DNA of 63,703 nt, the filler included, from Candidatus Nezhaarchaeota archaeon WYZ-LMO8 (GTDB taxonomy: Archaea > Thermoproteota > Methanomethylicia > Nezhaarchaeales > WYZ-LMO8): NCBI GenBank assembly GCA_004347965.1. It is 3 parts of 3 records of this genome, joined end to end, with 100 filler letters (N's around TTAATTAATTAA, not from the genome) between each part and the next. Parts side by side here need not be neighbours in the genome. Positions count along the whole stretch, not along the records: positions 29,131 to 57,031 come from QNVF01000019.1; 2 more parts are not named here. One strand, given 5' to 3'. The translations under genes and the position numbers were made by a program. Shown here piece after piece: positions 1 through 63,703 of this stretch; positions within the stretch are counted from its first letter, which is position 1; each line of letters begins with the position of its first letter. The notes below the pieces were generated by a model. The model saw only the letters and a program-made list of their open reading frames with translations, did not search any database and was not told the DNA's origin.

Positions 1-5
1 ATTCC

Positions 6-506
6 TTGAGGAGCATTGGAGTTAAGATTATTGCTGACATAGGAGCCGACGATGGAAAGAAGCTTAAGAGGGCTGTTGAGTTAGCTGATTATCCTGTAAT
101 TGCAACTGAAAGCGCTCCTAGTCTAAACTTCTTATTTAAAGCGCTTGAAACATATGGGGAAAACGTATTCCTTAGCTTGGACGTAAAGGATGGTGTTGTT
201 GTAAGCAAAGCTCCTGAGGTTGCTGGTAAACGCCTAGAGGAGGTTTGCGAATTAATTGTCGGGCTTAGCATCCAAAAAGTCATCTTAATTGACTTTGATA
301 GAGTAGGATCCTACCTTGGACCTAATGTGGAGAATGCAAGACAGCTCATTAAAATGGGGTTTGAGGTCTATGTTGGTGGTGGTGTCAGGGGGTTAGACGA
401 CATAATCAAGCTCTTTGAAGAAGGTGTAGCTGGCGTACTTGTAAGCTCAGCCCTACACGCAGGTAGAGTAAGGGCTCAAGACCTAAAGGCTCTCGGCTTC
501 ATTTAA
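6..506 (+). CDS. HisA/HisF-like TIM-barrel protein (C1-cofactor-associated), probably 5'-truncated by the window edge
   Basis: SLDVKDG, LIDFDRVGS and VGGGVRG...GVLVSSALH motifs of the HisA/HisF fold; lies next to mch. Confidence 0.75.
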   Translation: MRSIGVKIIADIGADDGKKLKRAVELADYPVIATESAPSLNFLFKALETYGENVFLSLDVKDGVVVSKAPEVAGKRLEEVCELIVGLSIQKVILIDFDRVGSYLGPNVENARQLIKMGFEVYVGGGVRGLDDIIKLFEEGVAGVLVSSALHAGRVRAQDLKALGFI

Positions 507-598
507 CCTTGCTGAGATCCTAAGGATGGATCTTGACTATGTGCTTAATGAAAGGTTATCTGCTGACTAATGAGTAATTATTTTTCTGGTAATGAGAG

Positions 599-1549
599 AT
601 GTTAAGCGTAAATCGCTTGGCTATGAAGGTAGTCAAAGAGTTAATAGATGAACAAAGGGAGTATAAAGTTAAAGTAGAGAAACTAGCATGTGGAGCAACT
701 GTAATAGACACAGGGCTAGAGACTTTAGGTGGATATCTAGCCGGAATCAAGCTCACAGAGATATGCTTAGGAGGCTTGGCTAAGTGCTGGCTTACTTACC
801 AGGTCTACGAGAAGCTTGAGCTTCCAGCTATAGTCGTTGTAACAGATCACCCAGCCATATCGTTGTTGGGATGTCAGCTGGCTGGATGGATGGTGAAGGT
901 TGGAGACTTCTTTGCTCCATCGTCAGGACCTGCGAGAGCTCTGGCATTAAAGCCCAAGAAGATCTTTGAGAAGATAGGCTATAAAGATGACTACAGCGAA
1001 GCCGTTATAGTTATGGAGACGACTAAGAGACCTACAGATGAAGTAGCTAAGAAAGTAGCTGAAGAGTGTAAGGTTTCCCCGCAAAACCTCTACATCATAC
1101 TGACAACAACAGCCTCAATGGCTGGCTCAGTTCAAGTATCTGGAAGAGTTGTTGAGACCGGTCTCTATAGACTTGAGTATCTAGGGTTGGACCCCAATAA
1201 AGTAATCTTTGCAAGCGGATTGGCTCCAATAATGCCGCCACACCCTGACGTAGGGGTCTCGACAGCTAGAGAGGAAGACGCACTATTATACGGCGGTGTT
1301 GGCTGCTACCTAATAGACGAAGAAGACTCTAAGTTAATGGAGTATGTGGTAAAAGCTCCTGCCACAGCTTGGCCAGACTATGGAAAGACGTCGTACGAAG
1401 CGTTGAAGGCCGTGAACTTTGACTGGTCAAAACTTGATCCATCATTCTTCACGATAGGCAAGTTCATGGTTACGAGCAGAAGGAGTGGAAATACGTACAT
1501 GGGAGGAAAGGTGGAACCAGAGATCTTAAGGAGGTCCCTAACACTTTAA
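599..1549 (+). CDS. mch: Methenyl-H4MPT cyclohydrolase
   Basis: MLSVN start, CLGGLA, GCQLAGW, SGPARALA and GSVQVSGRVVETG motifs. Confidence 0.97.
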   Translation: MLSVNRLAMKVVKELIDEQREYKVKVEKLACGATVIDTGLETLGGYLAGIKLTEICLGGLAKCWLTYQVYEKLELPAIVVVTDHPAISLLGCQLAGWMVKVGDFFAPSSGPARALALKPKKIFEKIGYKDDYSEAVIVMETTKRPTDEVAKKVAEECKVSPQNLYIILTTTASMAGSVQVSGRVVETGLYRLEYLGLDPNKVIFASGLAPIMPPHPDVGVSTAREEDALLYGGVGCYLIDEEDSKLMEYVVKAPATAWPDYGKTSYEALKAVNFDWSKLDPSFFTIGKFMVTSRRSGNTYMGGKVEPEILRRSLTL

Positions 1550-1680
1550 GCACTCATTAATTCTTTACGTTGTTTAGTGATCTATATATCCCTCTAAGGG
1601 TCGTTAAGAGGGAAGCTATAGATGATGAAAAGGAATAAAAATAGTGGGTTTGAAATAGGTATGTGATGGGGTTGATTTAA

Positions 1681-2676
1681 GTGCCCATAAAATTCGGTAT
1701 AGAATTTGTTCCTGCAACAACAATTGATGGGCTAGTAGGCTCTATAGTTCAGGCTGAGAACGTTGGATTCGATTATGTTTGGATAACAGATCACTACGCT
1801 AACCGCTGCGTTTACATAGCTTTAACGGTTGCTGCATTAAACACGAAGAGAGTGAAGCTTGGTACTGGTGTTACAAATCCATTTCATGTGCACCCAGCTT
1901 GGACGGCATCAGCAATAGCCACTCTAAATGAGGTAAGCAACGGTAGAGCAGTCTTGGGGATAGGACCAGGTGACCGCTCAACACTAGCTCAAATAGGAAT
2001 AAACCTAGAGAAGCCGTTAACAGTAGTCAAAGAGGCAGTTGAAGTAATAAGAAGGCTTTGGACAGGCGAGACACTTAATTTCACGGGAGACACCTTCCGC
2101 CTAGCCAATGCTAAACTAAACTTCAAGCCTTCGACTTCGATACCGATTTACATAGGTGCTCAAGGACCTAAGATGCTCGAGCTTGCAGGAGCCATAGGTG
2201 ATGGGGTACTAATCAATGCATCTCATCCAAAGGACTTTGAGTATGCTATCAAGTACATAAAGGAGGGGGCTACGAGAGCTGGAAGAAGAATTGAGGATGT
2301 GGATGTAGCTGCTTATGCGGCTTTATCTGTAGACGAAGTTTCGACTAAAGCAAGAGAGACCGCTAAAACTGTTGTAGCCTTCATAATAGCTGGATCGCCG
2401 GATAGCGTACTTGAGAGACACGGTATTAAGAAGGAAGAGGTCGAGACCATAAGAGGTGCCTTGGCTAAAGGAGATATCCCTGGGGCAAGCAAAGCGGTCT
2501 CTGATGCATCTCTTGATGCATTCTCGATTTCAGGGACCCCCGAAGAGTGCATATCTAAGATCGAACAACTTCTGAAGATAGGTGTAACGCAGTTCGTTGC
2601 TGGATCACCCTTAGGCCCAAAGAAGAAGGCCGCTATAGACATAATAGGTAAGAAGATAATAGCGGCATTTAAGTAA
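1681..2676 (+). CDS. mer: F420-dependent methylene-H4MPT reductase
   Basis: KFGIEFVP, WITDHYANR, GTGVTNP, GAQGPKML, INASHPKD and GSPLGP motifs. Confidence 0.96.
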   Translation: MPIKFGIEFVPATTIDGLVGSIVQAENVGFDYVWITDHYANRCVYIALTVAALNTKRVKLGTGVTNPFHVHPAWTASAIATLNEVSNGRAVLGIGPGDRSTLAQIGINLEKPLTVVKEAVEVIRRLWTGETLNFTGDTFRLANAKLNFKPSTSIPIYIGAQGPKMLELAGAIGDGVLINASHPKDFEYAIKYIKEGATRAGRRIEDVDVAAYAALSVDEVSTKARETAKTVVAFIIAGSPDSVLERHGIKKEEVETIRGALAKGDIPGASKAVSDASLDAFSISGTPEECISKIEQLLKIGVTQFVAGSPLGPKKKAAIDIIGKKIIAAFK

Positions 2677-2720
2677 AAATCCATTTTCTTCTTTATTAAT
2701 AAAGAAAGTGATAAAGGTAC

Positions 2721-3581
2721 CTAAAGGTCTACTTCAACTTTTTCCGCTAAAAGCTCCTCGTACCTCTTTAGATGAGGATTGTTCTTTAAGTTCACCATCA
2801 ACCTACCGCTACACTTCTCGCTTGCCGCAACGTCACCGACAAATACCAGCAATGGTCCGTCTATCTTCTCGCCAGCTACCTTTATTGACGGTCTTATCTC
2901 ATCAACATAGAAACTCGGTAGTATCGTTGAAATCCTTCCAGCCACTATTATCCTTCCTCCAGTCATCCTAGCTCCAGCTTTGCCAGTGCAATCACCTTTT
3001 ATGAGTATTGTTCCACCACTCATATCCAAGCCTGGCATGATATCGCATGAACCGTCTACTATTATAGTCCCACCCCTCATACCAAGCCCAACTTCAGCTC
3101 CAGCATTGCCATGAACTATTATAGTCCCACCCCTCATACCCTTTGCTGGAAGCTCTCCTCTGTACGATCCACCTACACGGTCCTCAGCTGACCCGAAGAC
3201 CTCTATAATCCCATCGTACATTTTTGCTCCTAGACACGGTCCAGCTGAACCTCTTATCACTAATCTTCCTCCCTTCATCTTCCGTCCAGCGTATGGCCCT
3301 ACATCTCCGAGAACTTCTATTTCTCCAGTGCTCATCTTCTCGCCAACTCGTCTAAGCCTGTTAGTGTAACCTTTGAAGACTATCTTCACCTCCTCGGGCT
3401 TAGAGCCTACTTCGCCTTCTATTTGGAAGACGTCGCTTAGCTTTAATTGCTTCTTTCCTACCCACACTACCATCTTAGCCACTTCACTTAATGTGAGACT
3501 TGCTATCTTGTTTGGAATTATTGTCTCAATCTCTATGGGGACTATCGGGTCTTTTATCAAGTTTAAATTTATGATGGGCAT
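2721..3581 (-). CDS. fwdC: Formylmethanofuran dehydrogenase subunit C
   Basis: GxxMxGG beta-helix repeats; GSYRG; in an operon with fwdA and fwdB. Confidence 0.95.
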   Translation of the reverse strand: MPIINLNLIKDPIVPIEIETIIPNKIASLTLSEVAKMVVWVGKKQLKLSDVFQIEGEVGSKPEEVKIVFKGYTNRLRRVGEKMSTGEIEVLGDVGPYAGRKMKGGRLVIRGSAGPCLGAKMYDGIIEVFGSAEDRVGGSYRGELPAKGMRGGTIIVHGNAGAEVGLGMRGGTIIVDGSCDIMPGLDMSGGTILIKGDCTGKAGARMTGGRIIVAGRISTILPSFYVDEIRPSIKVAGEKIDGPLLVFVGDVAASEKCSGRLMVNLKNNPHLKRYEELLAEKVEVDL

Positions 3582-3582
3582 C

Positions 3583-5298
3583 TTAGCCTACCTCCACCTT
3601 AACGGGGTTTCTAAGCTCTCTATCTTCAATAACGTAGTTATTGAAGGATACACTGTAGTATTGCGGGAACACTTCTTTGAGGTACTTAACTGTTCTCTCA
3701 TAGACGTTGGGGTCAACAAGCTTTGTTGCATCAACGTAGTACGTAGCTCCGTAGAATTCTGGCCTAACGACATTACCTTCCTTAACCACTATTACGCCAG
3801 ACTTTATCGTGTGGTACGTTCTCCTAAAGGCTTCTACGAAGGCCCTATAGTCTCTTGAGACGTCAACTTCAACTGGATTGAGATTGTAGATGGCTATGTC
3901 AGCATCCGCTCCTACTCCCAAGTGCCCCTTATGCCTCTCAAGACCCAAAATCTTTGCAGGACCTGCCCTCGTAACTACCGCTACGTCGTAAAGTGTATAC
4001 TCCCTGTCTATCGATGGTAGGGCTACGTGCTTAAGGGCTCTACGATTAACCTTCTTCATGACCTCCTCTCTTGCCTTCTTGCTTACAAGCCAAGAGAGGG
4101 CTAGAGGGTATTTAGTGAATCTTCCAGCATTGGGATTATCAGTTGCGAAGACTACCTTCCAAGGATCTTTGGTTAAGAGGGCGACATCAAGTCCAATGCA
4201 CCACTGAACAGTATTTACATAGTTGTTCTTCCTGTATGAGTAGGGAACGACTCCAGCTGTTGCTTCTGACTCGGTCATGGTGCAATGCCACTTACCCATT
4301 AATATGTGGAAGAGGACGAACTCGAATGGAGCGTCAGCAGTCATGGTGAGAGCGTCGCCAAAGACTACTTGTCCTAAATCTAGCGTTACGTGATCGTGGG
4401 AGTTCAAGTACTTAGCTATCTCCTCACCACCAGATGCTAAGTTTGCCCACGACGTACCAGCATAACCAGTAAATTGCACGTGAGTGATATGGATGATCGG
4501 CCTATCGCCCTTATATAAATCTGAGACACAATCCATGGTCCTCAACGTCGTAACGTAGTTTCCAGGAAAACCTAGCCTATTGCAGTGCACGTGTATTTGA
4601 TGAGGAATCTTGAGCTCTAAGGATGCTCTACATAGCGCCCTCACTATATCTCTAGGGGTTATACCGAAGTCAGGCAGCTGATCATCAAGATCTAAGCCTA
4701 CGTACCTGTTCCACCAAGTTGGTTCAGCAACCCCTGGGTTCACTATCTTTATAGCATATCCTTTAACCGACTTCAACACCCACGCCACGTAAGCTTTAAG
4801 GCCCTCAATATCGTTCTTGCTCACAAACTCCATTACTATCCTGCTATTACCAAATAGAGGGAAGCAAGCCTTGTCAACTATCGGTGTGGCATCCAGCTCC
4901 TCGTGCGTATGTCTAGTCTTAATTGGTGGTGTTGCCGGCTCCACTATGGTTGTCCATCCCATTTGAGCGTACCTGTAGCCGATAAATGTCGTTGATGGAA
5001 CCGTTAACCCTACTCCAGACCAGCCATCTAGTGTAGCTTTAATCCATGCCCTTCTATGATCGTAGGGACTCATGATCCTTCCAGCATTAAACTTAGGTCC
5101 AGCGATGTGGGTATGAAGGTCAATGCCTCCAGGCATCACCAGCTTTCCTTTTGCGTCTATGACCCTGGCCTTCCCCTCTATAGTTGATGGGTCGACTATC
5201 TTTCCATCAAGTACGCCTATGTCCATGACCTCACAGTTCACTTTATTCAATGGATCGATGATGTAGCCTCCTTTAATCATTATGGGTTCATGTTTCAC
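3583..5298 (-). CDS. fwdA: Formylmethanofuran dehydrogenase subunit A
   Basis: Amidohydrolase motifs GGIDLHTHIAG, KIVNPG, HCNRLGFPGN, TDNPNAG and GHLGVGADADIA. Confidence 0.97.
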   Translation of the reverse strand: MKHEPIMIKGGYIIDPLNKVNCEVMDIGVLDGKIVDPSTIEGKARVIDAKGKLVMPGGIDLHTHIAGPKFNAGRIMSPYDHRRAWIKATLDGWSGVGLTVPSTTFIGYRYAQMGWTTIVEPATPPIKTRHTHEELDATPIVDKACFPLFGNSRIVMEFVSKNDIEGLKAYVAWVLKSVKGYAIKIVNPGVAEPTWWNRYVGLDLDDQLPDFGITPRDIVRALCRASLELKIPHQIHVHCNRLGFPGNYVTTLRTMDCVSDLYKGDRPIIHITHVQFTGYAGTSWANLASGGEEIAKYLNSHDHVTLDLGQVVFGDALTMTADAPFEFVLFHILMGKWHCTMTESEATAGVVPYSYRKNNYVNTVQWCIGLDVALLTKDPWKVVFATDNPNAGRFTKYPLALSWLVSKKAREEVMKKVNRRALKHVALPSIDREYTLYDVAVVTRAGPAKILGLERHKGHLGVGADADIAIYNLNPVEVDVSRDYRAFVEAFRRTYHTIKSGVIVVKEGNVVRPEFYGATYYVDATKLVDPNVYERTVKYLKEVFPQYYSVSFNNYVIEDRELRNPVKVEVG

Positions 5299-7036
5299 GA
5301 GCCTTAACCTCCTTAACCTTCTCTATTAACTTCTCTAAGAACGTGACGTCATCCATCAAGTGATATGTTTCGAGTACCTGCTTAGCTCTTAGAGGCATGT
5401 TATCCATTCTGTAGCCAATACCTTCAGCATCTATACCAACGATTTTCGTCGGTACATACAAATCAGCTAAGCTGGCTATCAAAGACCACTTAGGATCTAC
5501 GACTATTAACGGTATTTTAGCCAGATGTTTAAGCGCTTGAGCGGGGAAGTGTGCGCCTGGATCGCTTGCTACTATCATGGCTGCATCTACTTCCCCCCTG
5601 ACTAATAGGTCTATCGTAGTTGTAACGCCAGGATTATACCTTGGATAGCCTCGGCTCAAGTCTATTGCGTAAGGGTAGCCCGTTAGCCAGGCGAAGACCT
5701 GGTTGTTTCCAGCTACATTCCAGTGACCCCTCATGGGGACTAAGCTGAAGGTCGTCCAATCATTGAGAGCTTGCACTAGCCTGATAGCAGCTTCAAGGTT
5801 CCTATTTCTCGCAGACGTAGCTGTCAAGCCCAGACCAGGAAAGAGTACACCGAATTTGGCTGACATCATCATGTCAGCCATCTTCACTATGATCTCTCTG
5901 GGGACACCTGCAACCTCCTCATCCTCTATTTCGAATCCCTTCACCACCATTAACAAAGCTGTTAGCAATTCGTAATCCATTCCAGGCTTAACTTTAACGA
6001 ACATATCTGCAATCCTTGATGCCTCCGTCTCCCTTACGTCAACGACTATTATCTTTCTATCAGCTCGACCCTTCACTTTAAGCCCTTTAGCTAACGCTGA
6101 GTACCTAATGAAGTGTCTTGGATGCGAAGCTGGAGGGTTACAGCCCCAGAAAACCATTAAGTCTGCGTTGTCCCTTATGTTACCTAGCGTTGACGTCACT
6201 ATCCCGAATTGTTGAATTGCCATGACTGAGGGGCCGTGGCAGAACGTAGCTAGACAATCAATTATGCCGCCCACTAATTCTGCTAGTCTAACTCCAAGCT
6301 TTGCAGCTTCGCTTGACGTCGTGCTCCAACCGAATAACAAGGGGTATTTAGCCTTAACGAGTATTTCAGCTGTCTTATCTATTGCTTGGTCATAACTAAT
6401 GGGTTTAAGTTCATCCCCTACTCTCATGAGGGGGGTCTTAACCCTTTCAGCAGCATAAGACTTGAACTTCGCCAACGATCTTGCACAAGCATTCTTTATG
6501 TTTGTTATCATGTCTCCTTTAACTTCAAGCACTAAGTCGTCGCAAAGACATGCACATATTGTGCATAAATGATTTTCGAAGGTTCCTTCATCATTACACT
6601 TAAAGTCCGCCGGGCTCATGAGGTATTTTACTGGTACCTTTAAGGGCTTCTTGCCAGAGTTCCTGAAGACAATTTCTTCTATTGAAGGAACTAGTTCATC
6701 GGTTGGTTCCACGCATGCCTTAACATCCTTGAAGAAAGGCATGCCTGTGCTTCTCGTCTTGGCGGGAATTATGGCGTTAGCCCAAGGTCCTAATGGTATG
6801 AATATTAATCCTCTAGGATTTCCCTTGTAAGCTGAGACTTTGACTACCACTGAGCCCGCTTCTGTCGTCACCTTCACGTTAGATCCTTCTCTTACCCCTA
6901 ATTCTGTCATGTCATCTGGGTTCATGAAGCATAAGGCTGCTACGTCCTCGTAATCTTTGGTGAATCGAGCTGTCTCTATTTGTGCTCCTTGCTTTAGCGT
7001 TCTACCAGTTACTAGTAGGACCTCCAATCTTGGCAT
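5288..7036 (-). CDS. fwdB: Fused formylmethanofuran dehydrogenase subunits D (N-terminal) and B
   Basis: FwdD motifs (TGRTLKQG, FIPLGPWAN, TGMPFFK) then FwdB motifs (CxxCxxxCDD, FCHGPS, WGCNP..SHPRH, PMRGHWNV) in one open frame. Confidence 0.93.
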   Translation of the reverse strand: MPRLEVLLVTGRTLKQGAQIETARFTKDYEDVAALCFMNPDDMTELGVREGSNVKVTTEAGSVVVKVSAYKGNPRGLIFIPLGPWANAIIPAKTRSTGMPFFKDVKACVEPTDELVPSIEEIVFRNSGKKPLKVPVKYLMSPADFKCNDEGTFENHLCTICACLCDDLVLEVKGDMITNIKNACARSLAKFKSYAAERVKTPLMRVGDELKPISYDQAIDKTAEILVKAKYPLLFGWSTTSSEAAKLGVRLAELVGGIIDCLATFCHGPSVMAIQQFGIVTSTLGNIRDNADLMVFWGCNPPASHPRHFIRYSALAKGLKVKGRADRKIIVVDVRETEASRIADMFVKVKPGMDYELLTALLMVVKGFEIEDEEVAGVPREIIVKMADMMMSAKFGVLFPGLGLTATSARNRNLEAAIRLVQALNDWTTFSLVPMRGHWNVAGNNQVFAWLTGYPYAIDLSRGYPRYNPGVTTTIDLLVRGEVDAAMIVASDPGAHFPAQALKHLAKIPLIVVDPKWSLIASLADLYVPTKIVGIDAEGIGYRMDNMPLRAKQVLETYHLMDDVTFLEKLIEKVKEVKARET

Positions 7037-7046
7037 TAACCATCAC

Positions 7047-7913
7047 TCATGCTTTTGGAGGTAGCTTCTCTATTAGCTTCCTTTTAACGGACAGTTCGCC
7101 GCTTGCTCTATGAGGCATTCTCATTACCTGATCTAAACCCTTCTCAATCTCTCTGGCTTCATCCGAAAGCTTAGCTGCATATCTCATTAGCTCGTGACCT
7201 GCTGCTACGAGTGGTATGTACTTTTCCCACTCTTGGACCTTAAAGCAGCCCTCTGTTGTCAAGTCTGAGACCTTTCTTGCAGCTTCAAATGCAGCCATGG
7301 CCTTGACGTAAGCGTAGGGGTTTGAGAAGCCAGCGTTCTCAAGTGCAATTTCTTTGGTCACTATAAGTCTTGGTAGTTTTACTTCCTCTCCTTTTTTGAT
7401 CGAAGCTATCATGTCATCTATGGTCTTAACTATTAAGTTGAAAACACCTGTTATAGCTAGGACCCTTATTATGTCTGCGTTGAAAAGCGCCATCTCAGTA
7501 GGATCGAGGAACTCTCTTCGTGCCCCGATCATGGAGTCTGCTTCAACTATGATATAGCCAAAGCCACCCTCTTCAAATTTGCTCACAGCCTTTCTCGCTG
7601 GAGCATCAGATATTATCAATGTTGGTACATTAAGAAGCTTGGCTACTTCCCTAGCTCTAGTTGGTCCAGGTAAGGCAGCATTCGGGCTAGCAATTATAAT
7701 TAACTGAGGTTTAAATGGTTCTAACATTTTCACTACTTCTTCTGCCTCTTGGGGAGTCATCTTTGCTCCACTCGACACAACTCTAACAGATATGTCGTTT
7801 CTGTCAGCCCTCTCATCAAGCAAATACTCCAGCAGAGGAGCACACCCTATACATCCCAGCTTTATGATGCCCACCTTAACAGGTGCTTGCTGACTCATAT
7901 CAAAATCACTCAA
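7047..7913 (-). CDS. mtd: F420-dependent methylene-H4MPT dehydrogenase
   Basis: KLGCIG, LLDERADR, SPNAALPGP and DSMIGARREFLDPTEMA motifs. Confidence 0.97.
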   Translation of the reverse strand: MSDFDMSQQAPVKVGIIKLGCIGCAPLLEYLLDERADRNDISVRVVSSGAKMTPQEAEEVVKMLEPFKPQLIIIASPNAALPGPTRAREVAKLLNVPTLIISDAPARKAVSKFEEGGFGYIIVEADSMIGARREFLDPTEMALFNADIIRVLAITGVFNLIVKTIDDMIASIKKGEEVKLPRLIVTKEIALENAGFSNPYAYVKAMAAFEAARKVSDLTTEGCFKVQEWEKYIPLVAAGHELMRYAAKLSDEAREIEKGLDQVMRMPHRASGELSVKRKLIEKLPPKA

Positions 7914-8007
7914 CCCTACTTTTTGACTATAAAAAGCTTAAAACTTTTTGTGATAGGAAAGCTTTTAGCTTAAACAATATCAGAAGTTAAAGCTTGGTGA
8001 TCCAGGC

Positions 8008-8928
8008 TTGTCATTTAAAATTGGAGACGTTGAGGTTGAAGACACGTTCGCCGAGGCCTTCCCTATGTACGCTACTAGGCTGCTAATAACTGCTTTAAAT
8101 GATAGGTGGGCTTTAACAGCTGCCAGAGTTACTACAGGATTCGCGACATCAATAATAATGTCCCCCGCAGAGGCAGGTCTTGAGCGACTACTTCCACCAG
8201 AGAAGACTCCTGATAAAAGGGTTGGAGCTCTCATACACATATATCATAGATCAGTGCCTGAGCTAAAGCTTCAAACAATAGTAAGAGCTGGTCAGTGCAT
8301 ATTAACGTGTCCCACAACAGCGCTCTTCGATGGGATACCAAGGTCCAAGCGAAAGATGCACATAGGTGAGGCCCTTGCAAAGTTTGGAGATGGATTCGAA
8401 GTCAAGGATGCGATGTACGGTAAGACTGTTTGGAGAATACCAGTTATGGAGGGGGAGTTTATAGTCGAGGATGCAGTTGGTGTTGTTAAAGCAGTTGCTG
8501 GAGGGAACTTCTTCATCCTAGCTTCTAGCCGTGAGGCTGCTTTAGAAGCTGCTGAGAAAGCAGTTGAGGAAATATCGAGTAGATGTAGGAACGTAGTTTT
8601 ACCGTTTCCAGGAGGAATTGTAAGATCAGGTTCAAAGGTTGGTTCAATCAAGTATCCTAAGCTTGCAGCTACTACTAACCACTTGTATTGTCCGACGATA
8701 AGAGATAAAGTCCCCGATACTAAGATCCCTGAGGGCGTTAGAAGCGTCATGGAGATCGTTATCAACGGGTTAGATGTAGAGTCCGTAACAAAAGCTGTTG
8801 GAGTTGGAGTAATGGCTGCTTGCAGCGTTAAGGGTGTGGTTAAAATCACTGCTGGCAACTACGGAGGCAAGCTGGGGCCCTACAAGATATATCTTAAAGA
8901 TTCTGTGGAACTTGCTAAGTCACCTTGA
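8008..8928 (+). CDS. ftr: Formylmethanofuran:H4MPT formyltransferase
   Basis: EDTFAEAF, TPDKRVG, GQCILTCPT, FPGGIVRSGSKVGS and AGNYGGKLG motifs. Confidence 0.97.
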   Translation: MSFKIGDVEVEDTFAEAFPMYATRLLITALNDRWALTAARVTTGFATSIIMSPAEAGLERLLPPEKTPDKRVGALIHIYHRSVPELKLQTIVRAGQCILTCPTTALFDGIPRSKRKMHIGEALAKFGDGFEVKDAMYGKTVWRIPVMEGEFIVEDAVGVVKAVAGGNFFILASSREAALEAAEKAVEEISSRCRNVVLPFPGGIVRSGSKVGSIKYPKLAATTNHLYCPTIRDKVPDTKIPEGVRSVMEIVINGLDVESVTKAVGVGVMAACSVKGVVKITAGNYGGKLGPYKIYLKDSVELAKSP

Positions 8929-9793
8929 ACCTCTTGACGACAACAACCGGATAGTGGGGGAAGGAGTCTAGAAGGTTCCAAGTTATTTCACCGGCCTTGA
9001 TTCTAAGCTTTTTTTCAACTTCATATACTGTTCTGCCAATACCGAAACCTCGAGCTCTATCAGCAAGCTCGGATACTATGAGGAGCTCATCTATATTTAT
9101 AGTGGTAGGTGAGAAGCCTAGAGGGGTAGCGTAAGGGCTAAAGAAGTTGTTGAGAAAGCGGGCGATAAGGAATGATAGGAGGCCTAAGTTTATTGATGAT
9201 GGAAGTCCAGTCTTCCTACTGGCTAGTATCAATCTTGGAATTGGCTTAAACTTATAGCATTTGTCGCTATCAACTATGACTACTCGAACGTCGAGCCTCA
9301 ACTCTTGAAATAGGTAGCTTCTAATGTCATTAGCTATTTTAAAGGGCTCACTAAGTGGTAGTGAAACTAAGTGTCCGGGAAGGTTTGTGGCATCTATGCC
9401 AGCTTCAGATGTTGGCTTGAGAGCTTGAAGGAGCCCTCCAACTTTCATAGCTAGTTTTTTATGGCGTGAACCCTCCAGTAGTGGATACCTCCTTAGAAGG
9501 AAGATCGTCTCGTTTGAGAGTTTGCATATTCGACTTAAGAGGAGCCCCCAAAGTACGTTGGTCGTTAAGTAGGTCATTAACCTGCTATAGAGATCGCTTT
9601 TTATTGAAGACTCATCGTATAGAAGACCTAAAGCTGCTGAGAGAGCCTTCTCAGATACGACCACGTAATCTCCATTTAAAGCAACATTCTTTATGAGTTC
9701 GGCGATCTTCTTCTTAAAGTTTGTTCCAGGTCTCCAAACATTGGATCTTAGTGGTATTGCTACGAAGTCCCTCCACTTTACTACTCTATTCAT
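8915..9793 (-). CDS. CofE-like (F420-0:gamma-glutamyl ligase family) protein
   Basis: VVSEKALS, AGIDATNLPG, IVDSD and ADRARGFG..PVVVV motifs; C1 cluster context. Confidence 0.7.
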   Translation of the reverse strand: MNRVVKWRDFVAIPLRSNVWRPGTNFKKKIAELIKNVALNGDYVVVSEKALSAALGLLYDESSIKSDLYSRLMTYLTTNVLWGLLLSRICKLSNETIFLLRRYPLLEGSRHKKLAMKVGGLLQALKPTSEAGIDATNLPGHLVSLPLSEPFKIANDIRSYLFQELRLDVRVVIVDSDKCYKFKPIPRLILASRKTGLPSSINLGLLSFLIARFLNNFFSPYATPLGFSPTTINIDELLIVSELADRARGFGIGRTVYEVEKKLRIKAGEITWNLLDSFPHYPVVVVKRFKVT

Positions 9794-10674
9794 TACCTCT
9801 TCGCCTTAGATATTAGGTACCTCACTATCTTAGCTGCTATATTTACCTTGGTAACAGCTTGCAAACCCATCCAGCCTGGTTGGCTATTAACTTCAGTTAA
9901 TAGGTACCCAGATGACGGAGACTCTATGATGTCCACGCCAGCTACTTCACAACCTAAAACCTCGCATGCTTTCGATGCTAAATTGAGGAGCTGCTCGTCG
10001 GGGGTTAACGGTACTGGTTTTGCTCCTAAGGCTATGTTGGTCTTCCATCCAGACGAAACTCTCTGCATTGATGCTATAACCTCGCCACCTACCACGAATA
10101 CCCTTATATCCCTCCCGCCATGCTGGATAAACTCCTGCACATAGAGCACATGCCTTAGAAAGTGAAGATCTGAGAGAACCCTCTTAGCTACATCTTCATC
10201 CCTCACTCTAGCAATGCCGAAGCCCCTTGAGCCGTAAATTGGCTTTATTACAACGTCTTGACCAAACTCGTAGTAGGCTTTTAAGGCTTCAATGGGGTTC
10301 TCAGTCACCACTGTCTTTGGTACTGGTAGTCCATGCTCTTCTAACAATGATAACGCTGTAAACTTACTCATGCATTTCTCTATAGCTGAGGGCTTATTAA
10401 CTATGGGAAGACCTGCTCTTTCAAGCTTGTGGAGAAGATCTATCCTGAAGAAGCATTCATCAACTGAGCATCTACCTATCGGTCTGACTATGGCTATGGA
10501 GAGCTCATTGACCAAGTCTACGTCGCTAAGAGTTACAGAGGGTTTTGAACCTATGTTGACCCTGACTCTACCGAATTTTATTGAGTAGGGTTCATGGCCT
10601 GCCTTTATTATCTCATCTCTAAGCTTTCGTGAACACCAAGAGTGTTCATTTCTCGTGAAAATTCCTATCTTCAC
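9793..10674 (-). CDS. RimK-family ATP-grasp alpha-L-glutamate ligase (MptN/CofF-like)
   Basis: KPIYGSRGFG, QEFI...DIRVFVVG, WKTNIALG, GVDI and EVNSQPG motifs. Confidence 0.88.
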   Translation of the reverse strand: MKIGIFTRNEHSWCSRKLRDEIIKAGHEPYSIKFGRVRVNIGSKPSVTLSDVDLVNELSIAIVRPIGRCSVDECFFRIDLLHKLERAGLPIVNKPSAIEKCMSKFTALSLLEEHGLPVPKTVVTENPIEALKAYYEFGQDVVIKPIYGSRGFGIARVRDEDVAKRVLSDLHFLRHVLYVQEFIQHGGRDIRVFVVGGEVIASMQRVSSGWKTNIALGAKPVPLTPDEQLLNLASKACEVLGCEVAGVDIIESPSSGYLLTEVNSQPGWMGLQAVTKVNIAAKIVRYLISKAKR

Positions 10675-11192
10675 TAGGAAGCGCCCTCCTCTAAGATCTT
10701 CAAAAGAGAGGCCTTCAATCTGTCGTATGTGGATTCTAAAAGCTCAGGCATAACCTTGACTTGAGCTATTGTCGGCATGAAGTTGGTGTCCCCAATCCAC
10801 CTAGGTAGCACGTGTACGTGAAGATGATCCTCTATCCCTGCTCCAGCCACCCTTCCTATATTTATTCCGATGTTGAACCCCTCTGGTTTTAAAGTCTCCT
10901 TTAAGAGTCTCACGGACAAGTTCACGTTCCTTACGAGATCTAGAAGTTCATCTCCAGTCAACTCCAGCAAATCTCCAACATGCCTATATGGCGCTACCAT
11001 TAAGTGTCCGGTATTGTATGGATATCGATTCATAATTATGAAGGACTTAAACCCTCTGTGAACTACTAAGAGCTCGCGATCTCTAGCTACTTCTTCACCT
11101 ATGCAGAGAATACAAGCCTTAGTCCTTGGCGACTCTATGTATTTTATCCTCCACGGAGCCCAGAGTATTGCAAGCCTCTTTACTTCACCCAT
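10674..11192 (-). CDS. HIT-family nucleotide hydrolase (Ap4A hydrolase/phosphorylase-like)
   Basis: LWAPWR, NRYPYNTGH and HLHVHVLPRW motifs. Confidence 0.92.
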   Translation of the reverse strand: MGEVKRLAILWAPWRIKYIESPRTKACILCIGEEVARDRELLVVHRGFKSFIIMNRYPYNTGHLMVAPYRHVGDLLELTGDELLDLVRNVNLSVRLLKETLKPEGFNIGINIGRVAGAGIEDHLHVHVLPRWIGDTNFMPTIAQVKVMPELLESTYDRLKASLLKILEEGAS

Positions 11193-11218
11193 AAAGGACC
11201 CTCAAACACTCTTCAAAT

Positions 11219-11239
11219 TTTACACGAACTCGGTGTAAA
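11219..11239. promoter_or_regulatory. Palindromic operator-like site TTTACACGAACTCGGTGTAAA abutting a TATA-like box upstream of the HIT/ligase operon
   Basis: Imperfect inverted repeat; near-identical motif at 18318-18335. Confidence 0.45.
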
Positions 11240-11707
11240 TATATGATACGGGCTATAGTTGCTAGACCTTCATGTTCTCTAGATTCACTAGGTTTATGAT
11301 AGCTCTCTTTATACATAGGACCACAACTACTGGCAAAATACTCCTCTCTAAACCACGAAACTCAAAGTAGTCTTTAATAACTGCTCTTCCGCTCAAGTTC
11401 CAAGAGACGTTCTCTTTTTGTTTCTATGGGCTTAGTGAGCGACTTCTTTTTATCACATGGTGCATGGAAGTTCTTATTTCACGTATAGGGTTCTAAGGAG
11501 GTATGGATGTGAAAATTGTGTATTGACAATACCCACAGCTCCAGCGGTTTTTATGATTTGCCATAACCCTACCGCAACGGGGACACAATTTATTCCTCAA
11601 TCTTATTATTCCCTTGCTGTAATCTATTTCGTATATTTGAGATCTAAAGCAGTGCTTCTTTTTGGACAAGATTTAGAACCCCCAAGAGAACCCTTCAAGA
11701 GACTTCT

Positions 11708-12262
11708 TTAAGGTTGCGGTTTTAAAAGTATGTTTTCTATTTCAGCTGTACTCAAGATCTTAGCGCCATAGACCTCTTTCATGTAGTTCAATGCTCTTTC
11801 ATGTCTATCGTGGGTTAGCGAAGCTGTAGCATCGCTGACAACTATTATCTCATATCCTCTAAAGAAGGCGTCTGCAGCAGTATGCAGGACGCAAATATCT
11901 GTCGCAACGCCAGTTAGGACGAGACTCTTGACGCTAAGCTCTCGAAGAAGCAGATCCAAGTCGGTGGCGAAGAAACCACTATAGCGTCTCTTTGAAACTA
12001 TAAAATCGTGTCCTTGTGGTTTTAGCTCCTCTATCACTTTTGAGCCCCAAGTACCCGTTATGGCGTGTTGACCCCATAACTTTAACTCAAGATCTACGTC
12101 CCTCACGTGATTATCGTTAACGTATATCACAGGCATCTTCTGTGATCTAAACGCATCGATAAGTCTCTTTATATTCGGGACTATGTCCTTTGCTGCCGGT
12201 AGCTTTAACGAGCCATATACGAAATCATTCAACATGTCTATAATTAATAGTGCCTTGCTCAT
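11708..12262 (-). CDS. Isochorismatase/nicotinamidase-family cysteine hydrolase
   Basis: IIDMLNDF, KRRYSGFFATDL and GVATDICV motifs. Confidence 0.92.
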   Translation of the reverse strand: MSKALLIIDMLNDFVYGSLKLPAAKDIVPNIKRLIDAFRSQKMPVIYVNDNHVRDVDLELKLWGQHAITGTWGSKVIEELKPQGHDFIVSKRRYSGFFATDLDLLLRELSVKSLVLTGVATDICVLHTAADAFFRGYEIIVVSDATASLTHDRHERALNYMKEVYGAKILSTAEIENILLKPQP

Positions 12263-12348
12263 CGAGACTAACCCTACGAAAAAGATTATAGTCTCCCTAT
12301 TACTTTTTACGGTAGGAGGGGCTCGTACTCTATTAGGGGCGTTACGCC

Positions 12349-12675
12349 TTGCCTAAGCAATGCGAAGCGAAGTGCGAGTTTTTTAGGTGCGCTAGAAAAG
12401 CGCTTGTAAGGGTCCCTAGCAACCCTCACGCAAGGTTTATCGCTAATATAACTTTCATATGTAAGGAGATGAGTGGAGAGTGTCTTGAAGGTAAGTGTCA
12501 ATATGCTACCTGCCTTAGGAGTGCCCTACTACCAAACAATACGTGTGGACTTGAATACAAGCTAGAGAGGAAACGGACCAGGAGCATAGAACAAGAGGTT
12601 AAAAAGTACGAGGAGAAGTACGGCAACATTCTCGAGAGGTTTAAAGGTAAAAAACTGGCTGAAGATATGCTTTAA
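12349..12675 (+). CDS. Small Cys-rich (probable metal-binding) hypothetical protein
   Basis: 8 Cys in the N-terminal 70 aa with a charged helical C-terminus; 14 nt before the next gene. Confidence 0.75.
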   Translation: MPKQCEAKCEFFRCARKALVRVPSNPHARFIANITFICKEMSGECLEGKCQYATCLRSALLPNNTCGLEYKLERKRTRSIEQEVKKYEEKYGNILERFKGKKLAEDML

Positions 12676-12689
12676 GAATAGGGATTTGA

Positions 12690-13397
12690 GTGAGCGAAGT
12701 TAAAGCCGTTATCCTAGCTGGCGGTCTGGGCACTAGGCTGCGGCCTTTAACGTACACAATCCCGAAGCCCATGCTACCTCTAGGTGATAAGCCTCTACTT
12801 GAACGAATAATTACTGACTTGAAAGATCAAGGATTTAAGGATGTTGTGGTGTCTTGTAGCTATTTAGCTAGAATGATAGAGACTTACTTTGGCGATGGTT
12901 CTTGGCTCGGTGTGAAGATAAGCTACGTTAAGACAGACAGACCTTTGGGCACGGCTGGTCAGTTGAAGCCTATTAAAAATCTCGTGAATGGAACGTTCAT
13001 AACCATATACGGTGACGTCTACGCCAAGATAAATTACAGAGACTTGTTGGAGTACCATAGACGAACAGGTGCCATTGCAACCATGGTTTTAAGGAAAATT
13101 AAGCAAACGATAAGGTTTGGTGTTATAGAGGTTGACGATCATGGAAGAGTACGTAAATGGCAGGAGAAGCCTGAATTGGAGTTCAGAGTCAACGTCGGGG
13201 TTTACGTCTTTGAACCGAAGATCTTTAGCTACATACTAAATGGCGTTGACAGCATGGATAGAGTCTTTAGAGAAATGATTGAAAAGGGTGAGAAGGTTTA
13301 TGGTTACGAATTTACAGGTGAAGTTCACGATATCGGAGATATGGCTAGTTATGAGGAGGCAGTTAAAAAGTTTACGAAGGAGCTTGGCGAAATGTAA
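12690..13397 (+). CDS. Sugar-phosphate nucleotidyltransferase (NDP-sugar synthase family)
   Basis: ILAGGLGTRLRPLT..PKPM, PLGTAG and EKP motifs. Confidence 0.92.
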   Translation: MSEVKAVILAGGLGTRLRPLTYTIPKPMLPLGDKPLLERIITDLKDQGFKDVVVSCSYLARMIETYFGDGSWLGVKISYVKTDRPLGTAGQLKPIKNLVNGTFITIYGDVYAKINYRDLLEYHRRTGAIATMVLRKIKQTIRFGVIEVDDHGRVRKWQEKPELEFRVNVGVYVFEPKIFSYILNGVDSMDRVFREMIEKGEKVYGYEFTGEVHDIGDMASYEEAVKKFTKELGEM

Positions 13398-13473
13398 CTG
13401 GACGTAATACTAGAAGACCTTAATATTTTTTAACTTCCTATTTTCTAGTCTCACGAGAATATCAGACGTAAAG

Positions 13474-15342
13474 GTGCACGACATGAGGTTATTGTTGATT
13501 CACGCAGACTTCATGAGCTACGAAGTTAGAGAGAAGGCTATAGACGAGGCCGAGGAGATCAGCAATGACAGAAAAACTGGAACATTCAAGAACTCATTAG
13601 TTGTGTTTACGGCCGTTGAGGAGGATGACGTAGAGACCCTGGATGTTGTGGTTGATAACGCATCTAAAGAAATCATGGACGTTCTAGACAAAGTGAGAGC
13701 TGAGGTAATCGTAATTTATCCTTACGCTCACCTATCATCAAGTTTAGCTAAGCCAAGAGATGCACTCACAGCTCTCGTAAAGCTTGAGAATAAACTGAGA
13801 AATTACGGCATCAACGTTTCACGAGCTCCTTTTGGGTGGTACAAATCCTTTACCCTTACGTGTAAGGGTCATCCTCTATCAGAGCTATCGAAAAGTATCA
13901 AGGCAGAGACTAAAGTCATCGAAGTTACTAAACCAGAAGTGGAGAAAGGTTACTTCGTCTTAATAGAGCCAAGTGGTGAAGTGGTGAAGCTTAATAGTGA
14001 GAGGCCGCAGGACGATGAAGCAATTGAGAAGTACCCTCTAATTAAAAGGTTGATAATGAACGAAAAGGGATCTAAACCCGAGAAAGGAGCCCCACCACAC
14101 ATCAAGTTTATGCAAAAGCTTGAGTTAGTGGACTACGAACCTGCATCTGATGTTGGTCACTTTAAGTTCCTTCCTAAAGGTGCTTTGATAAAGCATTTGC
14201 TTGAAGAACTAGCGATGGAGATAGCTATTAACGATATAGGGGCAATGATGATCGAGACCCCGATGATTTATAGGTTAAGCGTTTCTGAGATAGCTGAGCA
14301 AGCCTCTAGATTTCTTGAGAGGGATTATAGGTTCAAAATAGACAATGAGGAATTTACGCTTAGATTTGCAGGCGACTTTGGGCTATTTAGCATGATGAAG
14401 AAGGTGACAGTAAGCTACAAGCAGCTACCACTAAGAATCTACGAACTCTCTCATTCCTTCAGACTTGAAAAACGAGGTGAGTGTGTTGGCTTAAGAAGGC
14501 TTAGAGCCTTCACCATGCCTGACGTTCACTGCTTCTGTAAAGACTTGGAGCAAGGAATGGAGGAGTTCGCTAACCTCTTAAAGAAGTACATGAAGCTCGT
14601 AAAAGCAATGAAAATAGACTACGTGATAGTGCTCAGAGCTGTTGAGTTCTTCTTCTTAGAAAATAAAGCTTGGTTTGCATCTCTAGCAAAAGAAGTTGGA
14701 GAACCGATACTGCTAGAAGTTCTACCAGCTATGAGGCATTATTGGATTGTTAAGGAGGAGCATCAATTCATAGATTCTCAAGGAGGGAATGCGCAGCTAT
14801 GTACCGTTCAATTAGATATTGAGGATTCAGAGCGTTATGGAATAAAATTCGTTGACAAGGATGGAACTAAGAAGGGTTGCATAATAGTTCACAGCTCAAT
14901 GGGATCAATCGAGAGGTGGATCTACGCTCTGCTTGAGCAAGCAGAGAAGAATAGGGCTTTAGGTAAGCCTCCCATGTTACCTGTGTGGTTATCGCCGGTA
15001 CAAGTCAGGGTCATCCCAGTTTCATCCGAATACCTTGGGGATGCATTAAAAATAGCTGAAGAAGTGGGGAAAGCTGGCATTAGGGTGGATGTGGACGATA
15101 GGGATGAAAGCGTACCTAGAAAGATTAGAGATGCTGAAGTCGAATGGATCCCATTCATAGTAGTTGTGGGAGAAAGAGAGGTTAAGGAAAAGATACTCTC
15201 GGTTAGAAATCGAGAAAAGAGAGAGACCGTGACCCTCAAGCTTGAGGAACTAATAGAGATTATAAGCGAGGAGAGTAAGGGTAAGCCCAAAGTTAAGTTG
15301 TGGATCCCGAAGCTATTATCGATGAGACCTAAGTTTATCTAG
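13474..15342 (+). CDS. thrS: Threonyl-tRNA synthetase, archaeal type with N-terminal editing domain
   Basis: MRLLLIHAD, YPYAHLS, RAPFGWYK, CKGHPLSELS, GLRRLRAFTMPD and GSIERW motifs. Confidence 0.97.
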   Translation: MHDMRLLLIHADFMSYEVREKAIDEAEEISNDRKTGTFKNSLVVFTAVEEDDVETLDVVVDNASKEIMDVLDKVRAEVIVIYPYAHLSSSLAKPRDALTALVKLENKLRNYGINVSRAPFGWYKSFTLTCKGHPLSELSKSIKAETKVIEVTKPEVEKGYFVLIEPSGEVVKLNSERPQDDEAIEKYPLIKRLIMNEKGSKPEKGAPPHIKFMQKLELVDYEPASDVGHFKFLPKGALIKHLLEELAMEIAINDIGAMMIETPMIYRLSVSEIAEQASRFLERDYRFKIDNEEFTLRFAGDFGLFSMMKKVTVSYKQLPLRIYELSHSFRLEKRGECVGLRRLRAFTMPDVHCFCKDLEQGMEEFANLLKKYMKLVKAMKIDYVIVLRAVEFFFLENKAWFASLAKEVGEPILLEVLPAMRHYWIVKEEHQFIDSQGGNAQLCTVQLDIEDSERYGIKFVDKDGTKKGCIIVHSSMGSIERWIYALLEQAEKNRALGKPPMLPVWLSPVQVRVIPVSSEYLGDALKIAEEVGKAGIRVDVDDRDESVPRKIRDAEVEWIPFIVVVGEREVKEKILSVRNREKRETVTLKLEELIEIISEESKGKPKVKLWIPKLLSMRPKFI

Positions 15343-15371
15343 TTTCACGTACTGCATTACATGTCAAGGCA

Positions 15372-15743
15372 TTGATAGAGGGATTTGAAATGAGTATGAG
15401 AGGGCTTAGGTTCAAGTGGTTTGATTATGACGTGGAGATCATGAACATAGAGTATAGAGAAGTGAAAGACATAGCTTTCTGTAGTTACATTACTAAGAGT
15501 GTTCCGCTATGGCATAACGGGATCTTAGTGTGTAGGTGCAACGACTTCTTAGACCTACGTACTGTAGCTAAGAAGATTATTACTGAGAAGGTCATGATTA
15601 TGGAGCAAGTTTGCTATGCCCACATGAAGGAGTACAAGAGGGGGCTATCAATAAATGAAGAGAACGTCATCGTAACGACCCCTATAGTTAGGGCCTATGG
15701 AGTGTACAAGTCGCTAGCTGAGTTATTGGCTAATATGAGGTGA
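15372..15743 (+). CDS. Hypothetical protein (start may be the ATG at 15390)
   Basis: ORF fills the gap between thrS and nnr in the same orientation. Confidence 0.6.
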   Translation: MIEGFEMSMRGLRFKWFDYDVEIMNIEYREVKDIAFCSYITKSVPLWHNGILVCRCNDFLDLRTVAKKIITEKVMIMEQVCYAHMKEYKRGLSINEENVIVTTPIVRAYGVYKSLAELLANMR

Positions 15744-15752
15744 GTAGGTACG

Positions 15753-17330
15753 ATCGAGCTTCGAGGAGAGTTCGAGGAATTAACAGCTGAAGAGATGATG
15801 ATAGTAGATGAAAATGCTGAATATCTTGGTGTTTCAAGGCTCTTGTTAATGGAGAACGCAGGTAGAAGTGTAGCGGAGGTAGTAGAGCAAAAAGTTGGAA
15901 TCAAGGGTAAGAAGATAGTCATAGTTGCTGGTCGAGGTAACAAGGCGGGGGACGGATTTGTAGCTGCTCGACATATTGCGTGCAAGGGAGGAAGGCCGAC
16001 AGTCATCTTAGTCGGCAGAGGGACCGACATTGAGGGGAGAGAGGCTAAGTACAATTGGGAGATAATAAAAAGGATGGATTGGACGATAAGAATAATAGAG
16101 CTTGGAGAACAAGCAAGCCTTGAAGGACTTAAGAGGGAAATTGAGGGAGCTGACGTCATAATCGATGCCCTCATAGGAACAGGCCTTCGAGGCCCTTTAA
16201 GAGAACCTTTGCTATCCATAGTTAACATGATAAACTCTTTCAGATCATTCAAGGTATCAATAGACATTCCAACAGGCATTAACCCTTCAACTGGCGAGAT
16301 TCATGGAGAAGCAATTAAGGCCGACGTCACTGTGACAATGCACAAGCCGAAAAGGGGTCTTAGAGGTAACGAGCGTTACACAGGTGAATTAGTAATCGCT
16401 AACATAGGCATACCGCCTGAAGCAGAGATTATAGTAGGGCCAGGTGACGTCAGGTTCACAGCGAGACGTAGACATCCAGAGTCTAAGAAGGGTGATTGGG
16501 GTAAGGTGCTTATAGTTGGTGGAGGATGGCAGTACTCTGGTGCTCCAGCACTTGCTGCTTTAGCATCTCTTAGAGCAGGATGCGATTTAGTTGTCATAAT
16601 TGCTCCCTCCTCTGTCTCTAACGCTATAAGGAGCTACTCACCAAATCTAATAGTTCAAGAAGTTAATGGATTAAAGTTCACGTCGAAGCACGTGGATGAA
16701 GTGGTTAAAGTTGCTGAAGGATTTGACTGTGTAATCATAGGTCCAGGCATGGGAGTTGATGAGGAGGTGTTTGATGCCGTTAGGCTGATGGTCGACAAGT
16801 TTAGGACTATGGGTAAACCGATGGTCATTGATGCCGATGGTTTGAAAGCTCTTGCAGGTCACTTAGACTTAGTCAAAGGAGCTGGTGCCATCCTAACTCC
16901 ACATGCCGGCGAGTTTAGGCTTCTCTTCAACATAAACTTAAGAGGGTCTTGGGTTGAAAAAGCTGTTGAAGTTATGAGGGTTGCTAGAGAGCATGAAGTA
17001 ACATTGCTTGTTAAGGCTCACCCTGAGGACGTGATATCTGATGGATTAAGGGTGAAAGTGAACATGACCGGCAACCCAGCAATGACTGTAGGAGGCACTG
17101 GTGATGTTTTAACGGGTTTAACAGCTTCTATCTTAAGCAAGAAAGTGCCCTACGTAAGGGCTGCTGCGGCAGCTTCATTCATATGTGGAGTTGCTGGTTC
17201 TTTAGCAGCTGAAGAGAAGGGCTATCACATACTTGCAACTGACGTAATAGAGAAGATACCTGAAGTCATGAGGCGCTTTGAGCCTTGGACCCAGGGATTA
17301 TCGATAGCCTTAGAAAGAAGGAGGGCTTAG
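15753..17330 (+). CDS. nnr: Bifunctional NAD(P)HX epimerase/dehydratase; start probably upstream of the ATG at 15795
   Basis: LMENAG, GNKAGDG, DALIGTG, DIPTG, IGPGMG, TPHAGEF and GGTGDVL motifs; frame open back to 15744. Confidence 0.93.
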   Translation: MELRGEFEELTAEEMMIVDENAEYLGVSRLLLMENAGRSVAEVVEQKVGIKGKKIVIVAGRGNKAGDGFVAARHIACKGGRPTVILVGRGTDIEGREAKYNWEIIKRMDWTIRIIELGEQASLEGLKREIEGADVIIDALIGTGLRGPLREPLLSIVNMINSFRSFKVSIDIPTGINPSTGEIHGEAIKADVTVTMHKPKRGLRGNERYTGELVIANIGIPPEAEIIVGPGDVRFTARRRHPESKKGDWGKVLIVGGGWQYSGAPALAALASLRAGCDLVVIIAPSSVSNAIRSYSPNLIVQEVNGLKFTSKHVDEVVKVAEGFDCVIIGPGMGVDEEVFDAVRLMVDKFRTMGKPMVIDADGLKALAGHLDLVKGAGAILTPHAGEFRLLFNINLRGSWVEKAVEVMRVAREHEVTLLVKAHPEDVISDGLRVKVNMTGNPAMTVGGTGDVLTGLTASILSKKVPYVRAAAAASFICGVAGSLAAEEKGYHILATDVIEKIPEVMRRFEPWTQGLSIALERRRA

Positions 17331-17334
17331 GAAG

Positions 17335-17655
17335 CTACATATAGCCACTTAATGGTTGAGGGGATGGTGCTTGAGGGATGGGGATTTTACCGAATTTCTT
17401 CTCGTATTCCTCGATATGCTTCATTAGAAGTATAGCGAAGGCCTTGGCCTGATTTGGAGACATAACTACCTCTACCATAAATTCCCTAACGATCTTTGGA
17501 GGTCTTCTTCCAGTTAAACTCTCTTCATCAGGCTCGAAACTATCCCTAAAGAACTGAATGTGAAAATCGAATGGTGTGTGACCTATCGAAGCCCCTGAAG
17601 CATATACTTGCTTGAAATCACTAACCTTAGAGACTAATATCTTGGGTTCAGACAT
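17335..17655 (-). CDS. DUF3467-like small protein
   Basis: QVYASG...FDFHIQF...VVMSPNQAK...YEKKFGKI pattern. Confidence 0.75.
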   Translation of the reverse strand: MSEPKILVSKVSDFKQVYASGASIGHTPFDFHIQFFRDSFEPDEESLTGRRPPKIVREFMVEVVMSPNQAKAFAILLMKHIEEYEKKFGKIPIPQAPSPQPLSGYM

Positions 17656-17686
17656 GTTCTGCTCAAAGGGAGCTTATTCAGAGGCC

Positions 17687-18157
17687 TTATATTTTGATCG
17701 GCTTAATGTCTCCCGATAGCAGTTTAAACGATATCCCTCCGTAGGCGGTCCACTCATAGAAGTCAAAGACGAACTTGTAGATGCCCTTCTTAAGGTTAAA
17801 GGATGCTCTGTATATCGTGTAGGGCTGTATCATCCAGCTATCAGTCTTTGAATAAACGAGGTTTCCAGCCTTGTCGTATACGAAGAGTCTAGCACCATCA
17901 TCGCATCCATATTCGATTACAACATTGGTGTCATTTCTTGCTCGAACAAAGCACTCACTAGTGAAACCTATTTTATCTCTTAAACCGAAAGCAACCTCAC
18001 CTAATCCCCATATCTCATTGAATTGAAAGGGCGCATAAGTGTCGCCTAGATATTGATCAAAACTTCCATCGATTGATGCCACTGTAAACCAATGCCTAAC
18101 CCAGCACGCCCTCGTGATTAGTGGCTTTACTCTCGCCATTAGCTTCCCTAGCATCAT
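17687..18157 (-). CDS. Stand-alone PA14-like beta-sandwich domain protein
   Basis: GCDDGARLFV, W, LKKGIYKFVFDFYEW..G pattern typical of PA14. Confidence 0.65.
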   Translation of the reverse strand: MMLGKLMARVKPLITRACWVRHWFTVASIDGSFDQYLGDTYAPFQFNEIWGLGEVAFGLRDKIGFTSECFVRARNDTNVVIEYGCDDGARLFVYDKAGNLVYSKTDSWMIQPYTIYRASFNLKKGIYKFVFDFYEWTAYGGISFKLLSGDIKPIKI

Positions 18158-18317
18158 GATCCATGATGGTCATTATCAGCGAGACTATTAAACATTGTTA
18201 TGATGTTGGATATCAACAAACGTAATACCATCTTTAAACTTTACACAGGTGATTAAATGGCTGGAGATTTAAATTGTAATGCTGAGCTCACGGTGACCTT
18301 CAAGTATGTTTAAGGCT

Positions 18318-18335
18318 TTACACGATTTCGTGTAA
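18318..18335. promoter_or_regulatory. Perfect 8-bp inverted repeat TTACACGA-TT-TCGTGTAA
   Basis: Seen directly; intergenic, upstream of the PA14 gene. Confidence 0.45.
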
Positions 18336-18375
18336 CAATTATACAAGAAAGCTAGCTACTGAGTTGCAGATTACA

Positions 18376-19260
18376 TTACTTGTTGAAGAAGTTCATCCAC
18401 TTCATTATGGCTTCGTCCAGTTTTGGATACTTCCTTGTTCGAGACTTTCTTACTGGGAAACCACCAATGATATTTACAGCTTTCTCTGCTAAGGCATCAG
18501 CTTCTCCTTCTTCGTAGAGGGTCCATTCCTTATTGTGAACGTAGCTCTCTGGTTTGACCCATGAAGGGCTGAAGTGATGCAGTTGATTTGGCTTCATGCA
18601 TATGCATACTCTATCGTGATCTCTATGAAGGCTTAGGGGGCAAGTGAACATGCGCTGCCTATCAATCTTGTTCTCGACTTTAATGTTGCAGTTATCACTC
18701 AATGCTATCTCTTGGATTTTCAGCTCAACCTTCATCCTCACGTACTCCACTATGGCGTAGGCTAAGTCAAGTGGGCTTCTGCTTCTTAAGGTTCTATTGC
18801 TTAAAGACTTTTCGTGAAGGTGAACATGCGCTCCATCACCACTCCACTTTATGAAAACCGATTTACTAACTCCCTCTTCCCTTAAGGTCTCCGCTATCTC
18901 TATACAGGCCTTAATAGTTGACCTCCAATTCTTAAAGTCGTTGTCTATATCCCATGTAGGCGTGTACGAGACTATATTGCTCAGAGATGCCACGTCGCCT
19001 CTTGAAGTGATTCTACTGTAAATGGCAGCTGTAGCATAGATGGTTCTCAACCCCTTACTTCCTAGCTTCTGTTTTAGTAGAAGAAAATCATAAGGAGAGT
19101 TTATCGTTATGGGTTTACCCTCAATGTACCTGACCATAATCCTGTTTCCTTTACCATCCTTCTCTAAGCAGTGTACTCCAATCCATCTATCTTTAGCGAA
19201 CCTAGCTATCTCTTCACTTACGTCTTGCTTAGAGTAGTGTTCTTCTTCCAGAGAAGCCAT
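18376..19260 (-). CDS. Archaeo-eukaryotic primase (AEP/Prim-Pol) superfamily protein
   Basis: Motif I WDIDND, motif II WSGDGAHVH, motif III KID, then CPLSLH. Confidence 0.78.
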   Translation of the reverse strand: MASLEEEHYSKQDVSEEIARFAKDRWIGVHCLEKDGKGNRIMVRYIEGKPITINSPYDFLLLKQKLGSKGLRTIYATAAIYSRITSRGDVASLSNIVSYTPTWDIDNDFKNWRSTIKACIEIAETLREEGVSKSVFIKWSGDGAHVHLHEKSLSNRTLRSRSPLDLAYAIVEYVRMKVELKIQEIALSDNCNIKVENKIDRQRMFTCPLSLHRDHDRVCICMKPNQLHHFSPSWVKPESYVHNKEWTLYEEGEADALAEKAVNIIGGFPVRKSRTRKYPKLDEAIMKWMNFFNK

Positions 19261-19264
19261 ACTC

Positions 19265-20131
19265 TTACGCGAGACCCATCTCTTTTGCTATCTTCTTTAA
19301 CCTTGCTACCCTCTTCTCAGTTGCTGGATGTGTTGAAAATAGTTCTGCAATAACGTCCCCCCGTATTGGATTTACTATCCATAGAGGGGCAGTTGATGGT
19401 GAGACGTCAGTCAAAGGTCTTCTACGAACGATAGCTTCAATCTTTGAGAGAGCTCTTGCGAGAGAGAGCGGCTTCTTAGTTATGTGAGCAGAGGCCTCAT
19501 CAGCTCTATACTCACCCGCTCTTGATACCGCCAATTGAACCAAGGTGGCTGCTATAGGAGCAAGTATCAATGAGAGTAATAGTAGCAGCGACATTCCTGA
19601 GTTTCGTTCACGAGAACCTCCAAATATTAGGGCCCACCTGCCTAGGAAGGCTAGGTAGCCTATGGCTCCAGCAATGGTGGCTGCTAGCGTCATTATTAAT
19701 GTATCTCGATGCTTTATGTGTGCTATCTCGTGACCTATGACCGCTTCTATCTCATCCTCAGAGAAGTTGTTTAGTAGTCCTTCAGTAACTGCTACTAATG
19801 CTCGTTGCGGGCTTCTACCAGTCGCGAAGGCATTTGGTACATCCTTCTTCACTATAGCAACCTTTGGCTTGGGGATGCCTGCGTTCATAGCAACCCTCTC
19901 AACTATTGTATGAAGTCTAGGAGCCACTGTTGGGCTAACGAGCTTGGCTCCTGTAGCCATCAAGACGAATCTATCTGAGTAGAGGAAGGCGATTACATTA
20001 AATAGAGCTGCTATAACCACGGCAGCTATGGTGTAAGATAGTGGATCCCCCAAGAAGTAGCCGATGACGTAGCCTACTACTGCAAATAAGACAGTTAGAG
20101 CGCTCATTAAGGCGATTATGCGAAGAAGCAT
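19265..20131 (-). CDS. htpX: Membrane zinc metalloprotease HtpX (M48)
   Basis: PNAFATG, HEIAH, EYRADE and FSTHP motifs; transmembrane segments. Confidence 0.95.
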   Translation of the reverse strand: MLLRIIALMSALTVLFAVVGYVIGYFLGDPLSYTIAAVVIAALFNVIAFLYSDRFVLMATGAKLVSPTVAPRLHTIVERVAMNAGIPKPKVAIVKKDVPNAFATGRSPQRALVAVTEGLLNNFSEDEIEAVIGHEIAHIKHRDTLIMTLAATIAGAIGYLAFLGRWALIFGGSRERNSGMSLLLLLSLILAPIAATLVQLAVSRAGEYRADEASAHITKKPLSLARALSKIEAIVRRRPLTDVSPSTAPLWIVNPIRGDVIAELFSTHPATEKRVARLKKIAKEMGLA

Positions 20132-20226
20132 TCTGCCACCGAGAGCCTTTCTTTACTCTTTCAGTAAAATAAACTTATCTCGATCCAAACGTTAATTACT
20201 TTTTGTAGAGTATGGTTTAACTGTGT

Positions 20227-21045
20227 ATGTCTGCAACTCCAATACGTTTTGAAAGAGTTTCAACTGGAGTACCAAAGATAGACGAAATGCTCGCAGGCGG
20301 TATACCTAGAGGGTTTGCCGTAGCAATTACTGGTGAACCTGGTACTGGAAAGACTGTTTTCTGCATTCACTTTATAGCTGAGGGATTAAAGAGGGGAGAA
20401 AAGGGTATTTTCGTAACAACTGAAGAAAGTAGAAACTCCATAGTAATTCAAGCATCTCAGTTCGGCTTCGACTTTGAGAGAGGAGAGAACGAGAAGAGAC
20501 TGATCATAATTGACGCGTTGATGCGTGGAGAGAAGGCTCCATGGACCTTGAGCTCCCTTAACCCAGAGGAGCTCGTTCAAAAGGTTATTGAGGCGAAGAG
20601 GTATCTTGGCTATGGTCCCACCAGGCTAGTCATAGACTCGATGTCCGCTTTCTGGCTTGATGCCCCAGCCATGGCTAGGAGGCACAGCTACTTTATAAAG
20701 AGGGTCTTAAGCCAATGGGACATGACGATACTCATGACTAGTCAGTATGCTGTAACAACATCAGAGGCCTTCGGGTTTGGGGTAGAACATGTTGCTGACG
20801 GCATCATTAGGTTTAGGAGGAACGTAGTTGGTGGTGTTCTGCGGCGTTTCATAATGATAGAGAAGATGAGGTGGACCCCTCACGATAAGAGGATGTACGA
20901 GATCGACATAGTTGATGGTAAGGGACTTGTGGTCCTAGGTCCCACGGCAATTCGTAAAGAGGATGTAGTGCTACCACAGAAAGTTACTGATAAGATAATT
21001 AAAGCTAAGGAGAAGAGTGAGAAGGAAGTAGGTATTCCTAGTTAG
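20227..21045 (+). CDS. Single-domain archaeal KaiC-like/RecA-family ATPase
   Basis: STGV..D.ML.GG.P, GEPGTGKT, IDSMS, EHVADGII and EKMR motifs. Confidence 0.92.
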   Translation: MSATPIRFERVSTGVPKIDEMLAGGIPRGFAVAITGEPGTGKTVFCIHFIAEGLKRGEKGIFVTTEESRNSIVIQASQFGFDFERGENEKRLIIIDALMRGEKAPWTLSSLNPEELVQKVIEAKRYLGYGPTRLVIDSMSAFWLDAPAMARRHSYFIKRVLSQWDMTILMTSQYAVTTSEAFGFGVEHVADGIIRFRRNVVGGVLRRFIMIEKMRWTPHDKRMYEIDIVDGKGLVVLGPTAIRKEDVVLPQKVTDKIIKAKEKSEKEVGIPS

Positions 21046-22112
21046 ATCGGCTTGGCCATCACTTGCTCCCTAAAGCTTGTTGGTAACTCACCGACTACGC
21101 TCAACTTGAAGCCCATGCTCTTCAGTTGTTTTGCTAACCTCTTCAGCTCTCTATAATTGCACTCGAACCTCTTCTTATGATGGTTCACGTAGATGTGCAA
21201 GCTTGGTGCGATAGATCTGAGGATTGCCAAGGATTCTTCAAAGCTCATCTTCTCAGGAGGCTCTATGACACCCTTGACTAATAGAGGGTCTTTAGTTACG
21301 ATTTCATGCGGTAGAGCTATGTTCCTAGCCTTTCTCCTCAACCTATTCCTAAATTGTACTGAGTCCTTAATGTAAGCTGGACAGAAGTGCCCGTTAAGGC
21401 TCAGATCTTCAACGCTCTTCAAAAGGATCATAGCTGTCTCCCAACTTCCCTCAACAGCTGAAATGGAGCCCTCCTTGAGCCTGAAGCCCCTTATCTGAAG
21501 ACTCATGGCGTTCGACTCTGTCATTTCAAGCTCATTTATTACTACAAACGATGCTCCCAATCTCCTAGCTCTCTCGATTGTCTTCAATATCCTGTCCTCG
21601 TATCCTGGTATAGCTGGAACTTCTATCCCCGTCTTAAAGCCCATATCGATTGCCTTTTTAAGTGGGGCTAACTCATCGTCTACCTCTAAGTTTGGGTGGA
21701 AACGTAATTCATCAATTTTAACGTCAAGCAACTTGCTTAGAGAGGTCTCATCGACGTATGGTTGGGTTGTTGTGTATAAGTGAACGTGAAGGTCTTTACC
21801 TATAGCTTTCTTTAAAGCTATTAACGTCTCAACGACCCTATCAACTCTTAAGAGAGGATCCCCACCAGTTACACCTGCTCCTCTAGCTTCTATTGCTCTA
21901 GCTTCACATACTACGTCATCTATATTGCTCACTGGCACTTCATCTGCATAAGTGACGTCACTTCCCTTCCTATTCTTTGATAACGGGCAGTAGAAGCATG
22001 ATCTGCCACATAGACCAGTCGCAAAATAGACGAGCTTCATGCCCTTCATGCATAGCCTACATCCCTTCAGCAACTTCCCTACGTAGTAAGAGAGGTAATT
22101 GGTAACTTTCAA
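21042..22112 (-). CDS. Uncharacterised archaeal radical SAM protein
   Basis: CGRSCFYC, TGGDP and DELRFHP motifs. Confidence 0.88.
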   Translation of the reverse strand: MKVTNYLSYYVGKLLKGCRLCMKGMKLVYFATGLCGRSCFYCPLSKNRKGSDVTYADEVPVSNIDDVVCEARAIEARGAGVTGGDPLLRVDRVVETLIALKKAIGKDLHVHLYTTTQPYVDETSLSKLLDVKIDELRFHPNLEVDDELAPLKKAIDMGFKTGIEVPAIPGYEDRILKTIERARRLGASFVVINELEMTESNAMSLQIRGFRLKEGSISAVEGSWETAMILLKSVEDLSLNGHFCPAYIKDSVQFRNRLRRKARNIALPHEIVTKDPLLVKGVIEPPEKMSFEESLAILRSIAPSLHIYVNHHKKRFECNYRELKRLAKQLKSMGFKLSVVGELPTSFREQVMAKPI

Positions 22113-23035
22113 GTCATGACACCTAGTGCTTCAAGTAGCTCACAAGCTCTACATATGCTTCTAGATGTTGGCTCACCGCAGTACTTGCACGTATCAACAT
22201 GGACTTTGAAGCTCGTGTTCATAGTTGATAGCTTATCTGCAGCTCTCACTATAGCGTACTTTGTACCTGGATGTTTCTTCTCGATTTCATTTAAGATGAA
22301 GCGAATTTCATCTCTCATAGAGGTCCTAACATATGGGCACTCTACTTCATATAGTGGATAGCCCTTAAAGTAAGCGTAGAGCGTTATCTCCTTCTCAGGT
22401 ATGTATCGGAGAGGCTTTACTCTCGGTACGAAGCCTGGAAGCTCCTCTACTGGCTTCGGTCCTAAGCGCAATAGTCTCAACACGTCACCTCTCAGCAAGT
22501 TCATTAACACTGTTTGGGCTTCATCATCCAGGTTATGCCCAGTAGCTACCTTAGTAGCGTTAAGCTCTTTAGCCTTGATGTTCATAGCTCTCCTCCTTAA
22601 TATTCCACAAAACGTACAGGCTCCAAGCATCACCTCTTTCTTCTCAGCTATGGATGTTATCTCTGGTAGGGAATAGCCGAAGAGCTCCTTAAACGACGTC
22701 ACGGTAAGTGGTATGCCAAGCTCCTTGCATAGCTCCTTACTTCTCTTCAACCCAAAGTCTCTGTACCCTGGGACGCCTTCATCAATCAGCAAAGCCATTA
22801 GGGTCACGTTAGGGAACTTCTTTTCTATCTTTGATAGAATGGTTGCCAGAACTTGGCTGTCCTTACCACCGGATATTGCTATTAATATGCGATCTTTGGT
22901 ATCAAAGAGTTTGTGCTTGTTTATAGCTGTCTTGACTCGATGGTCCACGTTCTTCAGGAAGCATTTAACGCAGAAGTTATGTCCCGAGTAGAGCGAGTGG
23001 TAAACTGCCTTTGTACCACATCTAGTGCACCGCAT
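22109..23035 (-). CDS. tRNA 2-thiolation protein, NcsA/Ctu1/TtuA family
   Basis: SGGKDS PP-loop, CTFCG, TGHNLDDEAQT, CPY and zinc fingers at both ends. Confidence 0.92.
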   Translation of the reverse strand: MRCTRCGTKAVYHSLYSGHNFCVKCFLKNVDHRVKTAINKHKLFDTKDRILIAISGGKDSQVLATILSKIEKKFPNVTLMALLIDEGVPGYRDFGLKRSKELCKELGIPLTVTSFKELFGYSLPEITSIAEKKEVMLGACTFCGILRRRAMNIKAKELNATKVATGHNLDDEAQTVLMNLLRGDVLRLLRLGPKPVEELPGFVPRVKPLRYIPEKEITLYAYFKGYPLYEVECPYVRTSMRDEIRFILNEIEKKHPGTKYAIVRAADKLSTMNTSFKVHVDTCKYCGEPTSRSICRACELLEALGVMT

Positions 23036-23045
23036 AGTCTATCCC

Positions 23046-24191
23046 TTAAGGTATGGGTAGCCATATGTTGGCAATGAGTAGAAAGAGTGAGAAAGCGCCT
23101 AAGAAGTTCATTATCGCGTTGCTCACCTTTCTGTCCTCCAATAAGTTCTCCAAAAGAGATCTCAGAAAGCCTGAGCCGTCTAGTAAGGGTATTGGGAGCA
23201 TGTTAATGAGCGCCACGCTCAATGATACGATCTTAAGCCAGTCAAGCGTGAATACCCAATGCAAGTATGCTTCTCCACGTAACCAAGGTATCGTTGGAGG
23301 ATGATAATCGAAGGGGAGAATCCTAACTCCAAGATACGATCTTGAGGTATTGCCTGGATAAGGAGCAGTCGTAAGGTGAAACCTCATAACTTCACGATTC
23401 CTTAAGACCACAATTTCTATGCTTTCCCCGGGCTTTATTGACCCTAGTACCTCCTCCAAGCTTTTTAAACCATGCACTTCACATCCATTAATGGATAGTA
23501 TCACATCCCAGCTCTTCAATACTCCATGCGCTGGAGCGTCTTCAAATGTGTCGAGAACTAAAACTCCGTGAGGGATTGGAGATATTGTTGCTACTGTAAG
23601 CAACATCCCTATGAGGAAGACTAGAAAGTTTGAGAATGAGCCTGAAGCATATACTCTCATCCTTGATAACGGCTTGCTACTCTTGAATGCCTCCTCGTCG
23701 GCTTCAACAAAGCCACCAGGAAGAATTGCTGCAAAGAAGACGCCAAAGCTTTTAGTAGGCACCTTCTCGCTGCCAAACGTTATTGCGTGAAAAATTTCGT
23801 GAACAACTATGGTTATCGATGCTGCTAATATGAAGTATGGAACCACGTCCCATCCTATCGTAATACCCGGCACAATAGGGTAGAGACCTGCTTGCGAAGT
23901 CTTAATTCTATTAATTAAACTGGTGATCAGAGAATAGAAAGCGAAAACCATGAGACCACCGGAAACAAGTATACTTAAGTTTGAGATGTATCTCCAACCT
24001 CTCGACTTGGAAGAACCTATAGCTTCAAGTTTCTTAGCTAAACTCTTCGACCTTGCTATCAATAGAAATGGTTTAAGAGAGAAGCCGTACTTCTTTAGAT
24101 TAAAGACCTTGTAGATGATTGCTATGAAGGACCATAGACTTAAGAAGGTTGCAACCCACAGCACTATTTGCTCCAAAGACTCACGCTCCAA
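23046..24191 (-). CDS. Site-2 protease (M50) with PDZ domain
   Basis: HEIFH, GGFVE and NMLPIPLLDG motifs; PDZ insert. Confidence 0.92.
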   Translation of the reverse strand: MERESLEQIVLWVATFLSLWSFIAIIYKVFNLKKYGFSLKPFLLIARSKSLAKKLEAIGSSKSRGWRYISNLSILVSGGLMVFAFYSLITSLINRIKTSQAGLYPIVPGITIGWDVVPYFILAASITIVVHEIFHAITFGSEKVPTKSFGVFFAAILPGGFVEADEEAFKSSKPLSRMRVYASGSFSNFLVFLIGMLLTVATISPIPHGVLVLDTFEDAPAHGVLKSWDVILSINGCEVHGLKSLEEVLGSIKPGESIEIVVLRNREVMRFHLTTAPYPGNTSRSYLGVRILPFDYHPPTIPWLRGEAYLHWVFTLDWLKIVSLSVALINMLPIPLLDGSGFLRSLLENLLEDRKVSNAIMNFLGAFSLFLLIANIWLPIP

Positions 24192-24256
24192 TCCTTAGAA
24201 CGGGGTTTCCCCCTTAAAACCTGTCCTGAACAAAATATTTGTTAAGAACAAGTTAA

Positions 24257-24577
24257 GGGCACGGCGGCCCCCGACAGTGGGCCCAAACCATCTGAACCCC
24301 GTCCAGCCCCTTTCTCGACCCCGTTAACCCATGAACGACGCTGCCCGGCCTTAAGGCCGCTCCCTCCCGGGCCTAACCTGGTTCGGCCGGTGAGGGGTTC
24401 ACATCCCCCCTACGGGGGAGCTGCCCCCTACAGCGTCTCCATGGGGCGAAGTCTCATGGTTCAGAGCTGGAGGGACATCAGATGGTTGTAGGCCGCTTGT
24501 CGGGTTGCTGCCCCCGCCATATCGGCCGTTTGCGGTTACAGGGGAGGCCGAGCCCCCCGGGCCTGCCCGCCGTGCCC
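24257..24577 (-). ncRNA. ffs: Archaeal signal recognition particle (7S) RNA
   Basis: Terminal helix GGGCACGGCG/CGCCGUGCCC; Alu-like GGGGGGCUCGGCCUCCCCUGUAACCGCAAACGGCCGAUAUG; helix 8 AGGCCC-GGGA-GGGAGC; about 320 nt, GC-rich. Confidence 0.95.
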
Positions 24578-24625
24578 GAGTAATAAATTGTGATTCGATC
24601 TATTAAGCTTTAATTGATGTAAGCA

Positions 24626-25309
24626 TTAAATCAGCTGAACTTCAACAGAGACTTTATCTCCATTCCTTATCTTTAATGCTTGGCGAAGGTTAATTGGAGC
24701 TATAACCTCAATAGTATCGTGTCCATAGTGAGTCCTCTCTATGAGGAGAACAGCTGCATCAATACCTTCAATCTTGGCTTTGAAAGCTTTAACTGATCCG
24801 TAAGTCCTCCTTCCGTTACTAAAGCCCTTAATCAGTATGCCCGGTCTATGGCTCAACAACTCCCTAAAGTACAAGTCCGGAGGATCTGTTAGCCTTAGGT
24901 TTAGTGTGCCGGGATAGGGATCAAAGCCCAATTTCTCTATTATTTGAGATCTATAACCTTCAAGACTTACGTAGTAAGCTCCTTCGCCAAGCCCTGTAAA
25001 GACCTCTCCGGTTAAAATTATACTTTTTAGGGCGTTACTTAATGAGTTGTGCAAAATTGCATAGACAGCCATGAGTTGCTGAGCCCCCTTTTCCGTCATC
25101 ACTATGGTTTGGCCTCGCCTACCAACACTTCTCTTAATGTAACCTCTAGCTTCAAGTTCTAGTATTCTTCGTGATGCTGTCTGTTGAGAGAGACCCAGTT
25201 CTTTAGCTAAGTTTGAGGTGCTCACGTGAATCCCTTTCCTTAAGGTCCCTAGCCTAGCTAAGTGTAGTAAAGTAAACCAGAGTTCTGGATCTATATCGGC
25301 CAGCTTGAT
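24626..25309 (-). CDS. ribK: CTP-dependent riboflavin kinase with N-terminal wHTH (RbkR-like); start uncertain
   Basis: LAKELGLSQQTASR HTH; TGLGEGAYY, PYPGTLN and ERTHY..IEVIAP..LR motifs. Confidence 0.92.
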   Translation of the reverse strand: MKLADIDPELWFTLLHLARLGTLRKGIHVSTSNLAKELGLSQQTASRRILELEARGYIKRSVGRRGQTIVMTEKGAQQLMAVYAILHNSLSNALKSIILTGEVFTGLGEGAYYVSLEGYRSQIIEKLGFDPYPGTLNLRLTDPPDLYFRELLSHRPGILIKGFSNGRRTYGSVKAFKAKIEGIDAAVLLIERTHYGHDTIEVIAPINLRQALKIRNGDKVSVEVQLI

Positions 25310-25319
25310 AGTCCAGTAG

Positions 25320-26021
25320 TTATTTGATGCTTCGTTTTGAGGGGTCAATCTTCGCAGCCTCCTTAGTTGCCCCCTTGTGAGATGAATGAAGTGGTATGGG
25401 AAGCTTAACTCCACTTCTAATGCAAGACTTCGTTAGCTCTAAAGCTGTCTTGAGACCAACTCTATGTCCTACACTAATGCAGATAGGTCTAAAGCGCTTA
25501 CTACTCCTGTAAAGGTAGCCTATGATCTCTACGCTACCTTCAACTTCATCGATGAGCTCTACGTAGCCCACTTCGGTTAGAGGGCTAGTAGCTCTACCAC
25601 ACAACACCTTTTGTGCAACACCTATCGTTGGGATATCAGCTACAACTCCTAGATGAGAAGCTAGACCCAGTCTTCTCGGATGGGCTATTCCTTGTCCATT
25701 GACGAAAAGTATCGTCGGCTTAATTGATAGCTTTGATAGTGCAGCCATTAACGGCTTAATTTCTCTAAAGGATAAGAAGGTCGGGATGTAGGGGAAGGAG
25801 GATTCAACGATTGATATGCTTCTCTCCAGTAAGCGTAATGATGGATATTCGTGCACAGTTATGCAACCAACTGCTATGTCCCCCTTCCAAGCAACATCAG
25901 CTCCTCCGACAAGTTTTATGGGTCTTTCAAAGTCGTCGTAAGTCTTCACCTTGAGGGCTAGGAGTCTTTGAGCTCGTTCAGCTAACTCAAATGAGAAGTT
26001 AATCGGTAGTTCATAAGCCAT
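25320..26021 (-). CDS. nfi: Endonuclease V
   Basis: GADVAW, FPYIPTFLSFRE, GQGIAHPRRLGLASH and SVGH motifs. Confidence 0.94.
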   Translation of the reverse strand: MAYELPINFSFELAERAQRLLALKVKTYDDFERPIKLVGGADVAWKGDIAVGCITVHEYPSLRLLERSISIVESSFPYIPTFLSFREIKPLMAALSKLSIKPTILFVNGQGIAHPRRLGLASHLGVVADIPTIGVAQKVLCGRATSPLTEVGYVELIDEVEGSVEIIGYLYRSSKRFRPICISVGHRVGLKTALELTKSCIRSGVKLPIPLHSSHKGATKEAAKIDPSKRSIK

Positions 26022-26032
26022 GAGGAGCCACT

Positions 26033-27631
26033 CTAAGAGAGCTTAGCTCTCACAGCTAAAAACGTTGGCCCCCTAACATCGATTGTTTTCCTATTTTCAG
26101 TTATAAATGCTCTAGCTACATCGCCTATCTCTATGTTTATGTCGCTAGGTAGCTTCACAAGCCCTACCCTAACATCAACCTCAGTCACACCACTTAGACA
26201 AGCTGCCTCTATCATCGATGCTGCCAAAGCTGCAAAGGCATCTACATATCTTATCCCAGTACTGTAGCCTTTTAGCCTGGCTTCCTCAATTAACGAGCTA
26301 CTTAATGACCTTGATTGAGGAGGAATACCGAGAATGTTGCCATTGTAGACCACTATTTCATTGAAGGCAGCTGGACCTGCCAGCTTAACTCCAGGATCCT
26401 TCTCGTAGACGTAGACCTTAATATATCTCCCTAGAAAATCACCTTCATAAACATTGAACTCGCAAGGACTCAATGCATCAGCATGTCGTTCTATTGCTTT
26501 AATAATTAGTTCAGCTAATTGCCATCCAGCTTGAGTTGTTGGCTTTAGATGTATGGATATCTGCTTGGCTATCTCGTAGTCGCTTAGAGACCACTTACCG
26601 TAAAACTGGGGGTAAACAAGCTCCCTAACGTCTTTGTAGCCGTAGAGTATCATTGCTATCCTTTCGATCCCTAATCCTACGTTTAGAACTGGGTACTCTA
26701 TACCATAATTTGCTAGAGCAACTGGACTATAAATCCCGTAATTAGCCACTTCTATCCAATCATTGTGGAACTTTACGTAGACTTCGTGCTCCGTTTCAGG
26801 TGCATAATATTTTGCAGTAATCTGCTTCTTTACGCTCTTAAACTCTCTAAGACCCAGGCTTTCGAGGATTGTTTGAGTTATATCCATTCCATCCTCTGCT
26901 ACAACGTCTTCATCGACTACAACACATGAAGCTGCTCTGTGAACCCTAAGGTGGGATTCATCCTCTTGCTGCTCCCTTCGAACCCTAACATCAACTGAGA
27001 AGAGCTTAATCGGCTTAGGCCTCTTGTGCTGTAAAGCTGATACTGTAAGGAACCAGGCAGTTGTCATGTGCGACCTCAACGTGAGCTTAGTTGGTTCAGG
27101 CTTAAGCTCCTTAAACTCTGGAAAGACCTCCCACAATACTTTGGTAGCTATAGTATCCTCAACATTTAGTGCTTTACTTAATTCCTCTACTAAGTCATCG
27201 CTCGCTACGTGGCCCTTCTTGTAGCTGTGAAGCAAGTTTTGAAGCTTTTGGATTTTGTCTGAAGTTAAGTCAGCGACGTAATTTCTTAGCTTATCCATCT
27301 TCTCCTTACTCAACCCAATGTCCGGTCTAGGGAGAACAGCTAGATAATAGCACCTGTCAAGTATCGCTACTGCTTCAGGTCCATATTGCTTCTTCACCTC
27401 TTCGTCTTCAACTATGAGGGGGTTCACCACCTCCTCAAAGCCTAAGTTCAAGAAGATTTGCCTTAATTTTTGGCATGTCTCGTACACTGGATGAGGCCTA
27501 CCAATCCCGTAACTCAGGATATCCTTAGGCTTTAAACGCTTGCCCTGCACTAACTTCCCATAGGTTCTCCAAGCTTCTTCAAAGTTCTCCTTGGATTTTG
27601 TTAAGATCTCTCTTACGGGCAGTTTAACCAT
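26033..27631 (-). CDS. sepS: O-phosphoseryl-tRNA(Cys) synthetase
   Basis: QYGPEA.AILDRCYYLA.LPRP, TLRSHMT.AWF, FSVD..RREQ.ED, KYY and NVGLGIER motifs. Confidence 0.96.
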   Translation of the reverse strand: MVKLPVREILTKSKENFEEAWRTYGKLVQGKRLKPKDILSYGIGRPHPVYETCQKLRQIFLNLGFEEVVNPLIVEDEEVKKQYGPEAVAILDRCYYLAVLPRPDIGLSKEKMDKLRNYVADLTSDKIQKLQNLLHSYKKGHVASDDLVEELSKALNVEDTIATKVLWEVFPEFKELKPEPTKLTLRSHMTTAWFLTVSALQHKRPKPIKLFSVDVRVRREQQEDESHLRVHRAASCVVVDEDVVAEDGMDITQTILESLGLREFKSVKKQITAKYYAPETEHEVYVKFHNDWIEVANYGIYSPVALANYGIEYPVLNVGLGIERIAMILYGYKDVRELVYPQFYGKWSLSDYEIAKQISIHLKPTTQAGWQLAELIIKAIERHADALSPCEFNVYEGDFLGRYIKVYVYEKDPGVKLAGPAAFNEIVVYNGNILGIPPQSRSLSSSLIEEARLKGYSTGIRYVDAFAALAASMIEAACLSGVTEVDVRVGLVKLPSDINIEIGDVARAFITENRKTIDVRGPTFLAVRAKLS

Positions 27632-27844
27632 ACATCCCCACTTACCTTTGATCTAAGCATTAGTCTTAAGTTATCGTATCATTAGTGAATGATGCAGCAA
27701 ATAAATATTGCTTTGATGCTCTAAGAATCATTTTTCACATATCATGTTTCTAATAATTAACAGCTATACGAAATGAGAAAATCGTAGAAGAACCTCTACA
27801 GTAAGGGTCTCTACGCATCAAAATGAATACCTTAAAGGGTGTTA

Positions 27845-27918
27845 CGGGCCCGGCGGGATTTGAACCCGCGACCACTCGGTTAAGAGCCGAGCGCTCTACC
27901 GTGCTAAGCTACGGGCCC
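27845..27918 (-). tRNA. tRNA-Lys(CTT), no intron
   Basis: Cloverleaf GGGCCCG...CTCGG-CT-CTT-AA-CCGAG...GTTCAAATC...CGGGCCC-G. Confidence 0.96.
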
Positions 27919-28045
27919 ATGCTTAGGCTTTCTACTCCTCTTTAAAAAGGTTTATTCTTGATAACGTTAAAGAAGAGGTTGAAGATTGTAGGAAAGAGAG
28001 GTTAATCGAATCTTCATGCTTTCCTTGGGGTTTAAGAGGTCGACA

Positions 28046-28474
28046 TTATTGCTTAATCCTAACAGGCTTGAACTTTATGCCGTACCTTATCACTCCCTCA
28101 TCTTCGTATATCTTCCTTAAAGTTGCCTCAACTTCCATACCTATTCTAACCTCCTCGGGCTTACACTCAGTCAATTGAGTCATTATCCTCGGTCCTTCAT
28201 CTAGTTCGACTATGGCTATGGGATATTGACCAACAGCTCTCTCGAAATTAACGAATTCAGGTGGGGAACCTCCAGCAGCTATTATGCTGTAGGAATACAC
28301 CTTGCCTCTCCAGCTTAGCTTCACTTCTTCATAATCAGCTTTTGAACCACAATTTTTGCAAGCACTACGATATGGAAAGTTAATTGTACTACACTTCTTG
28401 CATCTATAGCCTATTAAACGGTACTTCTCTGGTATCCTCCCCCAATACATGGGTACTGGAATGTAGGCCAACAA
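28046..28474 (-). CDS. DUF35-family Zn-ribbon/OB-fold protein (thiolase/HMG-CoA synthase partner)
   Basis: CKKC...FP.R..CKNC, G.VYSY and IGMEVEATLRK...YG.KF motifs. Confidence 0.92.
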   Translation of the reverse strand: MLAYIPVPMYWGRIPEKYRLIGYRCKKCSTINFPYRSACKNCGSKADYEEVKLSWRGKVYSYSIIAAGGSPPEFVNFERAVGQYPIAIVELDEGPRIMTQLTECKPEEVRIGMEVEATLRKIYEDEGVIRYGIKFKPVRIKQ

Positions 28475-28484
28475 CCTTCACCTC

Positions 28485-29030
28485 CTACTTGGCTAAGTTT
28501 CTATATCTCAAGTATGTCTTGAAGTCTATGTACTCCTTAGAATCCACGTAATCTTTCACTTTTAGTTTCCTGTTTTGTAAGTCAGATGCCCTTTCAGTCA
28601 CAGATATGCTTAAGGCATCACACCCTCCTCCATAGCCGTAGGATGCTAACAGTATCTTCTCTCCAGGTTTCGACGAGTCAAGCACGTATGCTAAGCTTAT
28701 AAGTGGTGTTGCGCATCCACAATCGCCAATAATGTTCGAAATCATTGGCATACATACTTTCTCAGGCGAACCACCTATGCTACGAACAATGTCCATGGAA
28801 ATTCTTCCTCCATCGATTGGAGGAGAGACAATAATATGGTTGTATGCGTTTATGTTGCGATTCAGTTTATTAAGTAAGTTCTTTATGCACTTAGATGTTA
28901 TTTCTCTAAACATCTTTGTGTTGTATGCTCTTACTTCCATACTTCTCGGTCTCTCCTCACCGTCAACCCTATATCTGTCTCCAAGAACCTCATAACTCTC
29001 AGCAGCAAATTCTTCTATTACGGCAACAAC
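28485..29030 (-). CDS. HMG-CoA synthase/KAS III-fold protein, C-terminal part; 5' end lost at the contig break
   Basis: KPGEKILLASYGYGGGCDA and YIDF.TY motifs; frame open up to the N run; adjacent to DUF35. Confidence 0.8.
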   Translation of the reverse strand, partial: VVAVIEEFAAESYEVLGDRYRVDGEERPRSMEVRAYNTKMFREITSKCIKNLLNKLNRNINAYNHIIVSPPIDGGRISMDIVRSIGGSPEKVCMPMISNIIGDCGCATPLISLAYVLDSSKPGEKILLASYGYGGGCDALSISVTERASDLQNRKLKVKDYVDSKEYIDFKTYLRYRNLAK

Positions 29031-29130
29031 NNNNNNNNNNNNNNNNNNNNNNNNNNNNNNNNNNNNNNNNNNNNTTAATTAATTAANNNNNNNNNNNNNN
29101 NNNNNNNNNNNNNNNNNNNNNNNNNNNNNN
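29031..29130. other. Artificial contig-junction linker (N44-TTAATTAATTAA-N44)
   Basis: N runs around a 12-mer with stops in all frames; genes on both sides are truncated. Confidence 0.97.
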
Positions 29131-30240
29131 GAATGACCTGAAGATCACCGTCTCAGCCGACCCTCTCTTGACTATGGATGCGTACACGTTCCTCGAGAAC
29201 CTTAGACCTAACTCCTCACCATCTAACACAATGAAGTTGGCTGGAGATCCCTCCTCTAGTATGTTGCCCGGAACCTTCAGGCCTCTTACCTTGTTAACGT
29301 TAACCGTGGCAGTCTTTAGCAACTCTCTTGGATCCAAGCGTAAACCTTGAAGTCTCGCCACATTAAACAGGATCTCTAACTCTCTCCAGACATCCGGGTT
29401 TACCCAGCCAGCATTATCCGTTCCTAGGATGATGTTGACGTTATGTTTGAAGAGCTCTCTTAGAGGTGGAAGTCCTGAGGAGAACCACATGTTGGACCTT
29501 GGACATATCGCTAAGCTAACGCCTCTTGATGACAATTCACGAATCTCATCTTCCCCTAAGTAGATGCCGTGAACCATAAAATCTGATTCTAAGAAGTCTA
29601 GTGCAAGCTTAAAGTCCCCCTTCTCATGAGTCTCTGGAGTTTCTGATACATGAACAGCTTTGAGGAGCCCCTTCTCGATGCACTTATTTCTCATCTCTAT
29701 GAGTTCGTTGACGTCGTACCTAAGAGGGGAGTCAAGACCAAGACCGTTAGCATTTCTAAGTGCTTCATCAATCAACAACTTGGAGTTCGTTCTTTCCGGT
29801 CTTGTCAGGATTATTGCGTTCAAATTTAATCGCTGAGAAGCTTGTTTTACGTAATCGGCGATTTCAAACCTTTCACAGAAGATTATTGCCGTGTACACCC
29901 CTTGCTTGACAAGTTTATTGAAAAGGTTTAAGGAAGCGCGAAGTATTGTGCTAGGATTTAGCTTTGCTATGAGCTTGTGCTTGAGGCCATGAGGTTCACT
30001 CACTAGCTTTGATAATTTCAAGTTTAGACCTACTTCTTGGAAGGCGAAGTCCAGTACATGGATGTGCGCGTTCACCAAAGCCGGAAGAGCTACCCCATTC
30101 TTGAAGGTTAGCCCCTCACTTCTGAATCCATTAACTATCGATTTTATAACACCGTCTTCGAGCTCTATGCTAACCCTCCTTCGAATACTGAGGTCCTCAC
30201 CTAGGAGAGCCAGCTTAACGTTGATTATCATGGTCTTCAA
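29131..30240 (-). CDS. Amidohydrolase-superfamily (nucleoside deaminase-like) protein, 3'-truncated at the linker
   Basis: PALVNAHIH, HVSE, VHG, CPRSN and GTDN motifs. Confidence 0.85.
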
Positions 30241-30902
30241 CCCTTGTACTCAACATCGTATATTAAGTGGACTTCGTTATCACATAAGCAGCGCTCAACG
30301 GATCTCAACTTGAATATTGGTGATTCAGCAGTTGTGGAGAATCCTTCTCCCATAACGAGACTTACAGATTCTCTGCCACCGAATATATAAGGAGCTATCG
30401 TTACTCTAAGCTCGTTGACTACACGAGCCTTGAACAAGTACCATATAAGCTCTCCTCCTCCCTCAACCATTATCTTTCTGTAGCCTAGGGAGCCAAGGGC
30501 TTCCATAGCCTTTCTCATGTTTATTGGAGGTCTCTCCGCTAAGAGCAAGACCTCGACCCCCATGTCCCTCAACTTTTCAACCTTATCTGGTGGAGCCATC
30601 GTGGTTGTTAGGACCAGAGTCTTAGCCGTCTTGAGTGTGTAGACCCTAGCGTTTAGAGGAGTTCTAAGTAGTCCGTCAACTATTATTCTATCAGGGTTCC
30701 TTCCCTCAGCGTACTTCAAGCGAAGAGATGGATCATCTATGATCACAGTATTAGCTCCAACCATCACTGCATCACATTGAGCTCTAAGCTCATGAAGCCT
30801 CCTTAAATCATGAGGACAACTTAGTTGACTAAACCTATTTTTGCTAGCAATCCTGCCGTCAATAGTAATGGTTGAGAAGATTATCGTCCTTGGAAGGAGC
30901 AT
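30237..30902 (-). CDS. RibD C-terminal-type reductase (archaeal pyrimidinone 5'-phosphate reductase family)
   Basis: TIDGRIA, DAVMVGANTV..DDP and MVEGGG motifs. Confidence 0.88.
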   Translation of the reverse strand: MLLPRTIIFSTITIDGRIASKNRFSQLSCPHDLRRLHELRAQCDAVMVGANTVIIDDPSLRLKYAEGRNPDRIIVDGLLRTPLNARVYTLKTAKTLVLTTTMAPPDKVEKLRDMGVEVLLLAERPPINMRKAMEALGSLGYRKIMVEGGGELIWYLFKARVVNELRVTIAPYIFGGRESVSLVMGEGFSTTAESPIFKLRSVERCLCDNEVHLIYDVEYKG

Positions 30903-31152
30903 CTCTTATCACATCAACAACTGTATGAGAGCATAGAAAACTTTTGTTAAGCCAAGAGTGCATGCATCAAGTAACTCTACGATCTTCTCGATGTTAGTAA
31001 TGTGCTTAGTGTTTAAAAAATTATTAGAGGAGCTTAAGTAGCGTTCTTCAATTGTCTTAACGTGATTAAGAAGGCTAGAAGGTTTTCTCGCTCCCGCTTT
31101 TCTCAACACAATTTATTTCGCTGTTTACACTCATTTATCTTGGTGCTGGACT

Positions 31153-31350
31153 ATGACTGTTAGGTGCGTGGCTGACGACGTCTTCCACGTTTGCGTCGAC
31201 GACATGGAGTTAATATCTCTGAGTCTCTATGGTCGCTACCTCATGGAGTCCCCTACAACAGCTACTTGATCGTAGGTGGTGAGAAGACAGCTCTAATAGA
31301 TACCGTTGATACTAGATTCTCTAAGCAATTGCTGGGAAATGTGGCCGAGC
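31153..31350 (+). pseudogene. Frameshifted, truncated 5' remnant of an FprA-type flavodiiron protein
   Basis: MTVRCVADDVFHVCVDD, then a frameshift to ESLWSLPHGVPYNSYLIVGGEKTALIDTV; similarity lost after about 65 codons. Confidence 0.75.
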
Positions 31351-31512
31351 CTCTTAGACGAAAAGGCATTAACCGACCATCGACGAGAACTAGACATTCA
31401 AATAAAGTACAGGTGAAGAATGAAGAGCTGCTAATAAAGCTAAGGGTAATTGGTAAAGAAGTAAATGAATTTTCCGAATTATTAGAGGTAGTCCAGTGCT
31501 AGATCATTAAGG

Positions 31513-31953
31513 TCAGGGGAGGTAGACTTCTGCTACTCCCACTGCTACTTTCTCTCCATTTTGATTCTCAGCCCAAAGCTCAATTTCACAGAAACTGTCT
31601 TTCTTTCTTGGGTGCTTTGCAACAACTTTGCCCATGAACTTGATGGTGTCTCCAACGAAAATTGGATGGATAAGTTTTATGTCAATCGATTTTAGTCTTC
31701 CCCCGTCCACGTAGCACCAATTCGTAATTACCTGGGTTAACTTGTCAATAGTCCACTGGCCATGAGCAATTGTTTTTCCATAACCTAAAAGATTGACCTT
31801 TTTCGCCCAAACAGGGTCTATGTGAATTGGGTTGAAGTCCAAAGAGGCGCATGCGAATTTCGTTATCATTTCTTGCGTTACTTTAGCTACTATGGTGGGT
31901 AATGGTTGTTCAAGTTCAACTTCACTAAATCTTACCATCCAACTTACCTCCAA
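31513..31953 (-). CDS. MaoC-family hot-dog dehydratase (catalytic-type subunit)
   Basis: FACASLDFNPIH.D...A...TIAHG and PIFVGDT motifs. Confidence 0.9.
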   Translation of the reverse strand: MEVSWMVRFSEVELEQPLPTIVAKVTQEMITKFACASLDFNPIHIDPVWAKKVNLLGYGKTIAHGQWTIDKLTQVITNWCYVDGGRLKSIDIKLIHPIFVGDTIKFMGKVVAKHPRKKDSFCEIELWAENQNGEKVAVGVAEVYLP

Positions 31954-32528
31954 ACGCCTTCTATCTTGTGTTCTTCATGGCTTTTAGTGAGAGGAAGTAT
32001 TAGGGTCGCCCACCACTTTGCCACGAGATCCCCTTTTTGGTTCACGTATTCAACGTAGTAGGTTAAGTACCTCTTCCCTCTCTTTATGTACTTGTCGAAG
32101 GCCTTCATTTTTGCTCTAATCACGTCCCCTACTCGTATAGGTTCGTAAAACTCTATTTTTTGTCCTGGGTTTATTGCCCCCGGTGTTTTTACCCAGCTTC
32201 CAACAAAAGAATCTCCGACAAGCCAGAAGGCTATTGTCGTTAGGAACATTGGAGGGGCTATGGGCTTCCCCCAAACAGTGTTTTTACAAAACTCTTCATC
32301 TCTGAAAATCGGGTTATAATTTTCAGTTGCCTCTAGATATGCCTCAACATCTTCTGCCTTTACCTCAAAGACCCTCTCGCTCCAAGCCTCCATCCCGATA
32401 TCTACGTCTTCCCACTTTATGTATTTCTCTTCGTCGATGAAAAAGTCGTAGTTGTAAGTTTTTTGCTTTTCAGTTTTTAGGTATTTTTTAACTAATTCCT
32501 TAGCTTCTTCAGACAGTTCAATTCTCAT
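31944..32528 (-). CDS. MaoC/FAS1-like hot-dog dehydratase partner subunit
   Basis: NPIFRDEEF...IAPP, EFYEPIRVGD and VNQKGDLVA motifs. Confidence 0.85.
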   Translation of the reverse strand: MRIELSEEAKELVKKYLKTEKQKTYNYDFFIDEEKYIKWEDVDIGMEAWSERVFEVKAEDVEAYLEATENYNPIFRDEEFCKNTVWGKPIAPPMFLTTIAFWLVGDSFVGSWVKTPGAINPGQKIEFYEPIRVGDVIRAKMKAFDKYIKRGKRYLTYYVEYVNQKGDLVAKWWATLILPLTKSHEEHKIEGVWR

Positions 32529-32788
32529 AAATGCATGTCTTTTCCTCTAATAGAAAAAGCTTTTAATACATTGAGTCAAGAAAGCTAACGTCAACTGCCA
32601 AATGCATGGGAAGTAAAGAAGGATTAAAGTCTTGGAGGGTGCGGATCTTAAAGATCGCAACTTTCCAAGTTTTTCTCTCCATCTCTAATCTTTAACTTCT
32701 CCAAGTAGTTGATGACCTTCTTTAGATCCTTCACCCCTTTAGTGAGACCACATTGTTGTATAGTATCAAAGAACTCTAACTGAATTGA

Positions 32789-32900
32789 TGCGGGGGGTGG
32801 GATTCGAACCCACGAAGGCCTACGCCACGGGATGACTCATCGGTAATCCACTGGGTTGATCTTGAGTCCCGCCCCTTTGACCTAGCTCGGGAACCCCCGC
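32789..32900 (-). tRNA. tRNA-Leu(CAA) with a 27-nt BHB intron at 37/38 (intron 32834-32860)
   Basis: CGGGA-CTCA-AGA...TGAG-TCA-TCCCG BHB; long variable arm; GTTCGAATC. Confidence 0.94.
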
Positions 32901-32946
32901 CCAAGCTATTTTATGATTGTTTAAAGCGTGATTTAAAGGTATTTCC

Positions 32947-33174
32947 TTAGTCTGAAGCTATTAGAGTTGAGGTCACAGCAACACCATTTATCCTTCTTAT
33001 GCTTGTTACTATCTCGTCCAATTCCCTCGCGTTTTCTGCTTGAGCCTTCACAACTACATCGTACTCGCCGAAGACTACTTTCACCTCGATGATCCCCCTT
33101 ACCCCCCGAAGCGCTTGCGCAACCTCATGCTCCTTTGCTATGACCGTTTTTAACAGTATGTAAGCCGTCATCAT
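32947..33174 (-). CDS. Lrp/AsnC ligand-binding (RAM) domain protein, 75 aa
   Basis: AYILL...VFGEYDVVVK...IRRINGV..TSTLI; ATG at 33174 after AGGTG. Confidence 0.88.
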   Translation of the reverse strand: MMTAYILLKTVIAKEHEVAQALRGVRGIIEVKVVFGEYDVVVKAQAENARELDEIVTSIRRINGVAVTSTLIASD

Positions 33175-33281
33175 TGCTTTACACCTAATGTGAGGACTAG
33201 TTCTTAACGTTTTAAAATTTGTTTTGAAAGGACAGAAAACTTTGTGAGAAATCGTAGAGTAGATAGTACTGGTGATTTTCT

Positions 33282-34208
33282 GTGGGCGAGGAGATGTATG
33301 ACGTGATCGTAGTTGGTGCTGGTCCAGCAGGATTGACTGCAGCTTTAACTTGTGTCCGAGCTGGATTGAAGGTTCAAGTGATAGGTAAGGTGACTGGTGG
33401 TCAAGCTGCAGAAGCACCATTGATTGAGAACTATCCAGGCTTTAAGTCAATAACAGGTATGGAGTTGATGAAGCTATTTAGTGAGCAAGTTGAATCCCTA
33501 GGAGTAAGCATGCTAAATGATGAGGTGACTAAAATAGAGCAGGTGAACGAAGTCTTTGAAGTTAAGACCTCGTTTAGTGGGCGCTTTAAGTGTAGGTCAG
33601 TGATCTTAGCGATAGGTGCTGAGCCGAAGAAGCTTGGAGTAAAGGGTGAGGAAGAATTTTATGGTAGAGGAGTTTCGTATTGCGCTACTTGTGATGGGCC
33701 CCTCTTTAAGGGTAAAGAGGTTGCAGTTGTTGGCGGAGGAATTCCTGCTCTAAATGCTGCTCTTTACCTAAGTAGTCTAGCTAAGACTGTCTACTTAATC
33801 CACGAGAGGAGTAGATTTAGTGGCTTTAAGACCCTGATAGATAGGGTCCACGAAAGAAGCAACATTGTAAAGAAGCTCAACACAACAGTCATAGAAATAG
33901 GTGGTAAGATATTTGTGGAGTGGGTGAGGATCAAGAACGTTAAGAGTGGAGAAGAGGAGGAGATAAAGGTTAGTGGAGTCTTCATAGAAGTTGGAAAGAA
34001 AGTCGATAGCGACTTCTTGAAAGGTTTTGTTGAGCTAGACAATAAGGGACAAATAGTCATAGACTCTCTATGCAGGACTTCGAGGATAGGGGTCTTCGCA
34101 GCAGGTGATGCTACTACCATACCTTACAAGCAAGTAATAATAGCTGCAGGTGAGGGAGCAAAGGCAGCTATGTCAGCTTACGACTACTTAAGAGGAACTA
34201 AGCACTAG
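33282..34208 (+). CDS. trxB: Thioredoxin reductase
   Basis: GAGPAG, IENYPG, GVSYCATCDG and FAAGD motifs. Confidence 0.93.
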   Translation: MGEEMYDVIVVGAGPAGLTAALTCVRAGLKVQVIGKVTGGQAAEAPLIENYPGFKSITGMELMKLFSEQVESLGVSMLNDEVTKIEQVNEVFEVKTSFSGRFKCRSVILAIGAEPKKLGVKGEEEFYGRGVSYCATCDGPLFKGKEVAVVGGGIPALNAALYLSSLAKTVYLIHERSRFSGFKTLIDRVHERSNIVKKLNTTVIEIGGKIFVEWVRIKNVKSGEEEEIKVSGVFIEVGKKVDSDFLKGFVELDNKGQIVIDSLCRTSRIGVFAAGDATTIPYKQVIIAAGEGAKAAMSAYDYLRGTKH

Positions 34209-35386
34209 ACTTTTAATTCTGTGATCCTACTCATAGAGGTTTCGATTAGAAGGTCTATGTCTAGTATCTTCTCAGCTTCAAGTACTTCCTCTAGCTTAGC
34301 TGATATAGCCGGCTTAGATGGGGCCGCCTTACACCCTTCATCAGGTCTTGCTGAGATCTCGTAGGTCCCTATTTTCCTTGCTATTCTCTCGGTTTCAGGC
34401 TTATCGAAGCCTAGTAAGGGTCTATATATTGGGAGACTTTTCACCGCGCTGCTTATTACGGCCATGTTGGATAGCGTCTGACTAGCTTGCTCTCCTATAG
34501 AATCTCCGGTGACTATTCCCATGAGCCCTCTGCTTAGAGCCACCTTCTCTGCTATTCTAAGCATCATTCTCTTGCACAAGAGACATGTAAGTCTTCGAGA
34601 ACCCTTTTCAACTATCTCCTTAAGTACGTCGCCGAAGGGGACCATTATCAGCTTCGTTTCGTAGGCCGGCGACCACTTTGCAAGCACTTTAGCTAAGTCA
34701 ACGACCTTCTCTACGGTCTTCTCTCCTGAGAATTGTTGACAGTTAAAGTGTAGTAGCGTAACGAGACAGCCTCTCCTCATTACCAGCCATGCAGCTACAG
34801 GTGAGTCAATACCGCTACTCATGAGGCACAGAAGGCCTCCTTGAGAGCCTTGTGGTAACCCCCCAACTCCTTCTACGACGTCGACGTAGAGGAAAGCTTC
34901 ATTCCCTCTTATCTCAATGTTTATTGTGAAGTCGGGCTGATCAAGATCAACTCGCCATCCTTTATCTTTCATTGATTCCAATATCTTGGCTCCAACATGT
35001 TTTGAGACGTCAATGCTCGTAAAGGAGTGCTCACCGATTCTCCTGCATCGAACAGCAAATTTGACGTCGCATCCTCCTCTCTCCTCAGCTAACTTCAATG
35101 CTACGTTTGATATCTCATCGAGACTTGCTTTGCAAGATATTGCTGGAGATGTTGAAGATATCCCAAAGACCCTGGAGAGTGAGAGAGCTACTTCCTTTGG
35201 CATCGTGGTCCTGACATAAATTCTGCCAAACCTTCTCTCGATCTTCTCTAAGCTCAATCCATCAGCTTTAAGTCTTGCTTTCATACTTTTTATTAAGAGC
35301 TTATCGTACTCTGCTCGAGTTCGAGAGCTCTTTACCCCTATTTCAGCGCCATACCTCACTATTACGGTGTCGAACATCAAGCTCAT
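34205..35386 (-). CDS. thiI: tRNA 4-thiouridine synthase (THUMP plus PP-loop, CxxC...C type, no rhodanese domain)
   Basis: RYGAEIGVKS, GVGGLP.G, SSGIDSPVA, CLLCKRMM and TGDSIGEQASQT motifs. Confidence 0.94.
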   Translation of the reverse strand: MSLMFDTVIVRYGAEIGVKSSRTRAEYDKLLIKSMKARLKADGLSLEKIERRFGRIYVRTTMPKEVALSLSRVFGISSTSPAISCKASLDEISNVALKLAEERGGCDVKFAVRCRRIGEHSFTSIDVSKHVGAKILESMKDKGWRVDLDQPDFTINIEIRGNEAFLYVDVVEGVGGLPQGSQGGLLCLMSSGIDSPVAAWLVMRRGCLVTLLHFNCQQFSGEKTVEKVVDLAKVLAKWSPAYETKLIMVPFGDVLKEIVEKGSRRLTCLLCKRMMLRIAEKVALSRGLMGIVTGDSIGEQASQTLSNMAVISSAVKSLPIYRPLLGFDKPETERIARKIGTYEISARPDEGCKAAPSKPAISAKLEEVLEAEKILDIDLLIETSMSRITELKV

Positions 35387-36591
35387 TACCTAACTTCTAC
35401 CCCATACTTCCTTGCTATGTCGTGGAAGGCTTCAACGAAGTACTTCACTTGGCTCCACGTTAAGCCGTACACATTGAACTTAAAGTGCTTAGTAAGACCT
35501 GGTTGAAGCCCGACTATCCCCTTAGCCTTCAGCTCATCGTATAGGAAGAAGCCTCTTCTCTTGTGCTTCTTGGAGACTTCGTAGAAGCTCTTGGACTCCA
35601 TGTGTATGAGAGTGTGCATTTTAGGTTTAATTCCGAGTTGCCTAAAGCCATCAATCCTCTCAAGCTCCCTAACGACGAAGCGTGCTTTCTCAAGTTCCTC
35701 TCCCCACCTCTCAACCCTCTCAACAACGTAAGGGAAGGATGCCATCAAAGTTACTAAGGGGGCTCCCATTACCGTGCAACCTAGTAGGGCTAGCTCCTTC
35801 ATGGCGAACCTCCTCTTTGATATATCGCCTTCTATGCTCGATGTCTTCAAGATCTTACTTGCCATCTCGCTAGTCATCGCCAAGATCCCTGTTGGTGCGC
35901 ATGCAGCCCAGCTCTTGTGCCCACTACTAACTATCACATCTACTCCAAGCTTCTTACCATCAACTGGGCTTACCCCTGCAGTATAAGCAGCATTGAGGAC
36001 TACTGGAACGTTATATTCGTGGCATATCTTAGCTATCTTCACTACGTCAACTAGGTTGCCGTAAAGATAGTCTACGTGAGTTATGAGTGCAAGTGCTGGA
36101 AGTTTACCACTCTCCTTTAATACCTCCTCTATCTTTACAGCGTAATCTTCAGGGTTTATCTTAAACTCGGGATAGCCTGAATTTGGGACCTCCTTAACTC
36201 TTGCTCCTACAACCTCAGCAGCAAGATAGCTAGTGTAATGAGCTAGACTGTCGAGGACTATATAGTCTCCGGGTTTCGAAAGCATTAGGAACGTTATGAG
36301 CTTAGCCTCCCTACACCTCGTTACAACTCTTGCTTCATCCATACCCAAGAAGGCTGCAAGGTCATCGTAGAAGTCGCTTATGGGAGGCTTCGTTATCTTG
36401 TCTAACCTTGGAGCTTGAGGTGGACAGAAGTCGCATACCGAGTAACCATCGCCCCACTCAAGCAGTGCCATGCGAGCCTCTTTGCTCAATACTCCTCCAC
36501 GCTGTATCGGGTTAACGTTTATGTACCTTGACTCAGAGAACTCTCTCGTAATGCTTAAATACTTGCTAAGCCTTTCCTTGGTCAAGATCAT
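35386..36591 (-). CDS. pscS: Sep-tRNA:Cys-tRNA synthase
   Basis: NPIQRGG, WGDGYSVCDFC, AHYTSY, SGHKSWA and LLGCT motifs. Confidence 0.96.
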   Translation of the reverse strand: MILTKERLSKYLSITREFSESRYINVNPIQRGGVLSKEARMALLEWGDGYSVCDFCPPQAPRLDKITKPPISDFYDDLAAFLGMDEARVVTRCREAKLITFLMLSKPGDYIVLDSLAHYTSYLAAEVVGARVKEVPNSGYPEFKINPEDYAVKIEEVLKESGKLPALALITHVDYLYGNLVDVVKIAKICHEYNVPVVLNAAYTAGVSPVDGKKLGVDVIVSSGHKSWAACAPTGILAMTSEMASKILKTSSIEGDISKRRFAMKELALLGCTVMGAPLVTLMASFPYVVERVERWGEELEKARFVVRELERIDGFRQLGIKPKMHTLIHMESKSFYEVSKKHKRRGFFLYDELKAKGIVGLQPGLTKHFKFNVYGLTWSQVKYFVEAFHDIARKYGVEVR

Positions 36592-37165
36592 GAAGACCTC
36601 TACTCCTAGGCTTGATAGCTGATATTATGTCTATCTTGGTTATTATACCTACTAGCTTACCTCCATTCACAACTAAAACTGCTGGCTTTTCTCCTCCTAG
36701 CAATGCTAGGACGTCGCTGATGGAGGTAAATGATGAAACCATTGGAAGTGGTTCGTCCATGACCTCACGAGCTTGTTTGTTAAAGAGTAGAGAAGGGTTC
36801 TTGGTCTTGAGGAAGTGTCTCAGGAGTGTTGATTCATGTATTGTCCCCACAACGTTGCCCTTATCGAGAACTGGGATTTGAGATATGCCATACTTCTCCA
36901 TCAGCTCAACTACGTTCCTCACAGGTTCATCAGCATCAACCCATATTACCGGTTTATGCATTACCTGCTCAGCCTTTAGGTCGCCTATGGATGGTATGAG
37001 AGCCTTCAATATCTTCCTGAGAGTTGAAAGCCTTGGATCTACAGTTCCAGCCTCTATTCTGGCTATTAGAGATTGGCTGACTCCAGCTCTTTCTGCAAGC
37101 TCCTTTTGCGTTAGCCCTGCCATGATTCTCATTCTTCTAATGTCCTCAGGTGTGGGAAGACTCAT
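36566..37165 (-). CDS. Cro/CI-type HTH plus tandem CBS transcriptional regulator
   Basis: GLTQKELAERAGVSQSLIARIE..VDPRLST HTH; ISQIPV and GIITKIDI CBS motifs. Confidence 0.92.
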   Translation of the reverse strand: MSLPTPEDIRRMRIMAGLTQKELAERAGVSQSLIARIEAGTVDPRLSTLRKILKALIPSIGDLKAEQVMHKPVIWVDADEPVRNVVELMEKYGISQIPVLDKGNVVGTIHESTLLRHFLKTKNPSLLFNKQAREVMDEPLPMVSSFTSISDVLALLGGEKPAVLVVNGGKLVGIITKIDIISAIKPRSRGLHDLDQGKA

Positions 37166-37243
37166 GGCTGAAACCTTAGCTCAAAATACTGCTACTCAAC
37201 TAACTTATTTTAATTGGTTTACAATATTTCTTTCTAAGTCACT

Positions 37244-38443
37244 ATGCCAAGCTATGATGTTCATAAAGTAAGGGAGGACTATCCTCTTCTATCGAGGGGC
37301 ATCATATACTTTGATAATGCTGCTACATCGTTAACACCAAAGCAAGTTGTGGACTCCATGGTGAGTTACCTGCTAGAGTGTAGAGCAAATGTTGGCCGGG
37401 GGTCTTACCGGCTTGCTGTTCAAGCTACAGACATGTATGAAGAGGTCAGGAAGAAGGTTGCTAAGTTTATAGGTGCTAGGATGAGTGAAGTAGCATTCGT
37501 CAAAAACACTACTGAAGCCATAAACATGGTCGCCATGGGAATTAAGTGGAGTAAGGGCGACAACGTGGTGACCACAGCTTTAGAGCATCACTCAAACATG
37601 TTGCCCTGGATTAGGATAAGTAAGCTCTATGGAGTTGAAGTCAGGTTTGCAATGCCTCAGAAGAATGGCATACTGAAGGTTGACGAGTTTGAGCGCTTAA
37701 TAGACGATAACACCAAACTTGTATCAATAACTCACGTCTCAAACGTCTTAGGAACGATATCTCCAGTGAAGGAGGTAGCTAAGATAGCAAAGTCTAGAGG
37801 GGCATTGCTACTAATTGATGCAGCTCAGTCAGCGCCCCACATGCCGATAAATGTTAGGGGGCTAGGTTGCGACTTCTTAGCCTTCTCAGCTCATAAAATG
37901 TGTGGCCCACCTGGTGTGGGAGTTCTCTACGTTGAAGACGATGTTCAACTAGATTCTCCTATCGTGGGTGGTGGAGTAGTAATTGATGCTTCATTCAACG
38001 ACTATAAGCTCCTAGGTAAACCATACGTCTTTGAAGCTGGAACACCACCCATAAGCAACGTGATAGGGTTTGGAGCTGCTCTCGACTACTTATCGAGACT
38101 TGGGCTTGCCAACATCATGGAACACGAGGTAAGAGTCGCTAAGATGCTTAGTAAGCTCTTGAGGGAGATACCTGACGTTAGAGTCTTGGGCCCTGAAGAA
38201 CCTCAAACAGGTATAGTTTCTTTCGTAGTGAACGGAGTTAGAGCTGAAGATGTGGCTTTAGCCTTGGGGAACTTGGACATCTGTGTTAGAGCAGGATTCC
38301 ATTGCGCCATCCCTCTTGTTAGGGACTTATTAAATGAGAAACTTGGAGTTGTTAGGGCCTCCCTATACCTCTACAACACCGAAGAAGAAGTAGAAAGGTT
38401 CATATCGTCACTAAAGGAGGTAATACGCCTTCTTAAGGCTTAA
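37244..38443 (+). CDS. Cysteine desulfurase, SufS-like
   Basis: YFDNAATS, EHHSN, DAAQS, FSAHKMCGP, EAGTP and RAGFHCA motifs. Confidence 0.92.
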   Translation: MPSYDVHKVREDYPLLSRGIIYFDNAATSLTPKQVVDSMVSYLLECRANVGRGSYRLAVQATDMYEEVRKKVAKFIGARMSEVAFVKNTTEAINMVAMGIKWSKGDNVVTTALEHHSNMLPWIRISKLYGVEVRFAMPQKNGILKVDEFERLIDDNTKLVSITHVSNVLGTISPVKEVAKIAKSRGALLLIDAAQSAPHMPINVRGLGCDFLAFSAHKMCGPPGVGVLYVEDDVQLDSPIVGGGVVIDASFNDYKLLGKPYVFEAGTPPISNVIGFGAALDYLSRLGLANIMEHEVRVAKMLSKLLREIPDVRVLGPEEPQTGIVSFVVNGVRAEDVALALGNLDICVRAGFHCAIPLVRDLLNEKLGVVRASLYLYNTEEEVERFISSLKEVIRLLKA

Positions 38444-38455
38444 GGAAATCAAAGG

Positions 38456-39253
38456 CTATAGGCCCTTGATGTAATCGACTATGGACTCGAATATTATCCT
38501 TCCATCACCATAAGCAGCTAGTTCATCTTGAAGAGTCCAGTCTGGCATCTGCCACCCAAAGTAGGCCCTCTCCGGATGTGGCATCATTCCCACTACGTTG
38601 CCCTCTCCACTACATATTCCAGCTATGTCGAGCATTGATCCATTAGGGTTGTATGGATATTCTCCGTTAGCTGGAGAGCCATCAGGCCTACAGTAGGTGA
38701 AGACTACGAGATTGAGTTCAACTATTTTATCCAACACCTCCTTTGAGGCAACAAACCTGCCCTCGCCGTGACCTACGGGAATTCGAAGAACCTTTCCATC
38801 AGCTATCTTTGACAAGAGTCTACATCTGGAAGAGTGATACCTCAAGTGAACCCACCTACACTCGTATTTAGCTGAAGAGTTTGTTGCTAGTGCAACCTCT
38901 GGGTGGTTGCTTAGCCCACTTAGGCCTGGCAAGATTCCAGCTTCCACGAGTACTTGAAAGCCATTGCATATCCCAACTACCGCCTTCCCTTCATTCACGA
39001 AGTTCTCTAGGTCCCTCCTCATCTTGAAGGCGAGCTTCTTCCCCCATATAGCTCCAGCTCTAACATAGTCGCCATAGGAGAAGCCACCTGGAATTACGAG
39101 AAGGTTGTAGTCCTCAAGGTTTACACGTTTTTTGAGTAATTGATTCATGTGTATGATGTCAGCTTTCACCCCCAGATCTTCTAAGGCCACCTTAGTTTCG
39201 AAGTCACAGTTCGTTCCGCCAACCCTTATGATGCAAGCCTTCACGTCGAGCAA
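38456..39253 (-). CDS. purQ: FGAM synthase glutaminase subunit
   Basis: GTNCD, PGGFSYGD, GICNGFQ, NPNGS and MMPHPER motifs. Confidence 0.97.
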   Translation of the reverse strand: MLDVKACIIRVGGTNCDFETKVALEDLGVKADIIHMNQLLKKRVNLEDYNLLVIPGGFSYGDYVRAGAIWGKKLAFKMRRDLENFVNEGKAVVGICNGFQVLVEAGILPGLSGLSNHPEVALATNSSAKYECRWVHLRYHSSRCRLLSKIADGKVLRIPVGHGEGRFVASKEVLDKIVELNLVVFTYCRPDGSPANGEYPYNPNGSMLDIAGICSGEGNVVGMMPHPERAYFGWQMPDWTLQDELAAYGDGRIIFESIVDYIKGL

Positions 39254-39257
39254 GATG

Positions 39258-41633
39258 TCACCTCAGAGTTAAGGCCTCTCTCCAAGTCCTCCACATTTCA
39301 TCCACACTCACGTCGATCAAGACCTTGCCGTCGTAGCCCCTTACGACTAAGCTTGATCCTCTAGTTATCCTACCTATCCTAGAGCATGGTAGGCCCGCCA
39401 TGAGTTGCTCGAATTCCTCCTCCTTGTCGGCCCTAACTTCAACTATGAGCCTACTATTAGATTCAGAGAATAGAGCTAGGTCTTCCCTCATAGGTTCACT
39501 AAGGGGCACCTTTGAGAGCTCTATCTCGGCTCCTAATCCTGATGCCATCGACATTTCCGCTATTGCTACTGCAATACCGCCATCCGACGGATCGTGACAG
39601 GCCCGTATTAGACCTAGGTCCATTGCTTTAATGACTTTGTCACATATAGACCTCGCACCCTCGTAAACTTTTGGTACTAAACCGCCACTAAGCCCAAGAA
39701 GCTTATAGTACTCAGAACCTCCTAGCTCTCTTCTAGTCAATCCAACTATGTAGAGCGGATTACCAGGGTTCTTGAAGTCCATGGTCAAAGCCTTCCTCAC
39801 ATCTGGTATTATGCCGATAGCAGTTATGAGAAGAGTTGGCGTCACAGGACCCAAAGGTGACTCGTTGTACAGGCTATCCTTGCCGGATATGAATGGAGCT
39901 CCAAAGAGCTTTGCTATGTGATAGCAGGCTTCAACAGCTCTCAACAAGCTACCCATCCTATCGGCCTTCTCAGGATTGCCCCATGTAAAGTTGTCGAGAA
40001 GAGCCCACCTTCTTCCTCCCACGCACACGTTGTTCCTTATCGCTTCATCAATGCTTGAAGCCGCCATCCAGTAGGTGCTTATCTTCCCATAGCTTGGCTT
40101 TATGCCGCAGGACACAACAATGCCAGCCCAAGATGATGGTAGTGGCTTAAGGACGGCCGCATCGTTTGGACCAGCTCTCCACCCTTGAAGAGGCTTTATA
40201 GCGGTCATACCCTTGACCTCATGATCGTAGGTCCTTATTACGACCTCCCTGCTAGCGATGTTCGGTGCTCTTAGTAGCTTCAATAAAATATCGTTCAGGT
40301 CCTTAGGTTTTTCAAACTTAGAATCGTACTCTAACTCCTTCTCAATTTTAGCTATTCGTGTTACCTTGGGTGGGTTAAACAGGAAGCTTAGTGAGAGATC
40401 GGCTACCATGTAACCTTTGTAGAAGACTCTGAGTCTACTATCGTCAGTGAACCTACCTATTTCAACAGCCTCCACGTCTTCGTCTTCGAATATCTCAAGT
40501 ATCCTCTTCACGTTTTCTGGTGGTGACGCTATGAACATCCTCTCCTGCGACTCAGAGATCCATATCTCCCATGGCTTCATATCGGGATCCTTCAATAGCA
40601 CCTTTGAGAGCTCGACTACAGCACCACAGTTGTACTTATTAGCCATCTCTCCAGCAGCACATGAAAGTCCTCCTCCACCTAAATCGGTTATTCCAGAAGC
40701 TAGCCCTTCATCTCTTATCCTGATTATCGCCCTCTTCAGCTTCTCCTCTTCTATTGGATTGGGTATTTGCACTGCAGATCTTGACTTCTCCTCGGATTCT
40801 TCGGTTAGCTCGGCTGAAGCGAAGGTGACACCGTGAATTCCATCTCTTCCAGTTCTTCCTCCAGCTAAGATTATTGAATGGCCCTGCTTAATTTTTCTGA
40901 AGTACTTATCCTTGGGTAAGAGACCTATGCATCCACAGTAGACAACTACGTTGCCAACGTAGCCTTCATCGAAGTATATCGCTCCACATATTGTGGGGAT
41001 TCCCATGTTGTTGCCGTAATGAGCTATTCCAGCTACAACCCCCTTGAATAGGTACCTTGGATGCTTGACTCCCTGAGGTAGTTTTAAGTAATCGTAGTCC
41101 AACGGACCGAAGCAGAGCACGTCTATGTTAGCTATGGGTTCAGCCCACACCCCAAGTATATCTCTTATCACGCCCCCTATGCCGGTTGCAGCACCTCCAA
41201 AGGGCTCTATTGCTGATGGATGATTGTGCGTCTCAACCTTAACAGCTATGGCGTACCCTTCGACGAAGTCTACTATCCCTGCATTATCTTCAAAAACTGA
41301 GAAGCACCATTCAGAGTTAAGCTCTTTAACTACTGAAGCTATGTAGGTCTTAAACATGTTGTCGATAACTCTTCCATCAGATGTCTTTACTATCCCTTTA
41401 AACGTCTTGTGAAAACAGTGTTCAGACCACGTCTGACCTATGGTCTGAAGCTCTACATCCGTGGGATTCCTTCCCTCAGATTTGAAGTACGTCTTAACGG
41501 CCCTCATCTCCTCAAGGCTTAACCCAGCTCCTGTATCACTGCTTATCTTCATGAGGGCAATGTCGTCGGCCTCTAGGATGTTTATCTCGTAGATCTCGAA
41601 TGGAAAGTTCAGCTTCCTGTAAATGTTAATCAG
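39258..41633 (-). CDS. purL: FGAM synthase subunit L; probable CTG (or ATT) start
   Basis: WSEHCFHK, ETHNHPS, GRDGIHG, SESQER and HDPSDGG motifs; SD GGAGGTG 7 nt before CTG. Confidence 0.96.
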   Translation of the reverse strand: MINIYRKLNFPFEIYEINILEADDIALMKISSDTGAGLSLEEMRAVKTYFKSEGRNPTDVELQTIGQTWSEHCFHKTFKGIVKTSDGRVIDNMFKTYIASVVKELNSEWCFSVFEDNAGIVDFVEGYAIAVKVETHNHPSAIEPFGGAATGIGGVIRDILGVWAEPIANIDVLCFGPLDYDYLKLPQGVKHPRYLFKGVVAGIAHYGNNMGIPTICGAIYFDEGYVGNVVVYCGCIGLLPKDKYFRKIKQGHSIILAGGRTGRDGIHGVTFASAELTEESEEKSRSAVQIPNPIEEEKLKRAIIRIRDEGLASGITDLGGGGLSCAAGEMANKYNCGAVVELSKVLLKDPDMKPWEIWISESQERMFIASPPENVKRILEIFEDEDVEAVEIGRFTDDSRLRVFYKGYMVADLSLSFLFNPPKVTRIAKIEKELEYDSKFEKPKDLNDILLKLLRAPNIASREVVIRTYDHEVKGMTAIKPLQGWRAGPNDAAVLKPLPSSWAGIVVSCGIKPSYGKISTYWMAASSIDEAIRNNVCVGGRRWALLDNFTWGNPEKADRMGSLLRAVEACYHIAKLFGAPFISGKDSLYNESPLGPVTPTLLITAIGIIPDVRKALTMDFKNPGNPLYIVGLTRRELGGSEYYKLLGLSGGLVPKVYEGARSICDKVIKAMDLGLIRACHDPSDGGIAVAIAEMSMASGLGAEIELSKVPLSEPMREDLALFSESNSRLIVEVRADKEEEFEQLMAGLPCSRIGRITRGSSLVVRGYDGKVLIDVSVDEMWRTWREALTLR

Positions 41634-41889
41634 AGGGCCACACCTCCACTTCGTAGAGATCTTTTGTGGGGTTAGCCAATAGTCTCCTACACATCTCGTC
41701 CACGAGGTTCTTAGCGCTATCAAGAGAAGGTGCTTCGAGCTCTATAGAGTATAGCTTGCTTACTCTTACGCTGTACACATGATATCCGAGATCGTTTAAC
41801 GCCTCTTTAGTAGTCTCACCTTCAGGATCAAAGAAGCCAGGCTTAAGCTTCACAATAACCTGAGACTTGAACTTCATTTTTCTCGCCAC
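41626..41889 (-). CDS. purS: FGAM synthase subunit S
   Basis: LKPGFFDPEG and MCRRLLANP motifs. Confidence 0.95.
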   Translation of the reverse strand: MARKMKFKSQVIVKLKPGFFDPEGETTKEALNDLGYHVYSVRVSKLYSIELEAPSLDSAKNLVDEMCRRLLANPTKDLYEVEVWPSD

Positions 41890-41931
41890 TCAAATAAGTT
41901 GAGGACTACTACCTCAAAAATAAATGCATAG

Positions 41932-42018
41932 TGGGCCCGCCCGGACTCGAACCGGGGACCACCCGCGTTCTGAGGAGCCACGTCAGGCGGGTATCCTAAC
42001 CAACTAGACGACGGGCCC
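41932..42018 (-). tRNA. tRNA-Val(GAC) with a 13-nt BHB intron (41968-41980)
   Basis: CCCGC-CTGA-CGT...TCAG-AAC-GCGGG; mature loop CT-GAC-GC. Confidence 0.93.
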
Positions 42019-42126
42019 ATCTCGCTAGAGGATATCCTCTCTAGCCGGTTAAAAGGGTTTTCGACCCTACACGAAAACTTTCTTCCGTAATACCTATGCT
42101 TTTGAGGAGCTCTTGCGGTACAACTA

Positions 42127-42780
42127 TTGAGGTTGAGCTTTTTGAAAACTGTTGCTCAATGCTTCGTGTACGTTAGTAAAATCGATGGTAAGTGGATTGC
42201 AGTCATCATTGACGAGAATGAAAGAATTGTTTCTCTAAGCTTGCCTAAGGGTAGTGAAGGTGAGGCTGTCTATGAGGCCAAGAGGGTTGCGGTAGCTAAC
42301 GTGAGCTATAAGTTTAGATCCGAGATGGACCCTTCCACAAGGAGAGTTGGCAGGGAAGTCGTAGAATTCATCAACTCATATATTAAAGGTGATAAACCGA
42401 AGATCACGTTTAAGTTAAATGTTGAAGGGTTAACAAAGTTCATGAATAAGGTGCTAGCAATTGTTAGTTCAATACCTCGAGGCTTCGTGACTTGTTATGG
42501 GTGTGTAGCTGAGGTTATTGAAAACCCTTATGCTTGTAGAGCTGTTGGTAGGGCTTTAGCAATGAATCCTTGGCCAATAATAATTCCATGCCATAGGGTC
42601 GTTAAGAGCGATCTTACGTTAGGTGGTTATAGGGGAGGACTTGATATGAAAAGGGAGTTGCTGAGGATTGAGGGGGTTGCTGTAACTTTGGCTGGCAGGG
42701 TTTTACCTGCGCACTTCTTAGAAGCTAGAAGACTGAGAGAATTGAGTAGAGATGCTGGAGAAAAGCTTTTAACTTCTTAG
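42127..42780 (+). CDS. ogt: Methylated-DNA-protein-cysteine methyltransferase
   Basis: RAVGRA...NP...IPCHRVV...GGY..G...K..LL..EG motifs. Confidence 0.93.
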   Translation: MRLSFLKTVAQCFVYVSKIDGKWIAVIIDENERIVSLSLPKGSEGEAVYEAKRVAVANVSYKFRSEMDPSTRRVGREVVEFINSYIKGDKPKITFKLNVEGLTKFMNKVLAIVSSIPRGFVTCYGCVAEVIENPYACRAVGRALAMNPWPIIIPCHRVVKSDLTLGGYRGGLDMKRELLRIEGVAVTLAGRVLPAHFLEARRLRELSRDAGEKLLTS

Positions 42781-42826
42781 AGATTGAAGGACTTTTAAGC
42801 TTATTGTAGCTACGTGGTGAAGCTTC

Positions 42827-43990
42827 ATGGAAGAGCTACTGATGATACCGGGTCCAACAAACGTTCACTTAAAGGCTCTCGAAGCTATGCAGAGACCTTT
42901 AACGGATCATAGAGGACCGAAGTTTGAGGAACTTTATGCTGAGCTACTTGAGAATTTAAAGTATTTCTTTCAAACGAGGAAGTGGGATGTCATACCCTTT
43001 ACGGCGTCAGGTACTGGAGCTGTTGAGTGTATAATTAGTAACGCTATCAATCCCGGCGATAAGGTGCTCGTACCCTTATACGGCAACTTCACTAATAGGA
43101 TAAAGGAGATTGTTGAGATCTATTATGGGAAGGTCGTGACCATTAAGATCCCGGAGAGAGAAGCCGTAACGGCAAGTCAAATTGAGGAAGTACTGAAAAA
43201 CGAGAAGGTGAAAATGATCTTCGTAGTGTTCAATGAGACTTCTACGGGAGTTAAGGTGAGAGATTTAAGGGAGATAGCGAAGATAGCACACGATCATGGA
43301 GCACTCATAGCCGTTGACGCTGTCTCAGGCCTAGGTGGTGATGACCTTCCAGTAGAGGATTGGGATATAGATCTATGTGCATCTGCAAGTCAGAAGTGTC
43401 TTGCAGCTCCTCCAGGTATATGCATGGTATCAGTCAGTGACAGAGCTTGGGAGGTAATTAACTCCATGAAAGCTAGGAGTTACTACTTTGATTTAAAATT
43501 GTACAAGAGATTCTTCGTTGAGAGACGCCAAACACCATTCACTCCTGCTATTCCAATCTTTTACGCAGTTAACGAAGCTTTAAAAGTCCTAAGAGAGGAG
43601 GGAATAGAGAACAGGATAAGGAGACACAAGGTCTGTGCTGAAGCTTTCTACGCAGCTATGGAAGCTATAGGGTTGAGCTGCTATGCGAAGAAGGAGTTTA
43701 GGTCGAATACAACAATAGCCGTTGAGGTGCCAAGGAGCTTAAAGGATAGCGATATAAGGAGGATCATGAGGGAGAAGTACGGCGTACACATTGCAGGCGG
43801 TATGGCTGATCTTAGAGGTAAGATAATTAGAATTGGAAGCATGGGAATGGTGAATAGACGAATAGTCATGAGGACCATCAATGCTCTAGAGTGCACACTC
43901 AAAGAGCTTGGATGGAACTTGAGGGTAGGCTCAGGAGTGGAAGCAGCTCTCGAGGTCTTCTCTAAGTATTCAGGGGTTCAGCTCTTATAA
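42827..43990 (+). CDS. Class V PLP aminotransferase (alanine-glyoxylate/serine-pyruvate family)
   Basis: MIPGPT, SGTGA, NETSTGV, DAVS, SQKCL..PPG and TPFTP motifs. Confidence 0.92.
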   Translation: MEELLMIPGPTNVHLKALEAMQRPLTDHRGPKFEELYAELLENLKYFFQTRKWDVIPFTASGTGAVECIISNAINPGDKVLVPLYGNFTNRIKEIVEIYYGKVVTIKIPEREAVTASQIEEVLKNEKVKMIFVVFNETSTGVKVRDLREIAKIAHDHGALIAVDAVSGLGGDDLPVEDWDIDLCASASQKCLAAPPGICMVSVSDRAWEVINSMKARSYYFDLKLYKRFFVERRQTPFTPAIPIFYAVNEALKVLREEGIENRIRRHKVCAEAFYAAMEAIGLSCYAKKEFRSNTTIAVEVPRSLKDSDIRRIMREKYGVHIAGGMADLRGKIIRIGSMGMVNRRIVMRTINALECTLKELGWNLRVGSGVEAALEVFSKYSGVQLL

Positions 43991-44000
43991 GTTTACGTAA

Positions 44001-44157
44001 GTTGATTTCATTGTCTCACCTCTTCCCCCGCATCCCGCTCGGTTTCTCATCAGGCTCAGGGGCGTTCAGGGATAACCCCCTGGACCCACATCTTGAGTAA
44101 CTCGGGGAGAGCTGATCTACAGAGCTCTCGACCCCTCATCGGGCTACTTCCACGCAC
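44001..44157 (-). ncRNA. Structured RNA or miniature element with box C/D-like K-turn motifs; possibly derived from an IS200/IS605 (tnpB) element
   Basis: GC-rich intergenic stretch with TTATAA box at 44175-44180; CGAUGA-GGGG...CCCC-UGA, UGAUGA-GAAA-CCGA, GAGAGCU/AGCUCUC and CAGGG/CCCUG helices; ends in TCAAC. Confidence 0.55.
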
Positions 44158-44235
44158 CAATACATATAGGGTACTTATAAGCGCTCCCATCTACATCAAC
44201 CAATGTGGACATGTATGAAAACCGAAACGGCTATG

Positions 44236-45382
44236 TTAGACGTTTAAGTGAAGAACGTCTTCAGTACTCTTTATGCCATGCTTCATCGCTATGTAGCAAG
44301 CACCCTCTACGCTAACAGCACATGGACCTACAGGATTTATTGGCGTACAAGCTTTACTGTAAAGTGGGCATTCCCAGGGATATATTAAGCCTTTCAGAAC
44401 ATCAGCGCATCTACACCCCTTCGGCATACCCTCCTCGATCGTTACCTCTATGTCGAATCGTTTTAAGGCATCGTAATGCTCAAATTCTTTCTTAAGTTCT
44501 AGCTTAGACATTGGTATTACACCAATACCTCTCCAGTCGCCATCGCATGGCTTAAAGACCTCCGTCATAACTCTCTTCGCTTTAACGTTCCCCTCTCTTT
44601 TAACGCTTCTCGTGTACTCTACCTCAACATCGCTTCTACCATCTCTTATTTGTTCAAGTAACATAACTAGTGATGCCAAGACATCTAAGGGTTCAAAGCC
44701 GCCTATCACCATCGGTTTTCCATACCTCTTGGCTATGGGCACGTAGGGCTCTGATCCTATGATGGTTGACACATGGCCTGGACATATGAAGCCCCCTATT
44801 GCTATGTCACCGCTTTTGAGTAAATGCTCCATAGCTGGTGGTATGAGCCTGTGACTTACTATTAAGCTGAAGTTCTCAGGTACCCCTCTCATTAGCTCTA
44901 TAGCTGTCGTGGGAGCTGTGGTCTCAAAGCCTATGGCGAAGTGCACTACTTCACGCTTAAGCTTCTTGGCAATGCTTATTGAGTCCGCTATGCTGTAGAC
45001 TATTCTAACGTCAGCACCTCTAGCCTTAGCTTCCATAAGCGACGTACCTCTAGCACCTGGAACTCTAAACATGTCACCGTATGTTGTGAGAACAACGTTT
45101 TTAGATAGAGCGAGGTCTATGGCTGCTTGAATCTCAGCAACGCTCGTAACGCATACTGGGCAACCGGGACCAGATCTAACTTCAAGACCTTTGGGTAATA
45201 GGCTTCTCAAACCAAACCTAGATATTGTCCACTCGTGAGTCGGCCAGGGCTTAACCCCGTGTACCGCATACGTGCATTATTATCAGGTGCTCTAGTGATA
45301 GCTCCTTGAAGAGCGTGTATATCTTCTTGGATAGAGCACTTGCAATTCCTCCGTCTCTAAAAGGCTCAATCATCTCAGCCAT
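44236..45382 (-). CDS. hypD: Hydrogenase maturation protein HypD, two exons (45382-45261 and 45238-44236), 374 aa after splicing
   Basis: Exon 1 ends IMHVCG-AC and exon 2 begins T-HEWTISRFGLRSLLP; GPGCPVC, GFETT, PGHVS and GPCAVS.EG.C motifs. Confidence 0.93.
45239..45260 (-). other. 22-nt bulge-helix-bulge (tRNA-type) intron in hypD mRNA
   Basis: UG-CGGU-AC^A-CGGGGU-UAA-GCCCUG-GCCG-AC^U-CA gives a 4-bp helix with two 3-nt bulges; canonical cuts restore the frame and CGTH. Confidence 0.88.
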
Positions 45383-45444
45383 ACGTTGAGAATGGAGCGA
45401 AGCCTAATAACTGTTTTTCCAACTCTCTTTTATTGCGAGTACGT

Positions 45445-46002
45445 ATGGTTAAGAAGGTCTTAGCGTTAGGCGACTTTCACATACCTGAAAGAGCCTATTG
45501 GATACCTGAAGAGCTAGAGAAGGAAGTTACTAGGGAGAGTTACGACATAGTGCTTTGTACTGGAGATTTAACGACTGGAGAAGTATTATCATGGCTTCAA
45601 AGGCTAGCATCTGAAGTCTACGTGGTAAGGGGCAACATGGATTACTTGAAGCTACCTCTTCAGCTCGTCGTTAATGTTGAGGGTTTAAGGGTTGGATTAT
45701 ATCATGGAGCAGGAGTGCATCCTAGAGGTGACCCAGTTAAGCTAGCGGTTAGGGCAAAGCAAATCAACGTTGAGGTGTTGGTTACTGGGCACACTCATTA
45801 CCCATACACTACATTCGTGAAGGAATATGGAGTCGTAATAGTTAATCCAGGTTCAGCAACAGGTGTTTGGGGCGGTGACGAAAGAGCTACGCTAACACCC
45901 AGCTTTGCAATCATGTGCATTAGGGGTAGGGAGCTACTCATCGAACTAAAAGAGCTAAGAAACTCGCATTTTGAAGTAGAAAAGTACAAGTTTCAATTGT
46001 AG
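45445..46002 (+). CDS. YfcE/MJ0936-family metallophosphoesterase
   Basis: GDFH, CTGD, RGNMD, HG, GHTH and NPGS motifs. Confidence 0.92.
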   Translation: MVKKVLALGDFHIPERAYWIPEELEKEVTRESYDIVLCTGDLTTGEVLSWLQRLASEVYVVRGNMDYLKLPLQLVVNVEGLRVGLYHGAGVHPRGDPVKLAVRAKQINVEVLVTGHTHYPYTTFVKEYGVVIVNPGSATGVWGGDERATLTPSFAIMCIRGRELLIELKELRNSHFEVEKYKFQL

Positions 46003-46337
46003 TCTCGTAAAAATGTTTGTTTCGCATAGGTTTAATAAGATTTGATGTTATTCTCCCGCTACTATTATTACGCATGTCTCTTTTCCGTGTAGCGGCTTTA
46101 TCTTCTCTTTAACCTTTCAAAGCTGGGGGTAGTCTCTTCTTTCTGCACCTTGTAACACTAATACACTTTATTACCTCAAACCTCAGCCAAGTATATCCAG
46201 GGAACACTTCATCAAGGTGCTTTAAATATGGAAGTAAGCTAAAGAGCAACAACGGTGGTAGAGTACTTCATTACATTAAGTAAGGAGAAGCAAGGCAATG
46301 ACATTAGCCAATATGAACTGATATAAGGGCTTAACCT

Positions 46338-46571
46338 CTATAGCTCTAAGCTTATTGCTTTAGCTATTTCTCTCCAAAGTCTTAAAGTCTCTTCGGCTTC
46401 CTCTTGATCTAATACTTGAATTGCATAACCTGTATGAACTAGTACGTAATCTCCAGGTCTTACTTCCTTCTCTAAAAGGGATAACATAACTTCTCTCCTA
46501 ATGCCTCCGAAGTCTACGAGAGCCCTATCCCCTCTAATCTCAACAACTTTACCTGGTACAGCTAGACACAT
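46338..46571 (-). CDS. hypC: Hydrogenase maturation chaperone HypC
   Basis: MCLAVPGKV and GDYVLVHTGYAI motifs. Confidence 0.96.
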   Translation of the reverse strand: MCLAVPGKVVEIRGDRALVDFGGIRREVMLSLLEKEVRPGDYVLVHTGYAIQVLDQEEAEETLRLWREIAKAISLEL

Positions 46572-46651
46572 TGCAGCAAGAGGAAGGAAGGGATAACTTA
46601 TAAGTGTAGCTGTCCGCTTTTCTCTGCCCTAAAAACTGTGGAGGTGCTACG

Positions 46652-47383
46652 ATGTCTCTACAGAAAGGAGATTTCGTGCTTGTTGATTACGTGATGAGGG
46701 TTAAGGACACCAACGAGATCATAGACTTAACTATAGAAGAGGTTGCGAAGAAAGAGAAAGTCTATAGAGAAGATGGAGTGTATGAGCCCGCTCTGATAAT
46801 TTTAGGTGAAGGCTGGACCTTAAAGGGTGTTGAAGAGGAGCTCTACAAAATGAATATCGGTGAGAGCAGAGTAATTGAAGTACCTCCCGACAAGGGCTTT
46901 GGTGAGAGAGATCCGAGCAAAGTCAAAGTAGTTAATGCAAGAGAACTTACAAAGCGCGGAATAACTCCACGAGTAGGAGCTAGAGTTGAGCTAGATGATG
47001 GAGTAGCAATTATAAGAAGAGCTGAGGGCGGGAGAGTGATCTTAGATTATAATCATCCTCTCGCTGGTAGAACAATAACGTGTGAGATAAGGGTTGTGAA
47101 GAAGATCGAAGATGTAGAGGAGAAGATAAGAGAGCTAGTACACGTAAGGATTAAGAGGGTCGACAAGGAGAAGTTCAAGATAGACGTATCGAGCGATGGC
47201 GTTGTGTCCATCGAGCTACCTCCTGAAGCCTTCACTTATGAGGGGCTGCAGTATGCCAAGAGGGGCATAGCTATTGACGTCGGTCGCTACATATCCGGGG
47301 TAAGTGCTGTTAAGTTCGTTGAGACGTACACGATAAGCCAGGCAAAGATGGAGAAGGAGGAGGAAAAGGTCAAGAAGGGGTAA
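46652..47383 (+). CDS. Long archaeal FKBP-type peptidyl-prolyl isomerase (SlyD-like)
   Basis: KGDFVLVDY, VPPDKGFGERD and DYNHPLAG motifs. Confidence 0.93.
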   Translation: MSLQKGDFVLVDYVMRVKDTNEIIDLTIEEVAKKEKVYREDGVYEPALIILGEGWTLKGVEEELYKMNIGESRVIEVPPDKGFGERDPSKVKVVNARELTKRGITPRVGARVELDDGVAIIRRAEGGRVILDYNHPLAGRTITCEIRVVKKIEDVEEKIRELVHVRIKRVDKEKFKIDVSSDGVVSIELPPEAFTYEGLQYAKRGIAIDVGRYISGVSAVKFVETYTISQAKMEKEEEKVKKG

Positions 47384-47486
47384 AAGAAAAACAAACTTTA
47401 AGTGGGTGCTAAGCTCAAGGTGATCGAATTTCAAGTGAGGACTAAAAGCATTTTAGTGTTCTCTAATCTCTTCTAAGTTAAGCACT

Positions 47487-47996
47487 ATGTGGAAGAGCGT
47501 AGTTAAAAAGTTTGAAGAATCTCCTGCAAAACTAAAGGTTGCCAGATTACTTATAGAGAATGGATTAAGGATAGGGGATGATGGCAAGATATATTGTGGA
47601 GACATCGAGATACCTGACATGAAGATAGCCAGGGTCTTGGATATTGATCGAAGAGTTGTCAGAGAGACCGTGAAGTACATAATGAGGGACGAGGTTTTGC
47701 GAAAGGTCTTCACTATGCTAAGACCGGCAGGAGCTTTACTCAGAGATGTTGCAGCACTTTTTGGTTACGGAGTTCTCGAAATCAGGGCTGATCCAAGTGC
47801 TGTTGGAATAATAGCAGGTGTATCTCAAGCGCTAGCTAGAGCTAACATAAGCATAAGGCAAATTCATGCCGAGGATCCAGATTTAAACCCAGACCCCAAG
47901 TTAATAGTGATAACTGAGAAGCCGGTACCAGGTGAGGTTATTCAGGAAATTCTGAAGGTACCTAATGTAAAGAGTGTAACCATAATTCAAAGGTAG
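47487..47996 (+). CDS. ACT-domain regulator of amino acid metabolism (HTH plus ACT)
   Basis: IARVLDIDRRVV; GIIAGVS..LA..NISIRQ..AEDP motifs. Confidence 0.85.
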   Translation: MWKSVVKKFEESPAKLKVARLLIENGLRIGDDGKIYCGDIEIPDMKIARVLDIDRRVVRETVKYIMRDEVLRKVFTMLRPAGALLRDVAALFGYGVLEIRADPSAVGIIAGVSQALARANISIRQIHAEDPDLNPDPKLIVITEKPVPGEVIQEILKVPNVKSVTIIQR

Positions 47997-48008
47997 GCGA
48001 TTACCATA

Positions 48009-50324
48009 ATGCTTAGCAAAAGTTTGGCTGAAGAGATAATTTACAGCATCGCTGATGGAATTAGAAGCTTTCAGAGGAGAATGATAGTCCTATGTAGTTC
48101 CGGAGATGATAAGGTTGAGGTAGCTGCTCAACTTGTTGACTTATATATTGAAAATATAAATAGAGCTCCCTCAATGCTCTACGTCATTGACTCATTTGAT
48201 GAGATGAGCCTTGGAGTTAGAGGTCTTAAGAAGTTTCGTGAATTTCTAAAGAGCAACATAGACTTTCAAACTATAACGTATCTCGATACCGAATCGGTAA
48301 TGGGCTTGACCTACGACATACTAATCTTGGATGTTGTGGAAGAAATGCGGCCTAACGATCTTGGAAGGCTTATCGAGACCGTTAGAGGAGGAGGCTTCAT
48401 AATATTATTAGCTCCACCTCTAAACCAGTGGGTAAAAAATGTTACTCGCTTTCAGAGGAAGCTATTAATTCCACCCTACACTACCGAGGACCTAAAGAGG
48501 TTCTTTACTCGAAGGTTCATCAACAAGCTTAAGGAACATAAAGGTATTTGGGTTATTGATTTAGAGTCAGGGTATGCTAACTACAATAAGCCTATTGAAG
48601 TTAGAATTGGTGAGAGCAAAATAGAGCTACCACCAGGTCCTCTATTCCCGAGAGAGTTGTACTTGATGTCTAAAACTAATGATCAAGTTAAGGCTCTCTT
48701 GTCAATGGAGGCTTTCCTCAAGGAGAAGAGGTACGTCTTAGTCATCACTTCCAATAGAGGGAGAGGTAAGAGCGCTATTTTAGGGTTAGGGTTAGCTGGT
48801 CTCCTCAATGCTGCTAAGAGGAAGTTTAATGTCGTAGTAACTGCTCCATCACTCTACAACGTTCAAGTACTCTTCGAGTTCTTGAAGAGAGGCCTTGAAA
48901 AGCTGAATATGAAGTTCAAGGAGGAAAGAAGTAAGGAGGGATTGACAAGGGAGGTTCATACTCAAAAGGGTAGGGTAATGTACAAAGAGCCATACGATGC
49001 TGCCTTCACAGATGCCAAGATGGTTATTGTTGATGAGGCTGCTGGTATACCTGTTCACTTACTATTGAAGATTAAAAGAAACTTTAAGAGAGCAATTTTC
49101 TCGTCGACGGTCCATGGTTATGAGGGGGCTGGTAGAGGGTTCAGTATTAGGTTCTTGTCAGCTCTTCGCAGAGAGAGTGGTAGAACACCTCTCCTTGAGA
49201 TGTCGTTGAAAGAGCCTATTAGATATGCTCCCGAAGATCCGATAGAAGCTTGGCTTTACGATGCGTTGCTTCTTGATGCTGAGCCCACAAAGATAGAGGA
49301 GGAGCCTGTTTTAATAATGTATGAGGAGGCTGATTTAGAGAAGTGGTTCATTGAGGAAGAGAGTAAGTTGAGGGAGTTCATAGGGATTTACGTTTTAGCT
49401 CACTATAGAAATAGGCCGGATGATGTTGCGTTAATAGGAGAAGCTCCACATCACTTTGCAAGGCTATTAAGGACTGACGATAATGCAATAGTAGTCGCTC
49501 TCCACCTAGCCAGAGAGGGGGGACTTAGTGATGAGGACATAGAGCAAATATTAGCTGGGTTTGAGCCTTCAGGAAACGTCGTCCCTTCACTTATCGTCAA
49601 ATACTATCCTCCCTACAGGTACTTTGCTAAGCTTACTGGTTGGAGAATAGTTAGGATAGCAGTGCATCCTCAGCTTACAGATAAGGGGTTAGGAAGTCTT
49701 GCTCTCCGAGATCTATGCGATGAAGCTAGAAAAGAGGAGGTAGATTGGGTTGGAGCAGGTTTTGGTGCTACAAGAGACCTATTAAACTTCTGGATAAAGA
49801 ATGAGTTCTTCCCAGTACATATAAGTCCAACGCGAAATCCTGCTTCAGGTGAGTATAGTGTCATTGTTATTAAGCCTATCAGTAAGAAGGCTCAGAAGTT
49901 AATGGAGATAGTAAACAACGAGTTTAAATTGAGGTTCCTTAATAGTCTTTACGATACTTATTTCGACCTCGAAACTGAAGTAGCAAGATTGCTCCTCCGT
50001 TCGCCTTACGGTAGAAGCGAAGTCAAGTTGAGCTTGTCTAAGACTCAGAGAGCGAGGTTGAAGGCTTACGTTAATAGCATGGTGACTTATGAGGCTGCTA
50101 ACGATGCCATAGGAAAACTTGTGAGGGCCCACTTCATGCTTAAAAGTAGTAGAAGGGTTCAGCTTGATTCTATGGAGGAGGAATTACTTGTAGCTAAGTG
50201 CCTTCAAGGCAAAAGCTGGAGCGAGTCTGCAAAAGCCTGTGGAATCGCTCAATCGAAAATTAAAAGTGCAGTTCGCGGAATCGTGGCAAGGCTTTGGGAG
50301 GGCTATAGAATTGAAGAAGCTTAA
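48009..50324 (+). CDS. tmcA: RNA cytidine N4-acetyltransferase TmcA/NAT10
   Basis: ETVRGGG, RGRGKSA, DEAAGIP, STVHGYEGAGRGF, AHYRN.PDD and RIVRIAVHP motifs. Confidence 0.95.
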   Translation: MLSKSLAEEIIYSIADGIRSFQRRMIVLCSSGDDKVEVAAQLVDLYIENINRAPSMLYVIDSFDEMSLGVRGLKKFREFLKSNIDFQTITYLDTESVMGLTYDILILDVVEEMRPNDLGRLIETVRGGGFIILLAPPLNQWVKNVTRFQRKLLIPPYTTEDLKRFFTRRFINKLKEHKGIWVIDLESGYANYNKPIEVRIGESKIELPPGPLFPRELYLMSKTNDQVKALLSMEAFLKEKRYVLVITSNRGRGKSAILGLGLAGLLNAAKRKFNVVVTAPSLYNVQVLFEFLKRGLEKLNMKFKEERSKEGLTREVHTQKGRVMYKEPYDAAFTDAKMVIVDEAAGIPVHLLLKIKRNFKRAIFSSTVHGYEGAGRGFSIRFLSALRRESGRTPLLEMSLKEPIRYAPEDPIEAWLYDALLLDAEPTKIEEEPVLIMYEEADLEKWFIEEESKLREFIGIYVLAHYRNRPDDVALIGEAPHHFARLLRTDDNAIVVALHLAREGGLSDEDIEQILAGFEPSGNVVPSLIVKYYPPYRYFAKLTGWRIVRIAVHPQLTDKGLGSLALRDLCDEARKEEVDWVGAGFGATRDLLNFWIKNEFFPVHISPTRNPASGEYSVIVIKPISKKAQKLMEIVNNEFKLRFLNSLYDTYFDLETEVARLLLRSPYGRSEVKLSLSKTQRARLKAYVNSMVTYEAANDAIGKLVRAHFMLKSSRRVQLDSMEEELLVAKCLQGKSWSESAKACGIAQSKIKSAVRGIVARLWEGYRIEEA

Positions 50325-50628
50325 CTTCTCTAAGGAGTACGGGAGGAAGATAGAGGAGGGATTAAAGAAGCAGACTATTAGGCTTAGTACAAGCCTGAAA
50401 GAAGGCGATAGAGTAAAAGTAATTGTTGGTGGGAAAATCTTAGGAGTTGCTAGAATTACTAAAATCGAGAGAAAGATTATTGAGGAGCTGACGGAAGAAG
50501 ACGCCAAGAATGATGGTTTTGAGAGCCTGGCTCAATTAATTAAGGCTCTTAAAAAGCACTACGGTAAGATAAATGGTAAGAATGAGATATGCATAATAGG
50601 ATTTGAAATGGAGAAGAAAGCTACATGA
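50311..50628 (+). CDS. ASCH-domain protein overlapping the tmcA stop
   Basis: GLKKQTIR (GxKxxTxR) and LTEEDAKNDGFES motifs; TTG start after GGAGGG. Confidence 0.88.
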   Translation: MKKLNFSKEYGRKIEEGLKKQTIRLSTSLKEGDRVKVIVGGKILGVARITKIERKIIEELTEEDAKNDGFESLAQLIKALKKHYGKINGKNEICIIGFEMEKKAT

Positions 50629-51004
50629 TCTCCTAATAGCATTTTATCGATGCCATGTAATCAGCAGAGAGCTTGTATCGTTGATAATTTTTCATCACAT
50701 ACTTATTCATCAGCTTTCTGCCATTTCCAAGGCTTAAATCATCAGTAGTGCATCGAGTCTTGAGGTGCATAGAGATCGTAAGCGTGATAGCTTAGGAGCA
50801 AAGATAGTTTTAGTGAGCTAGACAACATGTCTTAAATCGCCATTTACACTAAGTTCCTTAAGCAAAGACGTAGCTCTATATAGGATTTTCTCGCCTGGTC
50901 TAGGTAGTGTTAGTGTGTAAGCTTCTTAAACCCTTATCACTCCTCACATCAAACTTATTGCCCCTAGACTTAAAAGAAGAAGGAGAATTTTAAGCTCTCA
51001 AGAC

Positions 51005-51112
51005 TGGCGCCGGGGGCGGGATTTGAACCCGCGTGCCCCCAAGGGGCACCGGCTTTCTGGCCTCAACTATGAGATCTCGAGGCCGGCGCTTTGACCACTC
51101 AGCCACCCCGGC
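51005..51112 (-). tRNA. tRNA-Ser(CGA) with a 21-nt intron (51055-51075) and encoded CCA
   Basis: CCGGC-CTCG-AGA...CCAG-AAA-GCCGG; long variable arm. Confidence 0.92.
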
Positions 51113-51169
51113 TCGTTGAAGTTAATTCTATGAGGTAGCTTATATTTCTAAAGCTTAGGCGGTGAAAAG

Positions 51170-52540
51170 TTGAAGAAGCTCTTCAGTACCAGTGGCATTA
51201 GGGGGGTGTACCCTCATGAGGTATCCCCTACGCTTGCCTTTAAGCTAGGCTGTGTTTTGACGTACATTTTTGGTAAGGAGTGTACCGTTGGCATTGATGG
51301 TAGGCTTTCCTCACCGGTCTTGGAGTATGCATTGATATCAGGGCTCATGCACTCTGGTTGCAATGTAAGAAGGATAGGGTTAGCTCCTCTTCCCATTACG
51401 GCTTATTCTGTTAAGAAGGTAGGGGTCAAATTTGGCGTGATGATAACAGCGAGCCACAATCCTCCTGAGTACAATGGGTTCAAGGTGTTTCGTGAAGGTG
51501 GATTGGAGCTCATGCCCTCGGAGGAGGAGTTAGTGGAGGAAGCGATCTTAAGGGAAAGCACGGTTCCGCGTTCTTGGAGTGATGTTGGCTCCTGCATCAG
51601 CTATAGGGAGGTGATTAGTGAGTATATCAGTGACTTGTTAGACTTCTTGTTGGATGAAGACTCGAGGTGCTCGACTTCGGACCTCAAGGTTGTCGTGGAC
51701 TGTTGTAATGGTCCTGCAGCCCTCGTAACCCCTATGGTACTAGCCCAGCTTGGAGCTAGGGTTATAGCTGTAAATGCAAACATTGATGGTCACTTTCCAG
51801 GTAGAGAGCCTGAGCCTAGACCAGATGTTTTAGTAGACTTGGGGGGATTTGTTAGCAGTACAGGTGCTAGATTGGGAATAGCTCACGATGGTGATGCTGA
51901 TAGAGTAGCTATCATAGACTCTAACGGGAGCTTTGTTGTTAATGACAGGATAATAGCTTACATGGCTAAGAGGGCTTTAGAGCGCAGTGAAGGTAGGATT
52001 GTAGTAACTACCATAGACACATCGAGGTGTATTGATGAGGTCGTCGATAGGTTTGGCGGTGAAATCGTGAGGACTAAGCTTGGAAAGACTCATGTGGAGC
52101 TCAGCAAACGATCCGACATAGCTTTAGCAGCTGAACCTTGGAAAATAATTAACCCCAAGTGGGGTCCTTGGGCAGACGGTATATTGACGGCGGCCACGCT
52201 AGTTCATGATTTAATGGAGAGCAGAAAGAACTTGCAGGAGCTGCTAAAGGACATACCAAACTACCCTCAGATTAGGGAGAGTTATCCATGTAGTGATGAA
52301 GAGAAGGTTAAAGTAATGAAGAAAGTTGAGGAGGAGTTAGAGAGTGTAATAGGCAATGTCGATGAAGTTTGGAATTACGATGGCGTAAGAGTTAATTGTA
52401 AAGATGGCTCTTGGATTCTGATTAGAGCCTCTGGCACTGAGCCTAAAATAAGGATCTACGCTGAGGCTAAGAGCTTATCGAGACTTAATGAAATAGTCGA
52501 AAAGGGGAGGAAGCTAGTCTTTAGAGCTCTTAAGGCTTAA
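51170..52540 (+). CDS. Phosphohexomutase (GlmM/PMM-PGM family)
   Basis: FSTSGIRG, TASHNP, DGDADR and RASGTEP motifs. Confidence 0.93.
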   Translation: MKKLFSTSGIRGVYPHEVSPTLAFKLGCVLTYIFGKECTVGIDGRLSSPVLEYALISGLMHSGCNVRRIGLAPLPITAYSVKKVGVKFGVMITASHNPPEYNGFKVFREGGLELMPSEEELVEEAILRESTVPRSWSDVGSCISYREVISEYISDLLDFLLDEDSRCSTSDLKVVVDCCNGPAALVTPMVLAQLGARVIAVNANIDGHFPGREPEPRPDVLVDLGGFVSSTGARLGIAHDGDADRVAIIDSNGSFVVNDRIIAYMAKRALERSEGRIVVTTIDTSRCIDEVVDRFGGEIVRTKLGKTHVELSKRSDIALAAEPWKIINPKWGPWADGILTAATLVHDLMESRKNLQELLKDIPNYPQIRESYPCSDEEKVKVMKKVEEELESVIGNVDEVWNYDGVRVNCKDGSWILIRASGTEPKIRIYAEAKSLSRLNEIVEKGRKLVFRALKA

Positions 52541-53519
52541 TGACTAAGTCAGCTATGTCCACGCTTATTTCTCCAATAATCCTTAAGCTTGTTACTACCG
52601 AGCTAACGTTGAAAGCCATTGTTGGAGGAAGCTTCAATGCTTTTATGTTTAGTTCATCAGCCATGCCACGCATTCTACTGCTTAATCCTATGACTTGTAC
52701 TGAAAGATCGTAGTCAGACTTCATAAATGCGTTGAAGGCACTATTGTGCATTCTATCTACCAAGTTACTCAGTTCAATTATTTCCTGCTCTATACCCAGT
52801 TTCGTATTGCAAGGTAACAGCCTTATCGTGCTCTTGGCTATCGAAACTGCTTCGTCACCTATACTCTCAATAGATTTAGCTGCAAGTCTATAATCTAGAC
52901 ATTCATAAAGCTTTATTCCAGCTTTCTCAGCTAACCTAGGGTTTCTTATAATTGTTCGTAGCTGTCTCACTATTAAGAAGTATATTCTGTTTAAATCTTC
53001 ATCCCTCTTTACGACGCTTTGAGCTAACTCGACGTCGCGTTCAATCAAAGCCTTTATGGAGTCCTCCCGCATTTGTTGCGCTATAACGTTAGCCCTCTGA
53101 AATAGGCTTCTAAGAGGGACAGCTAGTGGCGATAAGAGACATTGGAGAGTGATTTCGTTGGCTCTCTCCTCTATTACCTCAACCCCTATTAGTGGGGCTA
53201 TAGCCTTCTTTATTCTCTCCTTTTGTTCTAGTGTTAATTTTAACTTCGAAGTTACTTTAATTATGTCATGGCCTATAAGGTATCTACCCAGCAAATCCCT
53301 TTCAAGAGTATCGCTGTACTCTATACTCGTCTCACTTAGCTTCTCACCTCCCTCAGCTTCAACACGTGCTTTTACAAGTAAAGCACCGTCGTCAAGTTCT
53401 TCGATGAAAACCTGGTCACCACTCTTAAGATTCATTCTTAGAGCCCAGTTCTTAGGAACGGCAAGAAGGAAGCTACCACTTTTAGTCTTTAAGACCTTTC
53501 TTAGGTGTGTTGTAGACAC
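52530..53519 (-). CDS. AbrB/SpoVT plus PhoU-domain regulator
   Basis: SGSFLLAVPKNWA N-terminus; PhoU repeats (RDEDLNRIY, IESIGDEA). Confidence 0.9.
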   Translation of the reverse strand: MSTTHLRKVLKTKSGSFLLAVPKNWALRMNLKSGDQVFIEELDDGALLVKARVEAEGGEKLSETSIEYSDTLERDLLGRYLIGHDIIKVTSKLKLTLEQKERIKKAIAPLIGVEVIEERANEITLQCLLSPLAVPLRSLFQRANVIAQQMREDSIKALIERDVELAQSVVKRDEDLNRIYFLIVRQLRTIIRNPRLAEKAGIKLYECLDYRLAAKSIESIGDEAVSIAKSTIRLLPCNTKLGIEQEIIELSNLVDRMHNSAFNAFMKSDYDLSVQVIGLSSRMRGMADELNIKALKLPPTMAFNVSSVVTSLRIIGEISVDIADLVIKP

Positions 53520-53615
53520 GTCCTAGTTCCCCCAACCAGCTTGCTTTGAAGTCCAAGTTTTAGTTTTAAGCTTTAAACTTAAGGTAGGCTTATTTTAATA
53601 TTAACTTACCTCGCT

Positions 53616-54191
53616 TCATAGCAGAAGGGCTCTTGAAACAGCTTTAGCTATCCTATTTGCTATTCTTACAGGCTCAGGAATCCTTCCTCTAATGGTTACT
53701 CTCCTGAGGATCTCGAAAGCCTTCTCAAATTCTATGCCAACAACCTCTAAGAATATGGGATTTTCTTTGGGATGCAACTTCGCTTCGTATATTGGGCTGA
53801 TGGAAGCCAACCTCTCAAAGACTTTGTAACGAATCTCCCAGTCTTCGAAGTGCTTCTTCAAAGCATTAAGGACAGCTTCATTATCAGGTCTTTCAGCTGT
53901 TACTACCACCACAGGTGTTTTAAGAGCTTCATGAACAACGACTGGGTCTATCACGTTAAAGCCTCCAAAGGTAACCCCGCCAAGTATTATCATGTCCAAC
54001 AAGCCTAAGTGCTCAGCAATGTCTAACAGCTTCTCAGTTGCATCTAAGCCATCAACATCTATTAGCCTTAAAGCTATCTCCTCTATTTTTAAGCCTTTAG
54101 TTAAAACACCGCATAAGATCGTTTTACCCTTCCTTTGAAACTTGTAGGAGCTAAAGGAGCCATCTTCTACTCCAAGCAACCTCATCTCCAT
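53616..54191 (-). CDS. DUF99-family (endonuclease V-like fold) protein
   Basis: LGVEDG, VDGLDAT, GVTFGGFNVID and IPEPVRIA motifs. Confidence 0.88.
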   Translation of the reverse strand: MEMRLLGVEDGSFSSYKFQRKGKTILCGVLTKGLKIEEIALRLIDVDGLDATEKLLDIAEHLGLLDMIILGGVTFGGFNVIDPVVVHEALKTPVVVVTAERPDNEAVLNALKKHFEDWEIRYKVFERLASISPIYEAKLHPKENPIFLEVVGIEFEKAFEILRRVTIRGRIPEPVRIANRIAKAVSRALLL

Positions 54192-54195
54192 CACG

Positions 54196-55416
54196 CTAAA
54201 TGCTGTCGGCAAGAATTAAGGTTGAAAGCCTTAGATCATTCTTTAAACCCTCTACGAGAGCTTTTTCACTTATAGCTAGGTTAACTATCTTGGTTCTACC
54301 ATACCTGCCTTTACTAACCACTTTAGCATTTACTATTCCGAGCATGTCGAGCTCATTTATTATATCGCTTACTCTACGCTGCGTAAGCTCATCTATCATG
54401 AGTTTCTTGCATAAGCTTCTATAGGTCTCATATATCTCTCCGGTAGTTGCCTCGCTCTTCCTTCTCCTTACAAGGTAAGCAGCTATGGTGATCAACTTCG
54501 TGTGTATGGGCATTGACCTTATAACTTCAACAGCCCTATCCTTCTCAATCTCTCTGTAAGCTTTTCTAGCATGATCTTCGAGAACCTTTGGTGAGCCCTC
54601 TCTTTCAGCTATCTCGCCGGCCACTCTAAGTAGGTCTAAAGCTCTCCTAGCATCTCCGTGTTCACGAGCAGCTAAAGTAGCGCAAAGAGGTATCACAGCT
54701 TCGTCTAAGACACCCTCGTAAAAGGCTTGCTTAGCTCTATCAGCTAATATGTCTGCCAGCTCTTCAGTCGTATAGGGCCTGAAGACAAGCTCCTCTTCAC
54801 CTAGCGTGCTCTTGACCCTAGGGTCTAGGTACTCAACAAATTTTAAGTCGTTTGTTATGCCTATTATCGAGACCTTAGCATTATGTAGGTCTGGGTTTAT
54901 TCTAGTGAGTTTGTAGAGTACATCGTCTCCACTAACCTTAACTAAGAAGTCGACCTCGTCTAAGACTACGAAGAGTAAATTCTTCTCTTTATCAAGAGCT
55001 CCAATAAACCTCCTAAAAAGCTCGGCTGTAGAGAGACCTGTAAATGGTACTCTCTCGTTTAAGTAATTGCATAGGTTGAATAGGACGCGATAGCTCGTAT
55101 TTTCATTACGGCAGTTTATGTAGGCAACCTTCAACTTTACGTCTTGAGAGTAGTTTCTCGCATATGTCTCTATCTTTCTAAGCACGTACTTCGTTACCGC
55201 GGTCTTCCCAGTTCCAGGAAGACCATATATGAAGACGTTTGACGGCCTAACTCCTCTAACTGCTGGAGCAAGTATTTCAGCAAGCTTGTTAATTTCTGCC
55301 TCCCTATGAGGGAGGTATTCAGGGACATAATCGGGTCTAAGCTTTTCTCTATTCTTAAAAATTCTAGCTGACAGCATCCTGTATATTATTTCATCGATGG
55401 ACAAGCCTGACACCAC
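54196..55416 (-). CDS. cdc6: Orc1/Cdc6 replication initiator
   Basis: LPHRE, GLPGTGKT, LDEVD and GDARRALDLL motifs; C-terminal wHTH with GRYGRT. Confidence 0.96.
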   Translation of the reverse strand: MVSGLSIDEIIYRMLSARIFKNREKLRPDYVPEYLPHREAEINKLAEILAPAVRGVRPSNVFIYGLPGTGKTAVTKYVLRKIETYARNYSQDVKLKVAYINCRNENTSYRVLFNLCNYLNERVPFTGLSTAELFRRFIGALDKEKNLLFVVLDEVDFLVKVSGDDVLYKLTRINPDLHNAKVSIIGITNDLKFVEYLDPRVKSTLGEEELVFRPYTTEELADILADRAKQAFYEGVLDEAVIPLCATLAAREHGDARRALDLLRVAGEIAEREGSPKVLEDHARKAYREIEKDRAVEVIRSMPIHTKLITIAAYLVRRRKSEATTGEIYETYRSLCKKLMIDELTQRRVSDIINELDMLGIVNAKVVSKGRYGRTKIVNLAISEKALVEGLKNDLRLSTLILADSI

Positions 55417-55564
55417 GACTTGAAAGCAGAAGCAAGACGAGTTAGTGCTAATATATCTCTCTCAGAGGCTTAATATCCCTTAGCTCGAAGAGGCTTTCTC
55501 ACAGAGTAACACTCTAAAGATATACCGTTGTCGTTATGTACGTTGGTTCTGTGTGAACTTTGTA

Positions 55565-56515
55565 TTATCCCCGCTTCTTCAGGCTCTTCTTGATCCGGCA
55601 TACGCTGCATACGTCCCCTCTAGAGGGCATGCCACACCTCGAACATGATTTCCAATTGATAGACCTCGAGGTTAAGCCGGATAGCAACGGTGATACCCTC
55701 TTAACGTGGCTTTTAAGGAAGGTATGCTTGAATGCTGGGTACATGAGTTCTATGGACTCTACAAGCTTTTTCCTCCTATTCAACTTAGATTCACGACCAA
55801 AAGAGCACTGAGTTAAAGTATATGGCAAGGACTTAATGTCAGCGTAAATTTTAAGTTCAAAATCTGTCAACTCGATGAGAGGTTTTATCCTGGGTATAGC
55901 TTTAGGGTGTATAAGCTTAGTGACAGGTTGAAACTTTAAGGCTTCTAGTAGATCACCTCTAATGTAGAAGTCCCAAAGTATTGCAACTGCGTCATCCAAG
56001 TTATGACCTGTAGCTATCTTAGTGACGCCATAAGCGAGACCGTAGTAGTTTAAGATGTAGCGTCTCATCAAGCCGCATAACGAGCATATTCTTCGACGCC
56101 TGCTAGTTAGTTCATCCAGCCTATAGCCCAGAAAGTCCTCTAAGCTCACAATGGTGAGCTCGACGTTTTCATATTTCACTAATTCCTCAGCTTTTTGTCG
56201 ACACACATCAGAGAAACCCTTAATCCCCAAGTCTATGTGCAAGCATATAACCTCGGTATCGGGCATGATCCTCCTGATTAGATGTAGTAGTGCTGCACTA
56301 TCCTTGCCGCCAGAAATAGCTACTAGAATCCTATCGTGCTTCTCTATCATGTGATACTCGTTAATGGTCCTCGCCACTTTACGCTCAACAAACTTAACAA
56401 AGCATTTTCCACATAAATTGAGCCTCGCGTAATTAAGTCTAATCTCTGCCTCCTCTACACGGCAATGTCTACAAATTCCTAAGCTCTTTGATGTCGTTCC
56501 CCCCTTCATAAGCAC
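55565..56515 (-). CDS. Second TtuA/NcsA-family RNA thiolation PP-loop ATPase
   Basis: SGGKDS, CSLCG and TGHNLDD motifs; terminal zinc fingers. Confidence 0.88.
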   Translation of the reverse strand: MLMKGGTTSKSLGICRHCRVEEAEIRLNYARLNLCGKCFVKFVERKVARTINEYHMIEKHDRILVAISGGKDSAALLHLIRRIMPDTEVICLHIDLGIKGFSDVCRQKAEELVKYENVELTIVSLEDFLGYRLDELTSRRRRICSLCGLMRRYILNYYGLAYGVTKIATGHNLDDAVAILWDFYIRGDLLEALKFQPVTKLIHPKAIPRIKPLIELTDFELKIYADIKSLPYTLTQCSFGRESKLNRRKKLVESIELMYPAFKHTFLKSHVKRVSPLLSGLTSRSINWKSCSRCGMPSRGDVCSVCRIKKSLKKRG

Positions 56516-57031
56516 AGTAATTATGGTTTATTCAAGACATTAAGTTTTCCCTTTACCTTGACGGTTCCTAGCTAGAGGAACAGCAGGGTTAAGTCGATGC
56601 TGCTAAGAAAGTGTGAGATAAACATTAAAAGCAGCCTTATTTAAGGCAATGTCAAGGCCGAGCAAGCTATCAACTATGAGAGTAGCAAGCTTAGAAAGTA
56701 GTTTACTGTCTAATTTTCGTACGTGATGATATCTGCGTTAAAGAACCAGCTTGCCACGAGTTGTAGGCTCTTATCATATTGGCTGATGAAGTGTCGTGGA
56801 AGACATAATCTAAGTGCGTCACCATGAATATCAGTAAGCTCTAAAGGCAAGACTATAAGCTACCACTATTTGGGGAAGCTTGCTAGAAAGAATAGGTTGA
56901 CAAGTGATGTTTAGCCATAATTTTAGATTCCGTTCCATGCACACTTCTCAATAAGAGACTTGAAGAAAGCAATTCTAGAGATCCATGAATTAAAGGAAGC
57001 TAAACGCTCTAATATTATGCTGAAGTCAGTA

Positions 57032-57130
57032 NNNNNNNNNNNNNNNNNNNNNNNNNNNNNNNNNNNNNNNNNNNNTTAATTAATTAANNNNNNNNNNNNN
57101 NNNNNNNNNNNNNNNNNNNNNNNNNNNNNN
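57032..57130. other. Artificial contig-junction linker
   Basis: N runs flanking TTAATTAATTAA. Confidence 0.97.
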
Positions 57131-57134
57131 NAAG

Positions 57135-57428
57135 ATGTTCTTCGCCAAACACTCTCCACTTGCGATCCAGTACGCCAAAAGAGCGGCGAGTACAATAGAC
57201 TTTGAAGTTAAGGTTGCTCCTCTACCCTTCGCTGGGAGTGATGCTGCAAACTTTTCAAGGAAGGGTTTACATGCGGTGAGCATTTTCGGTCTTTCAGCGA
57301 AGGATAACGCCCCCTACTACTGGCATACCATGGATGATACCCCAGAAAATCTGAGACCAGAGTCAATAGAGAAAGCAATTCTATTTACTAAGAACTTCGT
57401 CTACATAGTTGACTCATTACAACAGTAA
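57135..57428 (+). CDS. M28-family peptidase, C-terminal fragment truncated by the linker
   Basis: GSDAANF and YWHTMDDTPENL motifs. Confidence 0.8.
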   Translation: MFFAKHSPLAIQYAKRAASTIDFEVKVAPLPFAGSDAANFSRKGLHAVSIFGLSAKDNAPYYWHTMDDTPENLRPESIEKAILFTKNFVYIVDSLQQ

Positions 57429-57511
57429 GAAGATTAATCCTTTCTCCTCACAGAGGATGATGGCTTGCGAGGATGAATTAGGGAAAGAAGAAAGTTGTTT
57501 ATTCAACAGGA

Positions 57512-57805
57512 TTACTTACTTGCTTCACGAACTCTTTTCACGACTTCTTTCCAGAACATCTGAGCAACTATGTTCCTTGGCTCCATTACAACCCTTATCT
57601 TGCCATCGTTAGAAAGTATTTCTAAAGGCTTCTCCGACTTAACATCATAGCCTCCGTGCATCTTTAAGAGACCTACAAAGGCGTTCACGTCACCCTTAGT
57701 CTTCCTTACTTCCTCACATACATCCTTAGACGTAGCTTGAATTGTTACCTTGATCTTAGCACCCATCGCCTCAAATTCTTGTTCAACGCAGGTAATAAAC
57801 GACAT
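57512..57805 (-). CDS. Hypothetical protein
   Basis: ATG at 57805 after SD GGAGGT; clean 97-aa ORF. Confidence 0.75.
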   Translation of the reverse strand: MSFITCVEQEFEAMGAKIKVTIQATSKDVCEEVRKTKGDVNAFVGLLKMHGGYDVKSEKPLEILSNDGKIRVVMEPRNIVAQMFWKEVVKRVREASK

Positions 57806-58024
57806 AATGTAGACCTCCAAAACAAATTACGCACATTCCTCGCATTTTTAACATTTTTAGGCATACTTCAATACCATGCCACACTCACATGATCATAAAG
57901 TTCAATCTTTAAGCTCCTACTTCTTTTCACTTCAAGCAATCTTTGCTGCAGGAGGTCTCTTTAAAGTAATCGCTCCACTTTGCTAAGTTATCGTTTACTT
58001 TTCCTCATTGTTTATGGCTGCCCT

Positions 58025-58585
58025 CTAAAGCCCAAGAACATAGCTTTTCTCTTTTAAAGCTTCTAGAGATAGCTTGAGAAACTCTTCGAGAGGAACACCT
58101 ATCTGCTCACAAAACATTATCCTCTCTCTACTGACGTTTCTAGCAAAGTCTTTTTGCTTAAACTTTCTCTTAAGGGTTTCAACGCTAACCTCCGCTAACT
58201 TCTTGTTCGGCATTACTAAGGCTGTAGCTATTAATAGACCTGAGACCGCGTCGGCAGCGATGAGAGCTTTATCCAAATCGTTCTCGGGCATCACCCCAGT
58301 GTCATCGAAGTTGTGCGCCTTTATGGCATTGATGACCTCGGGCCTTACAGTACCTTTTAGTAATCTCTCGGCTTCAAGTCCATGCCTTTTTGGATCTTTC
58401 CTTGTCAACTCATAATCTATGTCGTGTAGTAGCCCCGTCAACTCCCAAAGTTCTTCATCTCTATTCAAGTGGCGCGCTAATGCCTTCATTATCGTGGCGA
58501 CAGCAATCATGTGAAGGACTATCTTATCGTTTGAAACGTTCTCCCTAACCTTCCTAAGAGCTTCTTCCATCTTCATCTCCAACAC
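58025..58585 (-). CDS. HD/HDIG-domain metal-dependent phosphohydrolase
   Basis: GLLHDIDYE, HG, AH, AADAVSG and KDFARNVSR motifs. Confidence 0.92.
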   Translation of the reverse strand: MLEMKMEEALRKVRENVSNDKIVLHMIAVATIMKALARHLNRDEELWELTGLLHDIDYELTRKDPKRHGLEAERLLKGTVRPEVINAIKAHNFDDTGVMPENDLDKALIAADAVSGLLIATALVMPNKKLAEVSVETLKRKFKQKDFARNVSRERIMFCEQIGVPLEEFLKLSLEALKEKSYVLGL

Positions 58586-58646
58586 TTCAATTTCTCGATG
58601 GGACCTTAATGGGTTAAATAGAGAAGGTTATACAGATAGCGATTGC

Positions 58647-59432
58647 CTAGTACTTTAACGATATTATAGCTGCACCTAGTGCACCAACGATTATAGGTTC
58701 TTTAGGGACCCAGAGTTCACATCCTAACTTGCTCTCTAGAGCTTTTACAAACCCTACGTTCTTCGCAACTCCTCCACTAATAACAACATCCTTCGTTAAC
58801 CCCACGATCTTCGCTAGACCAGCTACTCTCGATGCAAAGGCATCTATTAAGCCAGCTATTATCTCCTCTCTAGGCGTTCCCTGAGAAATTAAAGACACTA
58901 CTTCCGTTTGAGCGAAGACAGCGCAAGTATTAGTTATGCTTGCCTTCTTCTCGGTTTTAAGATATATCTCTCCAAGCTTATCTATGCTTACATCCAGCAC
59001 CATCGACATGAGCTCTAAGAACCTTCCAGTACCTGCTGCGCACTTATCATTCATTTCGAAGCTAATCACGCGCCCCTCATCATCGAGTTTGATGGCTTTC
59101 GAATCCTGTCCTCCCACGTCGATCACACCTCTACATTTTGGATACAGGTACCTGGCCCCCCTAGCGTGGCATGTGATCTCTGAAACAAACTTGCCTCCCA
59201 GCTCTAATTGCACTATTCTGCCACCATAGCCTGTGCCAACTATCCCCTTTACCTCTTCCTTCGAAATCCCACCTTTCTTTAACGTTTTCTCAAAAACCTC
59301 CAGAACACCCTTCCTCATGTCATGTCTCGTTGGAACTACATCGTATGCTATCAAGTCGATGCTATCATCTTTTGCTGCTAACATAACAGCTTTCGTATAT
59401 GCTGAGCCAACGTCAATGCCTATGCTGTACAC
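58647..59432 (-). CDS. CoA-substrate-specific enzyme activase (HgdC/BcrAD-type ASKHA ATPase)
   Basis: GIDVGS..TK, GTGYG, EITCHA, DVGGQDSK, MNDKCAAGTGRF and CAVFA motifs. Confidence 0.94.
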   Translation of the reverse strand: MYSIGIDVGSAYTKAVMLAAKDDSIDLIAYDVVPTRHDMRKGVLEVFEKTLKKGGISKEEVKGIVGTGYGGRIVQLELGGKFVSEITCHARGARYLYPKCRGVIDVGGQDSKAIKLDDEGRVISFEMNDKCAAGTGRFLELMSMVLDVSIDKLGEIYLKTEKKASITNTCAVFAQTEVVSLISQGTPREEIIAGLIDAFASRVAGLAKIVGLTKDVVISGGVAKNVGFVKALESKLGCELWVPKEPIIVGALGAAIISLKY

Positions 59433-59450
59433 TTAGAACACCCAAGCTCA

Positions 59451-60722
59451 TCATAGTAGCGACTCAATAAAAGCATTCATCTTTAATATAGCTCTCTCTA
59501 GAGGCATAATTCTTGGATCGCATTGAGGAGCTTCAACTATGATGCTTGGTATCCCAAGCTCTTGCCATAGCACCTCCTTAAGTGCTCGCAAACCGAATGA
59601 TATGGGTCTACAGCCTATGTTTTCAAACATTATTGCGCCATCAACATCAGCCAGCTTTGCCCGCCTTACTACGGACTCTATCCATGCATCTATGTCACAA
59701 TTAATGGGGAGCATGCTGCGCCTCAAAAGGCTTTCAAGGGGTTTTGAAGCCTCTATCAAGTAGAACGTACTTTCTACGTAGAGGTTTAGGGGGAAGGTAA
59801 CCCCCCTCTCTTCGTAGTACTTGTATAATTCACTATACCACGGAATGATGCCTTGAGACATCAACCTTAACTTCTCCTCTTCAACCACTCCCTCCTTCTT
59901 CTTAACTCTCTCTTTGATGATCTCCAAGCTCTTCTCCGTAAAGTGTAAAGCATAGTCAGCAGCTGTAATGAAAAACCCTATAGCTGGAAAGTCCCTGTAA
60001 TCCATTTGGCTCATTGGAGTTGGCTTTGAGAGCATTAGGTTTGCTATTTCAATTAAATTCCTCGATGTCTTCTCCGATACTTCGAAGACCCTCTTCATGT
60101 GTTCTTCATCCAGCTTCTCTCCAGTAATCTCTTCAAGGAAGTGCATGAGATCCCACAGCTGAGCAATAACAAATTCAAGCTCTTCCTCGCTAATTCTCTC
60201 GGGCATCTTGGTTAAGAAATCCACTTTTCCAACCATCTCCTTCGTCCAGTAGGGTGCATCTATGATGAACCTCTTTACCTCAGTATAGAGATTTGCGAAT
60301 ATTTCAGACATGGCGTGGTGGCCATAGCAACACATTCGTGAATCTAACACGAAGTCTGGCTTTAACCCACAGTGCCCACCGAGTGGAGCAGCCTCACTAT
60401 TTAGAATTGAACCAACGGAGCACTTCAAGTAGTCACAGGTAAACTCTCCATATTGATATTCAATAGCAGCATCGATGAGCTTATCGCTTTTCTTCCTAGC
60501 AGCACAAAAAGCTGTATACTGCTCTGGAAATATGTTTGCGACATCGAAGACATATGCGAGCTCTACAGGAGAACCAGCCCAGAACCATCCTACAGGTTTT
60601 CCTTTCTCTCTAAGCTGTAACAGTCTAAATATGTGGCTTTGAAATGTTTCTCGAAAGAGTTTCTGTACTTCTTCTAGGGGCCTCCAACTTTGAACTTTCA
60701 GCTCTTTAGACATGTTTTCCAC
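59451..60722 (-). CDS. 2-hydroxyacyl-CoA dehydratase / benzoyl-CoA reductase family subunit
   Basis: FPEQY, CDY.K, CC and DGAI....GCR motifs; cluster context. Confidence 0.85.
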   Translation of the reverse strand: MENMSKELKVQSWRPLEEVQKLFRETFQSHIFRLLQLREKGKPVGWFWAGSPVELAYVFDVANIFPEQYTAFCAARKKSDKLIDAAIEYQYGEFTCDYLKCSVGSILNSEAAPLGGHCGLKPDFVLDSRMCCYGHHAMSEIFANLYTEVKRFIIDAPYWTKEMVGKVDFLTKMPERISEEELEFVIAQLWDLMHFLEEITGEKLDEEHMKRVFEVSEKTSRNLIEIANLMLSKPTPMSQMDYRDFPAIGFFITAADYALHFTEKSLEIIKERVKKKEGVVEEEKLRLMSQGIIPWYSELYKYYEERGVTFPLNLYVESTFYLIEASKPLESLLRRSMLPINCDIDAWIESVVRRAKLADVDGAIMFENIGCRPISFGLRALKEVLWQELGIPSIIVEAPQCDPRIMPLERAILKMNAFIESLL

Positions 60723-61860
60723 GCACCATCTCTATAAATGCTCTCACCCTAGTTACGTAATGCTCCCTTGAGATGGGGTAGTCAAGATCTAGTCTGAGAG
60801 AAGGAATATTTAACTTCCTTAAGTTGTCCCTTAGATGAGGGTATGCATGCCCAAGAACCTCACAACCTCTATCTATGAGGAATATCACTCCTTCAGCATT
60901 AAATTCCTCAATTAGAGAGCGCATGTACTCGATTCTCTCATCAACCCCCCTTGAAAGCTGCCTTGTTACTAATATGTTCGGTGCCCCCCTCAATAAGTAC
61001 TGCTCTGCTAATGCCTCGTAAGGGTCCTCCTTCTCATCTACCTCACTCCAGAAGTAGATCGTTCCAGTGTTTAGATCATCTGAGACAATTACCGCTCCGC
61101 AATCCTCTATTATCTGCAAGACCTCAGGATCTAGGACCTCAGTCCCGGATATATGAAGCCTAACTTTCTCCTCAATGCCACTCTCCTCTCGTCTCCTCAT
61201 CTTATTAACGCTGTCTAGTAAGTCTTTGATTAATTTAGAGTGCTCGTCTTTGGGGATGAGCATGCTTGAGGTGACGATATCTAATACTTCTGCACTCCTT
61301 AAAGGGAGATGACCCTTCCCCCTCATCTCATAAATCATCTTGAGCAAGCGCCTATTTTCGTTGTAAACCCTTATAGCACGCCTCAAGTCTTCATCAAATA
61401 TTGTTCTCCCAATGAAATCCTCCATCACCTTCTCGAATCTCATAATCTCCTTAATGAAGTACTCCTTACCCTTCTCACTTTTAATAACTGGAACCTGTAG
61501 CAAGTACGTGAACTTGGGCTTCATGATGTGTCTTAGCAAGTAGAATAGAGCTATGCAAGTATCTTCGAGCTTTGATGCAACTACTCCATCAAGCCACTTG
61601 AATCTTTCATTTAACGCTTCTTCCAAGCAGCTTCTTGCATAGCTGCAGCACCAGGATGGCAAGTACATGTGCGCCTTCTCAATAAAGTATGAATTGCCAA
61701 AAAGTCTGAACGGCAGTACATCAGCTGCATAGACTATCTCTTCAGGTATGCTCCAAGAGACTAAGCCGAATACCTTCTTACCCTTCACATGCAACTCTTT
61801 AGCGAGGTTGATAGCGTTGCTCTTAGAAAACCATCTTTTAACATCAGTAAGAGAATCCAC
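60706..61860 (-). CDS. 2-hydroxyacyl-CoA dehydratase / benzoyl-CoA reductase family subunit (HgdB/BcrC-like)
   Basis: PEEIVYAA, CSYARS, IVSDDLNTG, GVIF....C and TRVRAFIEM motifs. Confidence 0.87.
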   Translation of the reverse strand: MDSLTDVKRWFSKSNAINLAKELHVKGKKVFGLVSWSIPEEIVYAADVLPFRLFGNSYFIEKAHMYLPSWCCSYARSCLEEALNERFKWLDGVVASKLEDTCIALFYLLRHIMKPKFTYLLQVPVIKSEKGKEYFIKEIMRFEKVMEDFIGRTIFDEDLRRAIRVYNENRRLLKMIYEMRGKGHLPLRSAEVLDIVTSSMLIPKDEHSKLIKDLLDSVNKMRRREESGIEEKVRLHISGTEVLDPEVLQIIEDCGAVIVSDDLNTGTIYFWSEVDEKEDPYEALAEQYLLRGAPNILVTRQLSRGVDERIEYMRSLIEEFNAEGVIFLIDRGCEVLGHAYPHLRDNLRKLNIPSLRLDLDYPISREHYVTRVRAFIEMVRGKHV

Positions 61861-62161
61861 TCTTTCACATCTCCCTCAGAAGTGCTCCTTAACTCTTGAA
61901 TGTAGATGAAGTTATATAATTTTTCGAAGTAATCGACCTAAAGTTAACGGAGTACTTTTCTCAGAATTCTCTCTCCTTGCATCTAGCTCTCATAGACACG
62001 TTGCTTAACAAAAAAGGGGGAGTCATAAGCTGATAGTTGGCTCTTCATTATATTTAGGTATTAGAGGAATTTGATGGTTGCGTAAAGGCCATAAATTATA
62101 AAAATGAATGAAGTGGAGTTGAGTATCTTTAAAGAGAAACTTGAGCGCTATGTGCAAGTCA

Positions 62162-63604
62162 TTATCCTTCCTTTCTTATCCTTTCGTGAGGTATAGTCTC
62201 CAGCTCTTTTATCATATCGATGAACATTCTGGTCAGTACTTCGAGCTGATCTTTAGCAACCTTATCAGGCGTGTCAGTGGCGTCAAAGAGGTATATAGGA
62301 CCACTTATTAAGCTGTATATAGGAATTCCATTTCTCCAAAAAAGATGAGCATCTGTTGGAACGTTTATTGGAGTTGTTGTAGGTAGTACAAGTGTACGCT
62401 CAACATTGTTCTTAATTATAGCCTTCTTAGCTACATCTATTAACACAGGGTTGTCGGTTGTGAAGAGCCCTCTTGGCTCTACATTATCCGTCATTACTGC
62501 AACTCCATCCTTAACTAGGCACTCTTTAGCTACATGCTCTATGGCTATGTCTAACAAAGTTCTTGTGATGAAGTCGCTCTTATGAGCTTCTATGAAAGCT
62601 TTTTGCCCTATGCTCTCAGCTCCTCCATAGAAGTGTCCGGCAGTAAAGAGGAACAGAAGTGTCCTTTTAACTTCACTACATTTCGCGAAATACTTAGCTA
62701 AGGCTAAGACAATAGAGCATCCTGAAGCATCTTCAACAGCACTTTGAAATGGACCATCATGGTGAGAATGGACGATTACGATTTCATCCGTTTTTCCAGG
62801 CAGTACTCCATAGACGTTATGAGTTACCGCAGGCCTGATCTCAGCTTCAAGAGTCATCTTAGCTCTAACCTTGCCTTTGCTTAACATGCTTTTCAATAAG
62901 TCTCCTGTCTCCCTGCTAACCCAGAGTCCGGGCATGGGTCTAAGGATGCCGTCGTACGGAGCATAGTACGTAAGTTCCTCTCCCAACTTTGGATAGTCCT
63001 CAAGCACACCAATGAACCCTAATGCTCCGTGCTCACGTGCTATTTCATATGCATCATAACCTTCTCTTATGAGACCCATGCCCATGCAGTTAAGCCGAAT
63101 CCAAGTTGCTGGATGTACCCAGTCGGATGTGATGGTCTCTCTGGGGTCATATACGAAGTACGCGAGTGGTGCGAGAAGAGAGACTTGAAGTGGAAGAAAC
63201 CTAACGCTAACCATAACTATCTTTCCACTCACATCGATTTTCTCGAAGTCTTCAGGTAGCCCCTCACCGACGTAAACAAGCTCACCTTCCAGCTCGCTTG
63301 TAGGAGCAGTGTATGGAACATAGAAGCAAGGTACATTCTTGGCTCCTTCTCCTTCTAACAAGACTTCTAGGCTCCAACGCTTAGCCAACCAGAGGGTTAC
63401 GTCTATCGGCTCCATCTGCACATCCTTAAACCCAAACTCAAGTAATTTATCACGAAGGTAAACCTCAGCTTTGTGATCCCCCTCACTACCTGGGATCCTA
63501 GGCCCTAAGGAGTAAAGATCTAGAATCCATTGAAAAATTTCGTCATTAGAAGGAACAAGATTACCTCTCAAAAATACCTCCTCAAAACATTTGTTTAAAG
63601 ACAA
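62162..63604 (-). CDS. M28-family aminopeptidase with PA domain
   Basis: GPRIPGS, LVYVGEG..DF...DV.GKIV, SHHDG, AVEDASG and PTDA motifs. Confidence 0.88.
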   Translation of the reverse strand: MSLNKCFEEVFLRGNLVPSNDEIFQWILDLYSLGPRIPGSEGDHKAEVYLRDKLLEFGFKDVQMEPIDVTLWLAKRWSLEVLLEGEGAKNVPCFYVPYTAPTSELEGELVYVGEGLPEDFEKIDVSGKIVMVSVRFLPLQVSLLAPLAYFVYDPRETITSDWVHPATWIRLNCMGMGLIREGYDAYEIAREHGALGFIGVLEDYPKLGEELTYYAPYDGILRPMPGLWVSRETGDLLKSMLSKGKVRAKMTLEAEIRPAVTHNVYGVLPGKTDEIVIVHSHHDGPFQSAVEDASGCSIVLALAKYFAKCSEVKRTLLFLFTAGHFYGGAESIGQKAFIEAHKSDFITRTLLDIAIEHVAKECLVKDGVAVMTDNVEPRGLFTTDNPVLIDVAKKAIIKNNVERTLVLPTTTPINVPTDAHLFWRNGIPIYSLISGPIYLFDATDTPDKVAKDQLEVLTRMFIDMIKELETIPHERIRKEG

Positions 63605-63703
63605 ATTAATAAAAACTCTCTTCCTACAAAACGATTTACGACATTCTGTCCCTAACTAAGAAGAATTAGTAGCGATCCATCACTTAATGGGGACTTATAT
63701 AAG

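Follow-up and report, generated by a model that had tools for sequence, protein, structure and literature searches.

The interrupted hypD gene

The window (the whole stretch of DNA analyzed, 63,703 nucleotides from Candidatus Nezhaarchaeota archaeon WYZ-LMO8, a hot-spring archaeon) carries on its minus strand a hypD gene interrupted by 22 nucleotides, with the following predicted parts:

45261 to 45382, minus strand: hypD exon 1 (122 nt), from the ATG at 45382 to AC, the first two bases of a split Thr codon
45239 to 45260, minus strand: 22-nt candidate bulge-helix-bulge (BHB) intron, ACGGGGTTAAGCCCTGGCCGAC, whose hairpin loop holds an in-frame TAA
44236 to 45238, minus strand: hypD exon 2 (1003 nt including the stop), opening with the last base of the Thr codon, after which come CAC GAG TGG

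On the minus strand, the region reads ATG CAC GTA TGC GGT AC, followed by ACGGGGTTAAGCCCTGGCCGAC and then by T CAC GAG TGG. Without splicing, the frame opened by the ATG (45382..45251) yields 43 amino acids before it stops at the in-frame TAA of the intron loop, and the next ORF listed (45210..44236, minus strand, 324 amino acids) matches the Pfam HypD family (PF01924, E-value 6.9e-126) from profile position 38 to 350 of 351 only. The missing head of HypD is exon 1, as seen from gapless alignment with full-length homologues, and the N-terminal ORF alone matched no Pfam family. Excision between the second and third bases of each bulge takes out 22 nt and leaves 122 nt plus 1000 nt plus the stop, i.e., a stop-free joined frame for a 374-amino-acid HypD, whose junction (LIIMHVCGTHEWTISRFG) reads MHVCGTHEW and aligns gaplessly with intron-less HypD. 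The motifs concerned are CGxH and GPGCPVC of HypD: CGTH is split within its Thr codon and exists only once the insert is excised, and GPGCPVC is located in exon 2. The original prediction had placed a 22-nt insert in the CGTH motif between 122 and 1003 nt of a 374-amino-acid frame, and all of these values are borne out; the 43-amino-acid unspliced frame and the headless ORF from 45210 that it had described likewise agree with the ORF listing and with a Pfam match that starts at position 38.

Fold of the insert and its conservation in relatives

Position-by-position decomposition of the insert and its flanks gave a BHB anatomy (outer UG/CA, helix CGGU/GCCG, bulges ACA and ACU, hairpin), listed here with its state across 17 aligned sequences:

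45263 to 45266, minus strand: 5' strand of the central 4-bp helix, CGGU, in the exon (Cys-Gly codons), paired in 17/17
45241 to 45244, minus strand: 3' strand of the central 4-bp helix, GCCG, in the intron, invariant in 17/17
45260 to 45262, minus strand: 5' bulge ACA, with the predicted cut between 45261 and 45260; ACA in 15/17, ACG in 2/17
45238 to 45240, minus strand: 3' bulge ACU, predicted to be cut between 45239 and 45238; 3 nt long in every sequence and of the form A-N-N, with the Thr wobble base in third place
45245 to 45259, minus strand: inner hairpin CGGGGU-UAA-GCCCUG, 6 bp with a 3-nt loop
45267 to 45270, minus strand: 5' strand of the outer helix, in the exon (end of the Val codon and TG of Cys), of which only UG pairs unbroken in the window
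45234 to 45237, minus strand: 3' strand of the outer helix, in the exon (CA of the His codon and the bases after)

Two opposite 3-nt bulges separated by a 4-bp helix are present, as are both flanking helices, and the cuts are placed by the rule for archaeal BHB motifs, between the second and third bulge base, as worded in the accessible text of PMC2738675. The motif had originally been called strict: helix, bulges and hairpin are as then written, but the term was generous for the outer helix, which in the window consists of two contiguous pairs and then an A.C mismatch, against four pairs in most relatives. The inner helix (6 bp in the window) ranges from 4 to 11 bp in relatives, with 2 bp, a mismatch and further pairs in most Bathyarchaeia copies, and the fourth pair of the central helix is C-G in 12 of the 17 sequences and U-G in five. 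Free folding agreed on the central helix, the hairpin and the ACA bulge; at the 3' site, however, it paired G-C across a 1-nt bulge. The fold energy (z = -0.54; 51 of 200 shuffles fold equally well) is uninformative for a motif this short. A relaxed BHB scan found 673 + 633 motifs in the window (1306 in total), and about 29,000 BHB-like motifs occur in 1 Mb of a relative. The motif alone is therefore within chance, and its weight lies in the way the frame is repaired at a conserved motif, joined to the conservation and covariation seen among relatives.

An insert at the same hypD codon was found in 16 species genomes, from Nezhaarchaeales-like, Bathyarchaeia and Culexarchaeia-like lineages. 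Among 79 hypD loci surveyed, 14 carry it and 63 are uninterrupted (2 more were unclassified), while a specific DNA pattern searched against 185,579 species genomes returned 15 stretches, 2 of them new and all of them hypD of Thermoproteota-type MAGs (this longer pattern replaced a looser one made of the flanks only, which had returned at least 119 unrelated bacterial stretches). Another 43 stretches with the insert came from metagenomes, in 34 distinct variants of 20–37 nt. The BHB geometry, i.e., the 4-bp helix and two 3-nt bulges, is identical in all 17 sequences, 15 of which have an in-frame stop within the insert. In two intron-less sequences of close relatives, L009 and L017, the junction is exactly the one predicted for the spliced product. 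On a HypD tree obtained by a quick search with SH-aLRT values only, all 14 intron-bearing rows fell into one group of 19 rows, not strongly supported (SH-aLRT 89), with L009 and L017 nested within it. This suggests that the hypD intron is old, that it belongs to one HypD clade common to the Nezhaarchaeales-like, Bathyarchaeia and Culexarchaeia-like lineages, and that it was lost precisely in some members.

The insert is also present in DNA data, with contigs of three runs from different studies (X10, X11 and X1, one of which may be the source) spanning 45239–45260 with 0 gaps. An assembly or sequencing artefact, with the 22 nt absent from the DNA of the organism, is extremely unlikely given these gapless contigs and given that 16 species genomes, each assembled separately, share an insert at this codon with 43 metagenome contigs, and we found no point in its favor. 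In the one RNA run covered (X15, small share), hypD contigs extend only up to 45064, with none over 45131–45565; lacking cover of the junction, they have no bearing on splicing either way, and contigs that resemble hypD do not demonstrate transcription.

Both hypD exons are under purifying selection, as dN/dS across three unsaturated pairs among relatives is 0.04–0.11 for exon 1 and 0.06–0.07 for exon 2. Such values speak against a gene that is dead or split, in which the insert would never be removed and hypD would be either a pseudogene or a 43-amino-acid peptide plus a separate C-terminal protein. Gene callers would indeed give two ORFs here, the N-terminal one without a Pfam family. However, both parts are open in all 7 Nezhaarchaeales-type sequences, where the joined gene encodes products of 371–377 amino acids, and hypD is single-copy in the three related genomes G001–G003. 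A split gene would moreover sever the CGTH motif, and nine conserved codons (HEWTISRFG) follow the insert before the first possible start, the TTG at 45210. A dead or split gene would also leave a covarying BHB without purpose, and we regard this reading as highly improbable.

Covariation was evaluated on a MAFFT alignment of 17 sequences made without fitting it to the structure (16 pairs, 246 cells), which gave the covarying BHBs that had been looked for in the hypD of relatives. Overall, 95.9% of cells were paired, compared to 27.1–39.1% when partners were slid by 1–3 columns. Changes on both sides affected 36 cells (shuffled mean 13.2, 0 of 500 shuffles reaching 36), which are not independent events because the 17 sequences are related, the real count of covariation events being the three or four hairpin sequence families. 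The covariation score was 0.369 against 0.172 (0/500 shuffles), and both-side changes were seen in 7 of the 8 inner-hairpin pairs. Two of the five measures were not above shuffles, namely the number of pairs changed on both sides (74/500) and that of further pair types (251/500). In the exons, the third base of the Val codon can pair with that of the His codon in 15 of 17 intron-bearing genes vs. 11 of 58 intron-less ones, which suggests that these wobble bases co-vary in a way that keeps the outer helix.

Other genes mended by the same rule, and the splicing enzymes

The original prediction had also guessed that other apparent pseudogenes of this lineage are spliced, and a scan for frameshifted genes that BHB excision could repair turned up predicted introns in uS5, purA and cbf5 of relatives. 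In related Nezhaarchaeales, the cut rule restores VQKQTD/AGE in uS5 (phase 0), GDEG-K-GK in purA (phase 1) and GTL-D-PKVTG in cbf5, where the Asp codon is split after its first letter (phase 1); the hypD insert is in phase 2. Nezhaarchaeales protein genes would thus hold at least four mini-introns (hypD, cbf5, uS5 and purA), all predicted in codons of invariant motifs, possibly because the helix's exon half is not free to drift there. The mini-introns of Nezhaarchaeales-type archaea measure 16–30 nt; in other lineages, the insert in hypD can be as long as 37 nt. As a side note, uS5 encodes a ribosomal protein, and genes of this kind serve as completeness markers.

Within the window, the scan for further genes mendable in this way singled out hypD only, the other motifs lying in intact genes or joining neighbors; a Peptidase_M28 fragment (57135–57428) was rejected as an intron-split gene, as it adjoins a run of N. 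Among relatives, the scan covered contig 1 of G001 (1.02 Mb) and gave 42 compact candidates, 37 of which were compared as pairs to Pfam (the five omitted were four alternative registers and one with a half cut to 10 amino acids by a piece boundary). For two genes, hypD and uS5, the downstream half started inside the family profile; in ten more pairs Pfam showed either a complete family or a neighboring gene's start (e.g., SRP19 with Gar1, or eIF6 with L18Ae), and for the remaining 25 neither half matched a Pfam family. A further 87 candidates lacked the outer pair. Of their downstream halves, 85 were scanned, which brought out purA and cbf5; for most others there was no family match. As one contig was scanned and a Pfam match was required, this census is a lower bound.

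Genes for the corresponding enzymes were found in related genomes: EndA in five of five, with two paralogues in 2 of them, and RtcB in four of five; neither gene was found within the window. One EndA paralogue is closest to the B chains of 3p1z, 3ajv and 2zyz, which suggests that the EndA of these relatives is of the two-subunit type. The window also carries a gene for tRNA-Ser(CGA) containing a 21-nt intron, which was dropped as a control for the cut rule, its borders not being placeable by hand in a canonical BHB; the ARAGORN placement (35/36) is ambiguous because AGA/AAA is repeated.

Taken with the shared site, the covariation, the purifying selection on both exons, the intron-less junctions and the DNA contigs, EndA and RtcB in relatives support the view originally put forward, that a tRNA-type BHB intron lies in the CGTH motif of hypD. 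The insert at 45260..45239 is thus very probably an archaeal BHB intron within the hypD coding region, and on sequence grounds it is most likely one that would be cut out of the mRNA. In the pre-mRNA, the Cys-Gly codons (CGGU) would pair with the 3' end of the intron (GCCG) into a 4-bp helix, flanked by the two 3-nt bulges, the inner hairpin and a short exon-exon outer helix. EndA would then cut each bulge between its second and third base, and RtcB would ligate the exons and probably circularize the 22-mer, so that the mature mRNA (...GGT AC/T CAC...) would encode the 374-amino-acid HypD with CGTH intact. On an unspliced mRNA, translation would end at the TAA of the intron loop after 43 amino acids.

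The same protein could in principle be made without any RNA cutting, if the ribosome left the message at the Thr codon ACA and landed 22 nt further on at ACU. Translational bypass of this kind has a precedent in gene 60 of phage T4, and in the window both bulges, ACA and ACU, do read as Thr codons, separated by a hairpin and a stop close by. Yet this codon match is not kept in relatives, whose 3' bulge reads AGU, AAC, AUU, AAG, AAU, AAA or AUA, and the conserved feature is instead the BHB geometry of 4 bp and two 3-nt bulges (17/17). Bypass also gives the covariation of exon wobble bases no role, and one geometric rule mends uS5, purA, cbf5 and hypD across all three phases. We thus hold bypass to be very unlikely, and return to a spliced intron as the preferred reading.

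Known introns of this kind and meaning for archaeal mRNA splicing

Watanabe reportedly described, in 2002, an intron in the cbf5 pre-mRNA of Crenarchaeota. According to the accessible part of a later study of this intron (Yokobori 2009, PMC2738675), it resembles the hypD insert in being cut between the second and third bulge base, in its loss from some lineages and in its link to hetero-oligomeric EndA, and its splicing was demonstrated by cDNA, whereas that of hypD is predicted from sequence. Both are of the short BHB type and lie in a coding region, in the codon of a catalytic-motif residue. The cbf5 insert of the related genomes is at the same place as the known cbf5 intron, after the first letter of the Asp codon. 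The hypD intron differs in its gene, in its lineages (Nezhaarchaeales-like, Bathyarchaeia and Culexarchaeia-like) and in a motif that is near canonical, with both bulges and both flanking helices, compared to a relaxed one in cbf5, whose outer helix is 0–1 bp in the genomes examined. Another mRNA that the tRNA splicing endonuclease processes at a BHB, as predicted here for hypD, is HVO_1309 of Haloferax volcanii, a euryarchaeon whose endonuclease gene, in the available portion of the paper, is a single one (endA); this processing was tested in vivo and in vitro (PMC7714728). That intron is in the 5' UTR, so that, unlike in hypD, no reading frame depends on its removal.

Archaeal tRNA introns, at canonical and non-canonical positions, share the motif of the hypD insert and presumably its enzymes, and in pre-tRNA as in hypD the exon contributes the 5' strand of the 4-bp helix and the intron the 3' strand. 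The difference lies in the host RNA, which for hypD is translated, so that its exon half is fixed by protein coding and not by tRNA structure. A further parallel is the unconventional splicing of HAC1/XBP1, in which a stem-loop endonuclease cuts and a tRNA ligase joins (the XBP1 intron is 26 nt). There too a small intron shifts the frame upon removal, but the nuclease is Ire1 instead of EndA and the splicing is stress-regulated.

As late as 2020, the accessible text of PMC7714728 named a single archaeal protein gene, cbf5, for which an intron within the coding region had been reported, and the available part of a 2025 paper (PMC12397907) cites only the cbf5 work on such introns. Our full-text literature search found no description of a BHB intron in hypD, uS5 or purA.

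The original prediction went on to propose a checkpoint, in which conditional splicing gates HypD and hence [NiFe]-hydrogenase maturation. This would be compatible with all observations: with an in-frame stop in the insert of 15/17 sequences, unspliced mRNA would yield no HypD, and HAC1/XBP1 splicing, with its RtcB-type ligation, offers an analogy. We nonetheless consider it unlikely, as introns of the same kind occur in the housekeeping genes uS5, purA and cbf5 of relatives, with no obvious common signal, as the close relatives L009 and L017 live without the intron, and as tRNA introns of this kind are spliced constitutively. It is tempting, if doubtful, to speculate more broadly that the mini-introns are not passive relics, being either mobile, through a reversed EndA/RtcB reaction at invariant-motif sequences, or conditionally removed. 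Were their removal conditional, hydrogenase maturation, ribosome making and purine synthesis might be jointly gated by splicing capacity, and the system might represent an archaeal precursor to the regulated splicing of mRNA.

Since gene callers leave these genes split or truncated, metabolic readings of the MAGs concerned (Nezhaarchaeales-like, Bathyarchaeia and Culexarchaeia-like) may score hypD, and even uS5, as broken. Together, a conserved and covarying BHB intron in hypD and similar inserts in uS5 and purA suggest that the tRNA machinery splices mRNA more widely than in cbf5 alone. The four genes, hypD, uS5, purA and cbf5, would offer a concrete set of substrates for testing how EndA chooses its mRNA targets, and they raise the question of why such introns occupy the codons of invariant motifs.

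The hypD insert and its predicted splice product

The features of the hypD region of the window are as follows:
46571..46338, hypC
45260..45239, minus strand, insert in hypD
45210..44236, next listed ORF after the insert (324 aa)

Read on the minus strand, this part of the window is ATG CAC GTA TGC GGT AC, followed by the insert ACGGGGTTAAGCCCTGGCCGAC and then T CAC GAG TGG. The frame opened by the ATG at 45382 ends after 43 aa at a TAA within the insert; this 43-aa piece has no family match in Pfam, and the 324-aa ORF matches the Pfam HypD profile from positions 38 to 350 of 351 only (E 6.9e-126). Both the minus-strand sequence and the ORF list thus agree with the original prediction of a 22-nt insert that leaves a headless HypD ORF starting at 45210. 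The interrupted motif is CGTH, and the Cys of CGxH is required for HypD function.

Decomposed position by position, the region contains an outer UG/CA pairing, a 4-bp helix CGGU/GCCG, a 5′ bulge ACA, a hairpin CGGGGU-UAA-GCCCUG and a 3′ bulge ACU, which are the same elements as had been proposed for a bulge-helix-bulge (BHB) fold, the motif cut by the tRNA-splicing endonuclease EndA. The 5′ strand runs outer-central-bulge-inner and the 3′ strand inner-central-bulge-outer, i.e., the layout of pre-tRNA, with the 5′ half of the central helix supplied by the exon. In the free minimum-energy fold, the central helix, ACA bulge and hairpin are unchanged and the 3′ site has a 1-nt bulge instead; the fold energy of the region is ordinary (z = -0.54). 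A relaxed BHB scan of the window returned 673 + 633 motifs, so that a BHB motif by itself says little. Cutting between the second and third base of each bulge (PMC2738675) removes exactly 22 nt and leaves 122 + 1000 nt plus stop, which is the anticipated 374-aa frame without internal stop, and the predicted junction (LIIMHVCGTHEWTISRFG) aligns gaplessly to intron-less HypD, e.g., that of an Odinarchaeota MAG (MHVCGTHEDTISRFG).

The insert is present in DNA reads as assembled in Logan contigs, as those of DNA runs X10, X11 and X1 (three studies, with X1 possibly the source of the window) span 45239-45260 gaplessly, with one differing letter at most. No joint at 45239-45260 was seen in any run examined, and the contigs of the one RNA run found reach 45064 on hypD, i.e., short of the junction. 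Cleavage, ligation and an intron circle are steps that we infer.

The rest of the window holds H4MPT C1-pathway genes (Mch, Mtd, Ftr, a luciferase-like Mer-type protein and Fwd-like subunits), SepRS and an archaeal SRP RNA, and the closest HypD sequences (up to 85% identity) come from MAGs labelled by their submitters as Nezhaarchaeales, Methanomethylicota or Nitrososphaerota. A tRNA-Ser(CGA) gene (51008-51112, minus strand), detected by Rfam and by ARAGORN in intron mode only, has a 21-nt intron near the anticodon, the exact borders of which are ambiguous. Immediately downstream of hypD (44023-44153, minus strand), segments 44023-44071 and 44085-44153 are repeated in many contigs of hot-spring runs; the C/D-box sRNA-like match of this region to sR53 is weak, its 14.8 bits lying well under the gathering score, and the region possibly represents one or two C/D-box guide RNAs. 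The cut Peptidase_M28 gene (fragment 57135-57428) reflects the record gap marked by the N run at about 57030-57130 rather than a biological break.

Conservation and history of the hypD insert

Species genomes supplied 79 hypD loci. The same Thr codon holds an insert in 14 of these (L001-L008, L010-L013, L016, L079). The sequence TGYGGN ACN CAY GAR is unbroken in 58, and a further five likewise lack an insert but differ in the residues that follow CGTH or CGG; two (L052, L067) were left unclassified. The conserved-flank pattern retrieved 15 stretches from a 185,579-species collection, every one of them hypD of Thermoproteota-type MAGs and two of them new (L209, Bathyarchaeia; L212, Culexmicrobium thermophilum), and 43 stretches from metagenomes (L294-L336), among which there are 34 different inserts, 20-37 nt long. 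With one exception, the metagenome inserts share the same folding register, and a 28-nt insert has its stem shifted by one base. More broadly, hypD was present in 210 of 300 sampled genomes of the phylum, and at least seven hypD among the 150 matches listed (67 more exist) had the interruption signature, five beginning at profile position 28-29 and two being about 30 bases longer and containing an in-frame stop. Genome G280 of this sample has two hypD copies (C2:203862-204821 and C11:2225-3268), one with the interruption signature, beginning at profile position 29, and the other intact. Overall, the probable BHB intron of hypD is conserved across three archaeal classes.

Across 17 sequences (the window hypD and 16 insert-bearing relatives), the central helix CGGY/GCCG and a 3-nt 3′ bulge A-N-N are invariably present, and the 5′ bulge is ACA in 15 and ACG in two. 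The groups have inner hairpins of entirely different sequence: Nezhaarchaeales-type genes have CGGGGY..., those of Bathyarchaeia UGACYGAG... and those of the Culexarchaeia type CAGCCGC..., and a fourth family was found in metagenome contigs only (37 nt, stem CAACUUCC.../...GGAAGUUG). Aligning hypD from relatives, a check suggested with the original prediction, did yield covarying BHBs: on a MAFFT alignment made without fitting to the structure (16 pairs, 246 cells), 95.9% of cells were paired vs. 27.1-39.1% when the 3′ partners were slid by 1-3 columns. Both-side changes were found in 36 cells vs. a shuffled mean of 13.2 (reached by 0/500 shuffles), corresponding to a few independent events rather than 36 because the sequences are kin; they affected seven of the eight inner pairs, and the covariation score was 0.369 vs. 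0.172 (0/500 shuffles). Shuffles were not exceeded in the count of doubly changed pairs (8; 74/500 shuffles) or in that of further pair types (16; 251/500). The exonic pair between the third bases of the Val and His codons is G-C in nine sequences, A-U in four, G-U in two and unpaired in two (the window among them); of 58 intron-less hypD, only 11 have bases at these two positions that can pair. This wobble pair is telling because it is located in exons.

When joined by the same rule, all seven Nezhaarchaeales-type hypD gave 371-377-aa frames without stops. Synonymous sites were saturated in most pairs, and dN/dS in the three unsaturated ones was 0.04-0.11 for exon 1 and 0.06-0.07 for exon 2; constraint on the 40 codons preceding the insert is therefore the same as on the rest of the gene. 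In-frame stops occur in 15 of the 17 inserts, including where the insert length is a multiple of three (21, 33 nt). Judging from these sequences, such stops may have been selected so that unspliced mRNA terminates early.

A quick maximum-likelihood tree of 74 C-terminal HypD parts (leaving out L052 and L067, in which the motif was absent, and L074, L075, L078 and L079, which were too short) placed all 14 intron rows in one 19-row group (SH-aLRT 89), which takes in 7/7 Nezhaarchaeales-type and 4/4 Bathyarchaeia rows. Intron-less L009 and L017 were nested among Culexarchaeia-type rows, and the intron label called for at least four changes, or three counting strong branches only. The tree pattern fits one old gain followed by precise losses, as has been argued for the cbf5 intron; alternatively, the gene may have been transferred together with its intron.

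Inserts in cbf5, uS5 and purA of related genomes

Five related genomes were considered, three of Nezhaarchaeales type (G001-G003), one Culexmicrobium (G004) and one from Bathyarchaeia (G005). The 1,024,082-nt contig 1 of G001 was scanned for compact BHBs joining two open frames, which gave 42 candidates, with 37 pairs of halves submitted to Pfam; a second scan required no outer pair and sent 85 downstream halves to Pfam. Four genes (hypD, cbf5, uS5 and purA) had a downstream half starting inside the family profile, a lower bound because the other candidates were mostly complete adjacent genes or lacked a family. The suggestion that other apparent pseudogenes of this lineage may be spliced, for which such a scan had been proposed, thus holds for three genes of relatives that BHB excision mends:
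G001:C1 479641..479620, minus strand, 20-22-nt relaxed BHB insert in cbf5 (L221-L228, G001-G005)
G001:C1 858975..858948 (L284), minus strand, near-canonical BHB insert in uS5 at the QTD/AGE codon border; also L285 (G002) and L283 (G003)
G001:C1 621660..621675 (L290), plus strand, insert in the P-loop GDEGKGK of purA; also L293 (G002) and L288 (G003)

In all five genomes, the catalytic Asp codon of cbf5 is split behind its first letter, at the same place as by the classical crenarchaeal cbf5 intron, which a 2009 paper (PMC2738675) reports in Desulfurococcales and Sulfolobales only. The cbf5 insert combines a helix CCCU/GGGG, bulges AGA and AAA or AGA, a hairpin GCCC...GGGC and an outer helix of 0-1 bp, and its excision gives GHGGTLDPKVTG (mended by script in G001, G002, G004 and G005, with the G003 layout by eye only). 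The uS5 insert (28 nt in G001, 30 nt in G002 and G003) has a helix ACGG/CCGU, bulges ACA or AUA and AAG or ACG, and an 8-10-bp hairpin, with a compensatory double change (C-G to U-A) in the inner stem of G003; excision gives VQ(K/R)QTD|AGE. In G001-G003, purA is interrupted by 16-17 nt that split a Lys codon after its first base, with a helix AGGG/CCCU and a hairpin GGC-loop-GCC (loops UUA, UUUA, UUCG), and excision gives GDEG-K-GK. Both uS5 and purA are uninterrupted in G004 and G005.

Four genes with breaks in three different codon phases are therefore restored by a single geometric rule, an outcome that neither bypass nor frameshifting would produce. The exon half of the 4-bp helix is in every case part of the codons for an invariant motif, and such sites would be where an exon-intron helix can last. 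The inserts of all four genes start with A and end with A-N, and the printed translations of the cbf5, uS5 and purA inserts likewise show an in-frame stop. Elsewhere on contig 1 of G001, a 19-nt BHB candidate (G001:C1 880118-880136, plus strand) adjoins a tRNA T-arm-like sequence (GGGTTCGAATCCCAC) and probably represents a non-canonically placed tRNA intron.

Splicing machinery and known archaeal mRNA introns

An EndA catalytic domain was found in all five related genomes and the ligase RtcB in four; neither is encoded within the window. G002 and G004 encode two EndA paralogues of 174-191 aa. The best matches of one paralogue (E 1e-46 to 1e-48) are the B chains of 3p1z, 3ajv and 2zyz; the second is nearest to 5x89 and 1a79 and weakly similar to chains A of 3p1z and 3ajv. 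Structures such as 3p1z, 3ajv and 2zyz are crenarchaeal two-subunit enzymes of broad specificity.

As of 2020, according to the accessible text of PMC7714728, cbf5 was the sole archaeal mRNA intron reported, to which a 5′-UTR intron in Haloferax was added; cbf5 papers also appear in the reference list of PMC12397907. No paper combining bulge-helix-bulge and hypD was found in the literature searched, and these introns are undescribed there (searches on archaeal mRNA introns, hypD, lineage names and uS5), an earlier mention being possible in subscription journals or supplements outside its scope. The accessible portions of PMC13149111, PMC3189178, PMC9723716, PMC4090602 and bioRxiv 10.64898/2026.10.13.758758 do not mention hypD introns, and those of PMC12700198 contain no match for transcriptome, hypD or intron.

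Taken together, we regard a BHB intron as the best-supported explanation of the hypD insert, and a highly probable one. It is an intron of the same kind as that of cbf5, and the Nezhaarchaeales also have like introns in uS5 and purA.
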